From NCBI GenBank assembly GCA_963745035.1, contig CAVUVW010000013.1:448001-512000 (forward strand): a DNA stretch of 64,000 nt, given 5' to 3'. The notes below the pieces were generated by a model that was not told the origin of the DNA, did not search any database, and was given only the letters and a program-made list of their open reading frames with translations. Positions 1 to 64,000 of the stretch are shown here, one piece after another (the stretch's first letter is position 1; each line of letters opens with the position of its first letter). This stretch comes from an uncultured delta proteobacterium. Its GTDB lineage: Bacteria; Desulfobacterota; Binatia; UBA9968. Made by a program: the position numbers and the translations under genes.

Positions 1-276
1 GGCGACATCGATCTCCGCAGGAAATTCCGCCGATGACGCCAGCACGGTCATCACATTGTCCAGCACCTCGGCATAGCCACCGCTGATCGCCAGGCTGGTT
101 TTGGTCGTTCCCTGCTTGAAGCTCAGCTCGCCGGGGACGAGGGTGGACAAAAACGCGATGTGGTTCGGCAGCACGCCGAATTCGCCCAACTCGCCCGGCG
201 CGGTCACTTCGTCGACTTCCTCGTCGAGCACCAGCCGGCTCGGCGTCACCACTCTCAGTGTGATCTTGTCTGCCAT
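1..276 (-). CDS. atpC: F1 ATP synthase subunit epsilon (3' end runs off the window)
   Basis: Read manually from the minus-strand ATG at 276: MADKITLRVVTPSRLVLDEEVDEVTAPGELGEFGVLPNHIAFLSTL... This is the typical epsilon N-terminus and it follows atpD. It is not in the ORF track. Confidence 0.93.
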   Translation of the reverse strand, partial: MADKITLRVVTPSRLVLDEEVDEVTAPGELGEFGVLPNHIAFLSTLVPGELSFKQGTTKTSLAISGGYAEVLDNVMTVLASSAEFPAEIDVA

Positions 277-292
277 TTTTCTCGATCAAATC

Positions 293-320
293 GCAGGGGC
301 GCAGCATGCTGCGCCCCTGC
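293..320. repeat. Perfect 28-bp palindrome, REP-like (GTAG-family variant)
   Basis: GCAGGGGCGCAGCATGCTGCGCCCCTGC is its own reverse complement and lies in the atpD-atpC spacer. Confidence 0.75.
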
Positions 321-353
321 TCCGGCCGCCTGCTGCGGGTACGTGATGCGTGC

Positions 354-1852
<1,499 letters not shown>

Positions 1853-1856
1853 GTAT

Positions 1857-2723
<867 letters not shown>

Positions 2724-2759
2724 GTTTACTGCTGTTTCGGGTTGACCCGAAACTCGAAA

Positions 2760-4268
<1,509 letters not shown>

Positions 4269-4278
4269 GCTGAGTTCC

Positions 4279-4821
4279 TCACTGTCCGCGCGCGATGCGC
4301 TGTTTCATCTTTTCCAGTTGGGTGCGAATGCTGCCGTCGTAAATTTTTCCTTCGAGCTCGATCAGCAGCCCGCCGAGCAGGCTCGGATCGGTCTCCTGCT
4401 GCAACAAAACTTCTTTACCCGCCAGGCCGCGCAACCGTTGACGCAACTGCTCGACCATGGCCGTATCGAGGGCGCCGGTGCTCACCACCCGCGCTTCGAC
4501 CCGTCCCTTGGCCTCGTTGAGCAGACGCCGATAGCAGCTTACAATGCCGGCCAGCTGCACTAACCGGTCGCGCTCGAGCAACAAGGACAAAAATTTGACC
4601 GTCAACGGTGAAAGCTGCTGGCCGTCGAGCACCTGCCTGAGAATTTTCATGCGCGGCGCCATGGCGAACGCCGGATTGGTCAGCACTTTCTGCAAATCCG
4701 AGCCGCTATAGATCGAGAAAAACCGCTCGATTTCCTCGCCGGTCTTTTCCTCCGCGCCGGCTTCGCGCGCCAGCTGGAAAAGCGCCCGAGTGTATCTTCG
4801 ACTGAGCCTGCCCTCGATCAT
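4279..4821 (-). CDS. atpH: F1 ATP synthase subunit delta
   Basis: [10 protein letters not shown]-terminus, [15 protein letters not shown]-terminus, and operon position. Confidence 0.95.
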
Positions 4822-5366
4822 CGAGCCTGTCCGATTTGCTGTATGAACTCTTGTGCCAGCCGGGCTTGATCCGCCGCGGAAATATTTTTTTGCACCAACT
4901 CGCGCGCCGTCGATTCGGCCTTGTTGGCCAGTTCCTCACGGAGCTTTTCCCGCGCCATGATCACTTCCCGATCGGCGAGAAAATGCGCGTCTTCCTGTAT
5001 CTTCACGGCCATAGCCTCGGCCTCGCTCAGCGTTCTGGCCTTTTCGCGCTCCGCGTCGGCGCGCCGCGATACTTGAATCGATTGAGCTTCCTGGTCGACA
5101 CCGGCGACTTTCCCGCGGTATTCAGCGACCAGCGCCTCGGCCTGGTGTTTTTTTGCCGATGCCTGGGCGATCGTCGCCACGACCTCTTCCCGCCGCGCAC
5201 GCAAAAGGTTACGTACCATCGGCAGCGCAAAGTAATAAAGAACCGCCGCGTAAATGATAAAATTGATCGCCGGCAAGACGACTTCGCCGATGGTTGGAAC
5301 ATGGTGCTCGGCGCCGGCCGCCGAAGCCCAGGCGTTAGCGGCTACGAAGACGTTCAGTCCGCTCAC
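4818..5366 (-). CDS. atpF: Fo ATP synthase subunit b
   Basis: INFIIYAAVLYYF TM helix followed by a coiled coil; overlaps the atpH start. Confidence 0.88.
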   Translation of the reverse strand: MSGLNVFVAANAWASAAGAEHHVPTIGEVVLPAINFIIYAAVLYYFALPMVRNLLRARREEVVATIAQASAKKHQAEALVAEYRGKVAGVDQEAQSIQVSRRADAEREKARTLSEAEAMAVKIQEDAHFLADREVIMAREKLREELANKAESTARELVQKNISAADQARLAQEFIQQIGQAR

Positions 5367-5791
5367 GCGACCCTCCTGCCCAGAACCTTGCTGGCGATCT
5401 CCGCCGCGATCGTCGCCGCTTCCGCGGGGGCAAGACGCCGCTCGGCCTCGAGCGCCGTCGCGATCTCCTGGCGCCTTAGCGAGAGGGTCTGTCCCGCCTC
5501 TTGGCGCGCCTTGGCTAAAATCTTTTCCCGCTCCTCGCGAGCGGCCTGAAGGATGCGCTCTCTTTCGACGGCAGCGACCGCCTGGGCTTGAGCGATTTTC
5601 TCTTCGTATTGCGCCCGCAGCCGCGCGCCGTCGTGCTCCAATTCGGCGGAATCATGTTGCGCGCCGGTGGTTTTGCGCTCGCGCTCGTCGAGCAGCTTTA
5701 AGTAGGGTTGGAAAAGGACTTTGTTGAGGATCAGCCAGAGGATGACAAATAAAATCACCTGATACAGGATGCTGATGTCTAAGGAAATCAT
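5363..5791 (-). CDS. Fo ATP synthase subunit b'
   Basis: N-terminal TM (QVILFVILWLILNKVLFQP) plus coiled coil; second b-type gene in tandem with atpF. Confidence 0.88.
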   Translation of the reverse strand: MISLDISILYQVILFVILWLILNKVLFQPYLKLLDERERKTTGAQHDSAELEHDGARLRAQYEEKIAQAQAVAAVERERILQAAREEREKILAKARQEAGQTLSLRRQEIATALEAERRLAPAEAATIAAEIASKVLGRRVA

Positions 5792-5926
5792 CTGTCAACT
5801 TTCGCTTCTAACCGCACCGTCGCGAGGGCTGTAAGCGCCCGGGCGGTTCAACCCCTAGGCCGAATAATAAAAACCTACCTTCGGTGAAGAACGTAGGACT
5901 GGGATGGAAGAACGGCTAACCGAAGT

Positions 5927-6514
5927 CTAATTCTTGGAATCAGCTTGTAGCGTCGCCACAGGCGCCACCGCGGCTTTCTCAACGCTCACGTTCTGTGAAT
6001 TTACGCTGCCGCTTTTTGCCTTCGCCACACCCATGGAGCAATCACCGTCAAACACAGCACCCTCGGTGATCACCAGTCGGGGGGCGCTCACGTTGCCGAT
6101 TAAGCGCGCCGGTGCGAATAATTCAATCTTTTCCTTGGCTGTCACATTCCCTTCGACTTTACCGCGAATAATCACGACCTGTCCGGTGATCTTGGCCCGC
6201 ACCTCGGCTCCTTCGCCGATGGTCAGCGCGCCCTGGCACTGGATCTCGCCCTCCACCACACCATCGATTCTGGCGGGCCCCTGAAAACTTAGCTGCCCGC
6301 TGACACGGCATCCTTTATAAAGATAACCCACCAATCCCGCTGTCGAAGGCGCCGGGGCAACTTCGACTTTCGGCGCAGGCTTCGGCTCAGACGCTGCGGC
6401 CACGATTGGCTTCGCCGGTTCCGGCGCCGCGGCCGGCTTGGCAGCTTCCGCAACTTTCTGCGGCTCTACTTCTGAAGTCTTTTTTCCACCAGGGTTACGA
6501 TCAAACCAAGCCAT
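5927..6514 (-). CDS. Bactofilin (polymer-forming cytoskeletal protein)
   Basis: Beta-helix repeats (GQLSFQGPARIDGVVEGEI...LTIGEGAEVRAKI...LVITEGAVFDGDCSM) and a Pro/Ala-rich N-terminus. Confidence 0.9.
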   Translation of the reverse strand: MAWFDRNPGGKKTSEVEPQKVAEAAKPAAAPEPAKPIVAAASEPKPAPKVEVAPAPSTAGLVGYLYKGCRVSGQLSFQGPARIDGVVEGEIQCQGALTIGEGAEVRAKITGQVVIIRGKVEGNVTAKEKIELFAPARLIGNVSAPRLVITEGAVFDGDCSMGVAKAKSGSVNSQNVSVEKAAVAPVATLQADSKN

Positions 6515-6543
6515 ATTATCTTCCCCCTGTTTGGGCAGAATTT

Positions 6544-6572
6544 CCTATAACATCCGCTAACCTTATTGTCAA
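6544..6572 (-). promoter_or_regulatory. sigma70-type promoter for bactofilin (and possibly atpF'FHAGDC)
   Basis: Minus strand TTGACA-17 nt-TATAGG with an extended -10 TG, about 30 nt upstream of the bactofilin ATG. Confidence 0.55.
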
Positions 6573-6864
6573 AACGCATTGCTCATGGGATCGAACTGAG
6601 ATTTCCCGATGCCGCCTCTGTAGAATTCGACTGGGAGCAGAATGACGCTTCGTACGAAAACCGATCTTTCGCGAAATTTTCGCCACTTGCCTTGACGGCC
6701 TGAGAAACTTCGGATTAGCTTAAGGGCTGCCAATTTTTGATGCCGCAAGCGACTTGTCGTCATCTCGAGAAGTGAAGCGACGCCTAGCGGAAATTGTACA
6801 GTATTTGTTTCATCCGTATAAGGTGAAAATCAGCTCCGCAACTGGGCCTGAAGAAGGAGTTCCC

Positions 6865-7806
6865 ATGCACCGCCTGATTTGTTTGCTCGCTTTGTTGGCG
6901 CTTCCCGGCAGCCTGAGGGCGGAGCCCGCGCGCGGCGCCTATCCATCGGCAAACGTTCAGTTTTTACCCGCCTTCGTGGCTTTGGAAAAGGGCTTCTACA
7001 AGCGCGAAGGGCTCGACGCCGAGCTGATCTCGGTGCGGAACGCCGTAACCGCGGTGCAGGCGCTCATCGGCAATCAAATCCATTTTATCTTCTCGGTGGG
7101 CCCGCAGATGCCGTCCATCTGGGAAGGGAGCGATATTGTATTGCTCGCGCAGATGATCGGCCGGCCGACCTTCTCCATGGTCGTCACCCAAGACATTCAA
7201 AAGGTGACCGACCTCAAAGGCAAGAAGATCGGCGTCAGCTTCGGCGGCTCCACTTTCGCCGGCACCAAGGCGCTCTTGGAGCTCTACAAGATGAACCCGG
7301 AGAAGGATGTTCAGTACGTCAGCATCCCCGGCAGCCAGCCGAAGATCGCCGCGATGCAGCAAGGCATCATCCAAGCCGCGCTGTTGGCGCCGCCCTCCGA
7401 CTACATTGCGATCAAAGCCGGCTTCAAGCGCCTGGTGAGCCTGGCGGATCTTTTCAAAGACACTTCGTTCAGCGGCCTCGCCGCCACCGGCAAGACGATC
7501 AAAGAGAATCCGCAATTCGTCAAACGCATGGTGCGCGCCATCGTGCGCGGTGTAATTCACAGCCGCGAGTACCCCGAAGACGCGGTGCAGACGATGGTCA
7601 AGCACTGGCGCATGGAACGTGATGTCTCGGTGGATGCCTATAACCTTGTAAAGGAAGCGCTTCACCCCGTACCGACAGAAAAGGGCGTCGAGCTCATGGC
7701 CCACTGGCAAGCCGTGGCTTTGAACGTGCAGCCCAAGCGCCCGGTGCGCGAATATATGGACTTGCGCTTCGTCAATGAAGTGGTCGCCGAACTAGGAAAA
7801 AAATAA
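6865..7806 (+). CDS. ABC-type substrate-binding protein, NMT1/THI5/SsuA-like
   Basis: Signal peptide, DLKGKKIGVS motif; AAGGAG precedes ATG 6865. Confidence 0.88.
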   Translation: MHRLICLLALLALPGSLRAEPARGAYPSANVQFLPAFVALEKGFYKREGLDAELISVRNAVTAVQALIGNQIHFIFSVGPQMPSIWEGSDIVLLAQMIGRPTFSMVVTQDIQKVTDLKGKKIGVSFGGSTFAGTKALLELYKMNPEKDVQYVSIPGSQPKIAAMQQGIIQAALLAPPSDYIAIKAGFKRLVSLADLFKDTSFSGLAATGKTIKENPQFVKRMVRAIVRGVIHSREYPEDAVQTMVKHWRMERDVSVDAYNLVKEALHPVPTEKGVELMAHWQAVALNVQPKRPVREYMDLRFVNEVVAELGKK

Positions 7807-7819
7807 GGAGCAGCGAATA

Positions 7820-8419
7820 ATGTTGAAAAAACTGTTTTTGATCGCAACCCTGCTGGTTGGCGTGGCGCACGGCTTCGCCGCCGAGACAAACGATAAAAAA
7901 GGCCCGCTGTACGCAACCTTAAAAACCAGCATGGGCGACATCGTCATCCAGTTGTTCGACGACAAGGCGCCCAAGACCGTCGCGAACTTCGTCGGCCTGG
8001 CGACCGGAACCAAGGAGTGGGTCGATCCCAAGACGGGGGAGAAAGTCAAAAAACCATTGTACAACGGCACCATCTTTCACCGCGTCATCCCCGGTTTCAT
8101 GATCCAGGGCGGCGACCCGCTTGGCAACGGCACGGGCGGACCGGGCTATCGCTTTGAAGACGAGTTTCATCCCGACTTGCGCCACACCAAGGGCGGCATA
8201 CTCTCGATGGCCAACGCGGGGCCGAACACCAACGGCAGCCAGTTCTTCATCACTCTTGCGCCGACCTTACATCTGGACAACCGCCACAGCGTCTTCGGCG
8301 AATTGGTCAAAGGACAGGAAGTCGTCGTGGCGATCGGCAACGTGTCGCGGGGCTCCAATGACCGGCCGGTGAAAGAGGTCGTATTGAAAGAAGTGGTGAT
8401 TACCCGCGGTAATTACTAG
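7820..8419 (+). CDS. Exported cyclophilin-type peptidyl-prolyl isomerase
   Basis: FHRVIPGFMIQGGDP and MANAGPNTNGSQFFIT motifs; signal peptide; AAGGAG RBS. Confidence 0.96.
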   Translation: MLKKLFLIATLLVGVAHGFAAETNDKKGPLYATLKTSMGDIVIQLFDDKAPKTVANFVGLATGTKEWVDPKTGEKVKKPLYNGTIFHRVIPGFMIQGGDPLGNGTGGPGYRFEDEFHPDLRHTKGGILSMANAGPNTNGSQFFITLAPTLHLDNRHSVFGELVKGQEVVVAIGNVSRGSNDRPVKEVVLKEVVITRGNY

Positions 8420-8473
8420 CGCTGTCCAATGCGTCTTAGACGTGATTCACCCGTCGATGCTTGAGGGCGCTTT

Positions 8474-9541
8474 CTACTCTAAGTCATAAGCCACGCCCAC
8501 TTGAGCACCGACGTCGCGTAGTCCTTTCAGCACCGAGGGCAGCAGCGGGATACCGTGCTCGCGCCGCTCATCGGCGGTTTCGAACTCGATCTCGCCGGCC
8601 GCATACACGCGCTCTTGCCCCTCGATGGGCGGAGTGGACTTCAGCTCGCGCAGCAGCCGATCCATGTCGCGTTTGAATTCATCGACGGGTCGAAACGTAT
8701 CGATGCGGATGGCGCCGAAAAAATGGCCGCGCGGATCCTGATCCGCATTCAAGGCCGTAAGCGTTCCGGTGAGCACGCCGCAAAGAATCTCGACGAGAAT
8801 CGCCAGGCCGTAGCCTTTGTGGCTGCCGCCTTCGCGCGAGCCGCCGAGGGGCAGAAGCTTGCGCGCTTTCTGCGCCACCCGCGGATCATCCGTCACTTGC
8901 GCCTGTTCGTTCAAAGCCCAACCCGGCGGAATCGGTTTGTCCTGCCGCGCCGCGAGTTCCAGCTTTCCCGCTGCCGCCGTCGTGGTTGCCATGTCAAGGA
9001 CAAACGGCAGCTCTTTCCCCGTCGGCACCGCGAAGCACATCGGATTGGTGCCGAACCGCGCCTCGCGGCCGAATGTCGGCACTACCTGCCTGCTCGCATT
9101 GGTCATGGCGATGCCGATCATGTCGTGCGGCAATGCCATCATGGCGTAATAGGCCGACATGCCGTAGTGGCGGCTGTTGCGCACGGCGACCATGCCGATG
9201 CCGGACTCCTTCGCTTTCCGGATCGCCATTTCCATCGCCCGGTGACCAACGACCATGCCCATACCGCGATCGCCATCGAGCAGCGCCGATGAAGCGGTTT
9301 CAGAAATCACGCGAACGTTGGGTTTGGCGGTCATCGAGCCCTCGGTCAGCCATTTCACGTACCAGGCATTCGGACTGAAACGAATCACGCCATGGGTATC
9401 GACGCCGCGCAGGTCGGCCTGAACGAGGGCGTAGGCGCCGATCTCGGCGTCTTCTTTGGGCACGCCGAGTTTTTCGAAAGCCGCGGCAACGAAACTCAAA
9501 AGTTTTCGGTGACTGACCCGGATCGTTTCATGAGTTGCCAT
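8474..9541 (-). CDS. Ldh_2-family oxidoreductase (ComC/AllD/malate-lactate dehydrogenase type 2)
   Basis: DLRGVDTHG, HYGM, FGTNP, LDMAT and HKGYGL motifs; AGGAGG before ATG 9541. Confidence 0.92.
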   Translation of the reverse strand: MATHETIRVSHRKLLSFVAAAFEKLGVPKEDAEIGAYALVQADLRGVDTHGVIRFSPNAWYVKWLTEGSMTAKPNVRVISETASSALLDGDRGMGMVVGHRAMEMAIRKAKESGIGMVAVRNSRHYGMSAYYAMMALPHDMIGIAMTNASRQVVPTFGREARFGTNPMCFAVPTGKELPFVLDMATTTAAAGKLELAARQDKPIPPGWALNEQAQVTDDPRVAQKARKLLPLGGSREGGSHKGYGLAILVEILCGVLTGTLTALNADQDPRGHFFGAIRIDTFRPVDEFKRDMDRLLRELKSTPPIEGQERVYAAGEIEFETADERREHGIPLLPSVLKGLRDVGAQVGVAYDLE

Positions 9542-9610
9542 GCATTTTCCTCCTGCAATAGCTTGCGCTCTGCTTAACTTTGAGCAGCCGTACCTGTCAA
9601 GCAATCCTCC

Positions 9611-9639
9611 TTGACGCTCTCAGCGTGTTTGCCTATGTT
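9611..9639 (+). promoter_or_regulatory. sigma70-type promoter for the binding protein gene at 9676
   Basis: TTGACG-17 nt-TATGTT. Confidence 0.5.
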
Positions 9640-9675
9640 ACGCGCAAATCTCCTCCGCCACACCTACGGAGGTTC

Positions 9676-10782
9676 ATGACGATGAATCGTACGACTCCAT
9701 CAGGGCAATGCTGCGCTTTGCTCGCTTCCTTGCTGCTGATCGCAGCAATCTTCCAGCGCGACCTCGCCGCCGCCGAGCTCGCGAATGTCCGTATCGCCCA
9801 CGGCGCCTTTAGCGAAAAGATCGCGATCATGTGGATCGGCGCCGAGCAGGGAATTTTTCGCAAGCACGGCGTGCATGTCGAAGTCATCAATATTCGCAGC
9901 GGGCCTCAGACCATGGCCGCGCTCGCATCCGGCGATATTCAAGTCGCCTACACGATCCCCGGAACCGTGGTGAGCGCCGCGACCGGTGGTTTCGATGCGG
10001 TCTTTTTCGCCGGCATCGTCAACAAAGCCGACGGCGATTTTATCGCCTCGCCGCGCATCCGCGGACCGGAGGACTTAAAAGGCAAGCGCGTCGGCGTTCA
10101 GAGCATCGGCGGCGGAGTGTGGTCGATGGCGATGCTCGCTCTCGAGCATCTCGGCTTGGAGCCGAATAAGGACAAATTGACCGTCATGATCATCGGCGAC
10201 TCGCCGGTGCTAGCCCAGTCGTTGGAATCCGGCGGCATCGAGGCGACTTATCTCAACTATACGCACAGCCGGTCGCTCAAGGAGAAAGGCTTTCCGGTTC
10301 TTCTCGACCTGGGCAAAGCGCCGATTCCCTACCAAGGCCTGGCGGCGGCGACCCGGCGCTCCTACCTCCGGCAAAATACAGTAACAATTGACGCGCTGAT
10401 GCGCGGCTTTGTAGAGACCATCGCGTTCATTCACAAGCCGTCCAACAAGGAGGTGGTGGTAAAGGCGCTGATGAAAAACCTGCGGCTAAGAAATCTCGAC
10501 GATGCCGAAACTGGCTATCAATCCCTCCAGTGGCTTTACAAGCCCGATATCAAGCCGACTATTCCAGGCATTCAGAACATGGCGCGCTTGCTTGCTCTCG
10601 GCAATCCGAAAGTTAAGACAGTAAAAATGGAGGATGTGGTCGATGACGCGCCTTGGCATCGGCTAGAGAAAAGCCCTTTCTACCGAGACTTGGTCTCCAG
10701 ACAAATCAAGAAGGTGATGCGGCGGATTCTCGCGAGGCACAGAGTCAGTGCCGGCGTAAGTCGGCAAAGGCCGCTATTCTAA
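9676..10782 (+). CDS. ABC-type substrate-binding protein, NMT1/SsuA-like (true stop may be 10717)
   Basis: Signal peptide, DLKGKRVGV motif, GGAGG before ATG 9676. The C-terminal tail overlaps the convergent gene and may result from a +1 indel at 10698/10699. Confidence 0.87.
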   Translation: MTMNRTTPSGQCCALLASLLLIAAIFQRDLAAAELANVRIAHGAFSEKIAIMWIGAEQGIFRKHGVHVEVINIRSGPQTMAALASGDIQVAYTIPGTVVSAATGGFDAVFFAGIVNKADGDFIASPRIRGPEDLKGKRVGVQSIGGGVWSMAMLALEHLGLEPNKDKLTVMIIGDSPVLAQSLESGGIEATYLNYTHSRSLKEKGFPVLLDLGKAPIPYQGLAAATRRSYLRQNTVTIDALMRGFVETIAFIHKPSNKEVVVKALMKNLRLRNLDDAETGYQSLQWLYKPDIKPTIPGIQNMARLLALGNPKVKTVKMEDVVDDAPWHRLEKSPFYRDLVSRQIKKVMRRILARHRVSAGVSRQRPLF

Positions 10783-12594
10783 TAGCAGACTTTCCGCATA
10801 GACAAAGATCGTGATCACCGCGAACATCTGCAAGATGATCGGGGTGATTTCCTTGATCCATTGAATCGGCGTGTAATGTTCGTCGACATCCCGGCGGATA
10901 AACGCGAAAGCCACGACGGATTGCGCCGAGCCGATATGCGTCCAACAGCCGCCGAGCGCGTAACCGGCGATCTGCGCCATCGCGAATAAGTGCATAATCG
11001 TTACGTCCAACCGCTGGAGCGCCCGGGAGGCGAAATCCGCCACCACATTGTTGTCCAGAATCGCAGAAAGGAACGTGCAGCCCACGAATTGCGCGAACGC
11101 GACATGGCCATGCCCCAGGACCTGGACGCCTTCGCGAATCAGCACCTGGAGCACGTCGAAGAATCCCGCTTTGGTCAAGAGCGTTATCGAGAGAAACAGC
11201 GGAAAGAGAAAATAATACTCGGCAAATTCATGCCGCGCTTCGCGCAAAGCAAGCCCGCGCATCTTCGGGATATTCCAAATGCCAAGCAGCGCGACACAAA
11301 AGCCGGCCAAGGATGCTAAGAAAAGCGGCACGTTATGATTGATTCCATGGGCGATGAGAAAGCCGATGAACGGCACCAGCGCCAACGCGCCGATTTTTTG
11401 CGCCCATCGCCTGCGCCTGGCAAAGCTCGCGATCGTCGCATCGACGCTTTTTCCCGCCTCGAGCGCGCCGCGCTGGTCGCCGGCGGCATCGAGCACATAA
11501 TGGCGATCGAGCGGATCCGCGAGCTCTTCGCTAACGAAGTGGCCTAACAATTTTTTGCGCGTCTCGGGCGCAACATTTTCATGAACGAGAGCAATGCCCA
11601 ACGATTCGCCGGCACGCAGGCGTTCGATCACACGATCGGCCTTTTCTCCAAGCTCGGCGGCGCTCGCTTCGACAAGCTCAACGCCGCTCAAAACCTCCCC
11701 GTGGCGCGACGCCTGGAGAAAGCGTACATCTTCCGCGTTAGCATCGACCACATCCATGGCATCCAGATGGATGCGGCCGCCAGCAATCTTGCGCTTCAGT
11801 TGCCAGGCGATGATCAGATAGCACGCCACGGCAATCGGCGCGCAGTAACGTAGAAAAAAAACGTCGTCAAGAAACGGCTGCAAGTTCGCTTTCATGATCA
11901 AATTGGGCGGCTCGCCGTAAGCCAGCCAGATGCCGCATATCGTCGTCACCGCCGTGCATACCATGACCGCATGCCGGATGGCGGCGGTCGGCGCTGCCGC
12001 CAACATCATGATGATCGTGAGAGTACGGATCGTTAATCCGATCATAGAAACGCCGTCGAGAATTCCCGAGGCAAAAGCGACCACAGCGGTAACTGAAATC
12101 ACCGTGGGCAAGATACGGCCCCCATACCGATGCAGCAGATAGAATGTGATTCCTTCGAGCAGCCGGGTTTGGGCGATCACCGCGACAAAAAAGGTCAGGC
12201 CGAGAATGAACAGCATCGTGTCGGCATGAATCAGGTCATCCAGGCCGTGAAATGAGAACAGATTGCGCCAAGCCCAGGTCCACCAGCCGCCCTCGGCAAT
12301 TTCCCCATGCCATTGAGAAGTCGCTAAGCCGCAAAAAGTCGCCACGATGACGAGCAGCATGCCGTAGGTGAGAGCGTTTTTGTGAATCTGATAGCGAAAC
12401 GAGCCGAACAGAAACAGGCCAAGAATCGTCGCAAAGACTTCGCCGGCCAAAAGGCCGAGCGGCAGGGTGACAACTCTGCCCGCTGCAAACAACGCGGCGG
12501 CGAGGACGGCGCAGCCGAAAAGAAATCGTTTTTCAGAGATCATCACGACGCTGGCGACGTCGTTTTCGGCGGTATTCGGCTCAATCGTGGACAT
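10774..12594 (-). CDS. IT-superfamily (ArsB/NhaD/SLC13-like) membrane transporter
   Basis: Many TM helices, GEPPNLI and LSAILDNNV hairpin motifs, large soluble insertion in the middle. Confidence 0.8.
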   Translation of the reverse strand: MSTIEPNTAENDVASVVMISEKRFLFGCAVLAAALFAAGRVVTLPLGLLAGEVFATILGLFLFGSFRYQIHKNALTYGMLLVIVATFCGLATSQWHGEIAEGGWWTWAWRNLFSFHGLDDLIHADTMLFILGLTFFVAVIAQTRLLEGITFYLLHRYGGRILPTVISVTAVVAFASGILDGVSMIGLTIRTLTIIMMLAAAPTAAIRHAVMVCTAVTTICGIWLAYGEPPNLIMKANLQPFLDDVFFLRYCAPIAVACYLIIAWQLKRKIAGGRIHLDAMDVVDANAEDVRFLQASRHGEVLSGVELVEASAAELGEKADRVIERLRAGESLGIALVHENVAPETRKKLLGHFVSEELADPLDRHYVLDAAGDQRGALEAGKSVDATIASFARRRRWAQKIGALALVPFIGFLIAHGINHNVPLFLASLAGFCVALLGIWNIPKMRGLALREARHEFAEYYFLFPLFLSITLLTKAGFFDVLQVLIREGVQVLGHGHVAFAQFVGCTFLSAILDNNVVADFASRALQRLDVTIMHLFAMAQIAGYALGGCWTHIGSAQSVVAFAFIRRDVDEHYTPIQWIKEITPIILQMFAVITIFVYAESLLLE

Positions 12595-12902
12595 GGCGCT
12601 TTGGCCGTTTGCGTGCCGGCAATTTGTCGAGCATTAACATGGCGCGCGCGCAAAACAAGCGCCGATGCGGGGTCCAGACGCGATCATGCAAGCTTAAAAC
12701 TAGCCGGGATGAATTTCGCTACGAACAGGAGCGCCTTCATGAGGAAAGCGCGAGCTCCTGTGTAAGAGGGAATTTCACTTTCGTCTGAAGTCTCTCCTGC
12801 GTAGGATCGAACGGAGAGGAATTTCAACTATCGCCGAGAGAGGCATTAACGCGAACACATGGACTAGCGCCCGTTCCTACCTGAACGGCGGCCGTAACGC
12901 GC

Positions 12903-15182
12903 CTAGTCGCGCCGATCCGACTTGCCCTCGAGCGGCGCCAGCAGCGCGCGCAGCAGGCCGATCACTTCATTGCTGTTACGAATGTTGTACTGCGCATGGG
13001 TTGCCGACATGCCGACCCGAATGGAGAAGGCGGAATCAGGCAGCGCTCTGAAGAAATCCTCGTCGGTGGTGTCGTCGCCGATGCCAAGGATGAAGTCGTA
13101 ATCGTCATGACCCATCCAAGTTAACGCGGCGCCGCCCTTATTGACGCCGGCGTGGCGAACCTCCACGACCTTATCGCCCTGAACCACCTGGAGGTCGGTT
13201 TTGGCGATGAGTTTCAGAAGATGATCGATCAACTCCGGGGCGCAAAGCCCCGCCTGTTCCGGGTCCGCCATACGGTAGTGCCAGGCGACCGATTCCTCCT
13301 TGTCTTCGACCAGCGCGCCGGGCAGCCGGTCGGCATAGGTTTCGAGAATCGGCAGCAACTCGCGCTTCCACTCACTCGCCAGGGGCTTGGCCCGGCGCCA
13401 AGGTTGATCGGCCAACTTGAGCCAAGCGCCATGCTCCGCCACCAAGCCGAGAGGCAAGTCGCCGAGCCACTCGTCGAGCGTGCGGCGGTCGCGGCCGCTG
13501 GCGACGACCACGGTATTTTCCGGCTCCGCGGCAAGCGCGCGCAAGAGATCGCGTCTGGTGGGATCGAGTCCCGCCAATCCCGGATGACGAACAAGCGGCG
13601 TCAGCGTGCCGTCATAGTCCAGAAAGAACAAGCGGCGGCGGCTGGCGCGATAGCGCGCGACGATTTCCTGGCGCGCGGCGGGAGACAGCAGCTTGAACTC
13701 GATGCGGCCTTGCACCTCGCGCATGCCGAGCAGAGTCGCGAGAAAATCGCCCGCCCACCGCGTCACGTTGTAGCGCCTGAGCCGCCGCTGCATGAGGCGG
13801 TGGCGTTTCTGTTGCTCGGGCAGCGGCATTCTCAGCGCGTCTTTGAGCGCCCCGGCGATCTCGCCGCGGTCGTTCGGGTTGATAATGATCGCCTCGGGCA
13901 GTTCCTTGGCGGAGCCGGCCATCTCGCTCAGAATCAGCACCCCGCCGTCGGCTCGCGTGGAAACATATTCCTTGGCGACGAGATTCATGCCGTCGCGCAG
14001 CGGGGTCACCAGGCAAACATCGCTGACCGCGTAAAGCGCCGCCAGCGAGGAAAAGGCCACCTGGCGGTATTGATAGACCACCGGCGTCCAACCAACCCGC
14101 CCAAAGCGGCCGTTGATTTTGCCGACCAACTCCTCGATCTGGCGCTTCATGACCTCGTATTGAACGACGCCGATGCGCGAGGGCACGACGACCATCAACA
14201 AGGCCACCTTGCCGTGATGCTCCGGACAGTTTTCGAGAAATAGCTCATAACCTTCCAGCCGGTTCGATATGCCCTTCGAATAATCCAGCCGATCAACCGA
14301 AAGGATCAGCTTCATCCCGGCGATCGCGGTCTTGAGTTCGCGTATTTCCCGCTCGGTTTCATCGCCGCGCGGGGCGCCGGAGAATTTTTCGACGTCAATC
14401 CCCATCGGAAAGGTATCCACCCGCACCACGTGGTCCGGCGCCAACACCTGGCTCATTTGATGCTCGTAGCCGAGTATTCGCAGCACGCATTGCAGAAAGT
14501 GGTGCGCGTACTCGTAGGTGTGAAAGCCGACGAGGTCGGCGCCCAAAAGTCCCTCCAGGATGTCGCGGCGCCATTCGCCCGGCAGCAGGCGGAACACCTC
14601 GAATGACGGAAAAGGAATATGCAGAAAAAACCCGACCGTCAGTTGCGGCAAGCGAGCTTTGAGAAACCGCGGCAGCAGCATCAAATGATAATCGTGCACC
14701 CACACGACGTCGTCGGGCCGAAGAATCGTCTCCAGCGCATCGGCGAACAACTGATTGATCTGTTTGTATTGTTCCCAAAACGACGCTTGGTACAGCGCGA
14801 AAGACGGGAAATAGTGGAACAGCGGCCAGATCGTCGCGTTGCAAAACCCGAGATAAAACCGCTCCATCTGCTCTTCGGTAAGAAACACCGGATAGGAGCG
14901 AAATCGCGCCAAGGATTCCTGAATGACTTGCTTTCGGAGCGACTCATCGATGCTGCCACCCGGCCAACCGACCCAGAGATGCTCGGCGGGAAGAGCCCCC
15001 GCTTGCTCGCGCGATTCACGAAACGAGGCCAGTCCGGTAACCAAGCCGCCGGCGCTCGGATGAAACAGCGGGCGGCCTTCTTGGATTTCGACGTTGAAAG
15101 GCAAGCGGTTCGATACGATCACCAATCGCCGCCCGCTCAACTCCGCCGCCCCGTTGGTTTTTGCTATGGAAGGCTCCGTCAC
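12903..15182 (-). CDS. Bifunctional trehalose-6-phosphate synthase/phosphatase (OtsA-OtsB fusion)
   Basis: VSNRLP, WVHDYHL, DRLDYSKG and RDGMNLVAKE (GT20) plus the FLDYDGTL HAD domain. The start is uncertain (GTG 15182 versus ATG 15233). Confidence 0.95.
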   Translation of the reverse strand: MTEPSIAKTNGAAELSGRRLVIVSNRLPFNVEIQEGRPLFHPSAGGLVTGLASFRESREQAGALPAEHLWVGWPGGSIDESLRKQVIQESLARFRSYPVFLTEEQMERFYLGFCNATIWPLFHYFPSFALYQASFWEQYKQINQLFADALETILRPDDVVWVHDYHLMLLPRFLKARLPQLTVGFFLHIPFPSFEVFRLLPGEWRRDILEGLLGADLVGFHTYEYAHHFLQCVLRILGYEHQMSQVLAPDHVVRVDTFPMGIDVEKFSGAPRGDETEREIRELKTAIAGMKLILSVDRLDYSKGISNRLEGYELFLENCPEHHGKVALLMVVVPSRIGVVQYEVMKRQIEELVGKINGRFGRVGWTPVVYQYRQVAFSSLAALYAVSDVCLVTPLRDGMNLVAKEYVSTRADGGVLILSEMAGSAKELPEAIIINPNDRGEIAGALKDALRMPLPEQQKRHRLMQRRLRRYNVTRWAGDFLATLLGMREVQGRIEFKLLSPAARQEIVARYRASRRRLFFLDYDGTLTPLVRHPGLAGLDPTRRDLLRALAAEPENTVVVASGRDRRTLDEWLGDLPLGLVAEHGAWLKLADQPWRRAKPLASEWKRELLPILETYADRLPGALVEDKEESVAWHYRMADPEQAGLCAPELIDHLLKLIAKTDLQVVQGDKVVEVRHAGVNKGGAALTWMGHDDYDFILGIGDDTTDEDFFRALPDSAFSIRVGMSATHAQYNIRNSNEVIGLLRALLAPLEGKSDRRD

Positions 15183-15332
15183 AGGAATACTCTGCTTTGG
15201 TCGTTGGAAAGGCCGCGCCCTCGGGCAGCACATGCTACGCTGGCGGCGCTGCAGGTCCGCAACGCCCGTCCGGCGTTTATAATATCACTTCAAAACCGCC
15301 CTTCACAGAAGAGTACGGAAAAATCCTCCGCT

Positions 15333-15887
15333 CTACTTGCCGTGCGATTTGAGCAGCTCCGAAAATTGCTTGTGCAGTTTGTTCAACTTCGGCGGGATCG
15401 TGTACTGGCAGTAGGATTGAAAGGGATTGTTCGCGAAGAACTTTTGATGGTAGTCCTCCGCCGGATAGAACTCCGCCAGCGGCTCCAGCGTGGTCACGAC
15501 CGGATTGCGAAACGTCTTGGCATCGTCGAGCTCCCGAATGAACGCCGCTGCCTGCCGTTTCTGCTCGTCGTCGGTATAGAGAATCACTGAGCGGTACTGC
15601 GTGCCCGCGTCGTTGCCCTGGCGATTGAGGGTGGTCGGATCATGCGTGGCGAAAAAAACCGTCATCAAGTCGCGGAAAGAAATCTCCGTCGGGTCGAATT
15701 CAACCTTGATCACCTCCGCGTGCCCCGTCTGTCCCGAACAGACCTGCTCATAGGTAGGATTTTTCGTCGCGCCGCCGGCGTAGCCCGAGACCACCGAACG
15801 CACACCGCGCAGCTCGTCGAACACCGCCTCCGTGCACCAAAAACAGCCGCCGCCAAATACTGCCATTTCCTTTTTGCCGTTGATCAT
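15333..15887 (-). CDS. msrA: Peptide methionine sulfoxide reductase A
   Basis: GGGCFWC, GTQYRS and FYPAEDYHQ motifs. Confidence 0.97.
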   Translation of the reverse strand: MINGKKEMAVFGGGCFWCTEAVFDELRGVRSVVSGYAGGATKNPTYEQVCSGQTGHAEVIKVEFDPTEISFRDLMTVFFATHDPTTLNRQGNDAGTQYRSVILYTDDEQKRQAAAFIRELDDAKTFRNPVVTTLEPLAEFYPAEDYHQKFFANNPFQSYCQYTIPPKLNKLHKQFSELLKSHGK

Positions 15888-15949
15888 TTTCACCCCCAAT
15901 TCGCGAATGACTTCGGGCTACATGCTGAAATCAAACACTTTTCGCCGCC

Positions 15950-16819
15950 TCAAGCCAAGCCCTCGTTGTAATTGCTTTTGGGGACAAAATTGAAAAAGTG
16001 CCCCGAACCTTCAACGATGCGTTGCGAGTGGCGCGTCCCCGCGGGGATGTTTACCCCGACCGGACTTTCGACCACAATCTTCTCATCAAGAATCTGAAAC
16101 TCGATCTTCAAACCGGTGAGCTCCGGTCCGGTGCCGATGGCGATATGCTGTGTATCGCAGTTGTGGGCGTGCAGGTCGACATAATTGGCTTGGCTGGGCT
16201 GAACGTTCGAGACGCTGCGCACGACGGTGTAGAACCCCGCCTCGGGCTTAAGCTTGCCGTCGACGAACACATAGCGCACCCCCGGCGCCGCGTCGGTGTG
16301 ATATTTGATCTCGGTCGTCGGCCGCACCTCAGGAGGGAAAATATAGCCCGCATATTTGGCGAAATCGCGCGTTCCCTTTGCCAGATCGAACGATTTGTCC
16401 TCATGCGTATAGCCACGATCGCGAAATAGAACAGTGACCGTGCCCGCGCCGTTGGTGACCTTGTACTCGTGCACCGCGCCGGTGGGAATATACACGCAGG
16501 CGGGGGAGACGATCTTGTGCGCTTTCCCTTCGAAGATGATCTGTCCTTCCAAACCGCTGAGATCCCCATGATTGCCGATGAAATAATAAAACTCATCGGT
16601 GTTGTGGCAGTGCGGCACCTGATAATCCGGCACCGGTGACGGCAAATCCTTCGCTTCATGAATCGCCACGTAGATATTCGCTTCGGGGTGCGAGTCGCGA
16701 TTGATGAACACGTGGCGCTTTACCGGCAGCGCGCTAAGCTGGCGCAGCGGGCGCTTCTCTTCATGCTTGCCGCCCAGCGCCCCTGGCCGCGCTTTGGCGA
16801 TATATTTCGTCAGGTCCAT
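15950..16819 (-). CDS. Uncharacterised tandem (bi-)cupin-like protein
   Basis: Two homologous halves, each with HxH...G...SP..V.IP.G..H; GGAGG precedes ATG 16819. Confidence 0.7.
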   Translation of the reverse strand: MDLTKYIAKARPGALGGKHEEKRPLRQLSALPVKRHVFINRDSHPEANIYVAIHEAKDLPSPVPDYQVPHCHNTDEFYYFIGNHGDLSGLEGQIIFEGKAHKIVSPACVYIPTGAVHEYKVTNGAGTVTVLFRDRGYTHEDKSFDLAKGTRDFAKYAGYIFPPEVRPTTEIKYHTDAAPGVRYVFVDGKLKPEAGFYTVVRSVSNVQPSQANYVDLHAHNCDTQHIAIGTGPELTGLKIEFQILDEKIVVESPVGVNIPAGTRHSQRIVEGSGHFFNFVPKSNYNEGLA

Positions 16820-17046
16820 CGACAGATCCTCCGATCCCTTCACGTCGCGCACTACGGCACCATTATTTCCGCAAAATCTACAGAATCTTCACGCGCGCCA
16901 GCGTTAACGGATGCTAGGGATCGCATACCATTTCTCCCCTTTCGAATGCCAGCAGCGCATCCGGCCATACCGCGCCGAGCAATTCTTGACTTCCATTTAT
17001 GAACATGATTTTTCTCTTATTTCTACGAAGATTTAGGAGGACCAAT

Positions 17047-18519
17047 ATGGCCAAAATGTTAATCGCCGGTGAGCAGGTCGATTCGGACAGCGGGCAAATC
17101 ACCGAAGTCCGCAATCCGGCTACCGGGGAAGTTGTCGACACCGTTCCGAAAGGCACGATCACCGATATTCGCCGCGCCATCGACGCCGCCCAAGGCGCGT
17201 TAAAGAAATGGTCCACCATGGCGCCGTCGAAACGTGGCGCCGTTTTACTCGCCGCAGGCCACACGATCCTCCAGCAGGAAAAAGAGCTCGCCACCCTGCT
17301 CACCAAGGAGCAAGGCAAACCGATGCGCGAGTCGATTCTCGAAATCCGGCGCTTCGTTCACACTTTGGATCATTATGGGGGCATGGCCAAAACGATGCGC
17401 ACCAGCGCCGTTATGCTCGACACCGGCCGCCATGGGCTGGTGCTGCGCAAGCCTCTCGGCGTGTGCGGCTCCATCGTGCCATGGAATTTCCCGGTATCGC
17501 TGATGGGGAACAAGCTCGGTCCCGCCCTGCTCGCGGGCAACACCGTGGTCGTGAAGCCGGCGGGCACCACGCCCCTCACCGACCTGCGCACCTGCGAGAT
17601 TATCGACAAGGCGATTCAGGACGCGGGCGGCCCGAAGGGCGTGTTGAATGTTGTCACCGGGCCCGGCAGCGTCGTCGGTGAAGAGCTGCTGGTCAATCCG
17701 ACCGTGAGAAAAATCGGTTTTACCGGCGCTACCGACACCGGCCGCAGAGTCATGCAGTCGGCGGCGAAGGACTTCAAGCACGTGACCTTGGAGCTCGGCG
17801 GCAGCGATCCGATGATCGTCTGCGACGACGCCGATCTCGAGCGCGCCGTCAGCGCCGCTTCGGTGGGGCGGTTTTTCAACTGCGGCCAAGCCTGCCTGGC
17901 GGTCAAGCGGCTTTACGTCTTCGATAAGATCGCCGACGTCTTCATGGAAAAGCTCGTCGAAAAAGCCCGGAAGATCAGCGTCGGCAACGGGCTCAAGTCG
18001 GGTGTTTTGATGGGCCCGCTGCACACCAAAGACCAGCGCCAGGAGGTCGAAGAGCAGGTCGATGACGCGGTCAAACGCGGCGCCAAGGTCATCTTCGGTG
18101 CCCAGCGGCCAAAAGGCGACGACTACGACAAGGGCTTTTATCTGCAGCCAACCCTGGTGGCCGACGTTGACCCCGCTTCGCGCATGATCCAGGAAGAAGT
18201 ATTCGGCCCCGCGCTGCCGATCGTGCGCGTGAAGAACCTCGACCAAGCCATCGAGCAGGCCAACAGCTCGATCTTCGGCCTCGGCTCGTCGATCTGGACC
18301 AAAGACATCAACCGCGCGATGTACGGCGCGGAGAATATCGAAGCCGGTTACACCTGGGTCAATTCGGCGCAAATTATTTACGACGAGCTGCCCTTCGGCG
18401 GCGTCAAGCAAAGCGGGCTCGGCAAAGAGCACGGCGACGAGGCGATCGAGCACTACACCGATTCCAAGTCGGTCGTCATCGCCACCGAGACCGACTCGGA
18501 AATCATCGGAGGAGAGTAA
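17047..18519 (+). CDS. NAD(P)+-dependent aldehyde dehydrogenase
   Basis: PWNFP, FTGAT, LELGG, FNCGQAC and EEVFGP motifs; AGGAGG RBS. Confidence 0.96.
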   Translation: MAKMLIAGEQVDSDSGQITEVRNPATGEVVDTVPKGTITDIRRAIDAAQGALKKWSTMAPSKRGAVLLAAGHTILQQEKELATLLTKEQGKPMRESILEIRRFVHTLDHYGGMAKTMRTSAVMLDTGRHGLVLRKPLGVCGSIVPWNFPVSLMGNKLGPALLAGNTVVVKPAGTTPLTDLRTCEIIDKAIQDAGGPKGVLNVVTGPGSVVGEELLVNPTVRKIGFTGATDTGRRVMQSAAKDFKHVTLELGGSDPMIVCDDADLERAVSAASVGRFFNCGQACLAVKRLYVFDKIADVFMEKLVEKARKISVGNGLKSGVLMGPLHTKDQRQEVEEQVDDAVKRGAKVIFGAQRPKGDDYDKGFYLQPTLVADVDPASRMIQEEVFGPALPIVRVKNLDQAIEQANSSIFGLGSSIWTKDINRAMYGAENIEAGYTWVNSAQIIYDELPFGGVKQSGLGKEHGDEAIEHYTDSKSVVIATETDSEIIGGE

Positions 18520-18526
18520 CGGAAAA

Positions 18527-18568
18527 GATCGAGGGATGGACGATAGAGGATCGCGATCCTCGACCATC
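18527..18568. repeat. Heptamer-based inverted repeat with a perfect 16-bp core
   Basis: GATCGAG..GATGGAC GATAGAG units around the palindrome GAGGATCGCGATCCTC (18546-18561). Confidence 0.65.
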
Positions 18569-18577
18569 GGCGGTTTC

Positions 18578-20119
18578 ATGAACCTCAATCTGCCCGACAT
18601 CTATAACGCCGCCACGACCTTCGTCGACGAAAATATCCGTCTAGGTCGGGGCGGCAAAGTCGCCATCTACTATCAAGATCGGAAAATCACCTACCAGGAA
18701 GTCTTTGAAAACGTCAATCGCAGCGGCAACGCGCTCAGGGATCTCGGCATCGAGATCGAAAACCGCGTCCTGGTGATCCTGCCGGACTCTCCCGAATTCG
18801 CCTACTGTTTTTTCGGCGCCATCAAAATCGGCGCGGTGGCCGTGCCGACCAATCCTTGGATGTTCGCCAAGGATTACGAGTATCTGATCAACGACAGCCG
18901 GGCGCGGGCGATCGTCGTTCACGAATCGGTTTTGCCCGAAATCGAGAAGATCTGGGACCGCACCCCTTTTTTGAAGCAGATCGTCGTCGTCGGAACACCG
19001 AAGGGTAAGGCGGTCTCATACGAAAGCCTGATCGCCAAGGCTTCCGACAAATTGGAAGCGGAGAAGACCACCCGCGATGACGTTTGCTTCTGGTGCTACA
19101 CTTCGGGGAGCACGGGAAATCCTAAGGGCGCGGTGCACCTGCAGCACGACATGGTCACGATCAGCGATCTGTTCGTCGAGCCGGTGCTGAAAATGAACGA
19201 AAACGACCTGTGCTTTTCTGCATCCAAGATGTTTTTTTCCTACGGGCTCGGCAACTCGCTTTATTTTCCTTTTCGCTTTGGCGCCTCGACCGTCCTTTGG
19301 CCGGAAAAGCCGGATCCGGAAAAAATTCTTCAAGTCATAGAGAAATACCGGCCGACGTTTTTTTTCTCCGTGCCGACCCTGTTCGCGCGCTTTCTGCGCA
19401 TCGAGAAGAAATACGACGTAAGCTCCCTGCGCGTCTGTTTGTCGTCCGGCGAGCCGCTGCCACCGGCGCTTTTCCACCAGTGGAAAGAGCGTACCGGATT
19501 GGAGCTCTTGGATGTGGTCGGCTCCACCGAGGCGACCCATGATTTTCTCGCCAACCGTCCGGGGCGGGCCAAAGCCGGCAGCAGCGGCGAGGTCACGCCG
19601 GCGTTCGAGGCCAAGATCGTCGACGACGACGGACGTGAGGTTCCAATCGGCGAGGTCGGTAACTTGATGGTCAAAGGCGACGCCAACGCGCCTTACTATT
19701 GGAATAAACACGAGCAGACCAAGCGCATGATGCAGGGCGAATGGCTTAAAACCGGCGACACCTATTACCGCGATGCTGAAGGCTATTATTGGTACTGCGG
19801 CCGGTCGGACGACATGATGAAAGTCGGCGGCCTGTGGGTTTCGCCGATCGAGATTGAAAATACCTTGATGGAGCATCCTGCCGTGCTGGAGTCCGGCGTT
19901 ATCGGCGATACAGATGCCGATGGCCTGCTTAAACCCAAGGCATTCGTTTTGCTGAAGAACGAATTCAAGCCGAGCGCTGAACTGCGCCAGGAGCTGCAGA
20001 ATCACGTGAAGAGCAAGCTCGCGCCCTACAAGTATCCCCGCTGGATCGAGTTCGTCGACGACCTGCCGAAAACCGTCACGGGTAAAATCCAAAGATTTCG
20101 CCTGCGCAACAAAAACTGA
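18578..20119 (+). CDS. Benzoate-CoA ligase family aryl-CoA ligase
   Basis: FWCYTSGSTGNPKGAVHLQHD, YGLGNSL, GSTE, GRSDDMMKVGG and LPKTVTGKIQRF motifs. Confidence 0.92.
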   Translation: MNLNLPDIYNAATTFVDENIRLGRGGKVAIYYQDRKITYQEVFENVNRSGNALRDLGIEIENRVLVILPDSPEFAYCFFGAIKIGAVAVPTNPWMFAKDYEYLINDSRARAIVVHESVLPEIEKIWDRTPFLKQIVVVGTPKGKAVSYESLIAKASDKLEAEKTTRDDVCFWCYTSGSTGNPKGAVHLQHDMVTISDLFVEPVLKMNENDLCFSASKMFFSYGLGNSLYFPFRFGASTVLWPEKPDPEKILQVIEKYRPTFFFSVPTLFARFLRIEKKYDVSSLRVCLSSGEPLPPALFHQWKERTGLELLDVVGSTEATHDFLANRPGRAKAGSSGEVTPAFEAKIVDDDGREVPIGEVGNLMVKGDANAPYYWNKHEQTKRMMQGEWLKTGDTYYRDAEGYYWYCGRSDDMMKVGGLWVSPIEIENTLMEHPAVLESGVIGDTDADGLLKPKAFVLLKNEFKPSAELRQELQNHVKSKLAPYKYPRWIEFVDDLPKTVTGKIQRFRLRNKN

Positions 20120-20168
20120 GGATCAAGAATCCGAAATCGCGATCCTCCATCCTCAATTTTCAATCGTC
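20118..20168. repeat. Heptamer-based inverted repeat
   Basis: GAGGATC AAGAATC ... GATCCTC CATCCTC AATTTTC AATCGTC; same family as 18527-18568. Confidence 0.6.
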
Positions 20169-20190
20169 AACCCATTCTCAAGGAGCAACC

Positions 20191-20901
20191 ATGGCAGCCA
20201 ACCTCAAGGAATTAAAAGAAACCCTCGCCTACTCCTGCAATATCCTCGCGCACGAAGGCCACTGGGATAACATTCTCGGCCACGTTTCGGTGCGCATCCC
20301 CGGGCAGAATCGGATTCTCATGAAGCCGCACAGCTTCGGCTTCGAGGAAATTCGCCCGCAGCATATCATCGTCGTCGATATCGAGAGCGGCAAAAAGGTC
20401 GAAGGCAAGCACGAGCGGCACTCGGAGGTTTTTATTCATACCGAAATCATGAAGGCGCGGCCGGACGTGAATTGCGTGGTCCACTCCCATCCGCCATACG
20501 CCACCGCCTTCGGCGCGCTGGGCCAGAAACTCCGTCCGATCAGCCACGAGGGCAATATTTTTTACGAAGGCTTGCCGACCTTCGACTACACCACGGCGTT
20601 GATCCGCACGCCCGAACTGGGAGTCGAAGTGGCGAAAAGTCTGGGAAAATGCCGCGGCGTGCTGATGAAAAACCACGGCTCCACCGTGGTTGGCGAATCG
20701 ATCGAGGTAGCAACGCTCTACGCAGTGTTCTTAGAAAAGGCGGCGCGCATTCAATTGATGGCCATCGCCTCCGGCGATCCGTCCTGGACGAGTGACGAAG
20801 AAGCCGCGGTCAAGTACGAGCAGATCTACACGCCGCATCGTTTGGAATCCATGTGGGAGTATTTCGTGCGCCGCGCCAAAAAGTTTCGGAAATCCAGCTA
20901 G
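20191..20901 (+). CDS. Class II aldolase/adducin family metalloenzyme
   Basis: GHVSVR, HSE..IH, VVHSHP and LMKNHG motifs; AAGGAG RBS. Confidence 0.93.
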   Translation: MAANLKELKETLAYSCNILAHEGHWDNILGHVSVRIPGQNRILMKPHSFGFEEIRPQHIIVVDIESGKKVEGKHERHSEVFIHTEIMKARPDVNCVVHSHPPYATAFGALGQKLRPISHEGNIFYEGLPTFDYTTALIRTPELGVEVAKSLGKCRGVLMKNHGSTVVGESIEVATLYAVFLEKAARIQLMAIASGDPSWTSDEEAAVKYEQIYTPHRLESMWEYFVRRAKKFRKSS

Positions 20902-20962
20902 CCGACGCCTGGAAGCCTGCTACCAACGCTGGTGTTCTTGGACCGTATTTGAGTCCGAAGCG

Positions 20963-21925
20963 TTACTTTCCGCCGGTCTTCTTCTCCAATTCGGCGACGA
21001 AGCGCATATCCATCATATCTTCAGGCTTCATGCTCCGGACCGCGGGCTCTTTGTCTCCGATCTCGGCGAGCACCGCTTCCATTCCTTTGCGGCTCACGTA
21101 AGGCGGATATTCGAGATAATCCTTAAACTGGGTATACGCATCTTCGCGAATTTCGGGGTCGCTTACCTTGAGCTGTCTTTCAATCATACGCAAAGAAGCT
21201 GCTTTATTGTTCTTGAACACCTGGATGCCTTCGGCGTACGCGCGCACCACGCGTCGTACGACGTCTTCATTGGCCTTGATATAGCTCCGGCTCGTCCCGA
21301 TGGCCACCGAGACGAACTCCGGCCCTTCTTTGGCGATGTTCATCAACTCCACGAAGCCCGACTTTTTCGCCCTCGCGTTGGTGGGCGGCGACATCACGCC
21401 GGCATCGATCTGCCCCGCAGCCAGGGCAGTAAAGATGTTCGGCACCTCGAGCAACGGCAGAAGCTGATAATCTGCGCCTTTGAGTCCCGCAGTGGTGAGA
21501 GCGTAAAGCGCCGATGTATGGGTCGATGAACCGACGCGGGTGATACCGATCTTCTTGCCCTTGAGATCAGCGATTTTTTTAATGTCCGATTTGGCCATCA
21601 GGGAAAACACCTGCCGATTGGTTCCCGCAGCAACCAATACAATGTTGGCTCCCTTCAAGGTTGCCTGTGTGGCGTTGGAACCGTCCATAAACGAAAAGGC
21701 GATCTCGCCGGCGAGGATTGCCTGGATGCCGCGGGAGCTCGACGGGATGTGGATCAATTCCACATCGAGGCCGTGTTTTTTGAATAAGCCTTCCTGGTGC
21801 GCCATGAAAATGCCGCTCTGGGCACCGGTGATTGCGGTCCAATTGATGCGCACGGGCTGGGCGAACGCTGCGGACGCAGCCGTGATAAGAAGTATGATGC
21901 TGGGGAAAAACAGTCGCAATTTCAT
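20963..21925 (-). CDS. ABC-type substrate-binding protein, NMT1/SsuA-like
   Basis: Signal peptide (..SAAFAQ) and DLKGKKIGITRVGSST motif. Confidence 0.9.
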   Translation of the reverse strand: MKLRLFFPSIILLITAASAAFAQPVRINWTAITGAQSGIFMAHQEGLFKKHGLDVELIHIPSSSRGIQAILAGEIAFSFMDGSNATQATLKGANIVLVAAGTNRQVFSLMAKSDIKKIADLKGKKIGITRVGSSTHTSALYALTTAGLKGADYQLLPLLEVPNIFTALAAGQIDAGVMSPPTNARAKKSGFVELMNIAKEGPEFVSVAIGTSRSYIKANEDVVRRVVRAYAEGIQVFKNNKAASLRMIERQLKVSDPEIREDAYTQFKDYLEYPPYVSRKGMEAVLAEIGDKEPAVRSMKPEDMMDMRFVAELEKKTGGK

Positions 21926-22042
21926 TACTGTAACTCCTTTAAGATCTGAGCCAGAAGGCTCTTAACAAAGACGTGCGATCGAGTCAATTCATTCACTGCG
22001 GGAATATTTGGCAAAGCCCGACAAGCGTGTTAGATAGGCGCC

Positions 22043-23008
22043 ATGAGCAAGAAAATTCATCTCACCTTGGCCACAGGCGATTACGAAAGCATTCGCGCTT
22101 TGAAGGAAGGAACGGTCAAAGCCGACGGCATCGAGCTCACCGTGTTGACCGATATGACTTCTGATATTCGCCACTGGCGCATGCTGCGCAATCGCGAGTT
22201 CGACGTCGCCGAGCTGTCCATGTCGAATTACTTGATGGCGAAATACACCGGACTGCCCTTCGTTGCGATCCCGGTGTTTCTGCACCGGCGTTTTCGCCAC
22301 GGTTTTATCTTTCTGAATGCCAATAAGGGAATCAAGAAACCGTCGGATCTGATCGGCAAAAAGGTCGGCCTGCGAAATTTTCAGGCGACGGCAAATCTAT
22401 GGATTCGCGGCATTCTGGAGCATGAGCACGGCCTGCCGCACCGCAGCATTCATTGGTTCAAGCAGGACGAGGAAGAAGTGGACTGGACCCCGCCGCGGGA
22501 TCTGGACATCCAAAGGATCGCGCCGGGAAAGAGCGTTGAGAAAATGCTTGTCGATGGCGAGCTTGACGCGCTGATCCATCCGGAAGTGATTCAACCTATT
22601 CTCGAAAAAGACCAAAGGATAACTCGGCTGTTTCCCAATTATCGCGACTTGGAAATCGACTATTATAAGCGTACCGGGTTCTTCCCGATCATGCACACGA
22701 CCGCGATCAAGCAGGAGATTGTCGACAAGCACCCGTGGGTGCCGATCAATTTGATGCAGGCCTTCGAGGAGTCAAAAAAAATCGCCTACAAGAGGATGGA
22801 TAATCCGCGCATTGTGCCGCTTGCGTGGTTCCGCCATTTCTGGGAAGAACAAGAAGAACTCCTGGGCGCCGACCCGTGGGTTTACGGCCTCGGCGAAATT
22901 AATCGGAAAGCGCTGGAGACTTTGATGCAGTATTCGCAGGAACAGGGACTGATCGGACGCAAACTGGCTTTGGACGAGCTGTTCATCGCCACCGCGGCGC
23001 ATTCCTAA
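22043..23008 (+). CDS. 4,5-dihydroxyphthalate decarboxylase (PhtD)-like protein, periplasmic-binding fold, no signal peptide
   Basis: LTLATGDYE, FDVAELSMS, AIPVFLHRRFRHG and YYKRTGFFPIMH family motifs. Confidence 0.8.
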   Translation: MSKKIHLTLATGDYESIRALKEGTVKADGIELTVLTDMTSDIRHWRMLRNREFDVAELSMSNYLMAKYTGLPFVAIPVFLHRRFRHGFIFLNANKGIKKPSDLIGKKVGLRNFQATANLWIRGILEHEHGLPHRSIHWFKQDEEEVDWTPPRDLDIQRIAPGKSVEKMLVDGELDALIHPEVIQPILEKDQRITRLFPNYRDLEIDYYKRTGFFPIMHTTAIKQEIVDKHPWVPINLMQAFEESKKIAYKRMDNPRIVPLAWFRHFWEEQEELLGADPWVYGLGEINRKALETLMQYSQEQGLIGRKLALDELFIATAAHS

Positions 23009-23010
23009 AT

Positions 23011-23718
23011 ATGGAAACCGCCATTGTCGCAGGGGTTGGACCCGGCACCGGCGCCGCTCTCGCGCGCGCCTTTGCCAAAGAAGGCTACGCGATGGGATTG
23101 CTGTCGCGCCGCAGTGAATCCAGCGAGCCGGTCGCTGAAGAGATTCGCGCCGCGGGCGGCAAGGCGCTCGCTGTTCAAGCCGATGTGACCGACCGTCGCA
23201 GTGTGCAAGCCGCCGTCGCGCAAATTCGCCAGAGTCTGGGAACGGTAACAGCGCTCGCTCATAACGCCAGCGGATACGGCCGCGGTGATTTCCTGCAGAT
23301 GGACCCCGACCAGATCCGCCAGTCATTCGAAGCCAACGTGATGGGCGCGGTGCATCTCGCCCAGGCAGCGATTCCCGATATGCTCAAGGCCGGCCATGGA
23401 TTCATCTCACTCACCGGCGCGACGGCGGCCCTCCGCGGCCGCGCCGGCTTCGCGCCGTTGGCGATCGGCAAAGCCGGCTTGCGCATGCTCGGTCAGTCGC
23501 TCGCGCGGGAATTTCACCCGAAAGGGATCCACGTCATCCACGTGATCGTCGACGGCCAAATCGACACTCCTCGGCTGCGTTCGCGCGAACCCGATCGCGC
23601 CGGTGACACCGTCATTCCCCCAGGCGCCATTGCCGACGCGGTCATCTCTTGCCTGCGCCAGCCGCGCACCGCTTGGTCGCACGAGATCGACTTGCGGCCG
23701 TTCTTGGAGACCTTCTAG
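23011..23718 (+). CDS. Short-chain dehydrogenase/reductase
   Basis: GVGPGTG, TGATAALRG and GIHVIHVIVDG motifs; starts 2 nt after the upstream stop. Confidence 0.93.
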   Translation: METAIVAGVGPGTGAALARAFAKEGYAMGLLSRRSESSEPVAEEIRAAGGKALAVQADVTDRRSVQAAVAQIRQSLGTVTALAHNASGYGRGDFLQMDPDQIRQSFEANVMGAVHLAQAAIPDMLKAGHGFISLTGATAALRGRAGFAPLAIGKAGLRMLGQSLAREFHPKGIHVIHVIVDGQIDTPRLRSREPDRAGDTVIPPGAIADAVISCLRQPRTAWSHEIDLRPFLETF

Positions 23719-23822
23719 GCTGGCTGCTTACAAGATTGATCTTACAGCGGTATTGTCGTAAGTTTTTACAACCTGACGACGAGTCTAACGCTGCGCCGAG
23801 TGAATCCGGCGAGGGAGGTTGT

Positions 23823-24185
23823 ATGTTCGGAAAGGGAGTTTTCCAGGAAGAGGAAAGCCTGCTGCGCGACATTATTCGGAGCATCGACAAGCGTGTCGAT
23901 TATTCGGCAAAGGAAGGCGCGGGGACGCACTTCACCGTCCACGTCAAGCTGCGCGGCCACGAGGCCGATGTCGTGCTCGATCTGGAGGACCTGAAAGCGG
24001 CCCGCACCGACATGGTGAGGCGACAGCAGATCCGCCACAAGATCAAGGCGCGCTGCGATCATCTGGACAAGACGCGTTACGGCGCCGACGTTCTCGGTCT
24101 AAAGTCGGCAAGAATTCTGCGCGCGGCCCCCAAGCCGGAAGCGCCCCCCCACCGCGGCGGATTTGGCCGGGGCGTAAGAAGATAA
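23823..24185 (+). CDS. Hypothetical protein (120 aa, basic C-terminus)
   Basis: GGGAGG before ATG 23823; coding-like composition. Confidence 0.65.
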   Translation: MFGKGVFQEEESLLRDIIRSIDKRVDYSAKEGAGTHFTVHVKLRGHEADVVLDLEDLKAARTDMVRRQQIRHKIKARCDHLDKTRYGADVLGLKSARILRAAPKPEAPPHRGGFGRGVRR

Positions 24186-24250
24186 TGGCTTCATAGCGCG
24201 GGTTTGTGCATCCCGACATGCTGGATCATTGACGGCCACGTAGCCGAATC

Positions 24251-25114
24251 ATGGACAAAGCCAACCTCATTCGTGATGCCTTGGCGCATCATGGTCAGCT
24301 CATCATGCCCGGCGTTTACGATGCTCTCAGCGCCAAGATCGCGGCGCGGGCCGGATTTGAGGTTGTTTTCATCACCGGCTACAGCCTGTCGGCTACCCTG
24401 CTCGGCGAGCCGGATTTCGGCGTGCTGACCCAGACCGAAGTGGTCGGAGCTACCCAGCGCATCTGCTCGGTGATCGAGACCCCGGTCATCGTCGATGCCG
24501 ATACCGGTTACGGCAACGCCATCAACGTGATCCGCACGGTCGAGGATCTGCTGCGTGCCGGCGCTGCGGGCATGTTCTTGGAAGATCAGATCTGGCCGAA
24601 GCGCTGCGGCCACATGAAGGGCAAACAAGTCATCGCGCTCGACGAGCAATTAAAGAAACTCTCGGCGGCGGTCGAGGCAAAGGCCGGGCGGGACTTCTTT
24701 ATCGTCGCGCGCACCGATGCGCGGCAGGCATTGGGGTTGCCCGAGGCAATCAAACGCGGCAAAGCCTTCAAAGACGCCGGGGCCGACGCCGTCTTTATCG
24801 AAGCGCCGGAGACCAAGCAGGAAATGGCAGAAATCGCCCGCCAAGTGCCTGGGCCGCTGGTCGCCAATATGCTCGAACGCGGCGTGACCCCGCTCATGGC
24901 GCCAAAGGAGCTCAAGGAATTGGGCTTCGATCTGATCGTTTGGCCTCTGGCACCGCTCTACTCGGCCGCTAAGTCGCTAGCCGACGTTTACACGACTTTG
25001 CGCCGCGACGGATCCACGATAGCGATACTGGATCGGTTAATGCCGTTCGACGAGTTTAACCAGATCGTCGGGCTGGAAGAGAAATATGCGCTGGATGAAA
25101 AGTACAGGAACTAG
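24251..25114 (+). CDS. Isocitrate lyase/PEP mutase family enzyme (PrpB-like or oxaloacetate decarboxylase-like)
   Basis: DADTGYG, EDQIWPKRCGH and IVARTDA motifs. Confidence 0.92.
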   Translation: MDKANLIRDALAHHGQLIMPGVYDALSAKIAARAGFEVVFITGYSLSATLLGEPDFGVLTQTEVVGATQRICSVIETPVIVDADTGYGNAINVIRTVEDLLRAGAAGMFLEDQIWPKRCGHMKGKQVIALDEQLKKLSAAVEAKAGRDFFIVARTDARQALGLPEAIKRGKAFKDAGADAVFIEAPETKQEMAEIARQVPGPLVANMLERGVTPLMAPKELKELGFDLIVWPLAPLYSAAKSLADVYTTLRRDGSTIAILDRLMPFDEFNQIVGLEEKYALDEKYRN

Positions 25115-25152
25115 GCAAGTTCAACGGAATGAATTTGTTCAAGTTTCGCTTA

Positions 25153-26259
25153 TCACAACCGCATCGGCATCAACACATATAAGTAGTTATCGACTCCCGC
25201 CTTACGAATGATACTCGGGCTCAACTCGTCCTTGAGCTCGATATCGATCTCGCCGTCCCCGCCGAGCACGCTCAGAACGTCGATCAGATAACGCGCATTA
25301 AATCCGATTGATAGCGGTTTGCCCTTGTACTCCGCCTCGATTTCTTCAACCGCCTCGCCCAGATCCGGGTTATTGGCGGAAATCGAAACTTTGCCGTCCG
25401 TGAACTCCATGCGAATTCCCTTGTAACGCTCGCTCGAGAGAATCGACACGCGGCGCAAAGCCTGGAGCAGCTCATCATGCTCTAGCTTTACGATATTCGG
25501 GTTTCCCTTCGGAATGACCTTTGTGTAATCGGGAAAGTCGCCGTCGATCAAGCGCATAAAAAGCTCGATCTTATCTTTCGTGACCAGTCCCATGTTTTCC
25601 TTGAAGCCGAGGGAAACAGCGCCGTCGGAGCCGTTCTCCAAAAGTTTCTTGAGCTCCGCCAAGCCCTTGCGCGGCAGGATCACGCCCTTGGCCAAACCGA
25701 AGGAACCAACGGCTTTTTCCTCGAAAGCGAGACGATGGCCGTCGGTGGCGACCATGCGAATGTTGCCGCTGTCGCCCTGCTCGATAAACACGCCGTTTAA
25801 ACTGTAACGTGTTTCATCGGTAGAAACCGCAAAAATCGTGCGTTCGATCATTTGATGCACAGTGGAGGCTGGAGTGGTCGACAGCGCCTTACCATCGAAC
25901 TTCGGAAACTGCGGGAATTCCTTTGCGTCGATGCCGACGATTTTAAAAACCGACTTTCCGCTGCGAATCTCCACCCAGTCGTTGTCCAGACGCTTTAATT
26001 GCACCTGCTCGTTGGGCGCTTCCCGAATGATCTCGTAAATCTTTTTCGCGTTTACGGTGACCGTGCCCTCTTTGACCACGTCGCCGTCGACTTCGCCTCT
26101 GACCCCTACTTCCAGATCGGTCGCGGTAACGCGAATGGACCCTTTGACGCACTCAAAAAGAACATTGGCGAGGATCGGCATGGTATTGCGCCGTTCCACA
26201 ATACTTTGCGTCCAATAAAGCGTTGCGAGAAGACTTTCCCGCTTGGCTTTAATCTCCAT
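25153..26259 (-). CDS. dnaN: DNA polymerase III beta sliding clamp
   Basis: ATDLE, ATDGHRL, GDFPDY and VLMPMRL motifs. Confidence 0.98.
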   Translation of the reverse strand: MEIKAKRESLLATLYWTQSIVERRNTMPILANVLFECVKGSIRVTATDLEVGVRGEVDGDVVKEGTVTVNAKKIYEIIREAPNEQVQLKRLDNDWVEIRSGKSVFKIVGIDAKEFPQFPKFDGKALSTTPASTVHQMIERTIFAVSTDETRYSLNGVFIEQGDSGNIRMVATDGHRLAFEEKAVGSFGLAKGVILPRKGLAELKKLLENGSDGAVSLGFKENMGLVTKDKIELFMRLIDGDFPDYTKVIPKGNPNIVKLEHDELLQALRRVSILSSERYKGIRMEFTDGKVSISANNPDLGEAVEEIEAEYKGKPLSIGFNARYLIDVLSVLGGDGEIDIELKDELSPSIIRKAGVDNYLYVLMPMRL

Positions 26260-26285
26260 ACTTTCCCCCTGTGACTTCTATTGCC

Positions 26286-26484
26286 TTACTTATATATAAA
26301 TTCAAGAAGTAATAGTAGAGGCTGTGGACAAGGCGGAAAACTTCGCTTTGGCGAGGAAAATCAAAACTCTAGCTTGTGACTTAAAACGGGAGCTTAATCT
26401 CGTTTTGCACTTCTTTAACGACGCGTTCGGATGAGGGCGTGGTCTTTCACAGCAACCTTGACCGTTAATCACAGGATATTCACA
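26286..26484. other. oriC unwinding region between dnaA and dnaN (AT-rich tract, DnaA-trios, DnaA boxes)
   Basis: TTACTTATATATAAATT, then AAG AAG TAA TAG TAG (26304-26318), AGGC and box TGTGGACAA (26323-26331). Further degenerate boxes at 26443-26451, 26465-26473 and 26476-26484. Confidence 0.85.
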
Positions 26485-26485
26485 G

Positions 26486-27821
26486 CTATTTGCGGATGTG
26501 CAGATTTCTCTCGAGCTTTTCGATGGTGATCTGCATCTGCGGGTCTTCTTTCATTTTCCGCTCGATGGTCTTAGATGCATGGATTACCGTCGAGTGATCC
26601 CGGCCGCCGAATTGGTCGCCGATGCCGGGGAAGGAAGCACCAGTGTACTTGCGGCAGAGATACATCGCTACCTGGCGCGGCAGCGCGATGTTTTGTGTTC
26701 TTCTCTTCGCTTTCAGGTCGTTGACTTTGATATTGAAATAGTCGCAGATCGTTTTTTGTATATTCTCGACCGTAATTTCCCTTTTCGCACCGTTCAGGGT
26801 ATTGCGCAGGACGTCTTTGGCCAAATCTACCGTAATCGTAGCTTTGGTAAGGGAGGCAAAGGCTCCGAGGCGGGTGAGAGATCCTTCCAACTCGCGCACG
26901 TTGGAATCGATATTCGAAGCCAGAAAGATCGCCACGTCGTGGGGCAGTTGGACCGACTCCGCCTCGGCCTTCTTCTGCAAGATCGCCACGCGCGTCTCCA
27001 TGTCGGGTGGTTGAATGTCGGCGATCAAACCCCACTCGAAGCGGTTCCGCAGACGGTCTTCGATACCAGGAATTTCCTTGGGAAATTTATCCGACGTGAT
27101 GACGATCTGTTTGTGCGATTCGTAGAGCGAGTTGAATGTGTGGAAAAATTCCTCCTGCGTTCGCTCTTTGCCCGCGATGAACTGCACGTCGTCGAGGATT
27201 AGGAGGTCCACGTTACGAAATTTTCGCTTGAATTCGTCCATCTTGTCGCGCCGAAGGGACGCGATCAGCTCGTTCATGAACGATTCCGAGCTCAGATAGC
27301 CCACTTTTAGGCCGGACCGCTGCGCCGTCGCGTGGTGGCCGATGGCGTTTACCAGATGAGTTTTTCCGAGGCCGACGCCGCCGTAGATAAACAAGGGATT
27401 GTAATTGTCTCCTGGCTGATTGGCCACCGCGACGCAGGCGGCGTGGGCAAACTGATTGCTGGCGCCGATCACGAAGTTCTCGAACGTATACTTTGCGACG
27501 AGATTGCTTGCGCGCTGCGGCTTGTCTCGCTCCCGTTCATCTTTTTTCGCGGCTTTTTCCGAGGTCGGCAGCTTTGCCGCTTTTTCATTGACTTGAAAAA
27601 TCACGCGCACGGCAAGCCGCGCCGACGAGCTCAACACGGCTTCAAGCTTGTTGATATAGTGTTCCGTGAGCCAATCGCGAAAAAACTTGTTGGGAACTTC
27701 TAAAACAACTTCATTTTTGTTTCGCGACACGAAACGAATCGGCGCAATCCAGGTCTCGAAATTTTGCGCGCCGATTTGCTCTTTGATTTCGGCTCAACGC
27801 CTGGGTCCATTGCTCGCTCAT
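26486..27821 (-). CDS. dnaA: Chromosomal replication initiator DnaA (1-nt insertion near 27794)
   Basis: GGVGLGKT, NVRELEG and GGRDHSTV motifs. Domain I (MSEQWTQAL|AEIKEQIGAQNFETWI) is restored from ATG 27821 by removing one base at 27794/27795. Confidence 0.96.
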
Positions 27822-27870
27822 TTCAGCACCCGCTAAGCTTCTGAAAAGACAGGACAACCTATGCAAATAG

Positions 27871-27903
27871 TTACACACAAGGTTATCCACAGTTGTGGAT
27901 AAC
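27871..27903. promoter_or_regulatory. DnaA-box cluster upstream of dnaA
   Basis: Perfect TTATCCACA (27883-27891), perfect inverted TGTGGATAA (27894-27902), and TTACACACA (27871-27879). Confidence 0.9.
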
Positions 27904-28209
27904 TAAAATAGCTGACAATTCCCATGGCTTTGCGTGAAGTTGAGAGCCTGGCGATCCATAGGACGCCGATAGAAACACCGCTTGTGCCCGCGCTGAAAAA
28001 TCTCCATATGGTGGAAGTTTTTTATGGTGGAAGTTTTTTCGCGCCTCGGAAAAGAAAACCGACGGCGATGCGCTTTAATTTCGGAAGCGTTGTTAATAGT
28101 CCTTTTCAAAATTCTTTGCAAGAAAAAAACATCGACAAATTTTTTTTTCCCGTTTCTGCAATCATGTTGACAGCATAGCAGCGCGATGTTAGCTACGGTT
28201 TTTCGAACG

Positions 28210-29490
28210 ATGTCGCGATCAAGAAAAATTTTTTGCCGCGCGCGCGAAAAAATTCCCGGCGGCGTCAACAGTCCCGTGCGCGCGTGGAAGGCGGTGGGCG
28301 GCGAGCCGTTGATCATCGCGCGCGGGCAAGGAAGTCGCATCTTCGACGCCGACGGAAGACGCTACATCGACTTTGTCGGATCTTGGGGGCCGCTGATCTT
28401 GGGTCATGCCCATCCAAGGATCGTGCAAGCGGTGAAACGGCGGGCAGCAATGGGTTTTACGTTCGGCGCTCCGACGGAAGCGGAAGTTCGCCTCGCCGAG
28501 ATGGTGGCGCGGATCGTGCCGTCTATAGAGTTGCTGCGTCTGGTGAGCTCCGGCACCGAAGCCGCGATGAGCGCGGTGCGGTTGGCGCGGGCATTTACCG
28601 GAAAACGGAAAATAATCAAGTTCGACGGTTGCTATCACGGTCACGCCGACGGCTTGCTGGTAAGGGCCGGGTCGGGCGTCGCGACCCTGGGTCTTCCCGA
28701 TAGCCCGGGAGTTCCGCCCAGCTACGCGCGTGAAACGTTGATAGCTAAATACAACGACATCACATCCGTGCAAAGAATCATGAACGCGCACCGGAGTGAT
28801 ATCGCCGCCATCATCGTCGAGCCGATTTGCGGCAATATGGGAGTCATTCCGCCGGAAGCGAATTTTCTCAGGAGTCTCCGTCAGATCACCCGACAAAGCG
28901 GCGCGCTGCTCATCTTCGATGAAGTCATCACCGGGTTCCGCGTCGCCCGCGGCGGCGCGCAGGAAATTTTTCGGATAAAGCCGGATCTGACTTGCTTGGG
29001 AAAGATCCTCGGCGGCGGCTTCCCGCTGGCGGCCTTCGGCGGCACGGCGCGGATCATGAAGCTGCTCGCTCCCGCGGGCGCGGTGTATCAAGCGGGAACT
29101 CTTTCGGGAAACCCCATGGCGGTAAGCGCGGGCATCGCGACCCTCGAGGCATTAAGCCGGCAGGGCATCTACGAATCTTTGGAGGAAAAAGCGCACTACC
29201 TCGAGCAAGGATTCCGGGACGTTCTCACGAGACACGATATCAAAGCTGCGCTCAACCGTGCCGGCTCGATGATGACCCTGTTTTTCGGGCTGGAAGAGGT
29301 GCACAACGCGGACGACGCGCGCCGGTGCGACCGTAAGAAATTCGCCCGCTATTTTCACGGCATGCTGCGCCGCGGGATCTACCTTCCACCGGCTCCGTTC
29401 GAGGCCATGTTTGTCTCCACGGCTCATTCCCGTGCGGATTTAGATGCGACAATTCGCGCTTTTAACCAGTGGGCGGCGGCGGATGCCTAA
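28210..29490 (+). CDS. hemL: Glutamate-1-semialdehyde 2,1-aminomutase
   Basis: IPGGVNSPVRA, SSGTEA, FDEVITGFR, LGKILGGG and YQAGTLSGNP motifs. Confidence 0.97.
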   Translation: MSRSRKIFCRAREKIPGGVNSPVRAWKAVGGEPLIIARGQGSRIFDADGRRYIDFVGSWGPLILGHAHPRIVQAVKRRAAMGFTFGAPTEAEVRLAEMVARIVPSIELLRLVSSGTEAAMSAVRLARAFTGKRKIIKFDGCYHGHADGLLVRAGSGVATLGLPDSPGVPPSYARETLIAKYNDITSVQRIMNAHRSDIAAIIVEPICGNMGVIPPEANFLRSLRQITRQSGALLIFDEVITGFRVARGGAQEIFRIKPDLTCLGKILGGGFPLAAFGGTARIMKLLAPAGAVYQAGTLSGNPMAVSAGIATLEALSRQGIYESLEEKAHYLEQGFRDVLTRHDIKAALNRAGSMMTLFFGLEEVHNADDARRCDRKKFARYFHGMLRRGIYLPPAPFEAMFVSTAHSRADLDATIRAFNQWAAADA

Positions 29491-29530
29491 ACTTGATCGA
29501 CATAACCGGGCATGTTAGAAGACAAGCCCA

Positions 29531-29797
29531 GTGGGGAACGTCGCGGGCCGCCCCGACAACCGGCAACAAGACCAAGCTCCCTTCCTGCGCCGAGCGGGCT
29601 TATATTTAGGAGTAGCTTTCGAATTACCGGGCACCATTCTTGCCGGATTGGTGGTCGGGTACTACGCCGATGAATATTTCCGCAGCTCGCCATGGCTGCT
29701 GATTACCTTCACGGCTCTTGCATTCGTCGGCGCATTTGTGCGGCTCTTGCGCTGGGCAAAATTTTTTGCGCGCGCGCGTGATGGAAACAGCCGCTAA
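29531..29797 (+). CDS. AtpZ/AtpI-family (ATPase gene 1) small membrane protein
   Basis: Two TM helices with G..vGY.aD.yF.ssPW pattern, upstream of atpB. The start is uncertain. Confidence 0.78.
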   Translation: MGNVAGRPDNRQQDQAPFLRRAGLYLGVAFELPGTILAGLVVGYYADEYFRSSPWLLITFTALAFVGAFVRLLRWAKFFARARDGNSR

Positions 29798-30158
29798 AAA
29801 AAGCATAATCCGCATCGAGCTTTGGCATGGAGTGTTGCTGCTCGCATTACTGGTCACCTTGGGGCCGGCGCGGTTGATCGATCCAGCGGCGCTCTTGGCC
29901 GGCGGGATTTTTATGGGAGTCAATTTTCTCCTGTTGAGTCTGGGTATTGCCTGGGTATTGACGCCCTTGGCCGGGAAGGGTCGCGTCAAGGCGGGGATCG
30001 GATTCCTGGTGCTTAAGATTATTCTTTTTCTGGGACTTCTGACCATGTTGTTTTTTCATTTCGCACTGGACGCCCTCTCTTTTGCCCTCGGTTTTTCGAC
30101 TTTAATCCTGGCGATAGTTTTGGAAAGCGTCGTAAGAACGACGCACGCGCAAGCCTAG
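29781..30158 (+). CDS. atpI: ATP synthase protein I
   Basis: Four TM helices, directly upstream of atpB. Confidence 0.72.
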   Translation: METAAKKSIIRIELWHGVLLLALLVTLGPARLIDPAALLAGGIFMGVNFLLLSLGIAWVLTPLAGKGRVKAGIGFLVLKIILFLGLLTMLFFHFALDALSFALGFSTLILAIVLESVVRTTHAQA

Positions 30159-30167
30159 AGAAAAGAA

Positions 30168-30962
30168 ATGGAACATCCGTTTACTTGGTACAATCTGCTG
30201 CCGCAAAGCTTTCAGCATGCGATTGGCGATCACACGTTTTTTGCGCTGGTCGCCGCGATTTTACTCTTACTGTTTGCGTTCGCCGCACGCGCGGCGCTGG
30301 CCAAGGCGCAAGACCCCGCGGTCCCGGCCGGGGAGCTGGGCGCGAGAAATATCGCGGAGCTTTTGCTCCAGTTAGTGGTGAACCAGAGCGATCAAATCAT
30401 CGGCAAGCAAGGCCGTAAATATGTGCCTTTTTTCGCGACCTTCTTTATGTTCATCCTGCTGAGCAATTTGCTCGGGCTGCTGCCTGGCTTTGCGCCGCCG
30501 ACGGGCAATCTCAACACGACGATCGGTTTAGCGCTTTGTTCTTTCATTGGCTACAATATAATCGGCGTGCGCGAACAAGGCGGCGCATATTTCAAACACT
30601 TCATCGGGCCGATGACCGGGCTTCCCGCCAGCACGATCATCGGCAAGTTGGCTTTCCTACCCCTTTTGCTGATTTCCGCGACCTTCTTTTTTATCCTAGA
30701 GGCTTTCTCACATGGTTTTCGGCCGGTTTCACTGTCTTTGCGGCTTTTTGGCAACATGATGGGAGATCACGAGGTGATCACGGCGTTCATCAAGCTTACG
30801 AAAGTGGTGGTGCCGGTGGCATTTTATGCCATGGGTACGCTGGTTGCCGTGATTCAAGCTTTTGTTTTCACGCTATTGAGCATGATCTACGTCGCTCTGG
30901 CGATAAGCCACGGGCATGATGAAGAACATGATCACGAAGCGCCGCATCAATCACGTCACTAA
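30168..30962 (+). CDS. atpB: Fo ATP synthase subunit a
   Basis: SNLLGLLPG, RPVSLSLRLFGNM and IQAFVFTLLSMIY motifs; His-rich C-terminal tail. Confidence 0.97.
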   Translation: MEHPFTWYNLLPQSFQHAIGDHTFFALVAAILLLLFAFAARAALAKAQDPAVPAGELGARNIAELLLQLVVNQSDQIIGKQGRKYVPFFATFFMFILLSNLLGLLPGFAPPTGNLNTTIGLALCSFIGYNIIGVREQGGAYFKHFIGPMTGLPASTIIGKLAFLPLLLISATFFFILEAFSHGFRPVSLSLRLFGNMMGDHEVITAFIKLTKVVVPVAFYAMGTLVAVIQAFVFTLLSMIYVALAISHGHDEEHDHEAPHQSRH

Positions 30963-31031
30963 GCGATCGCCCGCGTGGCGAGGATGAGGAAAGATGAGAG
31001 GTGGGCTAAAGTCGCTGGAAAGGAGAGGAGA

Positions 31032-31358
31032 ATGAAGCAGCTGTTTGTATTTGTCGGCACTTTTTTCATGGGCCTGCTGACCGCCGGTACGGCCATGGCC
31101 GCCGCCGAGGCCGCCGCCGGCGGCGACTCGAATCGCGCTGTCGCGATTGCGATCTCCGCCGGCATCGCCGTCGCTATTGCCGCCTTCGGTGCCGCCTTGG
31201 GCCAAGGTCGGGTCGGCGCGGCAGCAATGGAAAGCATCGGCCGCAATCCGAATGCGGCTGACAAGCTGTTCTTGCCGCTGGTTCTAACCCTCGCGCTGCT
31301 CGAAGCTTTGGCTTTGTACGGCTTCGTCATCGCGATCTTGCTGCAGGGCAAGATCTAG
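31032..31358 (+). CDS. atpE: Fo ATP synthase subunit c with N-terminal extension
   Basis: AAFGAALGQG..IGRNP..LLEALALY motifs; GAGGAG before ATG 31032. Confidence 0.96.
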   Translation: MKQLFVFVGTFFMGLLTAGTAMAAAEAAAGGDSNRAVAIAISAGIAVAIAAFGAALGQGRVGAAAMESIGRNPNAADKLFLPLVLTLALLEALALYGFVIAILLQGKI

Positions 31359-31376
31359 CGCTTTGCGAGCAGAGAA

Positions 31377-31411
31377 AAGGGCGGGGAGAAATTTCCCCGC
31401 CCTTCCTTTTT
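31377..31411 (+). terminator. Intrinsic terminator after atpE
   Basis: AAGGGCGGGGA/TCCCCGCCCTT stem followed by CCTTTTT. Confidence 0.8.
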
Positions 31412-31539
31412 GGCCGGCAGGGTGGTGACCGATTGCAGAAAAAGACGTTGCGGCCGCGCATCGTGTCTTTACGACTTCAGGATCGCGCCACGCGGTTGCC
31501 GAGCCAGGTTGCGACCACGGAACCCGGGATTACTTCGAA

Positions 31540-32001
31540 TCAGAGCGCCGGCAGATCGACCTTGAACAGATGCACTTGGGTGTAGCGCAGTAATTCCTCG
31601 AGGGTCTGCAGTTTATAGGCTTTTTCGTAGTGGATCTCTTTGATCCCGGTATTTACCAGAACCTTGAGGCAATGAATGCACGGCGTGTGCGTGATATAAA
31701 TCGCCGCGTCCTTGATGCTCGCGCCGTTTTTTGCCGCCTGGGCGATGGCATTCATTTCCGCGTGGATCGTGCGAAAGCAGTTCTGCTCGGTATCCCCGTT
31801 GGGCGTCTTGGATTCGTAAATGAGACAACCGACGTCGGTGCAGTGGGGCATGCCCGCCGGAGCGCCGTTGTAGCCCGTCGCCAGAATGTTCTTGTCGCGG
31901 ACGATCACCGCACCGACTTTGGCGCGGGTACAAGTCGACCGCTCCGCCACCTGTCGCGTGATAGTCATGAAGTATTGCTCCCAGCTCAAGCGTTCACTCA
32001 T
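31540..32001 (-). CDS. dCMP deaminase (ComEB family)
   Basis: RSTC..AKVGA, TGYNG, HAEMNAI and PCIHC motifs. Confidence 0.94.
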   Translation of the reverse strand: MSERLSWEQYFMTITRQVAERSTCTRAKVGAVIVRDKNILATGYNGAPAGMPHCTDVGCLIYESKTPNGDTEQNCFRTIHAEMNAIAQAAKNGASIKDAAIYITHTPCIHCLKVLVNTGIKEIHYEKAYKLQTLEELLRYTQVHLFKVDLPAL

Positions 32002-32018
32002 TCTCGCCTCCGGCCCTT

Positions 32019-32804
32019 TTATGTAACGATCGCAATTTTAACTTTATCGCCGATTTTGAGGCCCGTGCGGCGCTCTGCGCTCGCGCCCGGCGCGGCGATT
32101 TCCAGCAGGCCCCAACTGTTTGTAATGCCGACAAGATCGCCCGCGCCGGCCGCAGCGTAATGGGGTGCTATCTCGACAACGCGAACGCCGCCGCCGATGA
32201 CAATTTCGAGGCGCGCATCGGCCAGTCCCGTCAAATCACGCTCTTCGATATTTGTAAACAGATTGCCAAAGCGGTCGATGTAAATGATTTCGCCGTTGAT
32301 CTCTCTCGACCCGCGCACCGCTTTGGGAAGCGCCAATCGATGGAATGTCGCCAATCTTTCGCCGAACGCGCTCGGCGAGACGCCGCGCGAGAGATGGGCG
32401 GCGGCCGGAGCAAAAATATCCCGGCCGTGAAACGTCGCGCTCGCGGGTTGCAACTGGTAGGCGGGATTGGAAAGTCGGGTGATGCGCGCGGGATGTCGCT
32501 CGTCGATCGCCAAACTGAGTACGCCGTTGTCCGGGCCGATGAAGTAATTGCCGCCACATTCGATTAACAGCGGCAGCCGCGCGCTGCCGACCCCGGGGTC
32601 GATCACCGCAACGTGAATGGTTCCGGCCGGGAAATAAGCGATCGAATGGCGCAGGGTCAGCGCCCCTGCCAAGATATCTTGGGCGGGAATGCCGTGGGTC
32701 AGATCGACCACCCGGACTTGCGCGTCGATGCTTGCGATGACGCCTTTCATGACGCCGACAAAGGCGTCTTGCAGGCCGAAGTCTGTGGTCAAAGTGATGA
32801 TCAT
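32019..32804 (-). CDS. SAM hydroxide adenosyltransferase (DUF62, chlorinase/fluorinase family)
   Basis: LTTDFG, VIDPGVG, GPDNG, TFHGRDIF and IDRFGN motifs. Confidence 0.93.
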   Translation of the reverse strand: MIITLTTDFGLQDAFVGVMKGVIASIDAQVRVVDLTHGIPAQDILAGALTLRHSIAYFPAGTIHVAVIDPGVGSARLPLLIECGGNYFIGPDNGVLSLAIDERHPARITRLSNPAYQLQPASATFHGRDIFAPAAAHLSRGVSPSAFGERLATFHRLALPKAVRGSREINGEIIYIDRFGNLFTNIEERDLTGLADARLEIVIGGGVRVVEIAPHYAAAGAGDLVGITNSWGLLEIAAPGASAERRTGLKIGDKVKIAIVT

Positions 32805-33007
32805 GAATAGCTTTGCTGCCAATCTAAGCAAAAACCCCCGAAGACCGCAAAGCGAGCGCGCGACCTACAACTTTGACATCGACGTAGCTGGGCGAACGAT
32901 CAAATACTCAATTTTTACGAAGTATTTCGTTCGTAGTGAGCACCGGTGGTTGCTACCGCGTAAACTGGCGGCGGCATAATGGCCTGCGTCCATACAACTT
33001 CGGGAAT

Positions 33008-33775
33008 TTAACCGCCGCGCGCTTGTTGGGCGACCGCTACAGCGTCTGCGAGATGGGCCGGGTTGATCGTGCCGACGATCAGCGCGTCGATGAATTCCTG
33101 GCGCAGGACGTATTCAACGGCTGCGCGCGCTTCAAGGTGGCCGCTAAAGAGTCCTTTGATCGCCAGGACGCCAAGGCCGCGATCGTGCGCCGCGGCAAGC
33201 GCGGTGGCCAGCGCCGGTTCCTTTTGGCTGAAGGGCGCCATCACCACGTCGAGCGTGCGCGCCGCCTCGCGTATGCCGCTTGCCGTCTTCGCGGAGATTC
33301 CCGCTGCGCGGATCTTGCCGGCTTGCTTGAGTCGGGAGAGCGCTTCCAGCGTGTCGGTGTGCGTAAGTATCTCAACGTCTTTGCCGTCTGAGTGCAGCAA
33401 CAGCACGTCGATATGATCGGTGCGCAATCGGCGCAGGCTCTGCTCTACGCTGGCGCTTATCGCCGGGGCGGAGAAATCATAGCTCGAGCGGCCGTCTACG
33501 TACCGTTCGCCGCACTTGGTGCAGAGGACGATCTGGTCTCGATGATGTTCGATAAAGCCGCCGAGCCGCCGCTCGCTATCGCCGTAGGCGGGCGCGGTGT
33601 CGATGATATTGACTCCCAGCTTGGCGGCGGATTCGAGCAGCGCGGCGATTTGTTCGTCCGAGGGCAGGGCAAAACTTTCCGGGTACTTGACGTCAGTGTT
33701 GCGGCCGAGCTTGGTGGTGCCGAGGCCGATGGGACTTACGGCAAGGCCGCTCCGGCCTAATTGACGGCGAACCAT
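33008..33775 (-). CDS. Aldo/keto reductase
   Basis: IDTAPAYG.SE, LCTKCG and SLRRLRTDHID motifs; overlaps the upstream gene end. Confidence 0.93.
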   Translation of the reverse strand: MVRRQLGRSGLAVSPIGLGTTKLGRNTDVKYPESFALPSDEQIAALLESAAKLGVNIIDTAPAYGDSERRLGGFIEHHRDQIVLCTKCGERYVDGRSSYDFSAPAISASVEQSLRRLRTDHIDVLLLHSDGKDVEILTHTDTLEALSRLKQAGKIRAAGISAKTASGIREAARTLDVVMAPFSQKEPALATALAAAHDRGLGVLAIKGLFSGHLEARAAVEYVLRQEFIDALIVGTINPAHLADAVAVAQQARGG

Positions 33776-34926
33776 TCGGCTTCCTCCCAGGGATAGCGCG
33801 CCACAGCGGGCGCCGGCCACGACGGAATTTCATCATGACCGTCCGGTGCTTTGAGTTCGACTTGCACGAGCTCGAGAACTTCATCGGCCAGGACCGGCGC
33901 CATGGAGAGTTTGGTGGGCCAGCCAACGATGATGCCCGGCGCGACTTGGCTGGCATGGACGCCGCTCGGCCGCCGCAGCGCGGTTGTGCGTGCTTCGGCT
34001 CTGACCGCGCGATCAATCGCGATCTTGACGTGCCTGAGCTCGATACCCGGCAGCCAACGGCGGATTTCGCCGAGCGCGGCGCGCCGCGCTGCCGCCGAAT
34101 CATTTTCATCGGCGAGCCGCTCGGCGATTTCGCCGCCGACTTGCCAGACACCCGGCGCCGGTGTGGTGACGGTGAGGCCGGTCTTGCCGCCGACCACGCA
34201 GTGGCCGAACAGAGGCGGCAAGTCGCCGCGCAAGAGCACCATGCCGAGCGGTCGGCGCTGCATGATTTCCGGCTCGATCCCGACTCGGACCAGGAGATCC
34301 GCATTTCCTGCGCCGGCGGCGAATATCATGGAGCGCGGTTGCAGCAATGAATCGCCGACGCGCGCGCCATCGGCGGTGAATTGCAGGGAATGGTGATCGT
34401 ATCTGAAAATGAAATCGTGGTATTGCGCGGCGAAGGCCGCCAGAAACGAGCCGGTGGCGATGACCGGTTCGGCGAGCGCATAGACCGCCAGCGCGGAATC
34501 GCGCAGCGCCGCGGGCCATTCGCTTTTCGGCACGGTTTCGGGGCGCGTCGCCAGCAGGCCCGCCTTGGCGATCAGGCTCATCACGCCTAAAGATTGCAGG
34601 CGCGCGAGCGCGGAGCCGCGCGGCAGCCAAAGGTGACAGTGCTGGGAAAGGATTCGCGTGGCCGAGAGATTCGGCTCGAGCTCACCGGCGATGCAGCGGC
34701 GCCAGCGCTCGGGCATTCGGCTCGTCGCTTCGACGGCGGCGAAATCGCGCACGCCGCGTAGCGCATATTTGCCGCCGCCGTGAATGATGCCCTGCGCCCG
34801 GATCGTCTGGCCGCTGCCGAGCGCTTGCGATTCAAGCAGGACCGCGTGGTAGCCGGCGCGGCGCAAGCGGTCGAGACACCAAAGTCCGGCGGCCCCGCCG
34901 CCGAACACGAGCACGTCTAGGCGCAT
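33757..34926 (-). CDS. FAD-dependent oxidoreductase (DAO-like)
   Basis: GGGAAG FAD-binding motif, QGIIHGGGKY and WPTKL.MAP motifs. Confidence 0.9.
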   Translation of the reverse strand: MRLDVLVFGGGAAGLWCLDRLRRAGYHAVLLESQALGSGQTIRAQGIIHGGGKYALRGVRDFAAVEATSRMPERWRRCIAGELEPNLSATRILSQHCHLWLPRGSALARLQSLGVMSLIAKAGLLATRPETVPKSEWPAALRDSALAVYALAEPVIATGSFLAAFAAQYHDFIFRYDHHSLQFTADGARVGDSLLQPRSMIFAAGAGNADLLVRVGIEPEIMQRRPLGMVLLRGDLPPLFGHCVVGGKTGLTVTTPAPGVWQVGGEIAERLADENDSAAARRAALGEIRRWLPGIELRHVKIAIDRAVRAEARTTALRRPSGVHASQVAPGIIVGWPTKLSMAPVLADEVLELVQVELKAPDGHDEIPSWPAPAVARYPWEEAEWFAVN

Positions 34927-34977
34927 GGCGGTTTTTCTCGGTTGCCGCTCTTGAGATTTTTTCCAACCACGCTCGGC

Positions 34978-35568
34978 TCAAGGGCGCGGCGGAGGATGCG
35001 GAAAGAGCTGCTGATCGACAATCTCGCAGATGACGTGGCCGACGAGAATATGAGTCTCTTGTATGCGGGGGCTGTTTTTCCCTTCCGAGACGCACAAGAG
35101 ATAATCCACCTGACCGGCCATCTTGCCGCCGCTGCCGCCGGTCAAGCCGATGGTCTTGATCTTCAATTGCTTACAGACTTCCAGCGCGGCGAGCACGTTG
35201 GGCGAGTTGCCGCTGGTGGAAATCGCCAGCACGATGTCGCCGGCTTTTCCCAGCGCCTTCACCTGCTTGGCGAAAACTTGCGTGTAGTCGTAATCGTTGG
35301 CGATGGCCGTCAGCGCCGAGCTGTCGGTGGTGAGCGCGATGGCCGGCAGCGGTTCGCGCTCGATCAGAAAGCGATTGGTGAACTCCGCGGCGATATGCTG
35401 GGCATCGGCGGCGCTGCCGCCGTTGCCGAAAACCAGCAGCTTGTTGCCGCTCCTGAACGCGGCGGCAACGGCGTCGATGGTCTGGGTGAGCGCGTGCAGA
35501 TTGTCCCGCAGGAACGCCTGCTTGACCCGAACGCTCTCGTCGAATGCTTGTGCAATCGCTTCCTTCAT
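34978..35568 (-). CDS. gmhA: D-sedoheptulose-7-phosphate isomerase
   Basis: GNGGSAADAQH, STSGNS and RIQETH motifs. Confidence 0.95.
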   Translation of the reverse strand: MKEAIAQAFDESVRVKQAFLRDNLHALTQTIDAVAAAFRSGNKLLVFGNGGSAADAQHIAAEFTNRFLIEREPLPAIALTTDSSALTAIANDYDYTQVFAKQVKALGKAGDIVLAISTSGNSPNVLAALEVCKQLKIKTIGLTGGSGGKMAGQVDYLLCVSEGKNSPRIQETHILVGHVICEIVDQQLFPHPPPRP

Positions 35569-35618
35569 AACACTTCTGCGCGCAAGTTTTTTTACCACAA
35601 GCGCCGAGAGGGGTAAAG

Positions 35619-35879
35619 CTAAGCGCGATAGAACTCGCCGACTGCGCCGACCACGGTCTCCTGCTGTTTGCGCGTCAGTTCAGGATAGAGCGGCAAAGCC
35701 AAAACCTCGCCGGCCGCGCGCTCGGCGTGAGGAAAGTCGCCTCGTTTGTAGCCGAGCTCGGCAAAGCATTTTTGCAGGTGCAGCGGCAGCGGATAGTAGA
35801 TCTCGGTTTGGATTTCCCGCTCGGCGAGAAATTCCTTGAGCTCGTCCCGGCGCTCGGCGCCGATCGGAATCTTGAACAT
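35619..35879 (-). pseudogene. Remnant of a DegT/DnrJ/EryC1/StrS aminotransferase (C-terminal ~80 aa only)
   Basis: RDELKEFL..EI.T.IYYPLPLHLQ..F..LGY..GDFP.AE.AA.EVLALPLYPEL. The PLP-binding domain is absent. Confidence 0.85.
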
Positions 35880-35886
35880 CGCGGAA

Positions 35887-37290
35887 TTAGACGCTGGTCT
35901 TGACCGCCGGCGAGTGGCCGCGAAGGGCGTTTTCGGCGACTTCGGCGAGGATCGGATCATGGTCGTGATCGAGGGAAAAAACCCGGAACTGGACGACCTT
36001 GGACGGAATATACTCGAACAGCTCGGCGAGGGTTTCCTTGGTGATCTCGCCGCTGGAGGGATCGAAAATATGGATTTGCTTTTTGCCCATCGAGAAAGGA
36101 TTCTCCGGGCGCGGATCCTGAGTGGCCATGTCGACGCGAAAGATGATGTCGCGCGACGCCGCCGGGAGCGCCGAGCGGATGCGCTTTTCCCAGTCGGTGT
36201 CCTGAATCAGCGCGACGCCGTAGCTGAGCTCATTTAACGACAAGGTGCGATCGTACGCCATTTTCCATTTGACCTCGCGATGAAGCACGCTCTCCCATTC
36301 CTTGCCCAACCCTTGCAGATCGCCCTTTTGCCGGCGCCAGCGCGACACCTCTTCGAGCAGGGACCAGTCGGTGAGGTAGAGATAGTCGTCCATGTGCTCC
36401 AGCGGATTGCCCGGAAACAGTACCTTCATCGTCTCTGGAAAGATCTCGCGCAGGTGCAGATCGATGGCGCGGGTCGTGCGGTGATAATACACGTTAGTGT
36501 AAAGGTACAAGCGCGCGTTGAGAAAAGTCGTGAGTGCGCCGTTGCCGGCTTTGTGCACGGTCAATCCCTTGGGCGTGAAGAACGTGTAGTGAATCAGCCG
36601 CTCGCGATCGATGGGCCCGGGATGAACGCCGCACATGTAGGAGTCTCGCGAGACGTAGTCGAGGTTGTCGAAAGTAAAAATTCCGCCGGTCAGCGGTTGC
36701 AGAAAACGCACCCACCGGGGTTTCCGCTGGTCTTCCTTGCCGTTTTTCTTGATCGGAAAGGCCACGTCTTCGGGCTTCAGCTCTTCGCCGGGAGCGAAAG
36801 CGCCGCTCGGGCTGCGGCGCAGCTCGCGAATGATATCGCCCAGGTGTTTCTGGATGATCGTTTGGCCGAGATCTTCGTGGGTGAGATCGTAATGGATCAA
36901 AAAATTATCGTCGAAGAAATGGCCGAACGGGCCGTGGCCGATGTCATGCAGCAGGCCGGTGACCCGCATGTATTCCTCGATGAACGGCGCCGAGGGACAC
37001 TCGTCGCCGAGAACTTTGCGTAGAGACGGATAGAGATGCTTGGCGAATTCGCCGGCGAGGTGCATGGCGCCGAGCGAGTGTTGAAAGCGGCTGTGCTCGG
37101 CGGACGGGTAGACCCAGCGGGCGCTTTGCAGCTGATAGATGTAGCGCAGCCGCTGCACCCAGGGAGAATCGATCAGCGCCTTCTCCGTGATCTCGCCTTT
37201 GCGCAGCGGCACGGTAAATTGAATATAGCGATGGATCGGGTCGGCGATCAGCGCCGTGCCGTCGTATTCATTGTCGCCAGGTTGAGTCAT
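35887..37290 (-). CDS. HD-domain phosphohydrolase (SAMHD1/dNTP triphosphohydrolase-like)
   Basis: DPIH, QRLRYIYQL, HSRFQHSLG, LLHDIGHGPF, DNLDYVSRD and VYYH motifs. Confidence 0.92.
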   Translation of the reverse strand: MTQPGDNEYDGTALIADPIHRYIQFTVPLRKGEITEKALIDSPWVQRLRYIYQLQSARWVYPSAEHSRFQHSLGAMHLAGEFAKHLYPSLRKVLGDECPSAPFIEEYMRVTGLLHDIGHGPFGHFFDDNFLIHYDLTHEDLGQTIIQKHLGDIIRELRRSPSGAFAPGEELKPEDVAFPIKKNGKEDQRKPRWVRFLQPLTGGIFTFDNLDYVSRDSYMCGVHPGPIDRERLIHYTFFTPKGLTVHKAGNGALTTFLNARLYLYTNVYYHRTTRAIDLHLREIFPETMKVLFPGNPLEHMDDYLYLTDWSLLEEVSRWRRQKGDLQGLGKEWESVLHREVKWKMAYDRTLSLNELSYGVALIQDTDWEKRIRSALPAASRDIIFRVDMATQDPRPENPFSMGKKQIHIFDPSSGEITKETLAELFEYIPSKVVQFRVFSLDHDHDPILAEVAENALRGHSPAVKTSV

Positions 37291-37333
37291 GTGCTCGGCC
37301 GTCGAAAGTTATTGCCCGCAGAAATCGCCGGCT

Positions 37334-37762
37334 TCACAATTCGAAGATCAGATGCGCGGTCCATTGATTGCCGGTTTTTTCCATACGGCTTTTGTGAAAC
37401 GCCACGGCCGCGATTTCCTGCTGAATCTCATGGCGGTCTGGATCGATTTTTTCGCCCGCGACTTCGGCTTTGACAACCGTATCCTTCACTTCGCGAATCG
37501 AAAACTCCCGTAACAGATAGCCGCTTCCCTGGTAAAGATAGAGCAGCTCGCGCACCCAATTGACCATCAGATCGTCGCGGTCGGTCCCTTCCACCTCCAG
37601 CGGCAGGCGTTCTTTGCCTTCGATCTTTTCCATGTCCGTCACCATGACATCGAAAAGCGCCACGGCCGAGTTGGTAAACAGATCGGCTTGGGAGTCGCCG
37701 GTGACGCGGACGGCAAGCTCGGACTGGTGTTTGGTTACGCGATATTTCTTTGGCTTCTCCAT
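37334..37762 (-). CDS. Archease family protein
   Basis: Y....H..E..V..G.....LF N-terminus and EI.AV.FH..W.A.LIFEL C-terminus. Confidence 0.85.
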   Translation of the reverse strand: MEKPKKYRVTKHQSELAVRVTGDSQADLFTNSAVALFDVMVTDMEKIEGKERLPLEVEGTDRDDLMVNWVRELLYLYQGSGYLLREFSIREVKDTVVKAEVAGEKIDPDRHEIQQEIAAVAFHKSRMEKTGNQWTAHLIFEL

Positions 37763-38025
37763 GGTTGATCGACCTTCAAATAATTACGATGTACGATGAG
37801 CAGCGCGCCCCAAAAGTACGGCGCCAGCCAGCGGAATTGTGGTCCAACCGTCGGCGGTTCTGCGAGCGCGCATGCGGTTCATCTGCAACTATCGGGTTTA
37901 TTTTACAATCGGCTGGCGGTTCATCTGGTCGAGCTGCAAAATCTGCGGGCGGCGACGGCTTCGCTACTCTGGACTTCAACGGGCTAACGGTACTGCCTCA
38001 GAGATCGATAGCGCATGATGTATAT

Positions 38026-38769
38026 TTATACCCGGTTTATAAGGCTCGCCGCAAACCCCGCGCCAAAGCCGTTGTCGATATTCACCACAGTCACGCCGGC
38101 GGCGCAGGAATTGAGCATGCCGAGCAGAGCGGCGAGTCCCTGAAAGCTTGCGCCATAGCCGATGCTGGTGGGTACGGCGATGACCGGTTTCGAGACGAGC
38201 CCGCCGACCACGCTCGGCAGGGCTCCTTCCATTCCCGCAACGACGATTACGACCGCCGCGGCATCCAGTTTGAGCCGGTTGTCCAGCAGCCGGTGTATCC
38301 CTGCCACGCCGACATCGTAAAGCCGCTCCACGCGATTGCCCATCATGGTTGCGGTAACCACCGCTTCTTCGGCGACTGGAATATCCGAAGTGCCGGCGCA
38401 CACGACCAAGATCGAACCCTTGCCCGTGATCTTAATCGGTCTTGTCGACCATGTAGCGGCCCGCGCCCGCCGATGAAACCGCAGGCCGCTCCGGCGCAAG
38501 CGTGTCATCTTCTTGGGATCGAGACGGGTGATAAGAATATTCACTTTGCGCCGGCGCATCGCGCGCACGACCGCCGCGATATCGGCGGCCTCTTTGCCCT
38601 CGCCCATGATCACTTCGGGAAAACCCTGCCGCAGCGCCCGGTGATGATCGATTTTCGCAAACCCGAGGTCTTCAAACGGCAAATGGCGCAGCCGCTCGGC
38701 CGCCTGCAGAACCTTCATCTCCCCTCGGCTCACCTTTTCCAGCAGTTTCAATAAGCTTTCGGAGTCCAT
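38026..38769 (-). CDS. larB: Nickel-pincer cofactor biosynthesis protein LarB (PurE-like)
   Basis: [28 protein letters not shown] and [10 protein letters not shown] motifs. Confidence 0.93.
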
Positions 38770-38817
38770 CGATTAGGCTGGCGCGCTGGAATATAGAATT
38801 TCCGCCGCCCTCCCCCG

Positions 38818-39807
38818 TTATTTTTCTTGGAAATGATCATGGCCCTGCAGGCCGAGCATCGTCGTTTGTCCGAACCGGTCGCGCACGACGACTTCACGAC
38901 CGGCGACACACCGGCCGATCCGGGTGATCGGCAACCGCGCTCGGCGCGACAACTTTTCTATGCGCGCACGGCTGGCGCGCCGCGCGCAGAACAACAGCTC
39001 GTAATCCTCGCCGCCGCTCAACGCGTGGCTGGCGCCGTCTTTGCCGGCGAGCGCGCGATAGGCGCGCGAAAGCGGCAGATCATCGCGGAGAATTACCGCG
39101 CCCGTACCGCTGGCCCGGCAAATATGCCCAACGTCTTGCAGCAGCCCGTCGCTTACGTCGATCATGGCGGTGGCGAGATGCGCTTTTCCGATCAAAACGC
39201 CGGCAGCGATTCTTGGAGTCGGACGTCGATGGCGCGAAAGCAAATGAGCGGCGGTTTTTTTCCTGACGACGCTCCCGCCGCGCCGCAACAATTTTAATCC
39301 GAGCGCCGAATCGCCCAGAGTGCCGGTGACGTAGATGTCGTCGCCGGCCGCGGCGCCGGCGCGACGGATCGGACGGCGCGGCGGATGGCCGATCACACAA
39401 ACCGAGATCGTCAAGAGCTTAGCCACGCTCAAGTCGCCACCGACCACGGCTACTCCGCTGGGCCGCGCGAGCGCGTGAATACCGCGATAAAAGTCGTCGA
39501 TCTTGCCGCTGTCGAAATGCGCCGGAAGGCCAAGGGACACGACCGCATAGGCGGGCACGCCGCCCATCGCTGCGATATCGCTCAAGTTGACCGCCAACGA
39601 CTTGAATCCCAGATCGACGAGCGATGTCCACTTCAAATCGAAGTGCACGCCCTCGATCAACAGGTCGGCGCTGACCAGCGACGAGCGCGATGGGTTCTCC
39701 ACCCAGGCCGCGTCGTCGCCGATGCCGATGAGCACTCCGCGGCCGGCGGGCAAGCCACGGCGAAGCCGTTCAATCAGGCCGAACTCTCCGAGGCGGCTTA
39801 GCTTCAT
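38818..39807 (-). CDS. thiL: Thiamine-monophosphate kinase
   Basis: GEFGLI, GIGDDAA, NLSDIAAMG, DVSDGL and GGEDYEL motifs. Confidence 0.96.
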   Translation of the reverse strand: MKLSRLGEFGLIERLRRGLPAGRGVLIGIGDDAAWVENPSRSSLVSADLLIEGVHFDLKWTSLVDLGFKSLAVNLSDIAAMGGVPAYAVVSLGLPAHFDSGKIDDFYRGIHALARPSGVAVVGGDLSVAKLLTISVCVIGHPPRRPIRRAGAAAGDDIYVTGTLGDSALGLKLLRRGGSVVRKKTAAHLLSRHRRPTPRIAAGVLIGKAHLATAMIDVSDGLLQDVGHICRASGTGAVILRDDLPLSRAYRALAGKDGASHALSGGEDYELLFCARRASRARIEKLSRRARLPITRIGRCVAGREVVVRDRFGQTTMLGLQGHDHFQEK

Positions 39808-39882
39808 GAGCGCAAGAGCGGAATCGTTGGGCGATATTCGCGCTAGGTTTCGAGCAGCGGAGCGCAGCGGAAAGCGTATCGT

Positions 39883-42369
39883 TTAGGGTCGAAGCGGGAG
39901 CGGGCGATCGCGGTGATTCTTGCGCTCTGGCCGATCCCCCTGCGGCTTGGCGACCATGGCACTTCGCTTCGACTCGGCCGAGCGCTGTTTTTGCGCGCCC
40001 GCGCGCCGGGGCAGCAGCGCGACGTTCAGCACGTCCGACATGGTCTTGGCGACCACCCAGTTAAGTTTTCGCAGCAATGGTTTGGGGATTTCTTCCAAGT
40101 CTTTCTCGTTGCGGTCCGGAATGACGATCGTTTTGATCCCGGCGCGAAACGCCGCCAGGGATTTTTCTTTGAGGCCGCCGATCGGCAGCACCCTGCCGCG
40201 CAACGTGATTTCGCCGGTCATCGCCACATCGCGGCTCACGGCCCGGCGGGTGAGCGCCGAGATCAGCGCGGTAGCCATCGTGATGCCGGCCGAGGGGCCG
40301 TCTTTGGGAATGGCGCCCGCGGGCACGTGAATATGAATGTCCAGTTTCTGGTAGAAATCCGCTTCGATGCCGAGGGTCTTGGCATGGGCGCGCGCGTAGC
40401 TGACCGCCGCTTGCGCGGATTCCTTCATCACCTCGCCGAGCTGTCCGGTAAGAGTGAGATTGCCGCGCCCGCGCGAGAGCGAAGCCTCGACGTAGAGAAT
40501 CTCCCCACCCGTGCTCGTCCAGGCGAGGCCGGTCGCCACGCCGATTTCATGCTGCTCTTGCTCGGCTTCGGGCAGGAATTTGGGCGGTCCGAGAAACGCA
40601 TGCACGTTGGCGCGCGTCACCCGCGTCAGCTCGCTCTTGCCTTCCGCTACTTTGCGCGCCACCTTGCGGCACACGGAGGCGAGTTCGCGCTCGAAGTTTC
40701 TGAGCCCGGCTTCTTTCGTATACTCGGCGATCACGCGCAACACGGCGTCGTCGGAGATCTCGAGCCGCTCGGCGGAGATGCCGTTGTCGCTCAGTTGGCG
40801 CGGGATCAGATACTTCCGGGCAATCGCCAACTTGTCTTCGTTGGTGTAGCCGGAAAGCTGAATGACTTCCATCCGGTCGGCCAAGGCGGGCGGAATCGGG
40901 TCGAGCAGGTTCGCCGTGCAGATAAACAGCACATTGGAAAGATCGAAGGGCAAATTCAAATAATGATCGCTGAACGCGTGGTTCTGTTCGGGGTCCAAAA
41001 CTTCCAGAAGCGCGGCTGACGGGTCGCCGCGGAAGTCGGCGCCGACTTTGTCGATCTCGTCGAGCATGAAAACCGGATTGTTCGAACCCGCTTGCTTGAT
41101 TCCCTGAATGATCCGGCCGGGCAGCGCTCCGACGTAGGTGCGCCGGTGTCCGCGGATTTCCGCTTCATCACGCACGCCGCCCAAGGAGATACGCACAAAG
41201 TTGCGCCCGAGCGATCGGGCAATGGATCTTCCCAGCGAAGTTTTCCCAACCCCGGGGGGACCGACGAAGCAGAGGATCGGGCCTTTGATTTTGCGGCGTA
41301 ATTTATTGACCGCGAGATATTCCAGAATCCGCTCTTTGATTTTTTCGAGGTTGTAATGATCCTCGTCGAGAACTTCTTTGGCTTTTTGGATATTCAGGTT
41401 GTCTTTGGTGCGCTTGTTCCAGGGCAGCTCGACCAGCCAATCGAGATAGGTGCGGACCAATGAGGCCTCGGAGGATTCCGGGTGCATCTGTTCGAGGCGG
41501 CGCAGTTGCTTTTCGGCCTCGGGCTTGACCTCGGCCGGCATCTTCGCCTTCTCAATCTGTTTTTTGAGCTCGTTGATCTCCTCGGCGCGCTCGTCGCCCT
41601 CGCCCAGCTCTTGTTGAATTTGTTTTAACTGCTCGCGCAAATAATAGTCGCGCTGGGTCTTGCTCATCTCCTCCTTGGCTTGGCTCTGAATGCGCGCCTG
41701 CATGGCCGACAGCTCAAGCTCGCGGGTGAGAAGCTCGTTGACTTTCTTTAGGCGCTCAATGGGATCGAAAACTTCGAGAATCGCCTGGCTCTCGTCGATT
41801 TTCAGTCTGAGGTTCGACGCCACCAGATCCGCTAGCACACCGGGATCGCTGATGTTGTCGGTGACCATGACGATCTCGGGCGGCAGATTTTTGAGGTTGA
41901 GAATCTGCTCGATCTTTTCCTTCGCCGTGCGCATCAACGCTTCGACTTCGATCGGCACCTCGGCCAACGTCGGCTCAACGACTTTGCGGATCTTGACTTC
42001 GAAGAACGGCCGTTCACGCAGGTAGGTGTCGACCTCGCCCTTGGCCAGCCCTTGAACCAGGATCTTGACCCGGCCGTCGGCCAGCTTGAGCATGCGCATG
42101 ATCGACGCGATCGTACCGACGCGATGAATGTCGGCCGGCACCGGGGTTTCCTCGGCGGAATTGACCTGCGAAACGAGGAAAATCAAACGATCCCGCGCCA
42201 GCGCTTCTTCGACGGCGCGGATCGAGACATCGCGGCCAACGAAGAGCGGCAACATCATGTAAGGATAAATGACGATGTCGCGGATCGGCAGGAGCGGAAG
42301 CACCTCGGGAATCTCGACCTGAGAATTCTTGCTCTCCGAGTTCTCCGCCTTCCAGTCAGTTTCGCTCAT
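39883..42369 (-). CDS. lon: ATP-dependent protease La
   Basis: GPPGVGKT, PKDGPSAG and PIGGLKEK motifs. Confidence 0.98.
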   Translation of the reverse strand: MSETDWKAENSESKNSQVEIPEVLPLLPIRDIVIYPYMMLPLFVGRDVSIRAVEEALARDRLIFLVSQVNSAEETPVPADIHRVGTIASIMRMLKLADGRVKILVQGLAKGEVDTYLRERPFFEVKIRKVVEPTLAEVPIEVEALMRTAKEKIEQILNLKNLPPEIVMVTDNISDPGVLADLVASNLRLKIDESQAILEVFDPIERLKKVNELLTRELELSAMQARIQSQAKEEMSKTQRDYYLREQLKQIQQELGEGDERAEEINELKKQIEKAKMPAEVKPEAEKQLRRLEQMHPESSEASLVRTYLDWLVELPWNKRTKDNLNIQKAKEVLDEDHYNLEKIKERILEYLAVNKLRRKIKGPILCFVGPPGVGKTSLGRSIARSLGRNFVRISLGGVRDEAEIRGHRRTYVGALPGRIIQGIKQAGSNNPVFMLDEIDKVGADFRGDPSAALLEVLDPEQNHAFSDHYLNLPFDLSNVLFICTANLLDPIPPALADRMEVIQLSGYTNEDKLAIARKYLIPRQLSDNGISAERLEISDDAVLRVIAEYTKEAGLRNFERELASVCRKVARKVAEGKSELTRVTRANVHAFLGPPKFLPEAEQEQHEIGVATGLAWTSTGGEILYVEASLSRGRGNLTLTGQLGEVMKESAQAAVSYARAHAKTLGIEADFYQKLDIHIHVPAGAIPKDGPSAGITMATALISALTRRAVSRDVAMTGEITLRGRVLPIGGLKEKSLAAFRAGIKTIVIPDRNEKDLEEIPKPLLRKLNWVVAKTMSDVLNVALLPRRAGAQKQRSAESKRSAMVAKPQGDRPERKNHRDRPLPLRP

Positions 42370-42375
42370 GGGGTC

Positions 42376-42404
42376 AACTTACTCAGCCCGGTAACCCAGG
42401 TCAA
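42376..42404 (-). promoter_or_regulatory. sigma70-type promoter abutting the lon start (candidate leaderless transcript)
   Basis: TTGACC-17 nt-TAAGTT ends 6 nt before ATG 42369; no Shine-Dalgarno sequence. Confidence 0.5.
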
Positions 42405-42459
42405 CTACAATCGCATGGGAACTCGGTTTTTTTGCGTCGCGGAAGGAGAAAAACGGAAT

Positions 42460-43569
42460 TTAACCAAAGAGCTCCTTCATCTTGTCGAAGAAGCCTTTGG
42501 AAAGGGGGTTCACCTCTTCGCCGCCCAGCGCAGCGAATTCTTTGAGTAGTTCCTTTTGCTTCGGCGTCAGACGCGCCGGAGTTTCGACCGTGACGCGGAC
42601 ATGCTGATCGCCGTGATGGGCGCCGTGAACGTCTTTGATTCCTTTCCCTTTCATGCGGAACAGCTTGCCCGACTGCGTGCCGGCGGGGATTTTCATTTTC
42701 ACTTTGCCATCGAGGGTCGGCACGTCGATCTCCGCGCCCAGAGCCGCCTGGACGAAGCTGATCGGCACGTCGCAGACGATATCGAGTTGATCGCGCAGGA
42801 AAATCGGGTGCGCCTCGACTTGAATGACGACATATAGATCGCCCGGCGCGCCTCCGGCGGGAGCGCTTTCACCTTCGCCGCGAAGCTTCAGCCGCGATCC
42901 GTTGTCAACGCCGGCGGGAATCTTTACGCTCAGCGTGTGCATGGCGCGCACCCGGCCGGCTCCGGCGCAAGTGGGACACGGTTCCTTGATGATCGTGCCT
43001 TGTCCGTGACATTGGTTGCAAGTCCGGGAGACGCTGAAAAATCCCTGTTGAAAACTGACCTGACCGCGCCCGCGGCAAGTTGGGCAAGTCTGCGGCGCGG
43101 TGCCCGGTTTAGCGCCGTTGCCGCGGCACGTTTCACAGGTTCCATGCCTGGGAATCTTTATCTTTTTTTCGACGCCTGAAATCGCTTCCTCAAATTTCAG
43201 GTTCAGGTTATAGCGCAGGTCTTGCCCGCGCCCACGCCGCCGTCCGGTGGAGCCGCCGAAGAACTCGCCGAAAATATCGCTGAAGACGTCTTCGAAGCCC
43301 CCGGAAAAGTCGAACCCGCCACCGGCGAATGGACCTCCGTCACCAAATGCCGCGTGTCCGAACTGATCATATTGCGAGCGCTTCTGAGAGTCGGAGAGCA
43401 CGGAATAGGCCTCCGAGACCTCCTTGAATTTCTCCTCGGCCTGCTTATCTCCGGGATTGCGGTCCGGGTGGTATTGCAAAGCCAGCTTCCGGTAAGCTTT
43501 CTTGATTTCCTCATCGCTCGCGCTTCGACCGATGCCGAGTAATTCGTAATAGTCTTTCTTGGTCGCCAA
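42460..43569 (-). CDS. dnaJ: Chaperone DnaJ
   Basis: HPD J-domain, G/F-rich region and four CxxCxGxG repeats; TTG start. Confidence 0.98.
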
Positions 43570-43608
43570 TCCGCAGTCCTCAAAAGTAACGGCTAATCTT
43601 TACACGAC

Positions 43609-43648
43609 AAAAAAAGCCCCTCTCCTCAGCTGCGGGAGTAGGGGCTTT
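43609..43648 (-). terminator. Intrinsic terminator after dnaK
   Basis: AAAGCCCCT-CTCC/GGAG-T-AGGGGCTTT stem with T7 on the minus strand. Confidence 0.78.
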
Positions 43649-43683
43649 GAGTGAAATGGATTTTTACTTTCGCCCCGATCTCG

Positions 43684-45609
43684 CTATTCCTTGACCTCCG
43701 TGAAATCAGCGTCCACCACATCGTCCTTTTTCTTACCGCCCTCCGCGCGTCCGCCGCTTTCACCGTCCCCGGCTCCCTCCTTCTTCTCCGCCGCTTGTTG
43801 CTGCGAGGCTTTGGCGTACATCGCTTCGGCCAATTTGTGCGACGACTGACTCAGTTCTTCCGCCGCTTTGCGCATGGCGTCGGCGTCCTGGCTTTCCATG
43901 ACTTCCTTGGCTTTCTTGAGCGCGCTCTCGATGTTCTCTTTCACGCTGCCTTCCAACTCGGCGCCGTACTCTTTGAGACTTTTTTCCGTCGAGTAGATCA
44001 AGCTGTCGAGCTGGTTGCGCGCCTCCACGGTGTCTTTGCGCTTGCGGTCGTCGGCCGCGTGCGCCGCGGCATCGCCCACCATCTTTTTGATCTCTTCTTC
44101 GCTGAGGCCGCTGGAAGCCGTGATCTTGATCGACTGTTCCTTGCCGGTGCCGAGGTCCTTGGCCGCGACGTGGACGATACCGTTGGCGTCGATGTCGAAG
44201 GTCACTTCGATTTGCGGCATACCGCGCGGCGCCATGGGAATGCCGACGAGATCGAACTGGCCGAGGAGTTTATTGTCGACCGCCATTTCCCGCTCACCCT
44301 GGAACACGCGGATGGAAACCGCCGACTGATTATCTTGCGCTGTCGAGAAAGTCTGGCTTTTTTTCGTCGGGATCGTGGTATTGCGCTCGATCAACTTGGT
44401 AAAGACGCCGCCGAGAGTTTCAATGCCAAGCGAAAGCGGCGTAACATCCAAAAGCAGCACGTCTTTCACTTCGCCCGTCAGCACCGCGCCTTGAATGGCC
44501 GCGCCCACCGCGACGACTTCGTCAGGATTTACGCCCTTGTGCGGATCCTTGCCAAAAATCTTTTTCACGCGCTCCTGAACCGCCGGCATGCGTGTCATGC
44601 CGCCGACCAGGATGACTTCGTGGATGTCGCTGGCGCTCAGTCCCGCATCTTTCATCGCTTGACGGCACGGGCCTTCCATGCGGTCGATCAGGTCGGCGCA
44701 AAGCGCTTCAAGCTTCGAGCGCGTGAGCTTCATGTTGAGATGCTTTGGCCCTTGCTGGTCGGCGGTAATGAAAGGAAGATTGATGTCGGTCTCCATCGAG
44801 GACGAAAGCTCGCACTTAGCCTTCTCCGCCGCCTCCTTAAGACGCTGTAGCGCCATGCGATCTTTGCGCAGATCGATGCCCTGGTCTTTTTTGAACTCAT
44901 CGGCCAGATAGTCGATGACGCGCTGGTCGAAATCTTCGCCGCCGAGGAAAGTGTCGCCGTTGGTCGCCTTGACTTCGAAGACGCCGTCCCCCAACTCCAA
45001 GATGGAAATATCGAAGGTGCCGCCGCCCAAGTCGAAAACCGCGATCTTTTCATCTTTCTTTTTGTCGAGGCCGTAGGCGAGCGAGGCGGCGGTGGGCTCG
45101 TTAATTATCCGCAAAACATTCAGGCCGGCGATGCGCCCGGCGTCTTTGGTCGCCTGCCGCTGACTGTCGTTAAAGTAAGCGGGCACCGTGATGACGGCTT
45201 CGGTGACTTTTTCACCCAGATAATCTTCGGCGGACTGTTTCATTTTTTGCAAAATGAAAGCCGAGATTTCGGCCGGGCTGTAGCTCTTGCCGCGGCTTTC
45301 CACCCAGGCATCGCCGTTGTCGTTGCGCACAATTTTATAAGGAAGAAGACTTGCCGCCTTTTGCACCATCGGATCGTCACTACGTCGCCCGATCAGGCGC
45401 TTTACGGCAGAAATTGTATTTTCTGGATTGGTGATCGCCTGGCGCCGAGCGATTTGTCCTACCAGCCGTTCGCCGCTCTCGGCAAAGGCAACGACGGAGG
45501 GAGTTGTGCGGCTGCCTTCGGCATTGGCCAGAACGTTCGGGTCGCCACTCTCCATAATCGCCACACAAGAGTTAGTCGTCCCCAAATCTATTCCAATAAC
45601 TTTTGCCAT
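43684..45609 (-). CDS. dnaK: Chaperone DnaK
   Basis: [17 protein letters not shown] and DLGGGTFD motifs. Confidence 0.99.
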
Positions 45610-45694
45610 CTCAAAGACTCCTCAAAATCAAAAAATCAAACCAGTTTAAACTTCGATTAAACTTAACAATAATGATAATAAGAATGAACGGTAT

Positions 45695-46279
45695 TTAATC
45701 ATCGCTTGGGTCGTTTTCAACCTCGCCTTCGGCGTTTTTTTTCTGTTGTGTTTCTAATCCTTTAGCTACACTTACCAAAGCCGGCCGGAGGAGTCGGTCG
45801 CGGAGCATGTACCCTTTGTGGAGCTCTTCTACAACTGAGTTAGGTTCATGGACATCGCTTTCGACCTGAGCTATCGCTTCGTGCTTGGCAGGGTCGAACG
45901 GCTGCCCGAGCGCCGAAACCTGAGTTACACCGTGCTTGGCTAGGACGTCGACTAGGCCCTTTAAAACCATTTCCACGCCTTCAACGATCGGCTTCCCGTT
46001 GCCTCCACCCGAAGCATGGGCGACGGCGCGTTCGAGATTGTCGACCACCGAGAGAAGATCTTTGATCAAAGCTTCGTTGGCGAACCGAGAAACCTCTTCC
46101 CGTTCGCGGGCGCTTCGTCTCTTTAAGTTTTCCAGTTCGGCTACTTGGCGCAAGAAGCGATCATAGTTTTGTTTTGCCTCCAACTCCTTGGCGGCAACTT
46201 CCTGACGCAGGGTTTCCATCTCCGAGTCGCCGGATGTGACATTTTCACTCGGCGCCGTTTCCGCGGCTTGCTCATCCAT
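45695..46279 (-). CDS. grpE: Nucleotide exchange factor GrpE (N-terminus probably extends to 46322 across a 1-nt indel)
   Basis: AELEN..RR, DNLERA, FDP..HEA and GYML.DRLLRPA.V.V motifs. Confidence 0.96.
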   Translation of the reverse strand: MDEQAAETAPSENVTSGDSEMETLRQEVAAKELEAKQNYDRFLRQVAELENLKRRSAREREEVSRFANEALIKDLLSVVDNLERAVAHASGGGNGKPIVEGVEMVLKGLVDVLAKHGVTQVSALGQPFDPAKHEAIAQVESDVHEPNSVVEELHKGYMLRDRLLRPALVSVAKGLETQQKKNAEGEVENDPSDD

Positions 46280-46357
46280 CTTGGCTTCGTCAGGCTTCTA
46301 TTTCTTTCGTATCCTGCGTCATATTTCATTGCTTCTCCTCAACTGTGATTGCTCGAA

Positions 46358-46386
46358 ACGCTAACCACGAAGGATTCGGGTGTCAA
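46358..46386 (-). promoter_or_regulatory. sigma70-type promoter of grpE-dnaK
   Basis: TTGACA-17 nt-TAGCGT upstream of GAGGAG at 46335-46340. Confidence 0.6.
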
Positions 46387-46479
46387 GTTGCGCCCCATAA
46401 AATTCCTTAGATTTTTTCTATAGTTGTCTCATTTCCGAAAAAGTGCTAAAAGTTTCTTAGCAGATCAGCAAAGGTCCAA

Positions 46480-47244
46480 ATGCGTCTTAGTCTGGTAAGT
46501 CCCGCCATCGTGCTGCGCACGCGCCCTTTCGGTGAATCTGACAAAATCGTTTCCTTTTTGACCGAGAATCATGGAAAGTTTACCGGTATCGCCAAAGGCG
46601 CTTTCCGGTCGCGCAAACGCTTTGTAAATTCCTTGGAGCCGTTCTCGCTGGTCAATTTGTCCTTCCAAGATCGCGCCCATAACAATCTGTCGTTTCTCTT
46701 GGCGGCCGACTTGATCCAGGGGCCCGGCGCCCTGATGACCGACCTCGAGCGCATCGCCCACGCATCTTATTTGGTCGAGATCACGGATGGTCTGATTGGC
46801 GAACGGGAGGAGAATCGAGCGGTCTTCGAGCACTTACAAGGCGGTCTTCGTCACTTGGAGCAGAACGGCGCATCGCTGCGCTTTCTCACGAGCTTCGAGC
46901 TCAAGCTGTTGCGCTTGACGGGCTATCAACCCGCTTTGGACAATTGTAAAAAATGCCGGCGACGCTGGCCTGATGGATCATCTCAGTGGTATTTTAGTCT
47001 CTTGGACGGCGGCTTAGTCTGTGATTCTTGTTCGCGCTCATGCAGAGAGCTGCTGCCGCTTGGTAGAACCGCCGTGGAGATCTTGGCCGCGCTGCAAGCG
47101 GAAGAGGCCAGTTTGCCTGGCCGTGTGTCGCTCCCAGCCACGGTGATCGCGGAAATGCGCGCCGCGCTGTCGCGGTTCATTCAGTATCATATGGGCCGGG
47201 AAATCAAATCCGCACCCTTCCTCCCTCCGTTCTCTTCAGCATAA
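46480..47244 (+). CDS. recO: DNA repair protein RecO
   Basis: GESDKIV.FLT..HGK..GIAKGA.RS.KRF, LEPF, FELKLL..GYQP and CxxC...CxxC motifs. Confidence 0.94.
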   Translation: MRLSLVSPAIVLRTRPFGESDKIVSFLTENHGKFTGIAKGAFRSRKRFVNSLEPFSLVNLSFQDRAHNNLSFLLAADLIQGPGALMTDLERIAHASYLVEITDGLIGEREENRAVFEHLQGGLRHLEQNGASLRFLTSFELKLLRLTGYQPALDNCKKCRRRWPDGSSQWYFSLLDGGLVCDSCSRSCRELLPLGRTAVEILAALQAEEASLPGRVSLPATVIAEMRAALSRFIQYHMGREIKSAPFLPPFSSA

Positions 47245-47313
47245 TCTCGCATTGACAATCTTTCGTGCCGTGAGGCGGCGAAAGTAATCCGACGGCAACG
47301 AGGAGAAAGAACC

Positions 47314-50031
47314 ATGCCCGACAAGAAAAAATTCGTGTATTCCTTTGGCAACGGCAAGGCCGACGGCCATGCCCGGATGCGTGAGCTTCTCGGCGGAAAA
47401 GGAGCCGGCTTGCATGAAATGACCCGCATCGGCATTCCGGTTCCGCCCGGCTTTACGATCACCACCGAGGTTTGCAGATACTATTACGACCACGACCGCC
47501 GCTACCCGAAGGAGCTGGGCGCCCGTGTCGAGGCCGGACTCGGGCGCATGGAAAAAATTCTCGGCCGGCGCTTTGGCGACGCCGCCAATCCGCTTCTGGT
47601 TTCGGTCCGTTCAGGGGCGCGCGAATCCATGCCGGGAATGATGGACACGGTGCTCAATTTGGGCCTCAACGATCGAACGGTACAGGGTTTGATCGAGCGC
47701 ACGCGCAATCCGCGCTTCGCTTTCGACGCCTACAGGCGCTTCATTCAAATGTACGCGGATGTGGTGCTGGGCATCAAGCAGCACGCCGGCGCGGATCCGC
47801 TCGAAGCGATCCTCGAACAGAAAAAAAAGTCGCGCGGGGCGCGGTTCGACACCGATCTCGAAGCCCAGGACCTGGAAGCGTTGGTGAAAGAGTACAAAGC
47901 CGAGATCAAGTCGAGCTTGCGCAAAGAGTTTCCCGAGGAACCGTTCGAGCAGCTCTGGGGTGCCATCGGGGCGGTGTTTGGCTCGTGGAACAACGATCGC
48001 GCGATCGCGTATCGCGAGCTTTACCAAATCCCGGACTGGTGGGGCACTGCCGTCAACGTGCAGGCGATGGTGTTCGGCAATCTCGGCGACGACTGCGCCA
48101 CGGGGGTGGCCTTCACGCGCGATCCCTCGACGGGCGACAAGCGATTTTACGGCGAGTTTCTGATCAACGCGCAAGGCGAGGATGTCGTCGCAGGCATTCG
48201 CACGCCCAAGCCGATCGCCGAGTTGAGGCAAGTTTTGCCGAAAGCGTCGGCCGAGCTGCGCCGCGTGTGCACGTCGCTCGAAAAGCATTATCGCGACATG
48301 CAGGACATCGAGTTCACCATTGAAAACGGCAGGCTCTGGATGCTGCAAACGCGCGCCGGCAAGCGCACCGGCTTTGCCGCCGTGCGGCTCGCAGTGGATA
48401 TGGTCGAAGAAAAGATCATCGACAGGAAAGAGGCCTTGCGGCGTATCGAGCCCGATCAGCTCAATCAATTGTTGCGGCCGATCTTCGATCAAAAGGGCAA
48501 AGAGAAAGCGCACAAAGCCGGAGGCCTCCTTGGCAAAGGCTTGCCTGCCGGGCCGGGAGCGGCCACCGGTCGAGTGGTTTTTCAGGCCGAGGATGCGGTC
48601 GAATGGAAAAAACGCGGGGAGCGCGTGATTTTGTGCCGGATCGAAACCAGCCCCGACGACATCCGCGGCATGGACGCGGCGCAGGGAATTCTCACCGCCC
48701 GCGGCGGCATGACCTCCCATGCCGCGCTGGTCGCGCGCCAGATGGGCAAAGTTTGCGTCGCCGGCTGCGAGGCCTTGCACCTTGACTACGGGGCGCGAAT
48801 CCTGCGGGTCGACGAGCGCGCGCTCAAGGAAGGCGATTGGATTTCTATCGACGGTAGCACCGGCGAAGTTTTCCAAGGCGAAATTCAGACTTTGCCGTCC
48901 GAGGTTCTTCAGGTTCTTATGGCCGGCTCTCTGGAGGCAAAAAAATCCCGTATCTATCAGCAATTCGCCAAGCTGATGAAATGGGCCGACGAGGTGCGCA
49001 CCTTCGGCGTGAGAACCAACGCCGACCAACCCGACCAAGCCGCTATCGCCAAAGCGTTCGGTAGCGAGGGAATCGGTCTTTGCCGGACCGAGCATATGTT
49101 TTTTCAGAGCGATCGCATCCAAGCGGTGCGTGAGATGATCCTTGCCGACGATGAAGCGGGTCGGCGCCGCGCGCTCGCCAAGCTCCTGCCGATGCAAAAA
49201 GAAGATTTCAAGGATATTTTGCGGATCATGGGGGGCTTGCCGGTGACGATTCGAACGCTGGACCCGCCGCTTCATGAGTTTCTGCCGAAGCATGACGAGG
49301 AAATCATCGAGCTCGCGCAGGTCATGAGTGTGCCCGTCGAGGTGCTGCGCGATAAAGTCAATGTGTTGCAGGAGTTCAATCCCATGCTCGGCCACCGGGG
49401 CTGCCGCCTGGGAATTTCCTATCCGGAAATTACCGAAATGCAGGCGCAGGCGATCTTCGAAGCGGCTTGCGAGCTGCGCCGCGAAGGCAAAAACCCGTTT
49501 CCCGAGATTATGATTCCGCTGGTGGGCTCGCGCCAGGAGTTGCGCGAGCAAAAAAACATCGTGGAGCGTGTCGCCCATGCCACGCAAAAATCCTACGGCG
49601 TCAAAGTGCACTATCTGATCGGCACGATGATCGAACTGCCGCGCGCCTGTATGGTCGCAGACGAGATCGCCGACGAGGCCGAATTCTTTTCCTTCGGGAC
49701 CAATGATCTGACGCAAACGTGCCTGGGATTGTCGCGCGACGATGCCGGGAAATTCCTGCCAACTTACGTCGTAAACGGGCTGTTACCTCAGGACCCCTTC
49801 GTTAGCATCGATCGTGAAGGCGTCGGCGCGCTCATGCGCATCGCCGTCGCCAAAGGTCGTAGAAGACGCAAGAATCTCGAAATAGGCATTTGCGGCGAGC
49901 ACGGCGGTGATCCGAAATCGGTGGCGTTTTGTCATGAAATCGGTCTGAGTTACGTAAGTTGTTCACCCTATCGGGTGGCCATTGCAAAACTCGCCGCAGC
50001 TCAAGCGGCTCTGTCAAGAAAGAAAAATTAG
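47314..50031 (+). CDS. ppdK: Pyruvate, phosphate dikinase
   Basis: [38 protein letters not shown] and CGEHGG motifs. Confidence 0.98.
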
Positions 50032-50058
50032 CTAGAGTTTTAGGTAAGTTACAGAAAT

Positions 50059-50126
50059 AAACCTCCGTTCTCTTTTCGTGAAACCTCCGACATTTTGTTG
50101 ACAGGTTATTGCCGATCTACGATAAT
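50059..50126 (+). promoter_or_regulatory. pilB promoter with an upstream 9-bp direct repeat
   Basis: TTGACA (50098-50103)-17 nt-GATAAT (50121-50126); AAACCTCCG at 50059 and 50081. Confidence 0.6.
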
Positions 50127-50147
50127 TTAGTCCTTTCGCAGAAAAGC

Positions 50148-51875
50148 ATGGAACCACGTTTTGCCGAACTCCTAGTTAGAGGGGGGTTGGTTTCCCGCGA
50201 TCAACTGTCCGAAGCACAGAAAAGAGAACGGGAAAACGGCTCCAGTGTCGCCCGAGAAATCGTCCGCTTGGGCTACACCAATGAAGAAACTTTAACCCAG
50301 TTCCTCGGCAAACAATTCGGCATCGAATTGCTCGAGCTTGTCCCCGGCGAGATCGACGACGGCGTCTTCAGCGTGGTGCCGCCCCACATCGTCCAAAAAC
50401 ACCAGCTAATTCCGTTCAAGCTCGCAGGCTCGACTTTGACGGTAGCCATGTCCGATCCCACGGACTTGGTTGCGATCAATGAAGTCAAGTTCGTCACCGG
50501 ATACGGCGTGCGCGTCGTATTGGCGACGCCCTCCAATATTAAAAAGACCCTGGATCATCGGTTCGGCGGCGTCAGCTATGACGACGTGCTGAAAAAGTTC
50601 GGCGACGGCGAGATGGAGGTTGTCCAGGAGAGCGACGACGTCAATCTTCAAGAGTTGCAACAGGCTACGATGGATGCGCCGGTGGTGACGCTGGTGAACG
50701 CCATTTTGTCCGATGCCGCCAAGCGTCGCTGCAGCGATATCCACATCGAGCCGTACGAGAAGATCTTTCGCGTGCGGTTTCGCGTGGACGGAGTGCTCCA
50801 GGAAATCATGAGCCCGCCCTTGCGGCTTAAAAATGCCCTCGTCTCGCGCCTCAAAGTGATGGCGGGTTTGGATATCGCGGAGCGCCGCCTGACCCAGGAC
50901 GGTCGCATCAAGCTCAAGATGGGCGTGGGCGGCGAGCTCGACATTCGCGTTTCCATCCTGCCCACCCTGTTCGGCGAAAAGGTCGTGATGCGTCTGCTGG
51001 ACAAGTCTAATTTGCAGCTCGACATGGCAAAGCTCGGCTTCGATGCGCAAAACCTGAAGGATTTTCAAGAGGCGATTCACAAGCCGTACGGCATGATTCT
51101 GATCACCGGCCCGACCGGCAGCGGCAAGTCCACCACGCTGTATTCCGCTCTTTCCGAGCTCAACAAGGCGGATGTGAATATTTCTACGGCGGAAGATCCA
51201 GTCGAGTACAATTTGGTGGGCATCAACCAGGTGCAGGTTCGCGAGCAGATCGGGCTCAACTTTGCCGCCTGTCTGCGCTCGTTTCTGCGTCAGGACCCGG
51301 ACATCATCATGGTGGGCGAAATCCGCGACTTGGAAACCGCTCAGATTGCCATCAAAGCGGCGCTCACCGGTCATCTTGTCCTCAGTACTCTTCATACCAA
51401 TGACTGCCCGGCGACGGTGGACCGCCTCCTCAATATGGGAGCGGAGCCGTTTCTTTTGACGTCATCGATTAATTTGATTCTCGCCCAGCGGCTGGTGCGG
51501 CGAATCTGCGAGCAGTGCAAGGAGCCGATCGAAATCAAATCCGAAGTATTGATCACTCTAGGCGTGGACTCGGCCGAAGCCAGCGGCGGTTTTCCGGCGT
51601 TCCACGGCCGCGGCTGCGGCAACTGCGCCAACACCGGCTACCGCGGACGTCTGGCGGTCTACGAAGTCATGGTGATGCACGAAATGATCAAAGAATTGAT
51701 TCTAAAAGGCGCCTCGGCGATGGAGCTCAAGAGGGAAGCGGTCAAGCTTGGCATGAGCACGCTGCGCATGAGCGCCTTACAAAAAGTTCGCCAGGGACTT
51801 ACGACCGTCGATGAAACCATTCGCGTCACCGATACCGACAAAGGCTTCGGCTCGGTGTTCTCGCTCGGATTCTAA
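50148..51875 (+). CDS. pilB: Type IVa pilus assembly ATPase
   Basis: SDIHIEP, GPTGSGKST, EDPVE, LRQDPD, TGHLVLSTLH and CxxC pairs. Confidence 0.96.
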   Translation: MEPRFAELLVRGGLVSRDQLSEAQKRERENGSSVAREIVRLGYTNEETLTQFLGKQFGIELLELVPGEIDDGVFSVVPPHIVQKHQLIPFKLAGSTLTVAMSDPTDLVAINEVKFVTGYGVRVVLATPSNIKKTLDHRFGGVSYDDVLKKFGDGEMEVVQESDDVNLQELQQATMDAPVVTLVNAILSDAAKRRCSDIHIEPYEKIFRVRFRVDGVLQEIMSPPLRLKNALVSRLKVMAGLDIAERRLTQDGRIKLKMGVGGELDIRVSILPTLFGEKVVMRLLDKSNLQLDMAKLGFDAQNLKDFQEAIHKPYGMILITGPTGSGKSTTLYSALSELNKADVNISTAEDPVEYNLVGINQVQVREQIGLNFAACLRSFLRQDPDIIMVGEIRDLETAQIAIKAALTGHLVLSTLHTNDCPATVDRLLNMGAEPFLLTSSINLILAQRLVRRICEQCKEPIEIKSEVLITLGVDSAEASGGFPAFHGRGCGNCANTGYRGRLAVYEVMVMHEMIKELILKGASAMELKREAVKLGMSTLRMSALQKVRQGLTTVDETIRVTDTDKGFGSVFSLGF

Positions 51876-51947
51876 GCGGCGGGTGGCGATTCAGCGCAGC
51901 CTAGCCAAGACGGTGGCCTCAGGTCGAGAAACAGAGCGGATATAGAT

Positions 51948-53174
51948 ATGGCAATATTTGTTTGGGAAGGAAGAACCGCCCAAGGAAGACTGGTCAAGGG
52001 CGACAATCTGGAAGCGCCGGATTTGGAAGCCGCGCTGACGCGCTTGCGCGAGCAGAGGATCCGCCCGATCGCGAGTCGGGTGCGGGAGAAAGGGAAAGGA
52101 TTAGAAAGAGAGCTCTCGATACCGGGCTTCGGCGACAAGGTTACGACGAAGGACATCTCGCTCGCTACGCGCCAGCTGGCGACCATGATCGACGCCGGGC
52201 TGCCGATCGTTCAATGCCTGGATATTCTTGCCCAGCAATCCGAGAGTAAGCTGCTTTGCAAGACCGTGAGCACGGTCAAAAAGGACGTCGAAGGAGGCAG
52301 CACCCTGGCGGACGCGCTGCGCAAACATCCGAAGATTTTTGACGACCTGTACGTGAATATGGTCGAGGCCGGCGAGGCCGGCGGTATTCTCAACACCATT
52401 CTCAATCGCATCGCCCTGTTCATCGAAAAGGCCAATCGCCTGAAGAAAAAAGTCAAAGGCGCGATGATCTATCCCTGCGCCATCGTCTGCGTGGCGGTCA
52501 TTGTCGTCGCCGTTTTGATGATCTTCGTCATTCCCGTATTCGCCGAGCTCTACGGCGGCATGGGCAAAGAGCTGCCGCTGCCGACGCAGATCTGTATCAA
52601 TATCAGCAACTGGTTCGTCGCTTATTGGTACGTTCTGGTTGCCGCTCTGACAGGGGTATTCATGGGAATTTCTTTTTACTACAAAACCCCCCACGGGCGC
52701 ATGAATATCGACCGACTGATGCTGCGCATGCCAATCATCGGCGATCTCTTGAGAAAAGTCGCCGTTGCCCGTTTTTCCCAGAACATGTCGCTGCTGCTGA
52801 GCTCGGGCGTGCCGATCTTGGATGGATTGGCGATCACCGGAAAAACCGCGGGCAACAAGGTCGTCGAGAAGGCGATTTTGGAGAGCCGCATCAGCATCAG
52901 CCAGGGGAAAACCGTCGCGGAGCCGTTGCGTGACAGCAAGATTTTTCCGCCTCTGGTCTGTCAGATGGTCGCGGTGGGGGAAAGCACCGGCGGCCTCGAT
53001 ACCATGCTCAAAAAAGTCGCCGAGTTGTACGAGGAAGAAGTAGATGACGCGGTGGCGAATCTTACCGCGATGATGGAGCCCATGATCATGGTTGTTTTGG
53101 GTGTTATCCTCGGCGGCCTGGTGATCGCCATGTATCTCCCGATCTTCCAGATGGGATCGTTGGTGGGCGGGTGA
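51948..53174 (+). CDS. pilC: Type IV pilus platform protein (T2SS F family)
   Basis: TRQLATMIDAGLP, AGEAGG.L and LTAMMEPMIMV..YLPIF motifs. Confidence 0.95.
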   Translation: MAIFVWEGRTAQGRLVKGDNLEAPDLEAALTRLREQRIRPIASRVREKGKGLERELSIPGFGDKVTTKDISLATRQLATMIDAGLPIVQCLDILAQQSESKLLCKTVSTVKKDVEGGSTLADALRKHPKIFDDLYVNMVEAGEAGGILNTILNRIALFIEKANRLKKKVKGAMIYPCAIVCVAVIVVAVLMIFVIPVFAELYGGMGKELPLPTQICINISNWFVAYWYVLVAALTGVFMGISFYYKTPHGRMNIDRLMLRMPIIGDLLRKVAVARFSQNMSLLLSSGVPILDGLAITGKTAGNKVVEKAILESRISISQGKTVAEPLRDSKIFPPLVCQMVAVGESTGGLDTMLKKVAELYEEEVDDAVANLTAMMEPMIMVVLGVILGGLVIAMYLPIFQMGSLVGG

Positions 53175-53230
53175 GTCCGTGGTTCACTACTTTCGTCGCC
53201 GCCGGCTGGCCGCTGGTTAGGCGCGCTGGC

Positions 53231-55258
53231 GTGAGTGAGGAGCACAGGGGTCTCGCGCAGAAGATCCGCTGGCTGCTGCTCTTGCGCGTGGTGATCGTTT
53301 CTTTTTTCCTCGGCGCGACGGCGCTGTTTCATTTCGTGCGCACCGAGGGCAATCTCGGCTACCTCGTCGATCTCTCCATTCCTTTAATTCTCGCGTATGT
53401 GATTTCCCTCGGTTCGGTTGCGCTCTTGCCGTATACCCGCGGTCTCCGGCTGTTCGCTCATGCGCAAGTCGGTTTTGACGTGGTGCTGATCACCGGCATC
53501 ATTTGGATCACCGGGGATATGACCAGTCCTTTTTCGGTTCTCTACAATCTGGCCGTAATGAACGGCGCCATTCTGCTTTTTTATCGCGGCGCGTTTTTCG
53601 CCGCTGCCTTTTCCGGCATGTCCTACGCGAGCCTGCTCATCTGGTCGCGCTATGCGAATTCCGGTGCGGACCTGCCGCTTTCGTGGCCGACGCTGTTTCC
53701 CATTGTGCAGAGTATAGCGAGCTATTTCATCATCGCGGGATTGAGCGGCTTCTTGACCAATAAACTGAGCGAAACGGAAAAATTACTGAAAGAGAAGCAA
53801 GAGGACTATCGCGACTTGGACGCGCTCAAGGACGCTCTTCTCCAGGGCATCGGCAGCGGAGTAGCCATTACAGATCCGGAAGGGCGAATCAACTATTTCA
53901 ACCGCCAAGCACAGGCGCTTACGACTCTGGACGAAACCGCGATCCAGGGCAAACGGCTGGATCAAATTTTCCCCGACTTAGGCGGCAATTTTCAGCGCAA
54001 TCTTGGCGCCGGCGCCATCGTTACCGACGAGCTATCCATCGGCGCGCTCCACAAGCAAATCCGTCTTACAGTCGCTCCTCTCAATAATGCTCGCGAGCAG
54101 TCGATCGGCTACGTCGCGATTTTTGACGACATCACCAAGCAGAAACAAATCGAAGAAAAGGTGCGCCTCGAAGAGGAACTGCGTCGGGCCAGAGAAGTTG
54201 AGCTCGCGCGCCACGCGCCCGAAGAGCAAAATTTTCAATTCGAGGGTGTTATCGGCAAGAGCGGCGGCATCGAAAAGATCTATCAGCTCGTCCGAAAAGT
54301 TTCGGCGAGCAACACCAATGTGCTGATCACCGGGGAAAGCGGCACCGGCAAGGAGCTCGTGGCCCGCGCGATTCATCTCAACGGGCCGAGGAAAGAACGG
54401 CCGTTCGTCGCAGTCAACTGTGGCGCGATTCCCGAAACCCTGATGGAGAGCGAGCTCTTTGGACACGTGCGCGGCGCCTTCACCGGGGCGGTGTCCGACC
54501 ACACGGGGCTTTTCAAACAGGCGGACCAGGGAACGATTTTTCTCGACGAGGTGGGCGAGTTGGCGCTTCATCTGCAGGTCAAACTACTGCGGGTGCTTCA
54601 AGAAAAGAGCTTTACGCCGGTCGGCGGCAGTAAACCCATTAAAGTCGATGTTCGGGTGATCTCGGCCACCAACAAGGATCTGCGCAAGGAATTGGAGGAA
54701 GGCCGCTTTCGGGAAGATCTATTTTACCGGCTCAATGTCGTACAGATGGTTATGCCTCCGCTACGCAGCAGAAAAGACGATGTTGCCGCGCTGGCGCATT
54801 ACTTTCTCCGGAAATTTGCCGCAGCGCATGGCAAGAGAGTGGAAGAAATCTCCAGCAGTACGCTGTTGCGGTTGATGAATCACTCCTATCCCGGCAATGT
54901 CCGGGAGCTGGAAAACATCATCGAGCATGCGGTCGCGGTGGCCGGCAAGAACATTCTGACGGACGAAGACTTGCCCCAACATTTGAGCAATGCCGCGATC
55001 GAACCCGCCGATCCGCTCGGAGATACCGATCCGGAGACCGCCGAGTTGTTCTTTGAAAAGGGAGTTTCCTTGGACGCTGAGTTGGAGACCTACGAGAGGC
55101 GTATTTTGCTCAGCGCTTTGAAGCGAGCCAACGGCGTGCAGAAAAGAGCCGCCGAAATCCTCGGTATCAATTATCGCTCACTGCGCCATCGCCTGGAGAA
55201 ATATGATCTTTTGGGCTCAAGGGCCGACCTCGTCGAGCGTTCCGAAGACGCGCAGTAA
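53231..55258 (+). CDS. Membrane-anchored sigma54-dependent activator: PilS-like TM sensor plus PAS fused to PilR-like AAA+ and HTH
   Basis: About six N-terminal TMs with PilS-like motifs (WL..LR, D..LIT..I..TG...SPF..LY), a PAS-like region, then GESGTGKE, ESELFGH.RGAFTGA, LDEVGE, FREDLFYRLNV, PGNVRELEN and a Fis-type HTH. No HisKA, HATPase or REC domain. Start is GTG 53231 or 53171. Confidence 0.9.
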   Translation: MSEEHRGLAQKIRWLLLLRVVIVSFFLGATALFHFVRTEGNLGYLVDLSIPLILAYVISLGSVALLPYTRGLRLFAHAQVGFDVVLITGIIWITGDMTSPFSVLYNLAVMNGAILLFYRGAFFAAAFSGMSYASLLIWSRYANSGADLPLSWPTLFPIVQSIASYFIIAGLSGFLTNKLSETEKLLKEKQEDYRDLDALKDALLQGIGSGVAITDPEGRINYFNRQAQALTTLDETAIQGKRLDQIFPDLGGNFQRNLGAGAIVTDELSIGALHKQIRLTVAPLNNAREQSIGYVAIFDDITKQKQIEEKVRLEEELRRAREVELARHAPEEQNFQFEGVIGKSGGIEKIYQLVRKVSASNTNVLITGESGTGKELVARAIHLNGPRKERPFVAVNCGAIPETLMESELFGHVRGAFTGAVSDHTGLFKQADQGTIFLDEVGELALHLQVKLLRVLQEKSFTPVGGSKPIKVDVRVISATNKDLRKELEEGRFREDLFYRLNVVQMVMPPLRSRKDDVAALAHYFLRKFAAAHGKRVEEISSSTLLRLMNHSYPGNVRELENIIEHAVAVAGKNILTDEDLPQHLSNAAIEPADPLGDTDPETAELFFEKGVSLDAELETYERRILLSALKRANGVQKRAAEILGINYRSLRHRLEKYDLLGSRADLVERSEDAQ

Positions 55259-55271
55259 CAAAGTTTGTCAC
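55255..55271. promoter_or_regulatory. Candidate upstream activator (bEBP) site
   Basis: Near-palindrome GTAACAAA-G-TTTGTCAC about 200 bp upstream of the sigma54 promoter; weaker copy at 55297-55313. Confidence 0.5.
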
Positions 55272-55465
55272 TTCTGTACAGGCACAGCCGAAGCGAGTTC
55301 CGAATTTTGTGGCGCGGGATTTTCTTGCTTGACCGATGAGAATTCCCTCCACGGTCTTCTAATCCCGTGAATTATACGGGATTTCGAAGACTTACGACGA
55401 CTTACAAGGTGGTTCCAGCAAGTGAATTTTGAAGCCCTCCTCAGGCCAAGAGTAGTCAGATCCTC

Positions 55466-55481
55466 TGGCCTTTTTCTTGCT
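55466..55481 (+). promoter_or_regulatory. sigma54 -24/-12 promoter of pilA
   Basis: TGGCCT-N5-TTGCT with exact GG-N10-GC spacing, between the activator gene and the pilin. Confidence 0.75.
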
Positions 55482-55626
55482 CTACCGCAAGTGACGTTTT
55501 ACAACGTGGATTGTCATTTTAAAAAAGGGGGTGAGCCCGGACATTTGAATCGGCGGCTGAACTAGATCAACCAATCCACGTCGGGAAGTGAAAATCCAAA
55601 GTCAAAAGCTTACGAAAGGAAGAAAG

Positions 55627-56015
55627 ATGAATAGACTAAGACTACAAAATGAATCCGGCTTTACGCTCATCGAGTTGCTGGTGGTGGTCGCGATCATCGG
55701 TATTCTCGCAGCGATCGCAATTCCCCAGTTTGCGGCTTACAGAAAGCGAGGCCATGAGGCCCAGGTAAAATCCGATTTGAGAAACGCGGCGGTGGCTCAA
55801 GAAGCGTACTTTGCCGCACAGTCCGCTTACAAGGCCTCGTCTTCGGCGTTCACCAGTTCCACCGCGCCGGGATTCAATCCCACGACAGGAGTTAATGTAT
55901 TTGCGGCGGCTGGAACCAATACGTTTCATTGACCGCGACGCACGCGAACTGTGGTACGAACGTGTGGACGTTCAGCAGCGGTAACGGGACGATTACTGGC
56001 ACTGCGTGTCCATAA
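55627..56015 (+). CDS. pilA: Type IVa major pilin (1-nt deletion near 55924-55927)
   Basis: G|FTLIELLVVVAIIGILAAIAIP prepilin motif. Adding one base in ACGTTTCA extends the frame to ...LTATHANCGTNVWTFSSGNGTITGTACP*, which has a C-terminal Cys pair, followed by a terminator. Confidence 0.92.
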
Positions 56016-56049
56016 GCGAGTATGTAAAGTTATTTTCGTCGGTTAAGTT

Positions 56050-56079
56050 AAAAAGGGGGGGCCGCTTTGGCCCCCTTTT
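56050..56079 (+). terminator. Intrinsic (bidirectional) terminator after pilA
   Basis: AAAAAGGGGGGGCC-GCTTT-GGCCCCCTTTT. Confidence 0.82.
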
Positions 56080-56145
56080 CAGTTGTAAGAATCTGTTTTA
56101 AATCAAGCATATCTCTTGATACGCTCTTCCTAGCCGGTCGCATCA

Positions 56146-58555
56146 GTGTTTTACATTGCTAAATCACTGAACAAAGACGTTGTTGCCGTCGCCGTCCTTT
56201 TGGGAATGGTGATCTGGTTTTGTGACGAGATTGTCTTCGCGGCGAAGATTCCTTTCTTTCGCGATCTCGTAACTTACTTTTATCCGATCAAGTTCAGCGT
56301 TGCCGAAGCTTTTAAAGCAGGTGAGCTGCCGTTGTGGGACCGGCACATGGCGACTGGGTTCCCGATCATGGCCGGCTTTCAGTCGGCAGTCTTTTACCCG
56401 CCTAGCGCCGCGTACTACGTTCTGACATTCTTCCCCGCAATTCGATTTACCTTCATATTTCACTATGCCCTTGCCGCGACTGGCTCATACGTTTTGTTTC
56501 GATCCTGGAAATTCCCTGCGCATGTTTCACTGATCGGGGCTATTTTGTTTACGTTTGGCGGCACGACAGTATCGCTCTCAAACCTACTCAATCATTTTCA
56601 GAGCGCAGTTTGGCTACCGTGGGTCATCTATTCCTGGGAACGCGCTGTCAGAACAGCCGGATGGAAAAACGTTTCCATCTTCTCCATTGTTGCGCTTTGC
56701 CAACTCCTCGCTGGATCGCCGGAAATATTTCTTTTATCGATAGGTTTGGTGGCGCTCGACACATTTCGGCTTGCTCGCAACGAACAACTTCGCGGCATTT
56801 TTAAAATTTTTGCGATGTCGTTTGGTTCGGCTTGCATCGTTATTGGGCTCGGCATGATTCAACTGCTGCCGACAGCCGAGCTTGTTATGCAATCTCGCCG
56901 CGATCAAGCCATTCATATGGTGGAGGCCCTCAGTTGGTCACTCCAGCCGTCAAGTCTGATTGGTCTGTTGCTACCGACGCTCGAGGCAGACGCTTCGCTT
57001 ACGGTGGGCATTCGCTTGTTGTTCGCTCATGGCGTGCCGTTTCTGCTTAGCCACTACATTGGCGTTATTGGCATTTTCGGCTTGTGCGGGTGGTTCCGGG
57101 CGGCGCCGATGAAGGAACGCGCGGTCGTGCTCGCAGCGCTCGCGGGGAGCCTGCTGTTCGCCTTCGGCAGCTATACACCGGTCTACCCGTTTCTTTATGA
57201 TTGGGTCCCTGTGCTTCGCGTAATGCGTTTCCCCGAAAAATACTACTATCTGACTTTTGCGCTCCTGGTAGTCACAATCGTTCGCGGTCTCCGGCATATA
57301 GATGAGAATAAGAATTCTCACGCATGGTGGGCAATAGCGACGGCTATATCTGCTGCTTCGCTCATCGCGTATGTGACATTTCGCATGCCGGCCTCAGCTC
57401 CTTGCTGAGTTTCTTCTGCCGCGGATTTCAGGCGCAACTTCTCTTGAAACAGACCCAAGAACAATTGCGGCGATTCTGGTCATCTTGGAGAAGCAGATCG
57501 CCATCTCCTTAACCTTTGCCTTAGTATTTGGTCTTAGTCGGCTCGATGTTCTACGACCGGCTTTGGCTGGATCATTGCTCGTTCTAGCAGTATTTTTCGA
57601 TCTGAGCAGCGCTACAAAACCGCTGCACTTCGTGCGCGCCGAAAACGTTGTGAACAGCGCGGCCCGGATCCTTGAAAAACCGCCCGCCGATCACAGCCGG
57701 CTTTTCTACTATCCACCGGGAGACAACGTGCATCCAAGCTTTATGCGAGTCGCCGGTAATCCTACTTACGAGAAAGCGACCGAGATAGCGTTGAACAATC
57801 TGCTGCCCAACGCGGGCATGCTCTACGGCTTTGAGTATTTCCAGGACATCGACGCGCTTGGCAGCCGCGGCTACACTGATTTCCTAATGTTCATCAATTC
57901 TCTACCAGCCGAGCGGCGAGGCAAACTTCTGCGCGCAACTAACGTAAAGCACGTCGTGGCGTTTCACGCGTTGCACGTGAGAGGACTCGACCTTGTCCAG
58001 GAATTTCCCGAGCATTACTCCGCGCTCTACGAGGTTGCCGATGCGGTGCCCCGAGCATACGTTGCGAGGCGCTCGATTTTTGATCCAAATGTGAAAACTA
58101 CATTGGAACGGATGGCGAGCGACGATTTCGATCCGTTGCGCGACGTGATTCTCGACGCGCCGGTTCAGTTGGAGCCCAACGCCTCTTTCCAAGGAAGTGC
58201 GACGATCAATCGTTACGAGAATAACCGTGTGCTGGTTGACGCGCGGCTTAGTGACTCCGGCGTTTTGGTGCTGACCGATGCTTTTTATCCGGGATGGAAA
58301 GTTTTCGTCGACGGCAAGGAGCAAACCATTCGACGCGCCAACTACTTGTTTCGCGGGGTGGAGTTGCCGTCCGGCGCCCATCAGGTTGAGTTCGTTTATG
58401 ATCCACTTTCATTCAAGATCGGCCTGATCGTCTCGCTTCTCACGGTCGTTTTTCTGATCGCCGTACCTTTGGCGAGCGCGATACGGCGAAAAAGGCTTTT
58501 AAGACAATCGGCCCGAATCGTTTCTCATCAACCCGCGCGTGCTCCGGGCGGTTAG
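56146..58555 (+). CDS. YfhO-family polytopic membrane protein (GT-C fold glycosyltransferase), split by a 1-nt insertion near 57385
   Basis: RD...FYP, LPLW....TG.P and FYPP at the N-terminus; GVLVLTDAFYPGWK.FVDG...RANYLFRGV.L.G.H.V.F.Y.P at the C-terminus. ORFs 56146-57408 and 57485-58555 join via an open frame 2 from about 57386. Confidence 0.85.
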
Positions 58556-58569
58556 CCCGAAACGTATCA

Positions 58570-60198
58570 TCATTTCTCGCTGGATTTCTTGAACTCGAAC
58601 GCCGAAACCAGCGGCACTCCGGCCAAGCTCACCGAGAGGTAAGGTCGTTTCGCGCTATCGATCAGATTCCGCTCGCGCGCCGACAAGGCGCTACGGCGGT
58701 TGAGCAGCACAAGATAGTCAAAAGAGCCGTGATTGATTATTGTGAGATCCTGACGAAGGAGCCCCTGTTTTTGATAGTAGGCGAGCATGGTGTTGGCGAA
58801 CAAGGCGTTTACGCTGGCATTCCTGGGAAGCTTCTCGTTCATTGCCCGCAAGAAATCGGGAGTCAGCGCCTCTAAAAAATAGGTGGTCTCAAGGCCGCGT
58901 TCGTAAGCGCCACGAATCCCGCCGACCAGACGATTATAGAAGCTGAGCTGATACGGATGAGATAGATAAAGGTCAAGCACCGGAGCAAAACCCAGAACTA
59001 GAAACAAAGCGACGTAAATTTTGGCCCTGATATTTTCAATCGTCCGCAGGCGCGGCTTGTTTTGTGCAGAGCAATGCAACCATGCCGCTAATGCATAAAA
59101 GCCTGCACCGGCCAGCGCCGCGATAAAAGGCAAGGCCGAGAGCATTTGCCGAACGCCATCGTGCAGCACGGCTCCCGGCATCGCTCCAAGGATCAAAATA
59201 AAGGTTCCGTTGAGCAGCAACAGCGCAATGACGGATCGATGCTCTCGGTTTCCTACGAGCGAGATTGTTCCAAGCAGCGCCAGAATCATGATCGGCTCCG
59301 GTGTCGTCACGCCGACGAGGAAAAACGGGTAATACCAAGGAAGCTGGTGGGAATACAGGACTTGGTGAGAAAAGAACACTCCGAAGTTGGTTTCGACTCG
59401 GTAGCCGCGACTGATCCCCTCGTACAAAAACTCCAGGACTCGCAGTCCAGTCTGGTGCCACAAATACGGTTGCGTTACGACCATGACGATGGGCGCGAGA
59501 AAGAGCATCGCGAACAAGTTATTGGCATATTTGTCGCGATAAAACCAATGAGCCCAGACGACCAATGGAATCAAAGCCAAAAGCGCGGGAAACTTGGTGG
59601 AGACGGCCAAACCCCAAACGATCCCAAGCGTGAGGCTCCAGCGCCAATTTGAGAGGCCCTTATAAAAACAATACACCGTAGCAAACCACATGGCCGCGAG
59701 CGGCATATCGGTGACGGCGAGATGCGCGTAGCCAAACAGGTTCGGGATCAGGACAACGGCGCATGCCGAAAACAGTCCAGCCGCTCTGCCGAAAAGTTCG
59801 TCCATCCACCGAAAGACTAACGTGACGAGAAGGGCGAAGAACAAGGCCGGCCCAAGGCGGTATCCCGAAATCTTGTCGAGAATCGGCGTCGACGCCAACT
59901 GAGAAAGTCCCGAAACAATCCGCGAAAATGGCGGGTGCGGCACGTTGTATGGGTTCCAGCGCCAGGCAGATTGGATGGTTTGATCGGCTAGGCTTTCTCG
60001 CAATTCGCCTCGAACACCGTTTTCCACGAAGGTGCTCATCCAGCCGATGTGCAAATCGGAGGCATGAAAATAGGGTGGCTCGTCCCAGGTGACGCCGTAA
60101 TCTTTCGACGTCACTGCAACGAGCAACATCGCACCGATGAACAGTCCAAGTGGTATGAGCCAGCGCGCCCGAAAACGAGCGGTTGTAGAATCATTCAT
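58570..60198 (-). CDS. GT-C (ArnT/PMT, GT39/83-like) glycosyltransferase
   Basis: TWDEP, HPPFSR, AVTDMP and GLAVSTKF motifs; many TM helices. Confidence 0.85.
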   Translation of the reverse strand: MNDSTTARFRARWLIPLGLFIGAMLLVAVTSKDYGVTWDEPPYFHASDLHIGWMSTFVENGVRGELRESLADQTIQSAWRWNPYNVPHPPFSRIVSGLSQLASTPILDKISGYRLGPALFFALLVTLVFRWMDELFGRAAGLFSACAVVLIPNLFGYAHLAVTDMPLAAMWFATVYCFYKGLSNWRWSLTLGIVWGLAVSTKFPALLALIPLVVWAHWFYRDKYANNLFAMLFLAPIVMVVTQPYLWHQTGLRVLEFLYEGISRGYRVETNFGVFFSHQVLYSHQLPWYYPFFLVGVTTPEPIMILALLGTISLVGNREHRSVIALLLLNGTFILILGAMPGAVLHDGVRQMLSALPFIAALAGAGFYALAAWLHCSAQNKPRLRTIENIRAKIYVALFLVLGFAPVLDLYLSHPYQLSFYNRLVGGIRGAYERGLETTYFLEALTPDFLRAMNEKLPRNASVNALFANTMLAYYQKQGLLRQDLTIINHGSFDYLVLLNRRSALSARERNLIDSAKRPYLSVSLAGVPLVSAFEFKKSSEK

Positions 60199-60300
60199 CA
60201 AAGCACGCAAATTTCGAAACGAGCCTTTGTCCAACGCCGCTGCGGCTTGTCGAATCAGCTTCGTAAATCGTATCCGGAGCCGCGCAGAAATCTTCGGTGT

Positions 60301-61017
60301 TTATTCTTTACGCCACGCGGCGAGTACCGATTTGCCGACTGCGCCGCAAAACAATCGGTCCGCAAGACGCGACGCGGGCACGCAGACTCTGTCCCAGAGA
60401 ATAATCTGCGACTCGGTCGGGATGGATCGACGCAATGCGACGACATTACCCAAAGACAGCAAAACGCCAACCGAATCCATATAGATGAGTTTTTCTTCCA
60501 CCCACCCGACAGGCATCAAAGATCTGAGACCAGCCCGGTCATAGCGGCGCAGGTGGCCGATGCTCTTATCAAATTCGCTGAAAAGCCAATGATGCGCCGG
60601 AGAAAGAATGACGATATGGCCTCTCCGGCGGACAAGACGCGCGGCGGCTTCGATTTGCGAGTGATCATCTTCGATATGTTCCAGGACATCGATATACAGA
60701 ATGCAATCGAAGCAAGGACAATCGGCGAAGGTCCGGAGGGAGCCTACAATGACGTTCGCCGTCGAGCTGTCAAGGGACGAACTTAACCGAGCTTTTAGCC
60801 GCAGGGCGAGAGACTTGTCCGGTTCGAGACATACCCAGCGACGCGCGGTGCCATCGTGGAGCGCGATGGTGGTCGCGCCGATGCCCGCGCCAACTTCGAG
60901 CACGTCGCCGGTGATATAGCTCGAAATTTCATCCTTGATGTAGCGCTTCCAATTCTTAGCCAGAGCAAACAGATCGAGTTCACCGCCGCCGTAGGAGCTT
61001 TCATGGGCACTAGCCAT
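60301..61017 (-). CDS. Class I SAM-dependent methyltransferase
   Basis: VLEVGAGIG, DVLEHIEDD and D..IGH.RRY motifs. Confidence 0.9.
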   Translation of the reverse strand: MASAHESSYGGGELDLFALAKNWKRYIKDEISSYITGDVLEVGAGIGATTIALHDGTARRWVCLEPDKSLALRLKARLSSSLDSSTANVIVGSLRTFADCPCFDCILYIDVLEHIEDDHSQIEAAARLVRRRGHIVILSPAHHWLFSEFDKSIGHLRRYDRAGLRSLMPVGWVEEKLIYMDSVGVLLSLGNVVALRRSIPTESQIILWDRVCVPASRLADRLFCGAVGKSVLAAWRKE

Positions 61018-61987
61018 AAATCCGTTGCCGGTCACTTATAAACTGCACATGATCGTGGGCTGGCAGCACATTGGCAGCATTCCGCGCGGCCAAAATCACG
61101 AAGACAAAAACCAAAATCACCAAGAGCATCTGGATCAGCATCACGAAGAGAATGCCGACGGCATAAGTAGCCCATCCGGGAATGGCAAAATCCGTAGCCA
61201 ACCGAATGCCTATAACAACAGCCAACGCGGCTACGGTGAGAACCATTCCGATGGACACGACGATCAAGAGCCTGACCCCAATGCGGTCGCCAAATACCGC
61301 CATGGCACTGAGACCATGGACGACCAGGGAGACCGTGTCCATCCGCCGTGGTCCGGCCAGTCGCTTGCCTCGCTCCGATGGGATGAGCTCCATCGGAAGC
61401 TTCGCTTTGTGCACGGCCGCCGCATAGTGATTCCATAATTCGGATACGGCCACCAAACGCTTGAGCGCAAGGGGTGGGACAATACTGAAGTTGCCGACGC
61501 GCACGCGAATACCGATCAGCAGGAAGTGAATGAACCGGTACAGATGATAGAAAAAGGTGAATGCCGCACCCTCGGATCGTTTTGTGCGCGCGGCGAAGAC
61601 AATTTTCTCACCAGCATTGGCGCCACACGTTCGGATTAAACGGGGAACATCTTTCGGGTCGTCTTCGCCGTCCGAATCCATGACGATGACCGAAGATTGC
61701 GGATGATTCGCTTCGATATAGGAAAGTCCTACCGCAATTGCTCGTTGATGGCCGAGATTCCGTCTCAAAGAGAGGACATCAATGGCAACAATGGCGTCAA
61801 AAATTCTCCCGAAATGTTCAGGAGGGCTGATTGTCGAACCGTCATCGATCAGACAAATCTCTGCTTTATGCCCACCGCTTTTCAGCTCGCAATCCAATGA
61901 CGGCAGCAATAACGAAAGAGCATCCCAGTCGTTGTAGACCGGTATCAAGACGATCAACTTAGCGTTGCTACTTTCCGAGGCGTTCAC
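61010..61987 (-). CDS. GT2 polyprenyl-phosphate glycosyltransferase (GtrB/ArnC-like)
   Basis: LIPVYND, IDDGS, RNLGHQRAI and MDSDGED motifs; two C-terminal TMs. Confidence 0.9.
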   Translation of the reverse strand: MNASESSNAKLIVLIPVYNDWDALSLLLPSLDCELKSGGHKAEICLIDDGSTISPPEHFGRIFDAIVAIDVLSLRRNLGHQRAIAVGLSYIEANHPQSSVIVMDSDGEDDPKDVPRLIRTCGANAGEKIVFAARTKRSEGAAFTFFYHLYRFIHFLLIGIRVRVGNFSIVPPLALKRLVAVSELWNHYAAAVHKAKLPMELIPSERGKRLAGPRRMDTVSLVVHGLSAMAVFGDRIGVRLLIVVSIGMVLTVAALAVVIGIRLATDFAIPGWATYAVGILFVMLIQMLLVILVFVFVILAARNAANVLPAHDHVQFISDRQRIYG

Positions 61988-62293
61988 GACATACCGCCGC
62001 TAGGCATTGCTGAAGAGAATCGTGCCGGCATTTGGGAGACGCAAACGGGCTCGACGGGAGGCATCGGATCGTCTGAGTGATCACCACTTCGCTGAGGATT
62101 CTTGACGAGATTACCATAAAGTCGCTTGGGGGGGAAAAGAATTCGCGAGCGTCTGTGCTCGCTGGCGATAAACGATTGGCTTGGCGAAGATAAATCGGCG
62201 ATTACCCCTGCCGTCGCGGTTTTTTCTTTATTGTCGGAGTTGGACCGACACTGTATCATCTTTCGAAACAAGAAACGGCGAAAGGCACATTCC

Positions 62294-62716
62294 ATGAAAA
62301 AGGTCGCGACGATGTATCTCATAAGCTTAACAATGCTGCTGGCTTCACGAGATGCCTTCGCACAAGCGTTCGGCGAGTACGGCAGGGCCGTTGGAAGTGT
62401 CCCCCGAGGAGGCTCGGTTGGCGCAGGTCCAAGAGCGCCTGGCGGAGGTACCCAAGGGCGGATCGGCAGCGGTGGTGTGGGTGATGTTGGCGGACGGGGA
62501 TTGCCGTCGCGGTTGGTGGTCGCGGCTAAGGACGCCGGTCTTTTTCCGCGTCAGGATGAGGAGTCGGAGAGAATTGTTGGATTATTCGAAGGAGAGAGTC
62601 TCGTGCCGCTGGTGCAAAGCGAAGGCGGCAGCCAATGGTTTATGGTGAAGACCCAAAAAGGGCTCGTGGGGTGGGTCAAATCTGCTGACGTTAAACAAGA
62701 GGCGCAAAAAAAATAG
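62294..62716 (+). CDS. Secreted Gly-rich protein with a C-terminal bacterial SH3-like domain
   Basis: Signal peptide (..DAFAQ), Gly-rich linker and WFMVKTQKGLVGWV motif. Confidence 0.75.
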   Translation: MKKVATMYLISLTMLLASRDAFAQAFGEYGRAVGSVPRGGSVGAGPRAPGGGTQGRIGSGGVGDVGGRGLPSRLVVAAKDAGLFPRQDEESERIVGLFEGESLVPLVQSEGGSQWFMVKTQKGLVGWVKSADVKQEAQKK

Positions 62717-62925
62717 AACTGGCCTTTGCTCCGCCAGATTCTCCCGCAGAATTTGCAGGCAAAAATGTCGCGTCGATCAGGTATCGCGCGAAGCAGGCCT
62801 TTTAGCCCCCACGGTTCGTGACTTTCCTGATCACACCTTGTCTCTAAAGTCTCCGTGAATCTTTTACGGCATAGCAGGAAGGCCGTGACCGAGATGGTAT
62901 CGAAGCTGCTCTAGGAAAAACCTTC

Positions 62926-63081
62926 ATGGCGCTTCGTGCAAAATCGCGAAAGATCCTCATCCCGGATGTACCTCCGGTGGTGAGATCCACAAATCGTCAA
63001 GACTTGGTGATCGCCAGCCTCGGTGTTTTCTGCATGTCCGTCGTTCTCGCGGCTGTTCTATTCGTCTTTCTGAGCGCCTGA
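62926..63081 (+). CDS. Putative 51-aa single-pass membrane protein
   Basis: MALRAKSRKILIPDVPPVVRSTNRQDLVIASLGVFCMSVVLAAVLFVFLSA*; below the ORF-track cutoff; AGGA upstream. Confidence 0.5.
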   Translation: MALRAKSRKILIPDVPPVVRSTNRQDLVIASLGVFCMSVVLAAVLFVFLSA

Positions 63082-63260
63082 ACGACGTTGGAAGCGAGAG
63101 CAGCATGATACGATCTGGTCATGCTCGGAACTGAACCGTAGATTGGCTCTCGCTGCCGCTTTCCTGCCGTCTATCGCCGAATAATCCCAGCCGCGAGGCT
63201 TACCCGCCACATACGGATTCGTCACAGGTCGGTGAGGACCATCAAACTTGAAAAGTTGAT

Positions 63261-63689
63261 TTACGCGACCTTAAGCCGCTTCAGTACCGAGTCGTTCCCG
63301 ATTACGTGAAATTCCATATAGTCAATTAAGCGCCGAGCGACCCAAAAATATCGTTGCAGCTGCTCGGAGGAGGATTCGCTCGAGAGCGATTCCGTCGAGG
63401 GTGTTTTGGTCAAACGATAGGATTCGACTTCTTGAACCAAACCCTTGAGCGCCGGCGGTAGAATATCCCACACGCCGGTCGACTCGCAGATCGAGACCAG
63501 CTTGCTGTGATCATGCTGCTGCGGCAGGCTGCCGTGGCTTTCGATCAGCGCGGCTTTAATGGCCTTGTCCACTGCCTCGGCCAGCTTGTCAAATTCGGCA
63601 TGACTACCGGCGCGCGCACCGATTTCCTTGGGAAAAGAATCAATCCTATCGCGCGCCTCCCGCAGCCACGGGTCCGCGTAAAAACTCAT
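63261..63689 (-). CDS. Hypothetical protein, HEPN-domain-like
   Basis: WLREA.....AVDKAIKA......P..HD..KL pattern; GGAGG upstream. Confidence 0.6.
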   Translation of the reverse strand: MSFYADPWLREARDRIDSFPKEIGARAGSHAEFDKLAEAVDKAIKAALIESHGSLPQQHDHSKLVSICESTGVWDILPPALKGLVQEVESYRLTKTPSTESLSSESSSEQLQRYFWVARRLIDYMEFHVIGNDSVLKRLKVA

Positions 63690-64000
63690 TCCCGCCTCCC
63701 GACTCGAAATTTTGAGCCACCGACATGATAGAGTCAGCCCGTCGTTTTCGCAAGCAAATGCTCCCCGACAAGGTGGTGTTGCTCATGCTCCACCCGAAAT
63801 CCGCGGTTGAAAGATCTGCACCGCGGAGCGTAAATTTTTCGGCGCAAAGACAATGCTTTGCTCTGCTGAGCGGATTGCCAGCGCCAGCGATCTAAAAGTA
63901 ATCATTGCGACTCGGCGATGACTTTGCCAAATGCGCAAAGAGCCTTGCGGCGGCACGCTTGAGTGTTTTCATGACTCCGAAATCGTGCCTGGGAGCCGAG

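Follow-up and report, generated by a model that had tools for sequence, protein, structure and literature searches.

A fused PilS-PilR-type protein as a probable membrane-integral sigma-54 activator of the adjacent pilin gene in uncultured Binatia

The textbook regulator of type IV pilin genes is PilS-PilR. At the locus described here, its sensor and output domains are wired together and the entire phosphorelay is missing. In the 64,000-nucleotide stretch of Binatia DNA that we analyzed (the window), a single gene sits between pilC and pilA (Table 1). A sequence-only reading had described it as one uninterrupted open reading frame at the pilS/pilR position, with about six PilS-like membrane segments, a PAS-like region ending in FDDIT, a charged helical linker, an intact AAA+ domain and a helix-turn-helix, and our analysis bore out each element: the frame is intact, the membrane segments match 6TM_PilS, FDDIT stands in the translation of a region matched by PAS families, the linker KQKQIEEKVRLEEELRRARE is present in the window translation, and the GESGTGKE and GAFTGA motifs accompany Pfam matches to HTH_8, Sigma54_activat (PF00158, aa 340-506, 242.5 bits) and AAA_lid_14 (aa 512-589). 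The resulting order of membrane domain, PAS, Sigma54_activat and HTH_8 is the one proposed from the letters, as is the absence of phosphotransfer domains: HisKA, HATPase_c and Response_reg gave no Pfam match in the 675-aa protein, even at E<=1. Because the protein has no DHp histidine, no catalytic ATP-binding domain and no receiver aspartate, phosphotransfer within it is impossible. Its Walker A, Walker B, GAFTGA and arginine-finger motifs are all present, and a comparison of 43 family members shows no variation in the catalytic motifs. The GTG at 53231 is likely the true start codon, as an equivalent start codon occurs in nearly all of 37 relatives, 20 of which have in-frame stops within 20 codons 5' of it; the mechanical start of the reading frame at 53171 is probably not used.

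Table 1. Features of the pilin locus, with positions in the window
Feature	Position	Strand	Basis and remarks
pilB, type IV pilus extension ATPase	50109..51875	+	T2SSE 476 bits and MshEN; upstream position kept in relatives
pilC, platform protein	51948..53174	+	T2SSF 218 bits
Fused regulator, 675 aa: 6TM_PilS, PAS, linker, sigma-54 AAA+, lid, HTH_8	53231..55258	+	Translation and Pfam
Six-helix PilS-type membrane domain, aa 6-185	53246..53785	+	PF25323 (6TM_PilS) 51.8 bits, cut-off 27
PAS domain, aa 200-305	53828..54145	+	PAS_4, PAS, PAS_9; beta strands at 210-300 in predicted model
Junction: helix aa 302-327 (homolog of the pre-H-box helix of PilS), then a variable tether of ~12 residues	54134..54247	+	BLASTP to L058 PilS/PilR, family alignment
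Sigma-54 interaction AAA+ domain and lid, aa 340-589	54248..54997	+	Pfam; Walker A GESGTGKE, GAFTGA, Walker B DE
Fis-type HTH_8 DNA-binding domain, aa 618-658	55082..55204	+	Pfam
17-bp palindrome GTAACAAAGTTTGTCAC, candidate enhancer (UAS) over the regulator's TAA stop	55255..55271	.	Conserved sequence
Sigma-54 -24/-12 element TGGCCTTTTTCTTGC	55466..55480	+	Motif match, 146 nt before the pilA start codon
pilA, major pilin	55627..55932	+	N_methyl motif; 101 aa as read, window one base short after 55927

A gene of this kind might be an assembly chimera or a decaying gene, with two genes joined by misassembly or by a recent deletion confined to this genome; the assembly comprises 28 contigs with an estimated contamination of 5.8%, and the sequence it gives for the neighboring pilA is one base short (in contigs of runs X6 and X15, an additional T behind 55927 restores the long pilA frame). 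Against a chimera, contigs from two further studies bridge the junction (one of 824 nt without gaps from run X6, spanning 53537-54360, and two of 115 nt from run X1, spanning 54190-54304), and the same uninterrupted architecture recurs as a single reading frame with both modules in 52 genome loci, mostly labeled Candidatus Binatia. It likewise recurs among the best 120 listed homologs of aa 1-340, all of which (120/120) carry both PF25323 and PF00158 and none of which is listed with PF00512, PF02518 or PF00072. The invariance of the catalytic motifs argues against decay. We consider the probability of a chimera or a decaying gene to be next to nothing and take this explanation to be refuted by the homologs, the loci and the junction-bridging contigs. 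Runs X1, X4 and X15 gave no or almost no coverage of 53208-54143, and the peaks in depth over the sequence for the AAA+ domain and the pilin N-terminus came from conserved genes of other organisms; neither observation was used as evidence.

The sequence-only reading had also raised the prospects of a misassembled junction and of relatives that all keep pilS and pilR apart; besides the contigs that cross the junction, the search for full-length orthologs that it had proposed yielded the 52 loci just described, and relatives of the same class are fused. Within the window's class, all 10 loci retrieved (from 8 families) have the fused form, 9 of them with a single intact reading frame containing both modules, while the tenth (L087) is broken by an in-frame TAA, leaving a 505-aa reading frame that retains only the last part of the N-module. 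Separate pilS and pilR genes were seen only in lineages more distant than the window's class, and a deep fused clade was sampled by 9 representatives. Proteins of the family are currently named 'response regulator PilR' in the sources, a name that is wrong for them because they lack a receiver domain.

Alignment with a split system indicates where the two halves came from. At the syntenic locus L058, PilS aa 20-349 align by BLASTP with aa 8-325 of the fused protein, the alignment stopping at the first residues of the HisKA match of that kinase, which starts at aa 345; aa 183-501 of the adjacent PilR align with fused aa 337-660 at 53% identity, beginning at the first AAA+ residue, past the receiver and linker. 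The N-terminal half is thus homologous to PilS over the whole length of the module, a point on which the sequence-only reading had allowed for failure, and its suggestion that both phosphotransfer modules were lost together gains support from a junction at the point expected if DHp, CA, REC and the REC-AAA linker had been removed in a single deletion. A split pilS-pilR occupies the same post-pilC position in L058, L062 and L068, and L065 also has a kinase and a PilR after pilC, its kinase having no PF25323 match at E<=1e-4. In a quick LG+G4 tree of the C-module, which includes no experimentally studied PilR, the fused forms make up one clade (SH-aLRT 98) nested in a 34-row clade (SH-aLRT 99) that holds all 4 syntenic PilRs and 0/21 other activators of the same genome. 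The N-module tree places 30/32 fused forms in one clade at 99, and the nearest full-length relatives of this module are 6TM-PAS-HisKA kinases, three of which (L058, L062, L068) stand at pilC-adjacent loci. The free tree put the two other fused forms, P0141 and P0163, among the kinases; constraining all 32 together gave a log-likelihood 17.2 higher (p-AU 0.71). As the constrained tree is better, not worse, a single origin of the fusion is not rejected, and we make no case for multiple origins. No other 6TM_PilS (PF25323) gene was found in the window's genome. Derivation of the fused gene from an ancestral pilS-pilR pair is well supported by these comparisons of sequence and gene order: from an ancestral pilC-pilS-pilR-pilA locus, in-frame loss of the PilS kinase core (DHp, CA) and of the PilR receiver with its linker would leave PilS(6TM-PAS-helix), a short tether and PilR(AAA+-lid-HTH).

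The neighborhood also bears on what the regulator controls, and the adjacent pilA promoter is supported as its predicted target. The fused gene lies directly behind pilC in 55 loci, and a pilin gene follows it in the window and in 48 further loci; in 36 relatives the pilin has 114-139 aa and, outside the four most distant relatives, a C-terminal Cys...Cys loop. A -24/-12 motif occurs in 43/49 intergenic regions, 162-240 nt past the regulator's stop, and RpoN is encoded in the window's genome. The weight of this element comes wholly from its conservation, because the pattern is not enriched in the window alone (6 matches against 3.47 expected, with 14/100 shuffles reaching 6), and related sequences are not independent of one another. 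An RNA-library contig of run X15 over 55477-56100 begins inside the -12 element, which indicates neither a transcript start nor transcription. Upstream of this element, the palindrome is a single occurrence of its 17-mer pattern in the 7.43-Mb genome, and its core, with one mismatch allowed, recurs in 33/49 loci, usually at the same place at the stop codon. It is absent or different in 16/49 loci, the whole deep clade included. L041, L044 and L048 of this deeper clade carry TTTGTCA/TGACAAA-type repeats in a different arrangement, and the other 14/17 deeper-clade loci examined have no palindrome or only unrelated GC-rich or other repeats; no general enhancer model was found across these 17 loci. 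The locus yielded a single palindrome, whereas many sigma-54 activators of this kind work from at least two sites.

What the membrane domain senses is less directly constrained by its sequence. PMC6058289 (citing Kilmury and Burrows 2016) describes PilS as binding PilA via its six membrane segments and pilA deletion as rendering PilR hyperactive. PF25323 also includes, however, the ubiquinone sensor RegB (PMC3000548) and the ammonia sensor GrtK (PMC12918730), so that membership in this family alone does not name the signal. In the predicted model, helices in the membrane region span residues 2-37, 42-68, 72-94, 100-142 and 152-206, and R19, Q79, D83, T94, G95, S99, G120, A125 and Y132 are common to fused forms and PilS kinases, the buried R19 being present in 32/32 fused forms and 48/48 kinases and the buried D83 in 32/32 and 44/48. 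When aa 1-195, containing the membrane domain, were co-folded with pilin residues 12-70 (alignments of 43 and 37 rows, respectively; controls not run), the score was 0.00 and the mark 0.32, which speaks neither for nor against binding.

The same protein acting on the same target might instead answer to a signal other than pilin, its six-helix or PAS domain reading a different cue from the membrane or the cytoplasm (quinone-pool redox state, the cue of RegB, is one example), in which case pilin transcription would track energy or redox status and not pilin stock. The presence of RegB and GrtK in the same family as PilS is in keeping with this idea. RegB is reported to use a buried TM1 Arg and the GGXXNPF motif of its TM3-TM4 loop to bind ubiquinone (PMC3000548), and the fused family has an invariant TM1 Arg and the pattern TGxxxSPF in the equivalent loop (TGDMTSPF in the window's protein), which the fixation of P100 in fused forms (31/32, vs 9/48 in kinases) brings closer to the quinone motif. 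Yet the Arg and the loop residues also occur in the PilS kinases and may belong to the fold; a counterpart to the second buried residue of RegB, a Gln seven positions after the Arg, is absent here in a by-eye comparison of motifs; and the nearest full-length relatives are the PilS-type kinases, three of them beside pilC. We consider a non-pilin signal rather unlikely. Reporting of the inner-membrane pilin pool, as by PilS, would be the most likely role of the domain given the PilS signature residues it keeps, and would amount to negative feedback.

Overall, we think it probable that the protein activates the adjacent pilin gene as a one-component, sigma-54-dependent regulator integral to the membrane. 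In the mechanism we propose, the HTH would bind the candidate palindrome overlapping the regulator gene's own stop codon, and the AAA+ ring would remodel sigma-54 RNA polymerase at the pilA -24/-12 element ~200 bp downstream. As no phosphotransfer is possible, sensor occupancy would have to act on the AAA+ domains directly, presumably by changing the pairing or ring assembly of the tethered domains in the plane of the membrane; pilin sensing by the membrane domain and direct control of AAA+ assembly are what we infer from this organization. The regulator would enter the membrane as it is made and, with its one detectable site at the 3' end of its own gene, would probably act locally on the neighboring promoter. 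The fullest form of this proposal is a phosphorylation-free loop in which pilin binds the six-helix domain and thereby sets AAA+ ring closure of membrane dimers, with the DNA held at the membrane, essentially in cis through co-translational insertion beside the stop-codon enhancer; we offer it tentatively, as a possibility with somewhat less than an even chance of being right.

How a signal would cross the junction is not uniform across the family. The charged helical linker is kept only in the window's sub-clade, the linker of the deep fused clade is acidic and proline-rich and is almost absent in the representative P0163, and the predicted structure has pLDDT <50 at aa 324-333. Because the linker helix is not conserved across the fused family, rigid helix-borne signaling cannot be general, and no single helix-borne mechanism is evident from the alignments. 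Such degenerate linkers would also suit a passive tether, and with it a constitutive activator whose membrane domain serves only to anchor or position it (near the pilus machine at the pole, for instance) or to tether it for proteolytic release, control being exerted through protein amount or turnover. The PilS membrane domain is reportedly required for polar targeting (Ethier and Boyd 2000), and L047, a soluble relative without a membrane domain, is placed inside the fused clade, so that the output half may function untethered. A mere anchor, however, would not need R19, Q79, D83 and the PAS core residues to be invariant or nearly so across forms at ~30% identity, and there is no internal Met between the membrane and AAA+ domains from which a soluble form could start; we judge a constitutive activator of this kind to be unlikely.

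The membrane-bound activator that we favor shares features with several known systems. It resembles the PilS-PilR of Pseudomonas aeruginosa in its six-helix domain with the same buried signature residues and its PAS, in its sigma-54 AAA+ and HTH_8 output, grouped with syntenic PilRs by the C-module tree, and in its post-pilC position with a sigma-54 promoter, here predicted from a motif, before the pilin gene. It differs in lacking the phospho-accepting His, the CA domain and the receiver Asp, and in combining sensor and output in one polypeptide, which makes the activator an integral membrane protein. In activators of the NtrC1, NtrC4 and DctD type, whose structures we take to be represented by PDB 1ny5, 3dzd and 4l4u, a helical linker keeps the AAA+ domains as an inactive dimer. 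The fused protein has the same succession of a regulatory dimerizing module, a helix and an AAA+ domain, and phmmer matches its aa 298-571 to 1ny5 residues 96-370, linker included; its upstream module, however, is a membrane-PAS sensor and not a receiver, and its linker is unconserved in the family. ToxR, TcpP and CadC, as described in a survey of one-component regulators (PMC10269533), are likewise membrane-anchored polypeptides with a sensor and a DNA-binding domain that reach the promoter from the membrane. Those proteins have an N-terminal winged helix, one membrane helix and a periplasmic sensor and work with sigma-70, whereas in the fused regulator six helices stand at the N-terminus and a Fis-type HTH at the C-terminus, and its ATP-driven ring would act on sigma-54. 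That survey makes no mention of sigma-54 activators (0 matches for sigma, NtrC or enhancer). RegB (PMC3000548) shares the Pfam six-helix family, the buried Arg of TM1 and a short conserved TM3-TM4 loop ending in PF, but it is a kinase with a partner, RegA, its loop motif is not identical, and its TM1 Gln is absent here (motifs compared by eye).

In the full-text literature within our coverage, which takes in few subscription journals, we found no description of the fused architecture, and a search of it on Binatota pili likewise gave none. If the mechanism holds, residence in the membrane is compatible with the work of a sigma-54 activator that forms a ring and loops DNA, which would make this protein a natural example of a sigma-54 activator as an integral membrane machine and would raise questions about two-dimensional ring assembly and the recruitment of a promoter to the membrane. 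It would equally represent a two-component system reduced to one component with its sensor retained and, for synthetic biology, a compact one-gene part with a membrane signal as input and sigma-54 transcription as output. Should the sensor still be functional, its conformational signal would suffice to drive an AAA+ activator with no intermediary, which bears on how PilS-type membrane domains signal, and phosphotransfer may be dispensable for regulation of the PilS/PilR type. The arrangement is kept across a large uncultured lineage of soils and sediments, and we anticipate that this lineage probably controls its pilin production from the membrane without a phosphate relay.

The gene between pilC and pilA encodes a protein of the sigma-54 activator family. 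It cannot be classed with PilS kinases, which are recognized by HisKA and HATPase_c domains, or with PilR response regulators, recognized by a REC domain, as it carries none of the three. The uninterrupted frame and the domain order TM-PAS-Sigma54_activat-HTH_8 described in the sequence-only reading are both borne out (Table), and Pfam finds no HisKA, HATPase_c, or Response_reg in the protein even at E <= 1. The database label 'response regulator PilR' carried by these fused proteins is inaccurate, and NCBIfam returns only sub-threshold matches to named activators (best PrdR, 383 bits, cut-off 795). We found no description of this sensor-activator architecture in full-text searches of mostly non-subscription literature, and sigma-54 activators go unmentioned in a survey of transcription regulators bound to the membrane (PMC10269533). 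The mechanical ORF start is 53171, and the true start is almost certainly the GTG at 53231, as a start codon occupies the equivalent position in nearly all of 37 relatives, with in-frame stops shortly 5' of it in 20 of the 37. An AlphaFold2 model (43 family members; mean pLDDT 78, pTM 0.41) predicts long helices across residues 2-206, fitting six membrane helices, then a PAS fold at 210-300 and a helix at 302-327, followed by a low-confidence segment (324-333), the AAA+ domain, the lid, and the HTH. The genes grpE, recO, ppdK, pilB, and pilC lie 5' of the regulator, and a pilin gene, an unnamed 420-aa ORF, a YfhO-like ORF, and glycosyltransferases lie 3'.

Table. Features of the fused regulator and its surroundings (window nucleotides or regulator residues)
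Feature	Position	Support
Fused regulator gene	53231-55258 (+)	675 residues, stop-free translation
6TM_PilS (PF25323)	residues 6-185	Pfam, 51.8 bits (cut-off 27)
PAS models	residues 200-305	Pfam
Sigma54_activat (PF00158)	residues 340-506	Pfam, 242.5 bits
AAA_lid_14	residues 512-589	Pfam
HTH_8	residues 618-658	Pfam
Buried Arg	R19	fused 32/32; PilS kinases 48/48
Buried Gln	Q79	fused 31/32; PilS kinases 47/48
Buried Asp	D83	fused 32/32; PilS kinases 44/48, plus 4 Glu
Shared positions	T94-G95 ... S99 loop, G120, A125, Y132	common to fused forms and PilS kinases
-24/-12 element	55466-55480	promoter pattern match, 146 nt 5' of pilA ATG
420-aa ORF	56146-57408	
356-aa ORF	57485-58555	
dnaN, dnaA	25156-27730	

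The fused regulator is real and not an assembly product. Contigs from two different studies independently bridge the sensor-to-AAA+ junction: a gap-free 824-nt contig of sequencing run X6 spans 53537-54360, covering the interval (54100-54260) where the sequence-only reading had allowed for a misassembly, of which we saw no sign, and two contigs of run X1, 115 nt each, span 54190-54304. A query with residues 1-340 matched 629 proteins at E <= 1e-3 in a collection of 5.8 billion; 6TM_PilS and Sigma54_activat occur together in every one of the best 120 of these 629, and kinase or receiver families in none of those 120.

The fused form also occurs in other genomes, with both modules in a single ORF at 52 of the 79 loci returned by a one-genome-per-species scan. 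Most records are titled Candidatus Binatia or bear the older 'Deltaproteobacteria' label, and other phyla appear in a few titles (Chloroflexota, Planctomycetales, Margulisiibacteriota, Acidiferrales, and others). Seven loci titled Chloroflexota, Udaeobacter, Acidiferrales, Planctomycetales, Eisenbacteria, Myxococcales, and Margulisiibacteriota (L002, L024, L035, L042, L045, L053, L054) hold near-identical fused loci with the ppdK-pilB-pilC synteny preserved, which may point to wrong binning or labelling of the contigs more than to gene transfer. Within the window's class, the PilS-type N-module (6TM_PilS and PAS) occurs in 45 of 121 sampled genomes; among the 46 matches listed, 44 sit in open frames of at least 625 aa and none in frames of the kinase-typical 530-620 aa. 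All ten class loci fetched, from eight families, are fused, which disposes of the alternative that relatives all have separate pilS and pilR. Nine are intact single ORFs with both modules, and at L087 an in-frame TAA breaks the gene, leaving a 505-aa ORF in which just the final portion of the N-module is retained. A match occurs in 154 of 201 genomes sampled across the wider phylum, and most of these matches lie in frames of 520-640 aa. Nine have frames of at least 660 aa, one of them the window itself; the other eight, all fetched, comprise four fused forms (G076 from the same class; G026, G020, and G036 from other classes) and four ordinary PilS genes, with a PilR start visible 3' in two. 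An exhaustive phmmer search with residues 1-320 over 1.84 billion representatives gave 3777 matches, and Pfam assigned the best 79 to 9 full-length fused forms, 1 PAS-Sigma54 fragment, 20 fragments, and 49 proteins with 6TM_PilS and HisKA, so the nearest non-fused relatives of the sensor module are PilS-type kinases. In the window's genome, which encodes about 27 full sigma-54 activators and one RpoN, 6TM_PilS occurs in the fused regulator only.

Three loci (L058, L062, L068) have two genes directly after pilC, a kinase of 560-566 aa (6TM_PilS-PAS-HisKA-HATPase_c) followed by a REC-Sigma54_activat-HTH_8 protein. A kinase and a PilR also occupy this place at L065, where the kinase lacks a PF25323 match at the threshold used. 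Residues 8-325 of the fused regulator align with residues 20-349 of the L058 PilS (29% identity), upholding the proposed N-terminal homology, and residues 337-660 with residues 183-501 of the L058 PilR (53% identity). The HisKA match of this PilS begins at residue 345; the PilS alignment ends at HisKA and the PilR alignment starts after REC, in keeping with the suggested joint loss of both phosphotransfer modules. Only residues 326-336 remain outside the two alignments, the pattern expected of one in-frame deletion that began at the PilS H-box and took out everything through the PilR receiver-AAA linker. In a tree of the C-module (AAA+, lid, and HTH_8; 71 rows, quick search, LG+G4), fused forms make up a 27-row clade (SH-aLRT 98; 23 full-length and 4 cut or partial forms) inside a 34-row clade (SH-aLRT 99) that also holds all four syntenic PilRs encoded after pilC, along with three more activators; the latter clade excludes every one of the 21 other activators in the window's genome. 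The N-module tree (80 rows) groups 30 of 32 fused forms in one clade at 99 and places the other two, P0141 and P0163, among kinases. A constrained tree holding all 32 together has a log-likelihood 17.2 above that of the free quick tree (p-AU 0.71), and the sequences are compatible with a single origin of the fusion. In the deeper fused clade (L048-L057), pilB and pilC are separated by about 1.2 kb that the window's clade lacks and that probably holds a pilT-like gene; at this position L058, L062, and L068 carry an ORF of 366-379 aa. The 533-aa protein at L047:319-1920 combines AAA+ and HTH_8 with a PAS-like stretch and has no membrane domain. It forms a long branch inside the fused clade and seems to be a soluble derivative of the regulator; pilB and pilC are absent near its gene, and genome G202 has a second match.

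In the window and at 48 loci, the regulator is followed by a pilin gene whose mature N-terminus, FTLIELLVVVAIIGILAAIAIPQ, is invariant; nine loci have no such gene, four of them with flanks under 300 nt. The promoter pattern TGG[CT]-N7-T[TG]GC occurs in 43 of the 49 intergenic regions, in every case at a distance of 162-240 nt past the regulator stop. In an alignment of upstream regions from the window's sub-clade, strong conservation is confined to a single block, a 17-bp palindrome (GT[AG]ACAAA-N-TTTGT[CT]AC) that overlaps the TAA stop codon of the regulator. Its core, with one mismatch allowed, is present at 33 of 49 loci, and the degenerate 17-mer pattern occurs once in the 7.43-Mb genome, at that stop codon; in deeper clades the palindrome is absent or related half-sites are differently arranged. 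We regard it as a candidate enhancer about 200 bp from the promoter. The window's pilA encodes 101 aa, with one base missing after 55927 (55924-55932), and those of 36 relatives encode 114-139 aa and end in a Cys...Cys loop except in the most distant (L048, L050, L054, L057). Contigs from X6 (DNA) and X15 (an RNA library) have an extra T behind 55927 that preserves the long frame, and the shortening is probably an assembly error or strain variant, not a lineage feature. The 420-aa ORF, without a family match, and the 356-aa ORF, which matches only the last 80 positions of YfhO, lie 3' of pilA in most relatives; their combined length is about that of a YfhO-type membrane glycosyltransferase, and they may represent an enzyme that modifies pilin. 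Directly beyond them, on the minus strand, are PMT-family and GT2 glycosyltransferases. The window also contains atpD, lon, dnaJ, dnaK, and grpE, and its dnaN and dnaA, about 26 kb 5' of the pilus locus, place the pilin locus near a probable replication origin.

The output half looks fully competent: 43 members (down to 40% identity) show no variation at the Walker A, GAFTGA, Walker B, sensor, and arginine-finger positions. The sensor half retains the buried residues characteristic of PilS-type domains. In P. aeruginosa, according to PMC6058289, PilA is bound by the six segments of PilS, and PilR becomes hyperactive when pilA is lost. The most economical reading is that the membrane domain of the fused regulator would still report membrane pilin and that a full pool would switch the activator off. 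We consider it unlikely that this PF25323-type domain instead senses another signal, as other members of the family do: PF25323 also includes RegB, in which an Arg buried in TM1 and a GGXXNPF loop joining helices 3 and 4 bind ubiquinone (PMC3000548), and the ammonia sensor GrtK (PMC12918730). The corresponding loop in the fused family is TGDMTSPF, and P100, found in 31 of 32 fused forms versus 9 of 48 kinases, is one of only two fused-specific positions in the whole module; this likeness to RegB is a lead toward a redox reading, not evidence for it.

The KQKQIEEKVRLEEELRRARE helix is conserved in the window's sub-clade only, the linker of the deeper fused clade is acidic and proline-rich, and that of P0163 is nearly absent, so coupling cannot depend on a conserved rigid helix. 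Such degenerate linkers, like the apparently soluble L047 protein, would agree with a membrane domain that is a passive anchor, a still less probable explanation that is at odds with the strictly conserved buried polar residues. NtrC1 (PDB 1ny5) aligns with residues 298-571 of the fused regulator, the NtrC1 linker included. The variable linker favors a mechanism, loosely comparable to NtrC1-type negative control, in which the state of the membrane-PAS module would control pairing or ring assembly of the tethered AAA+ domains.
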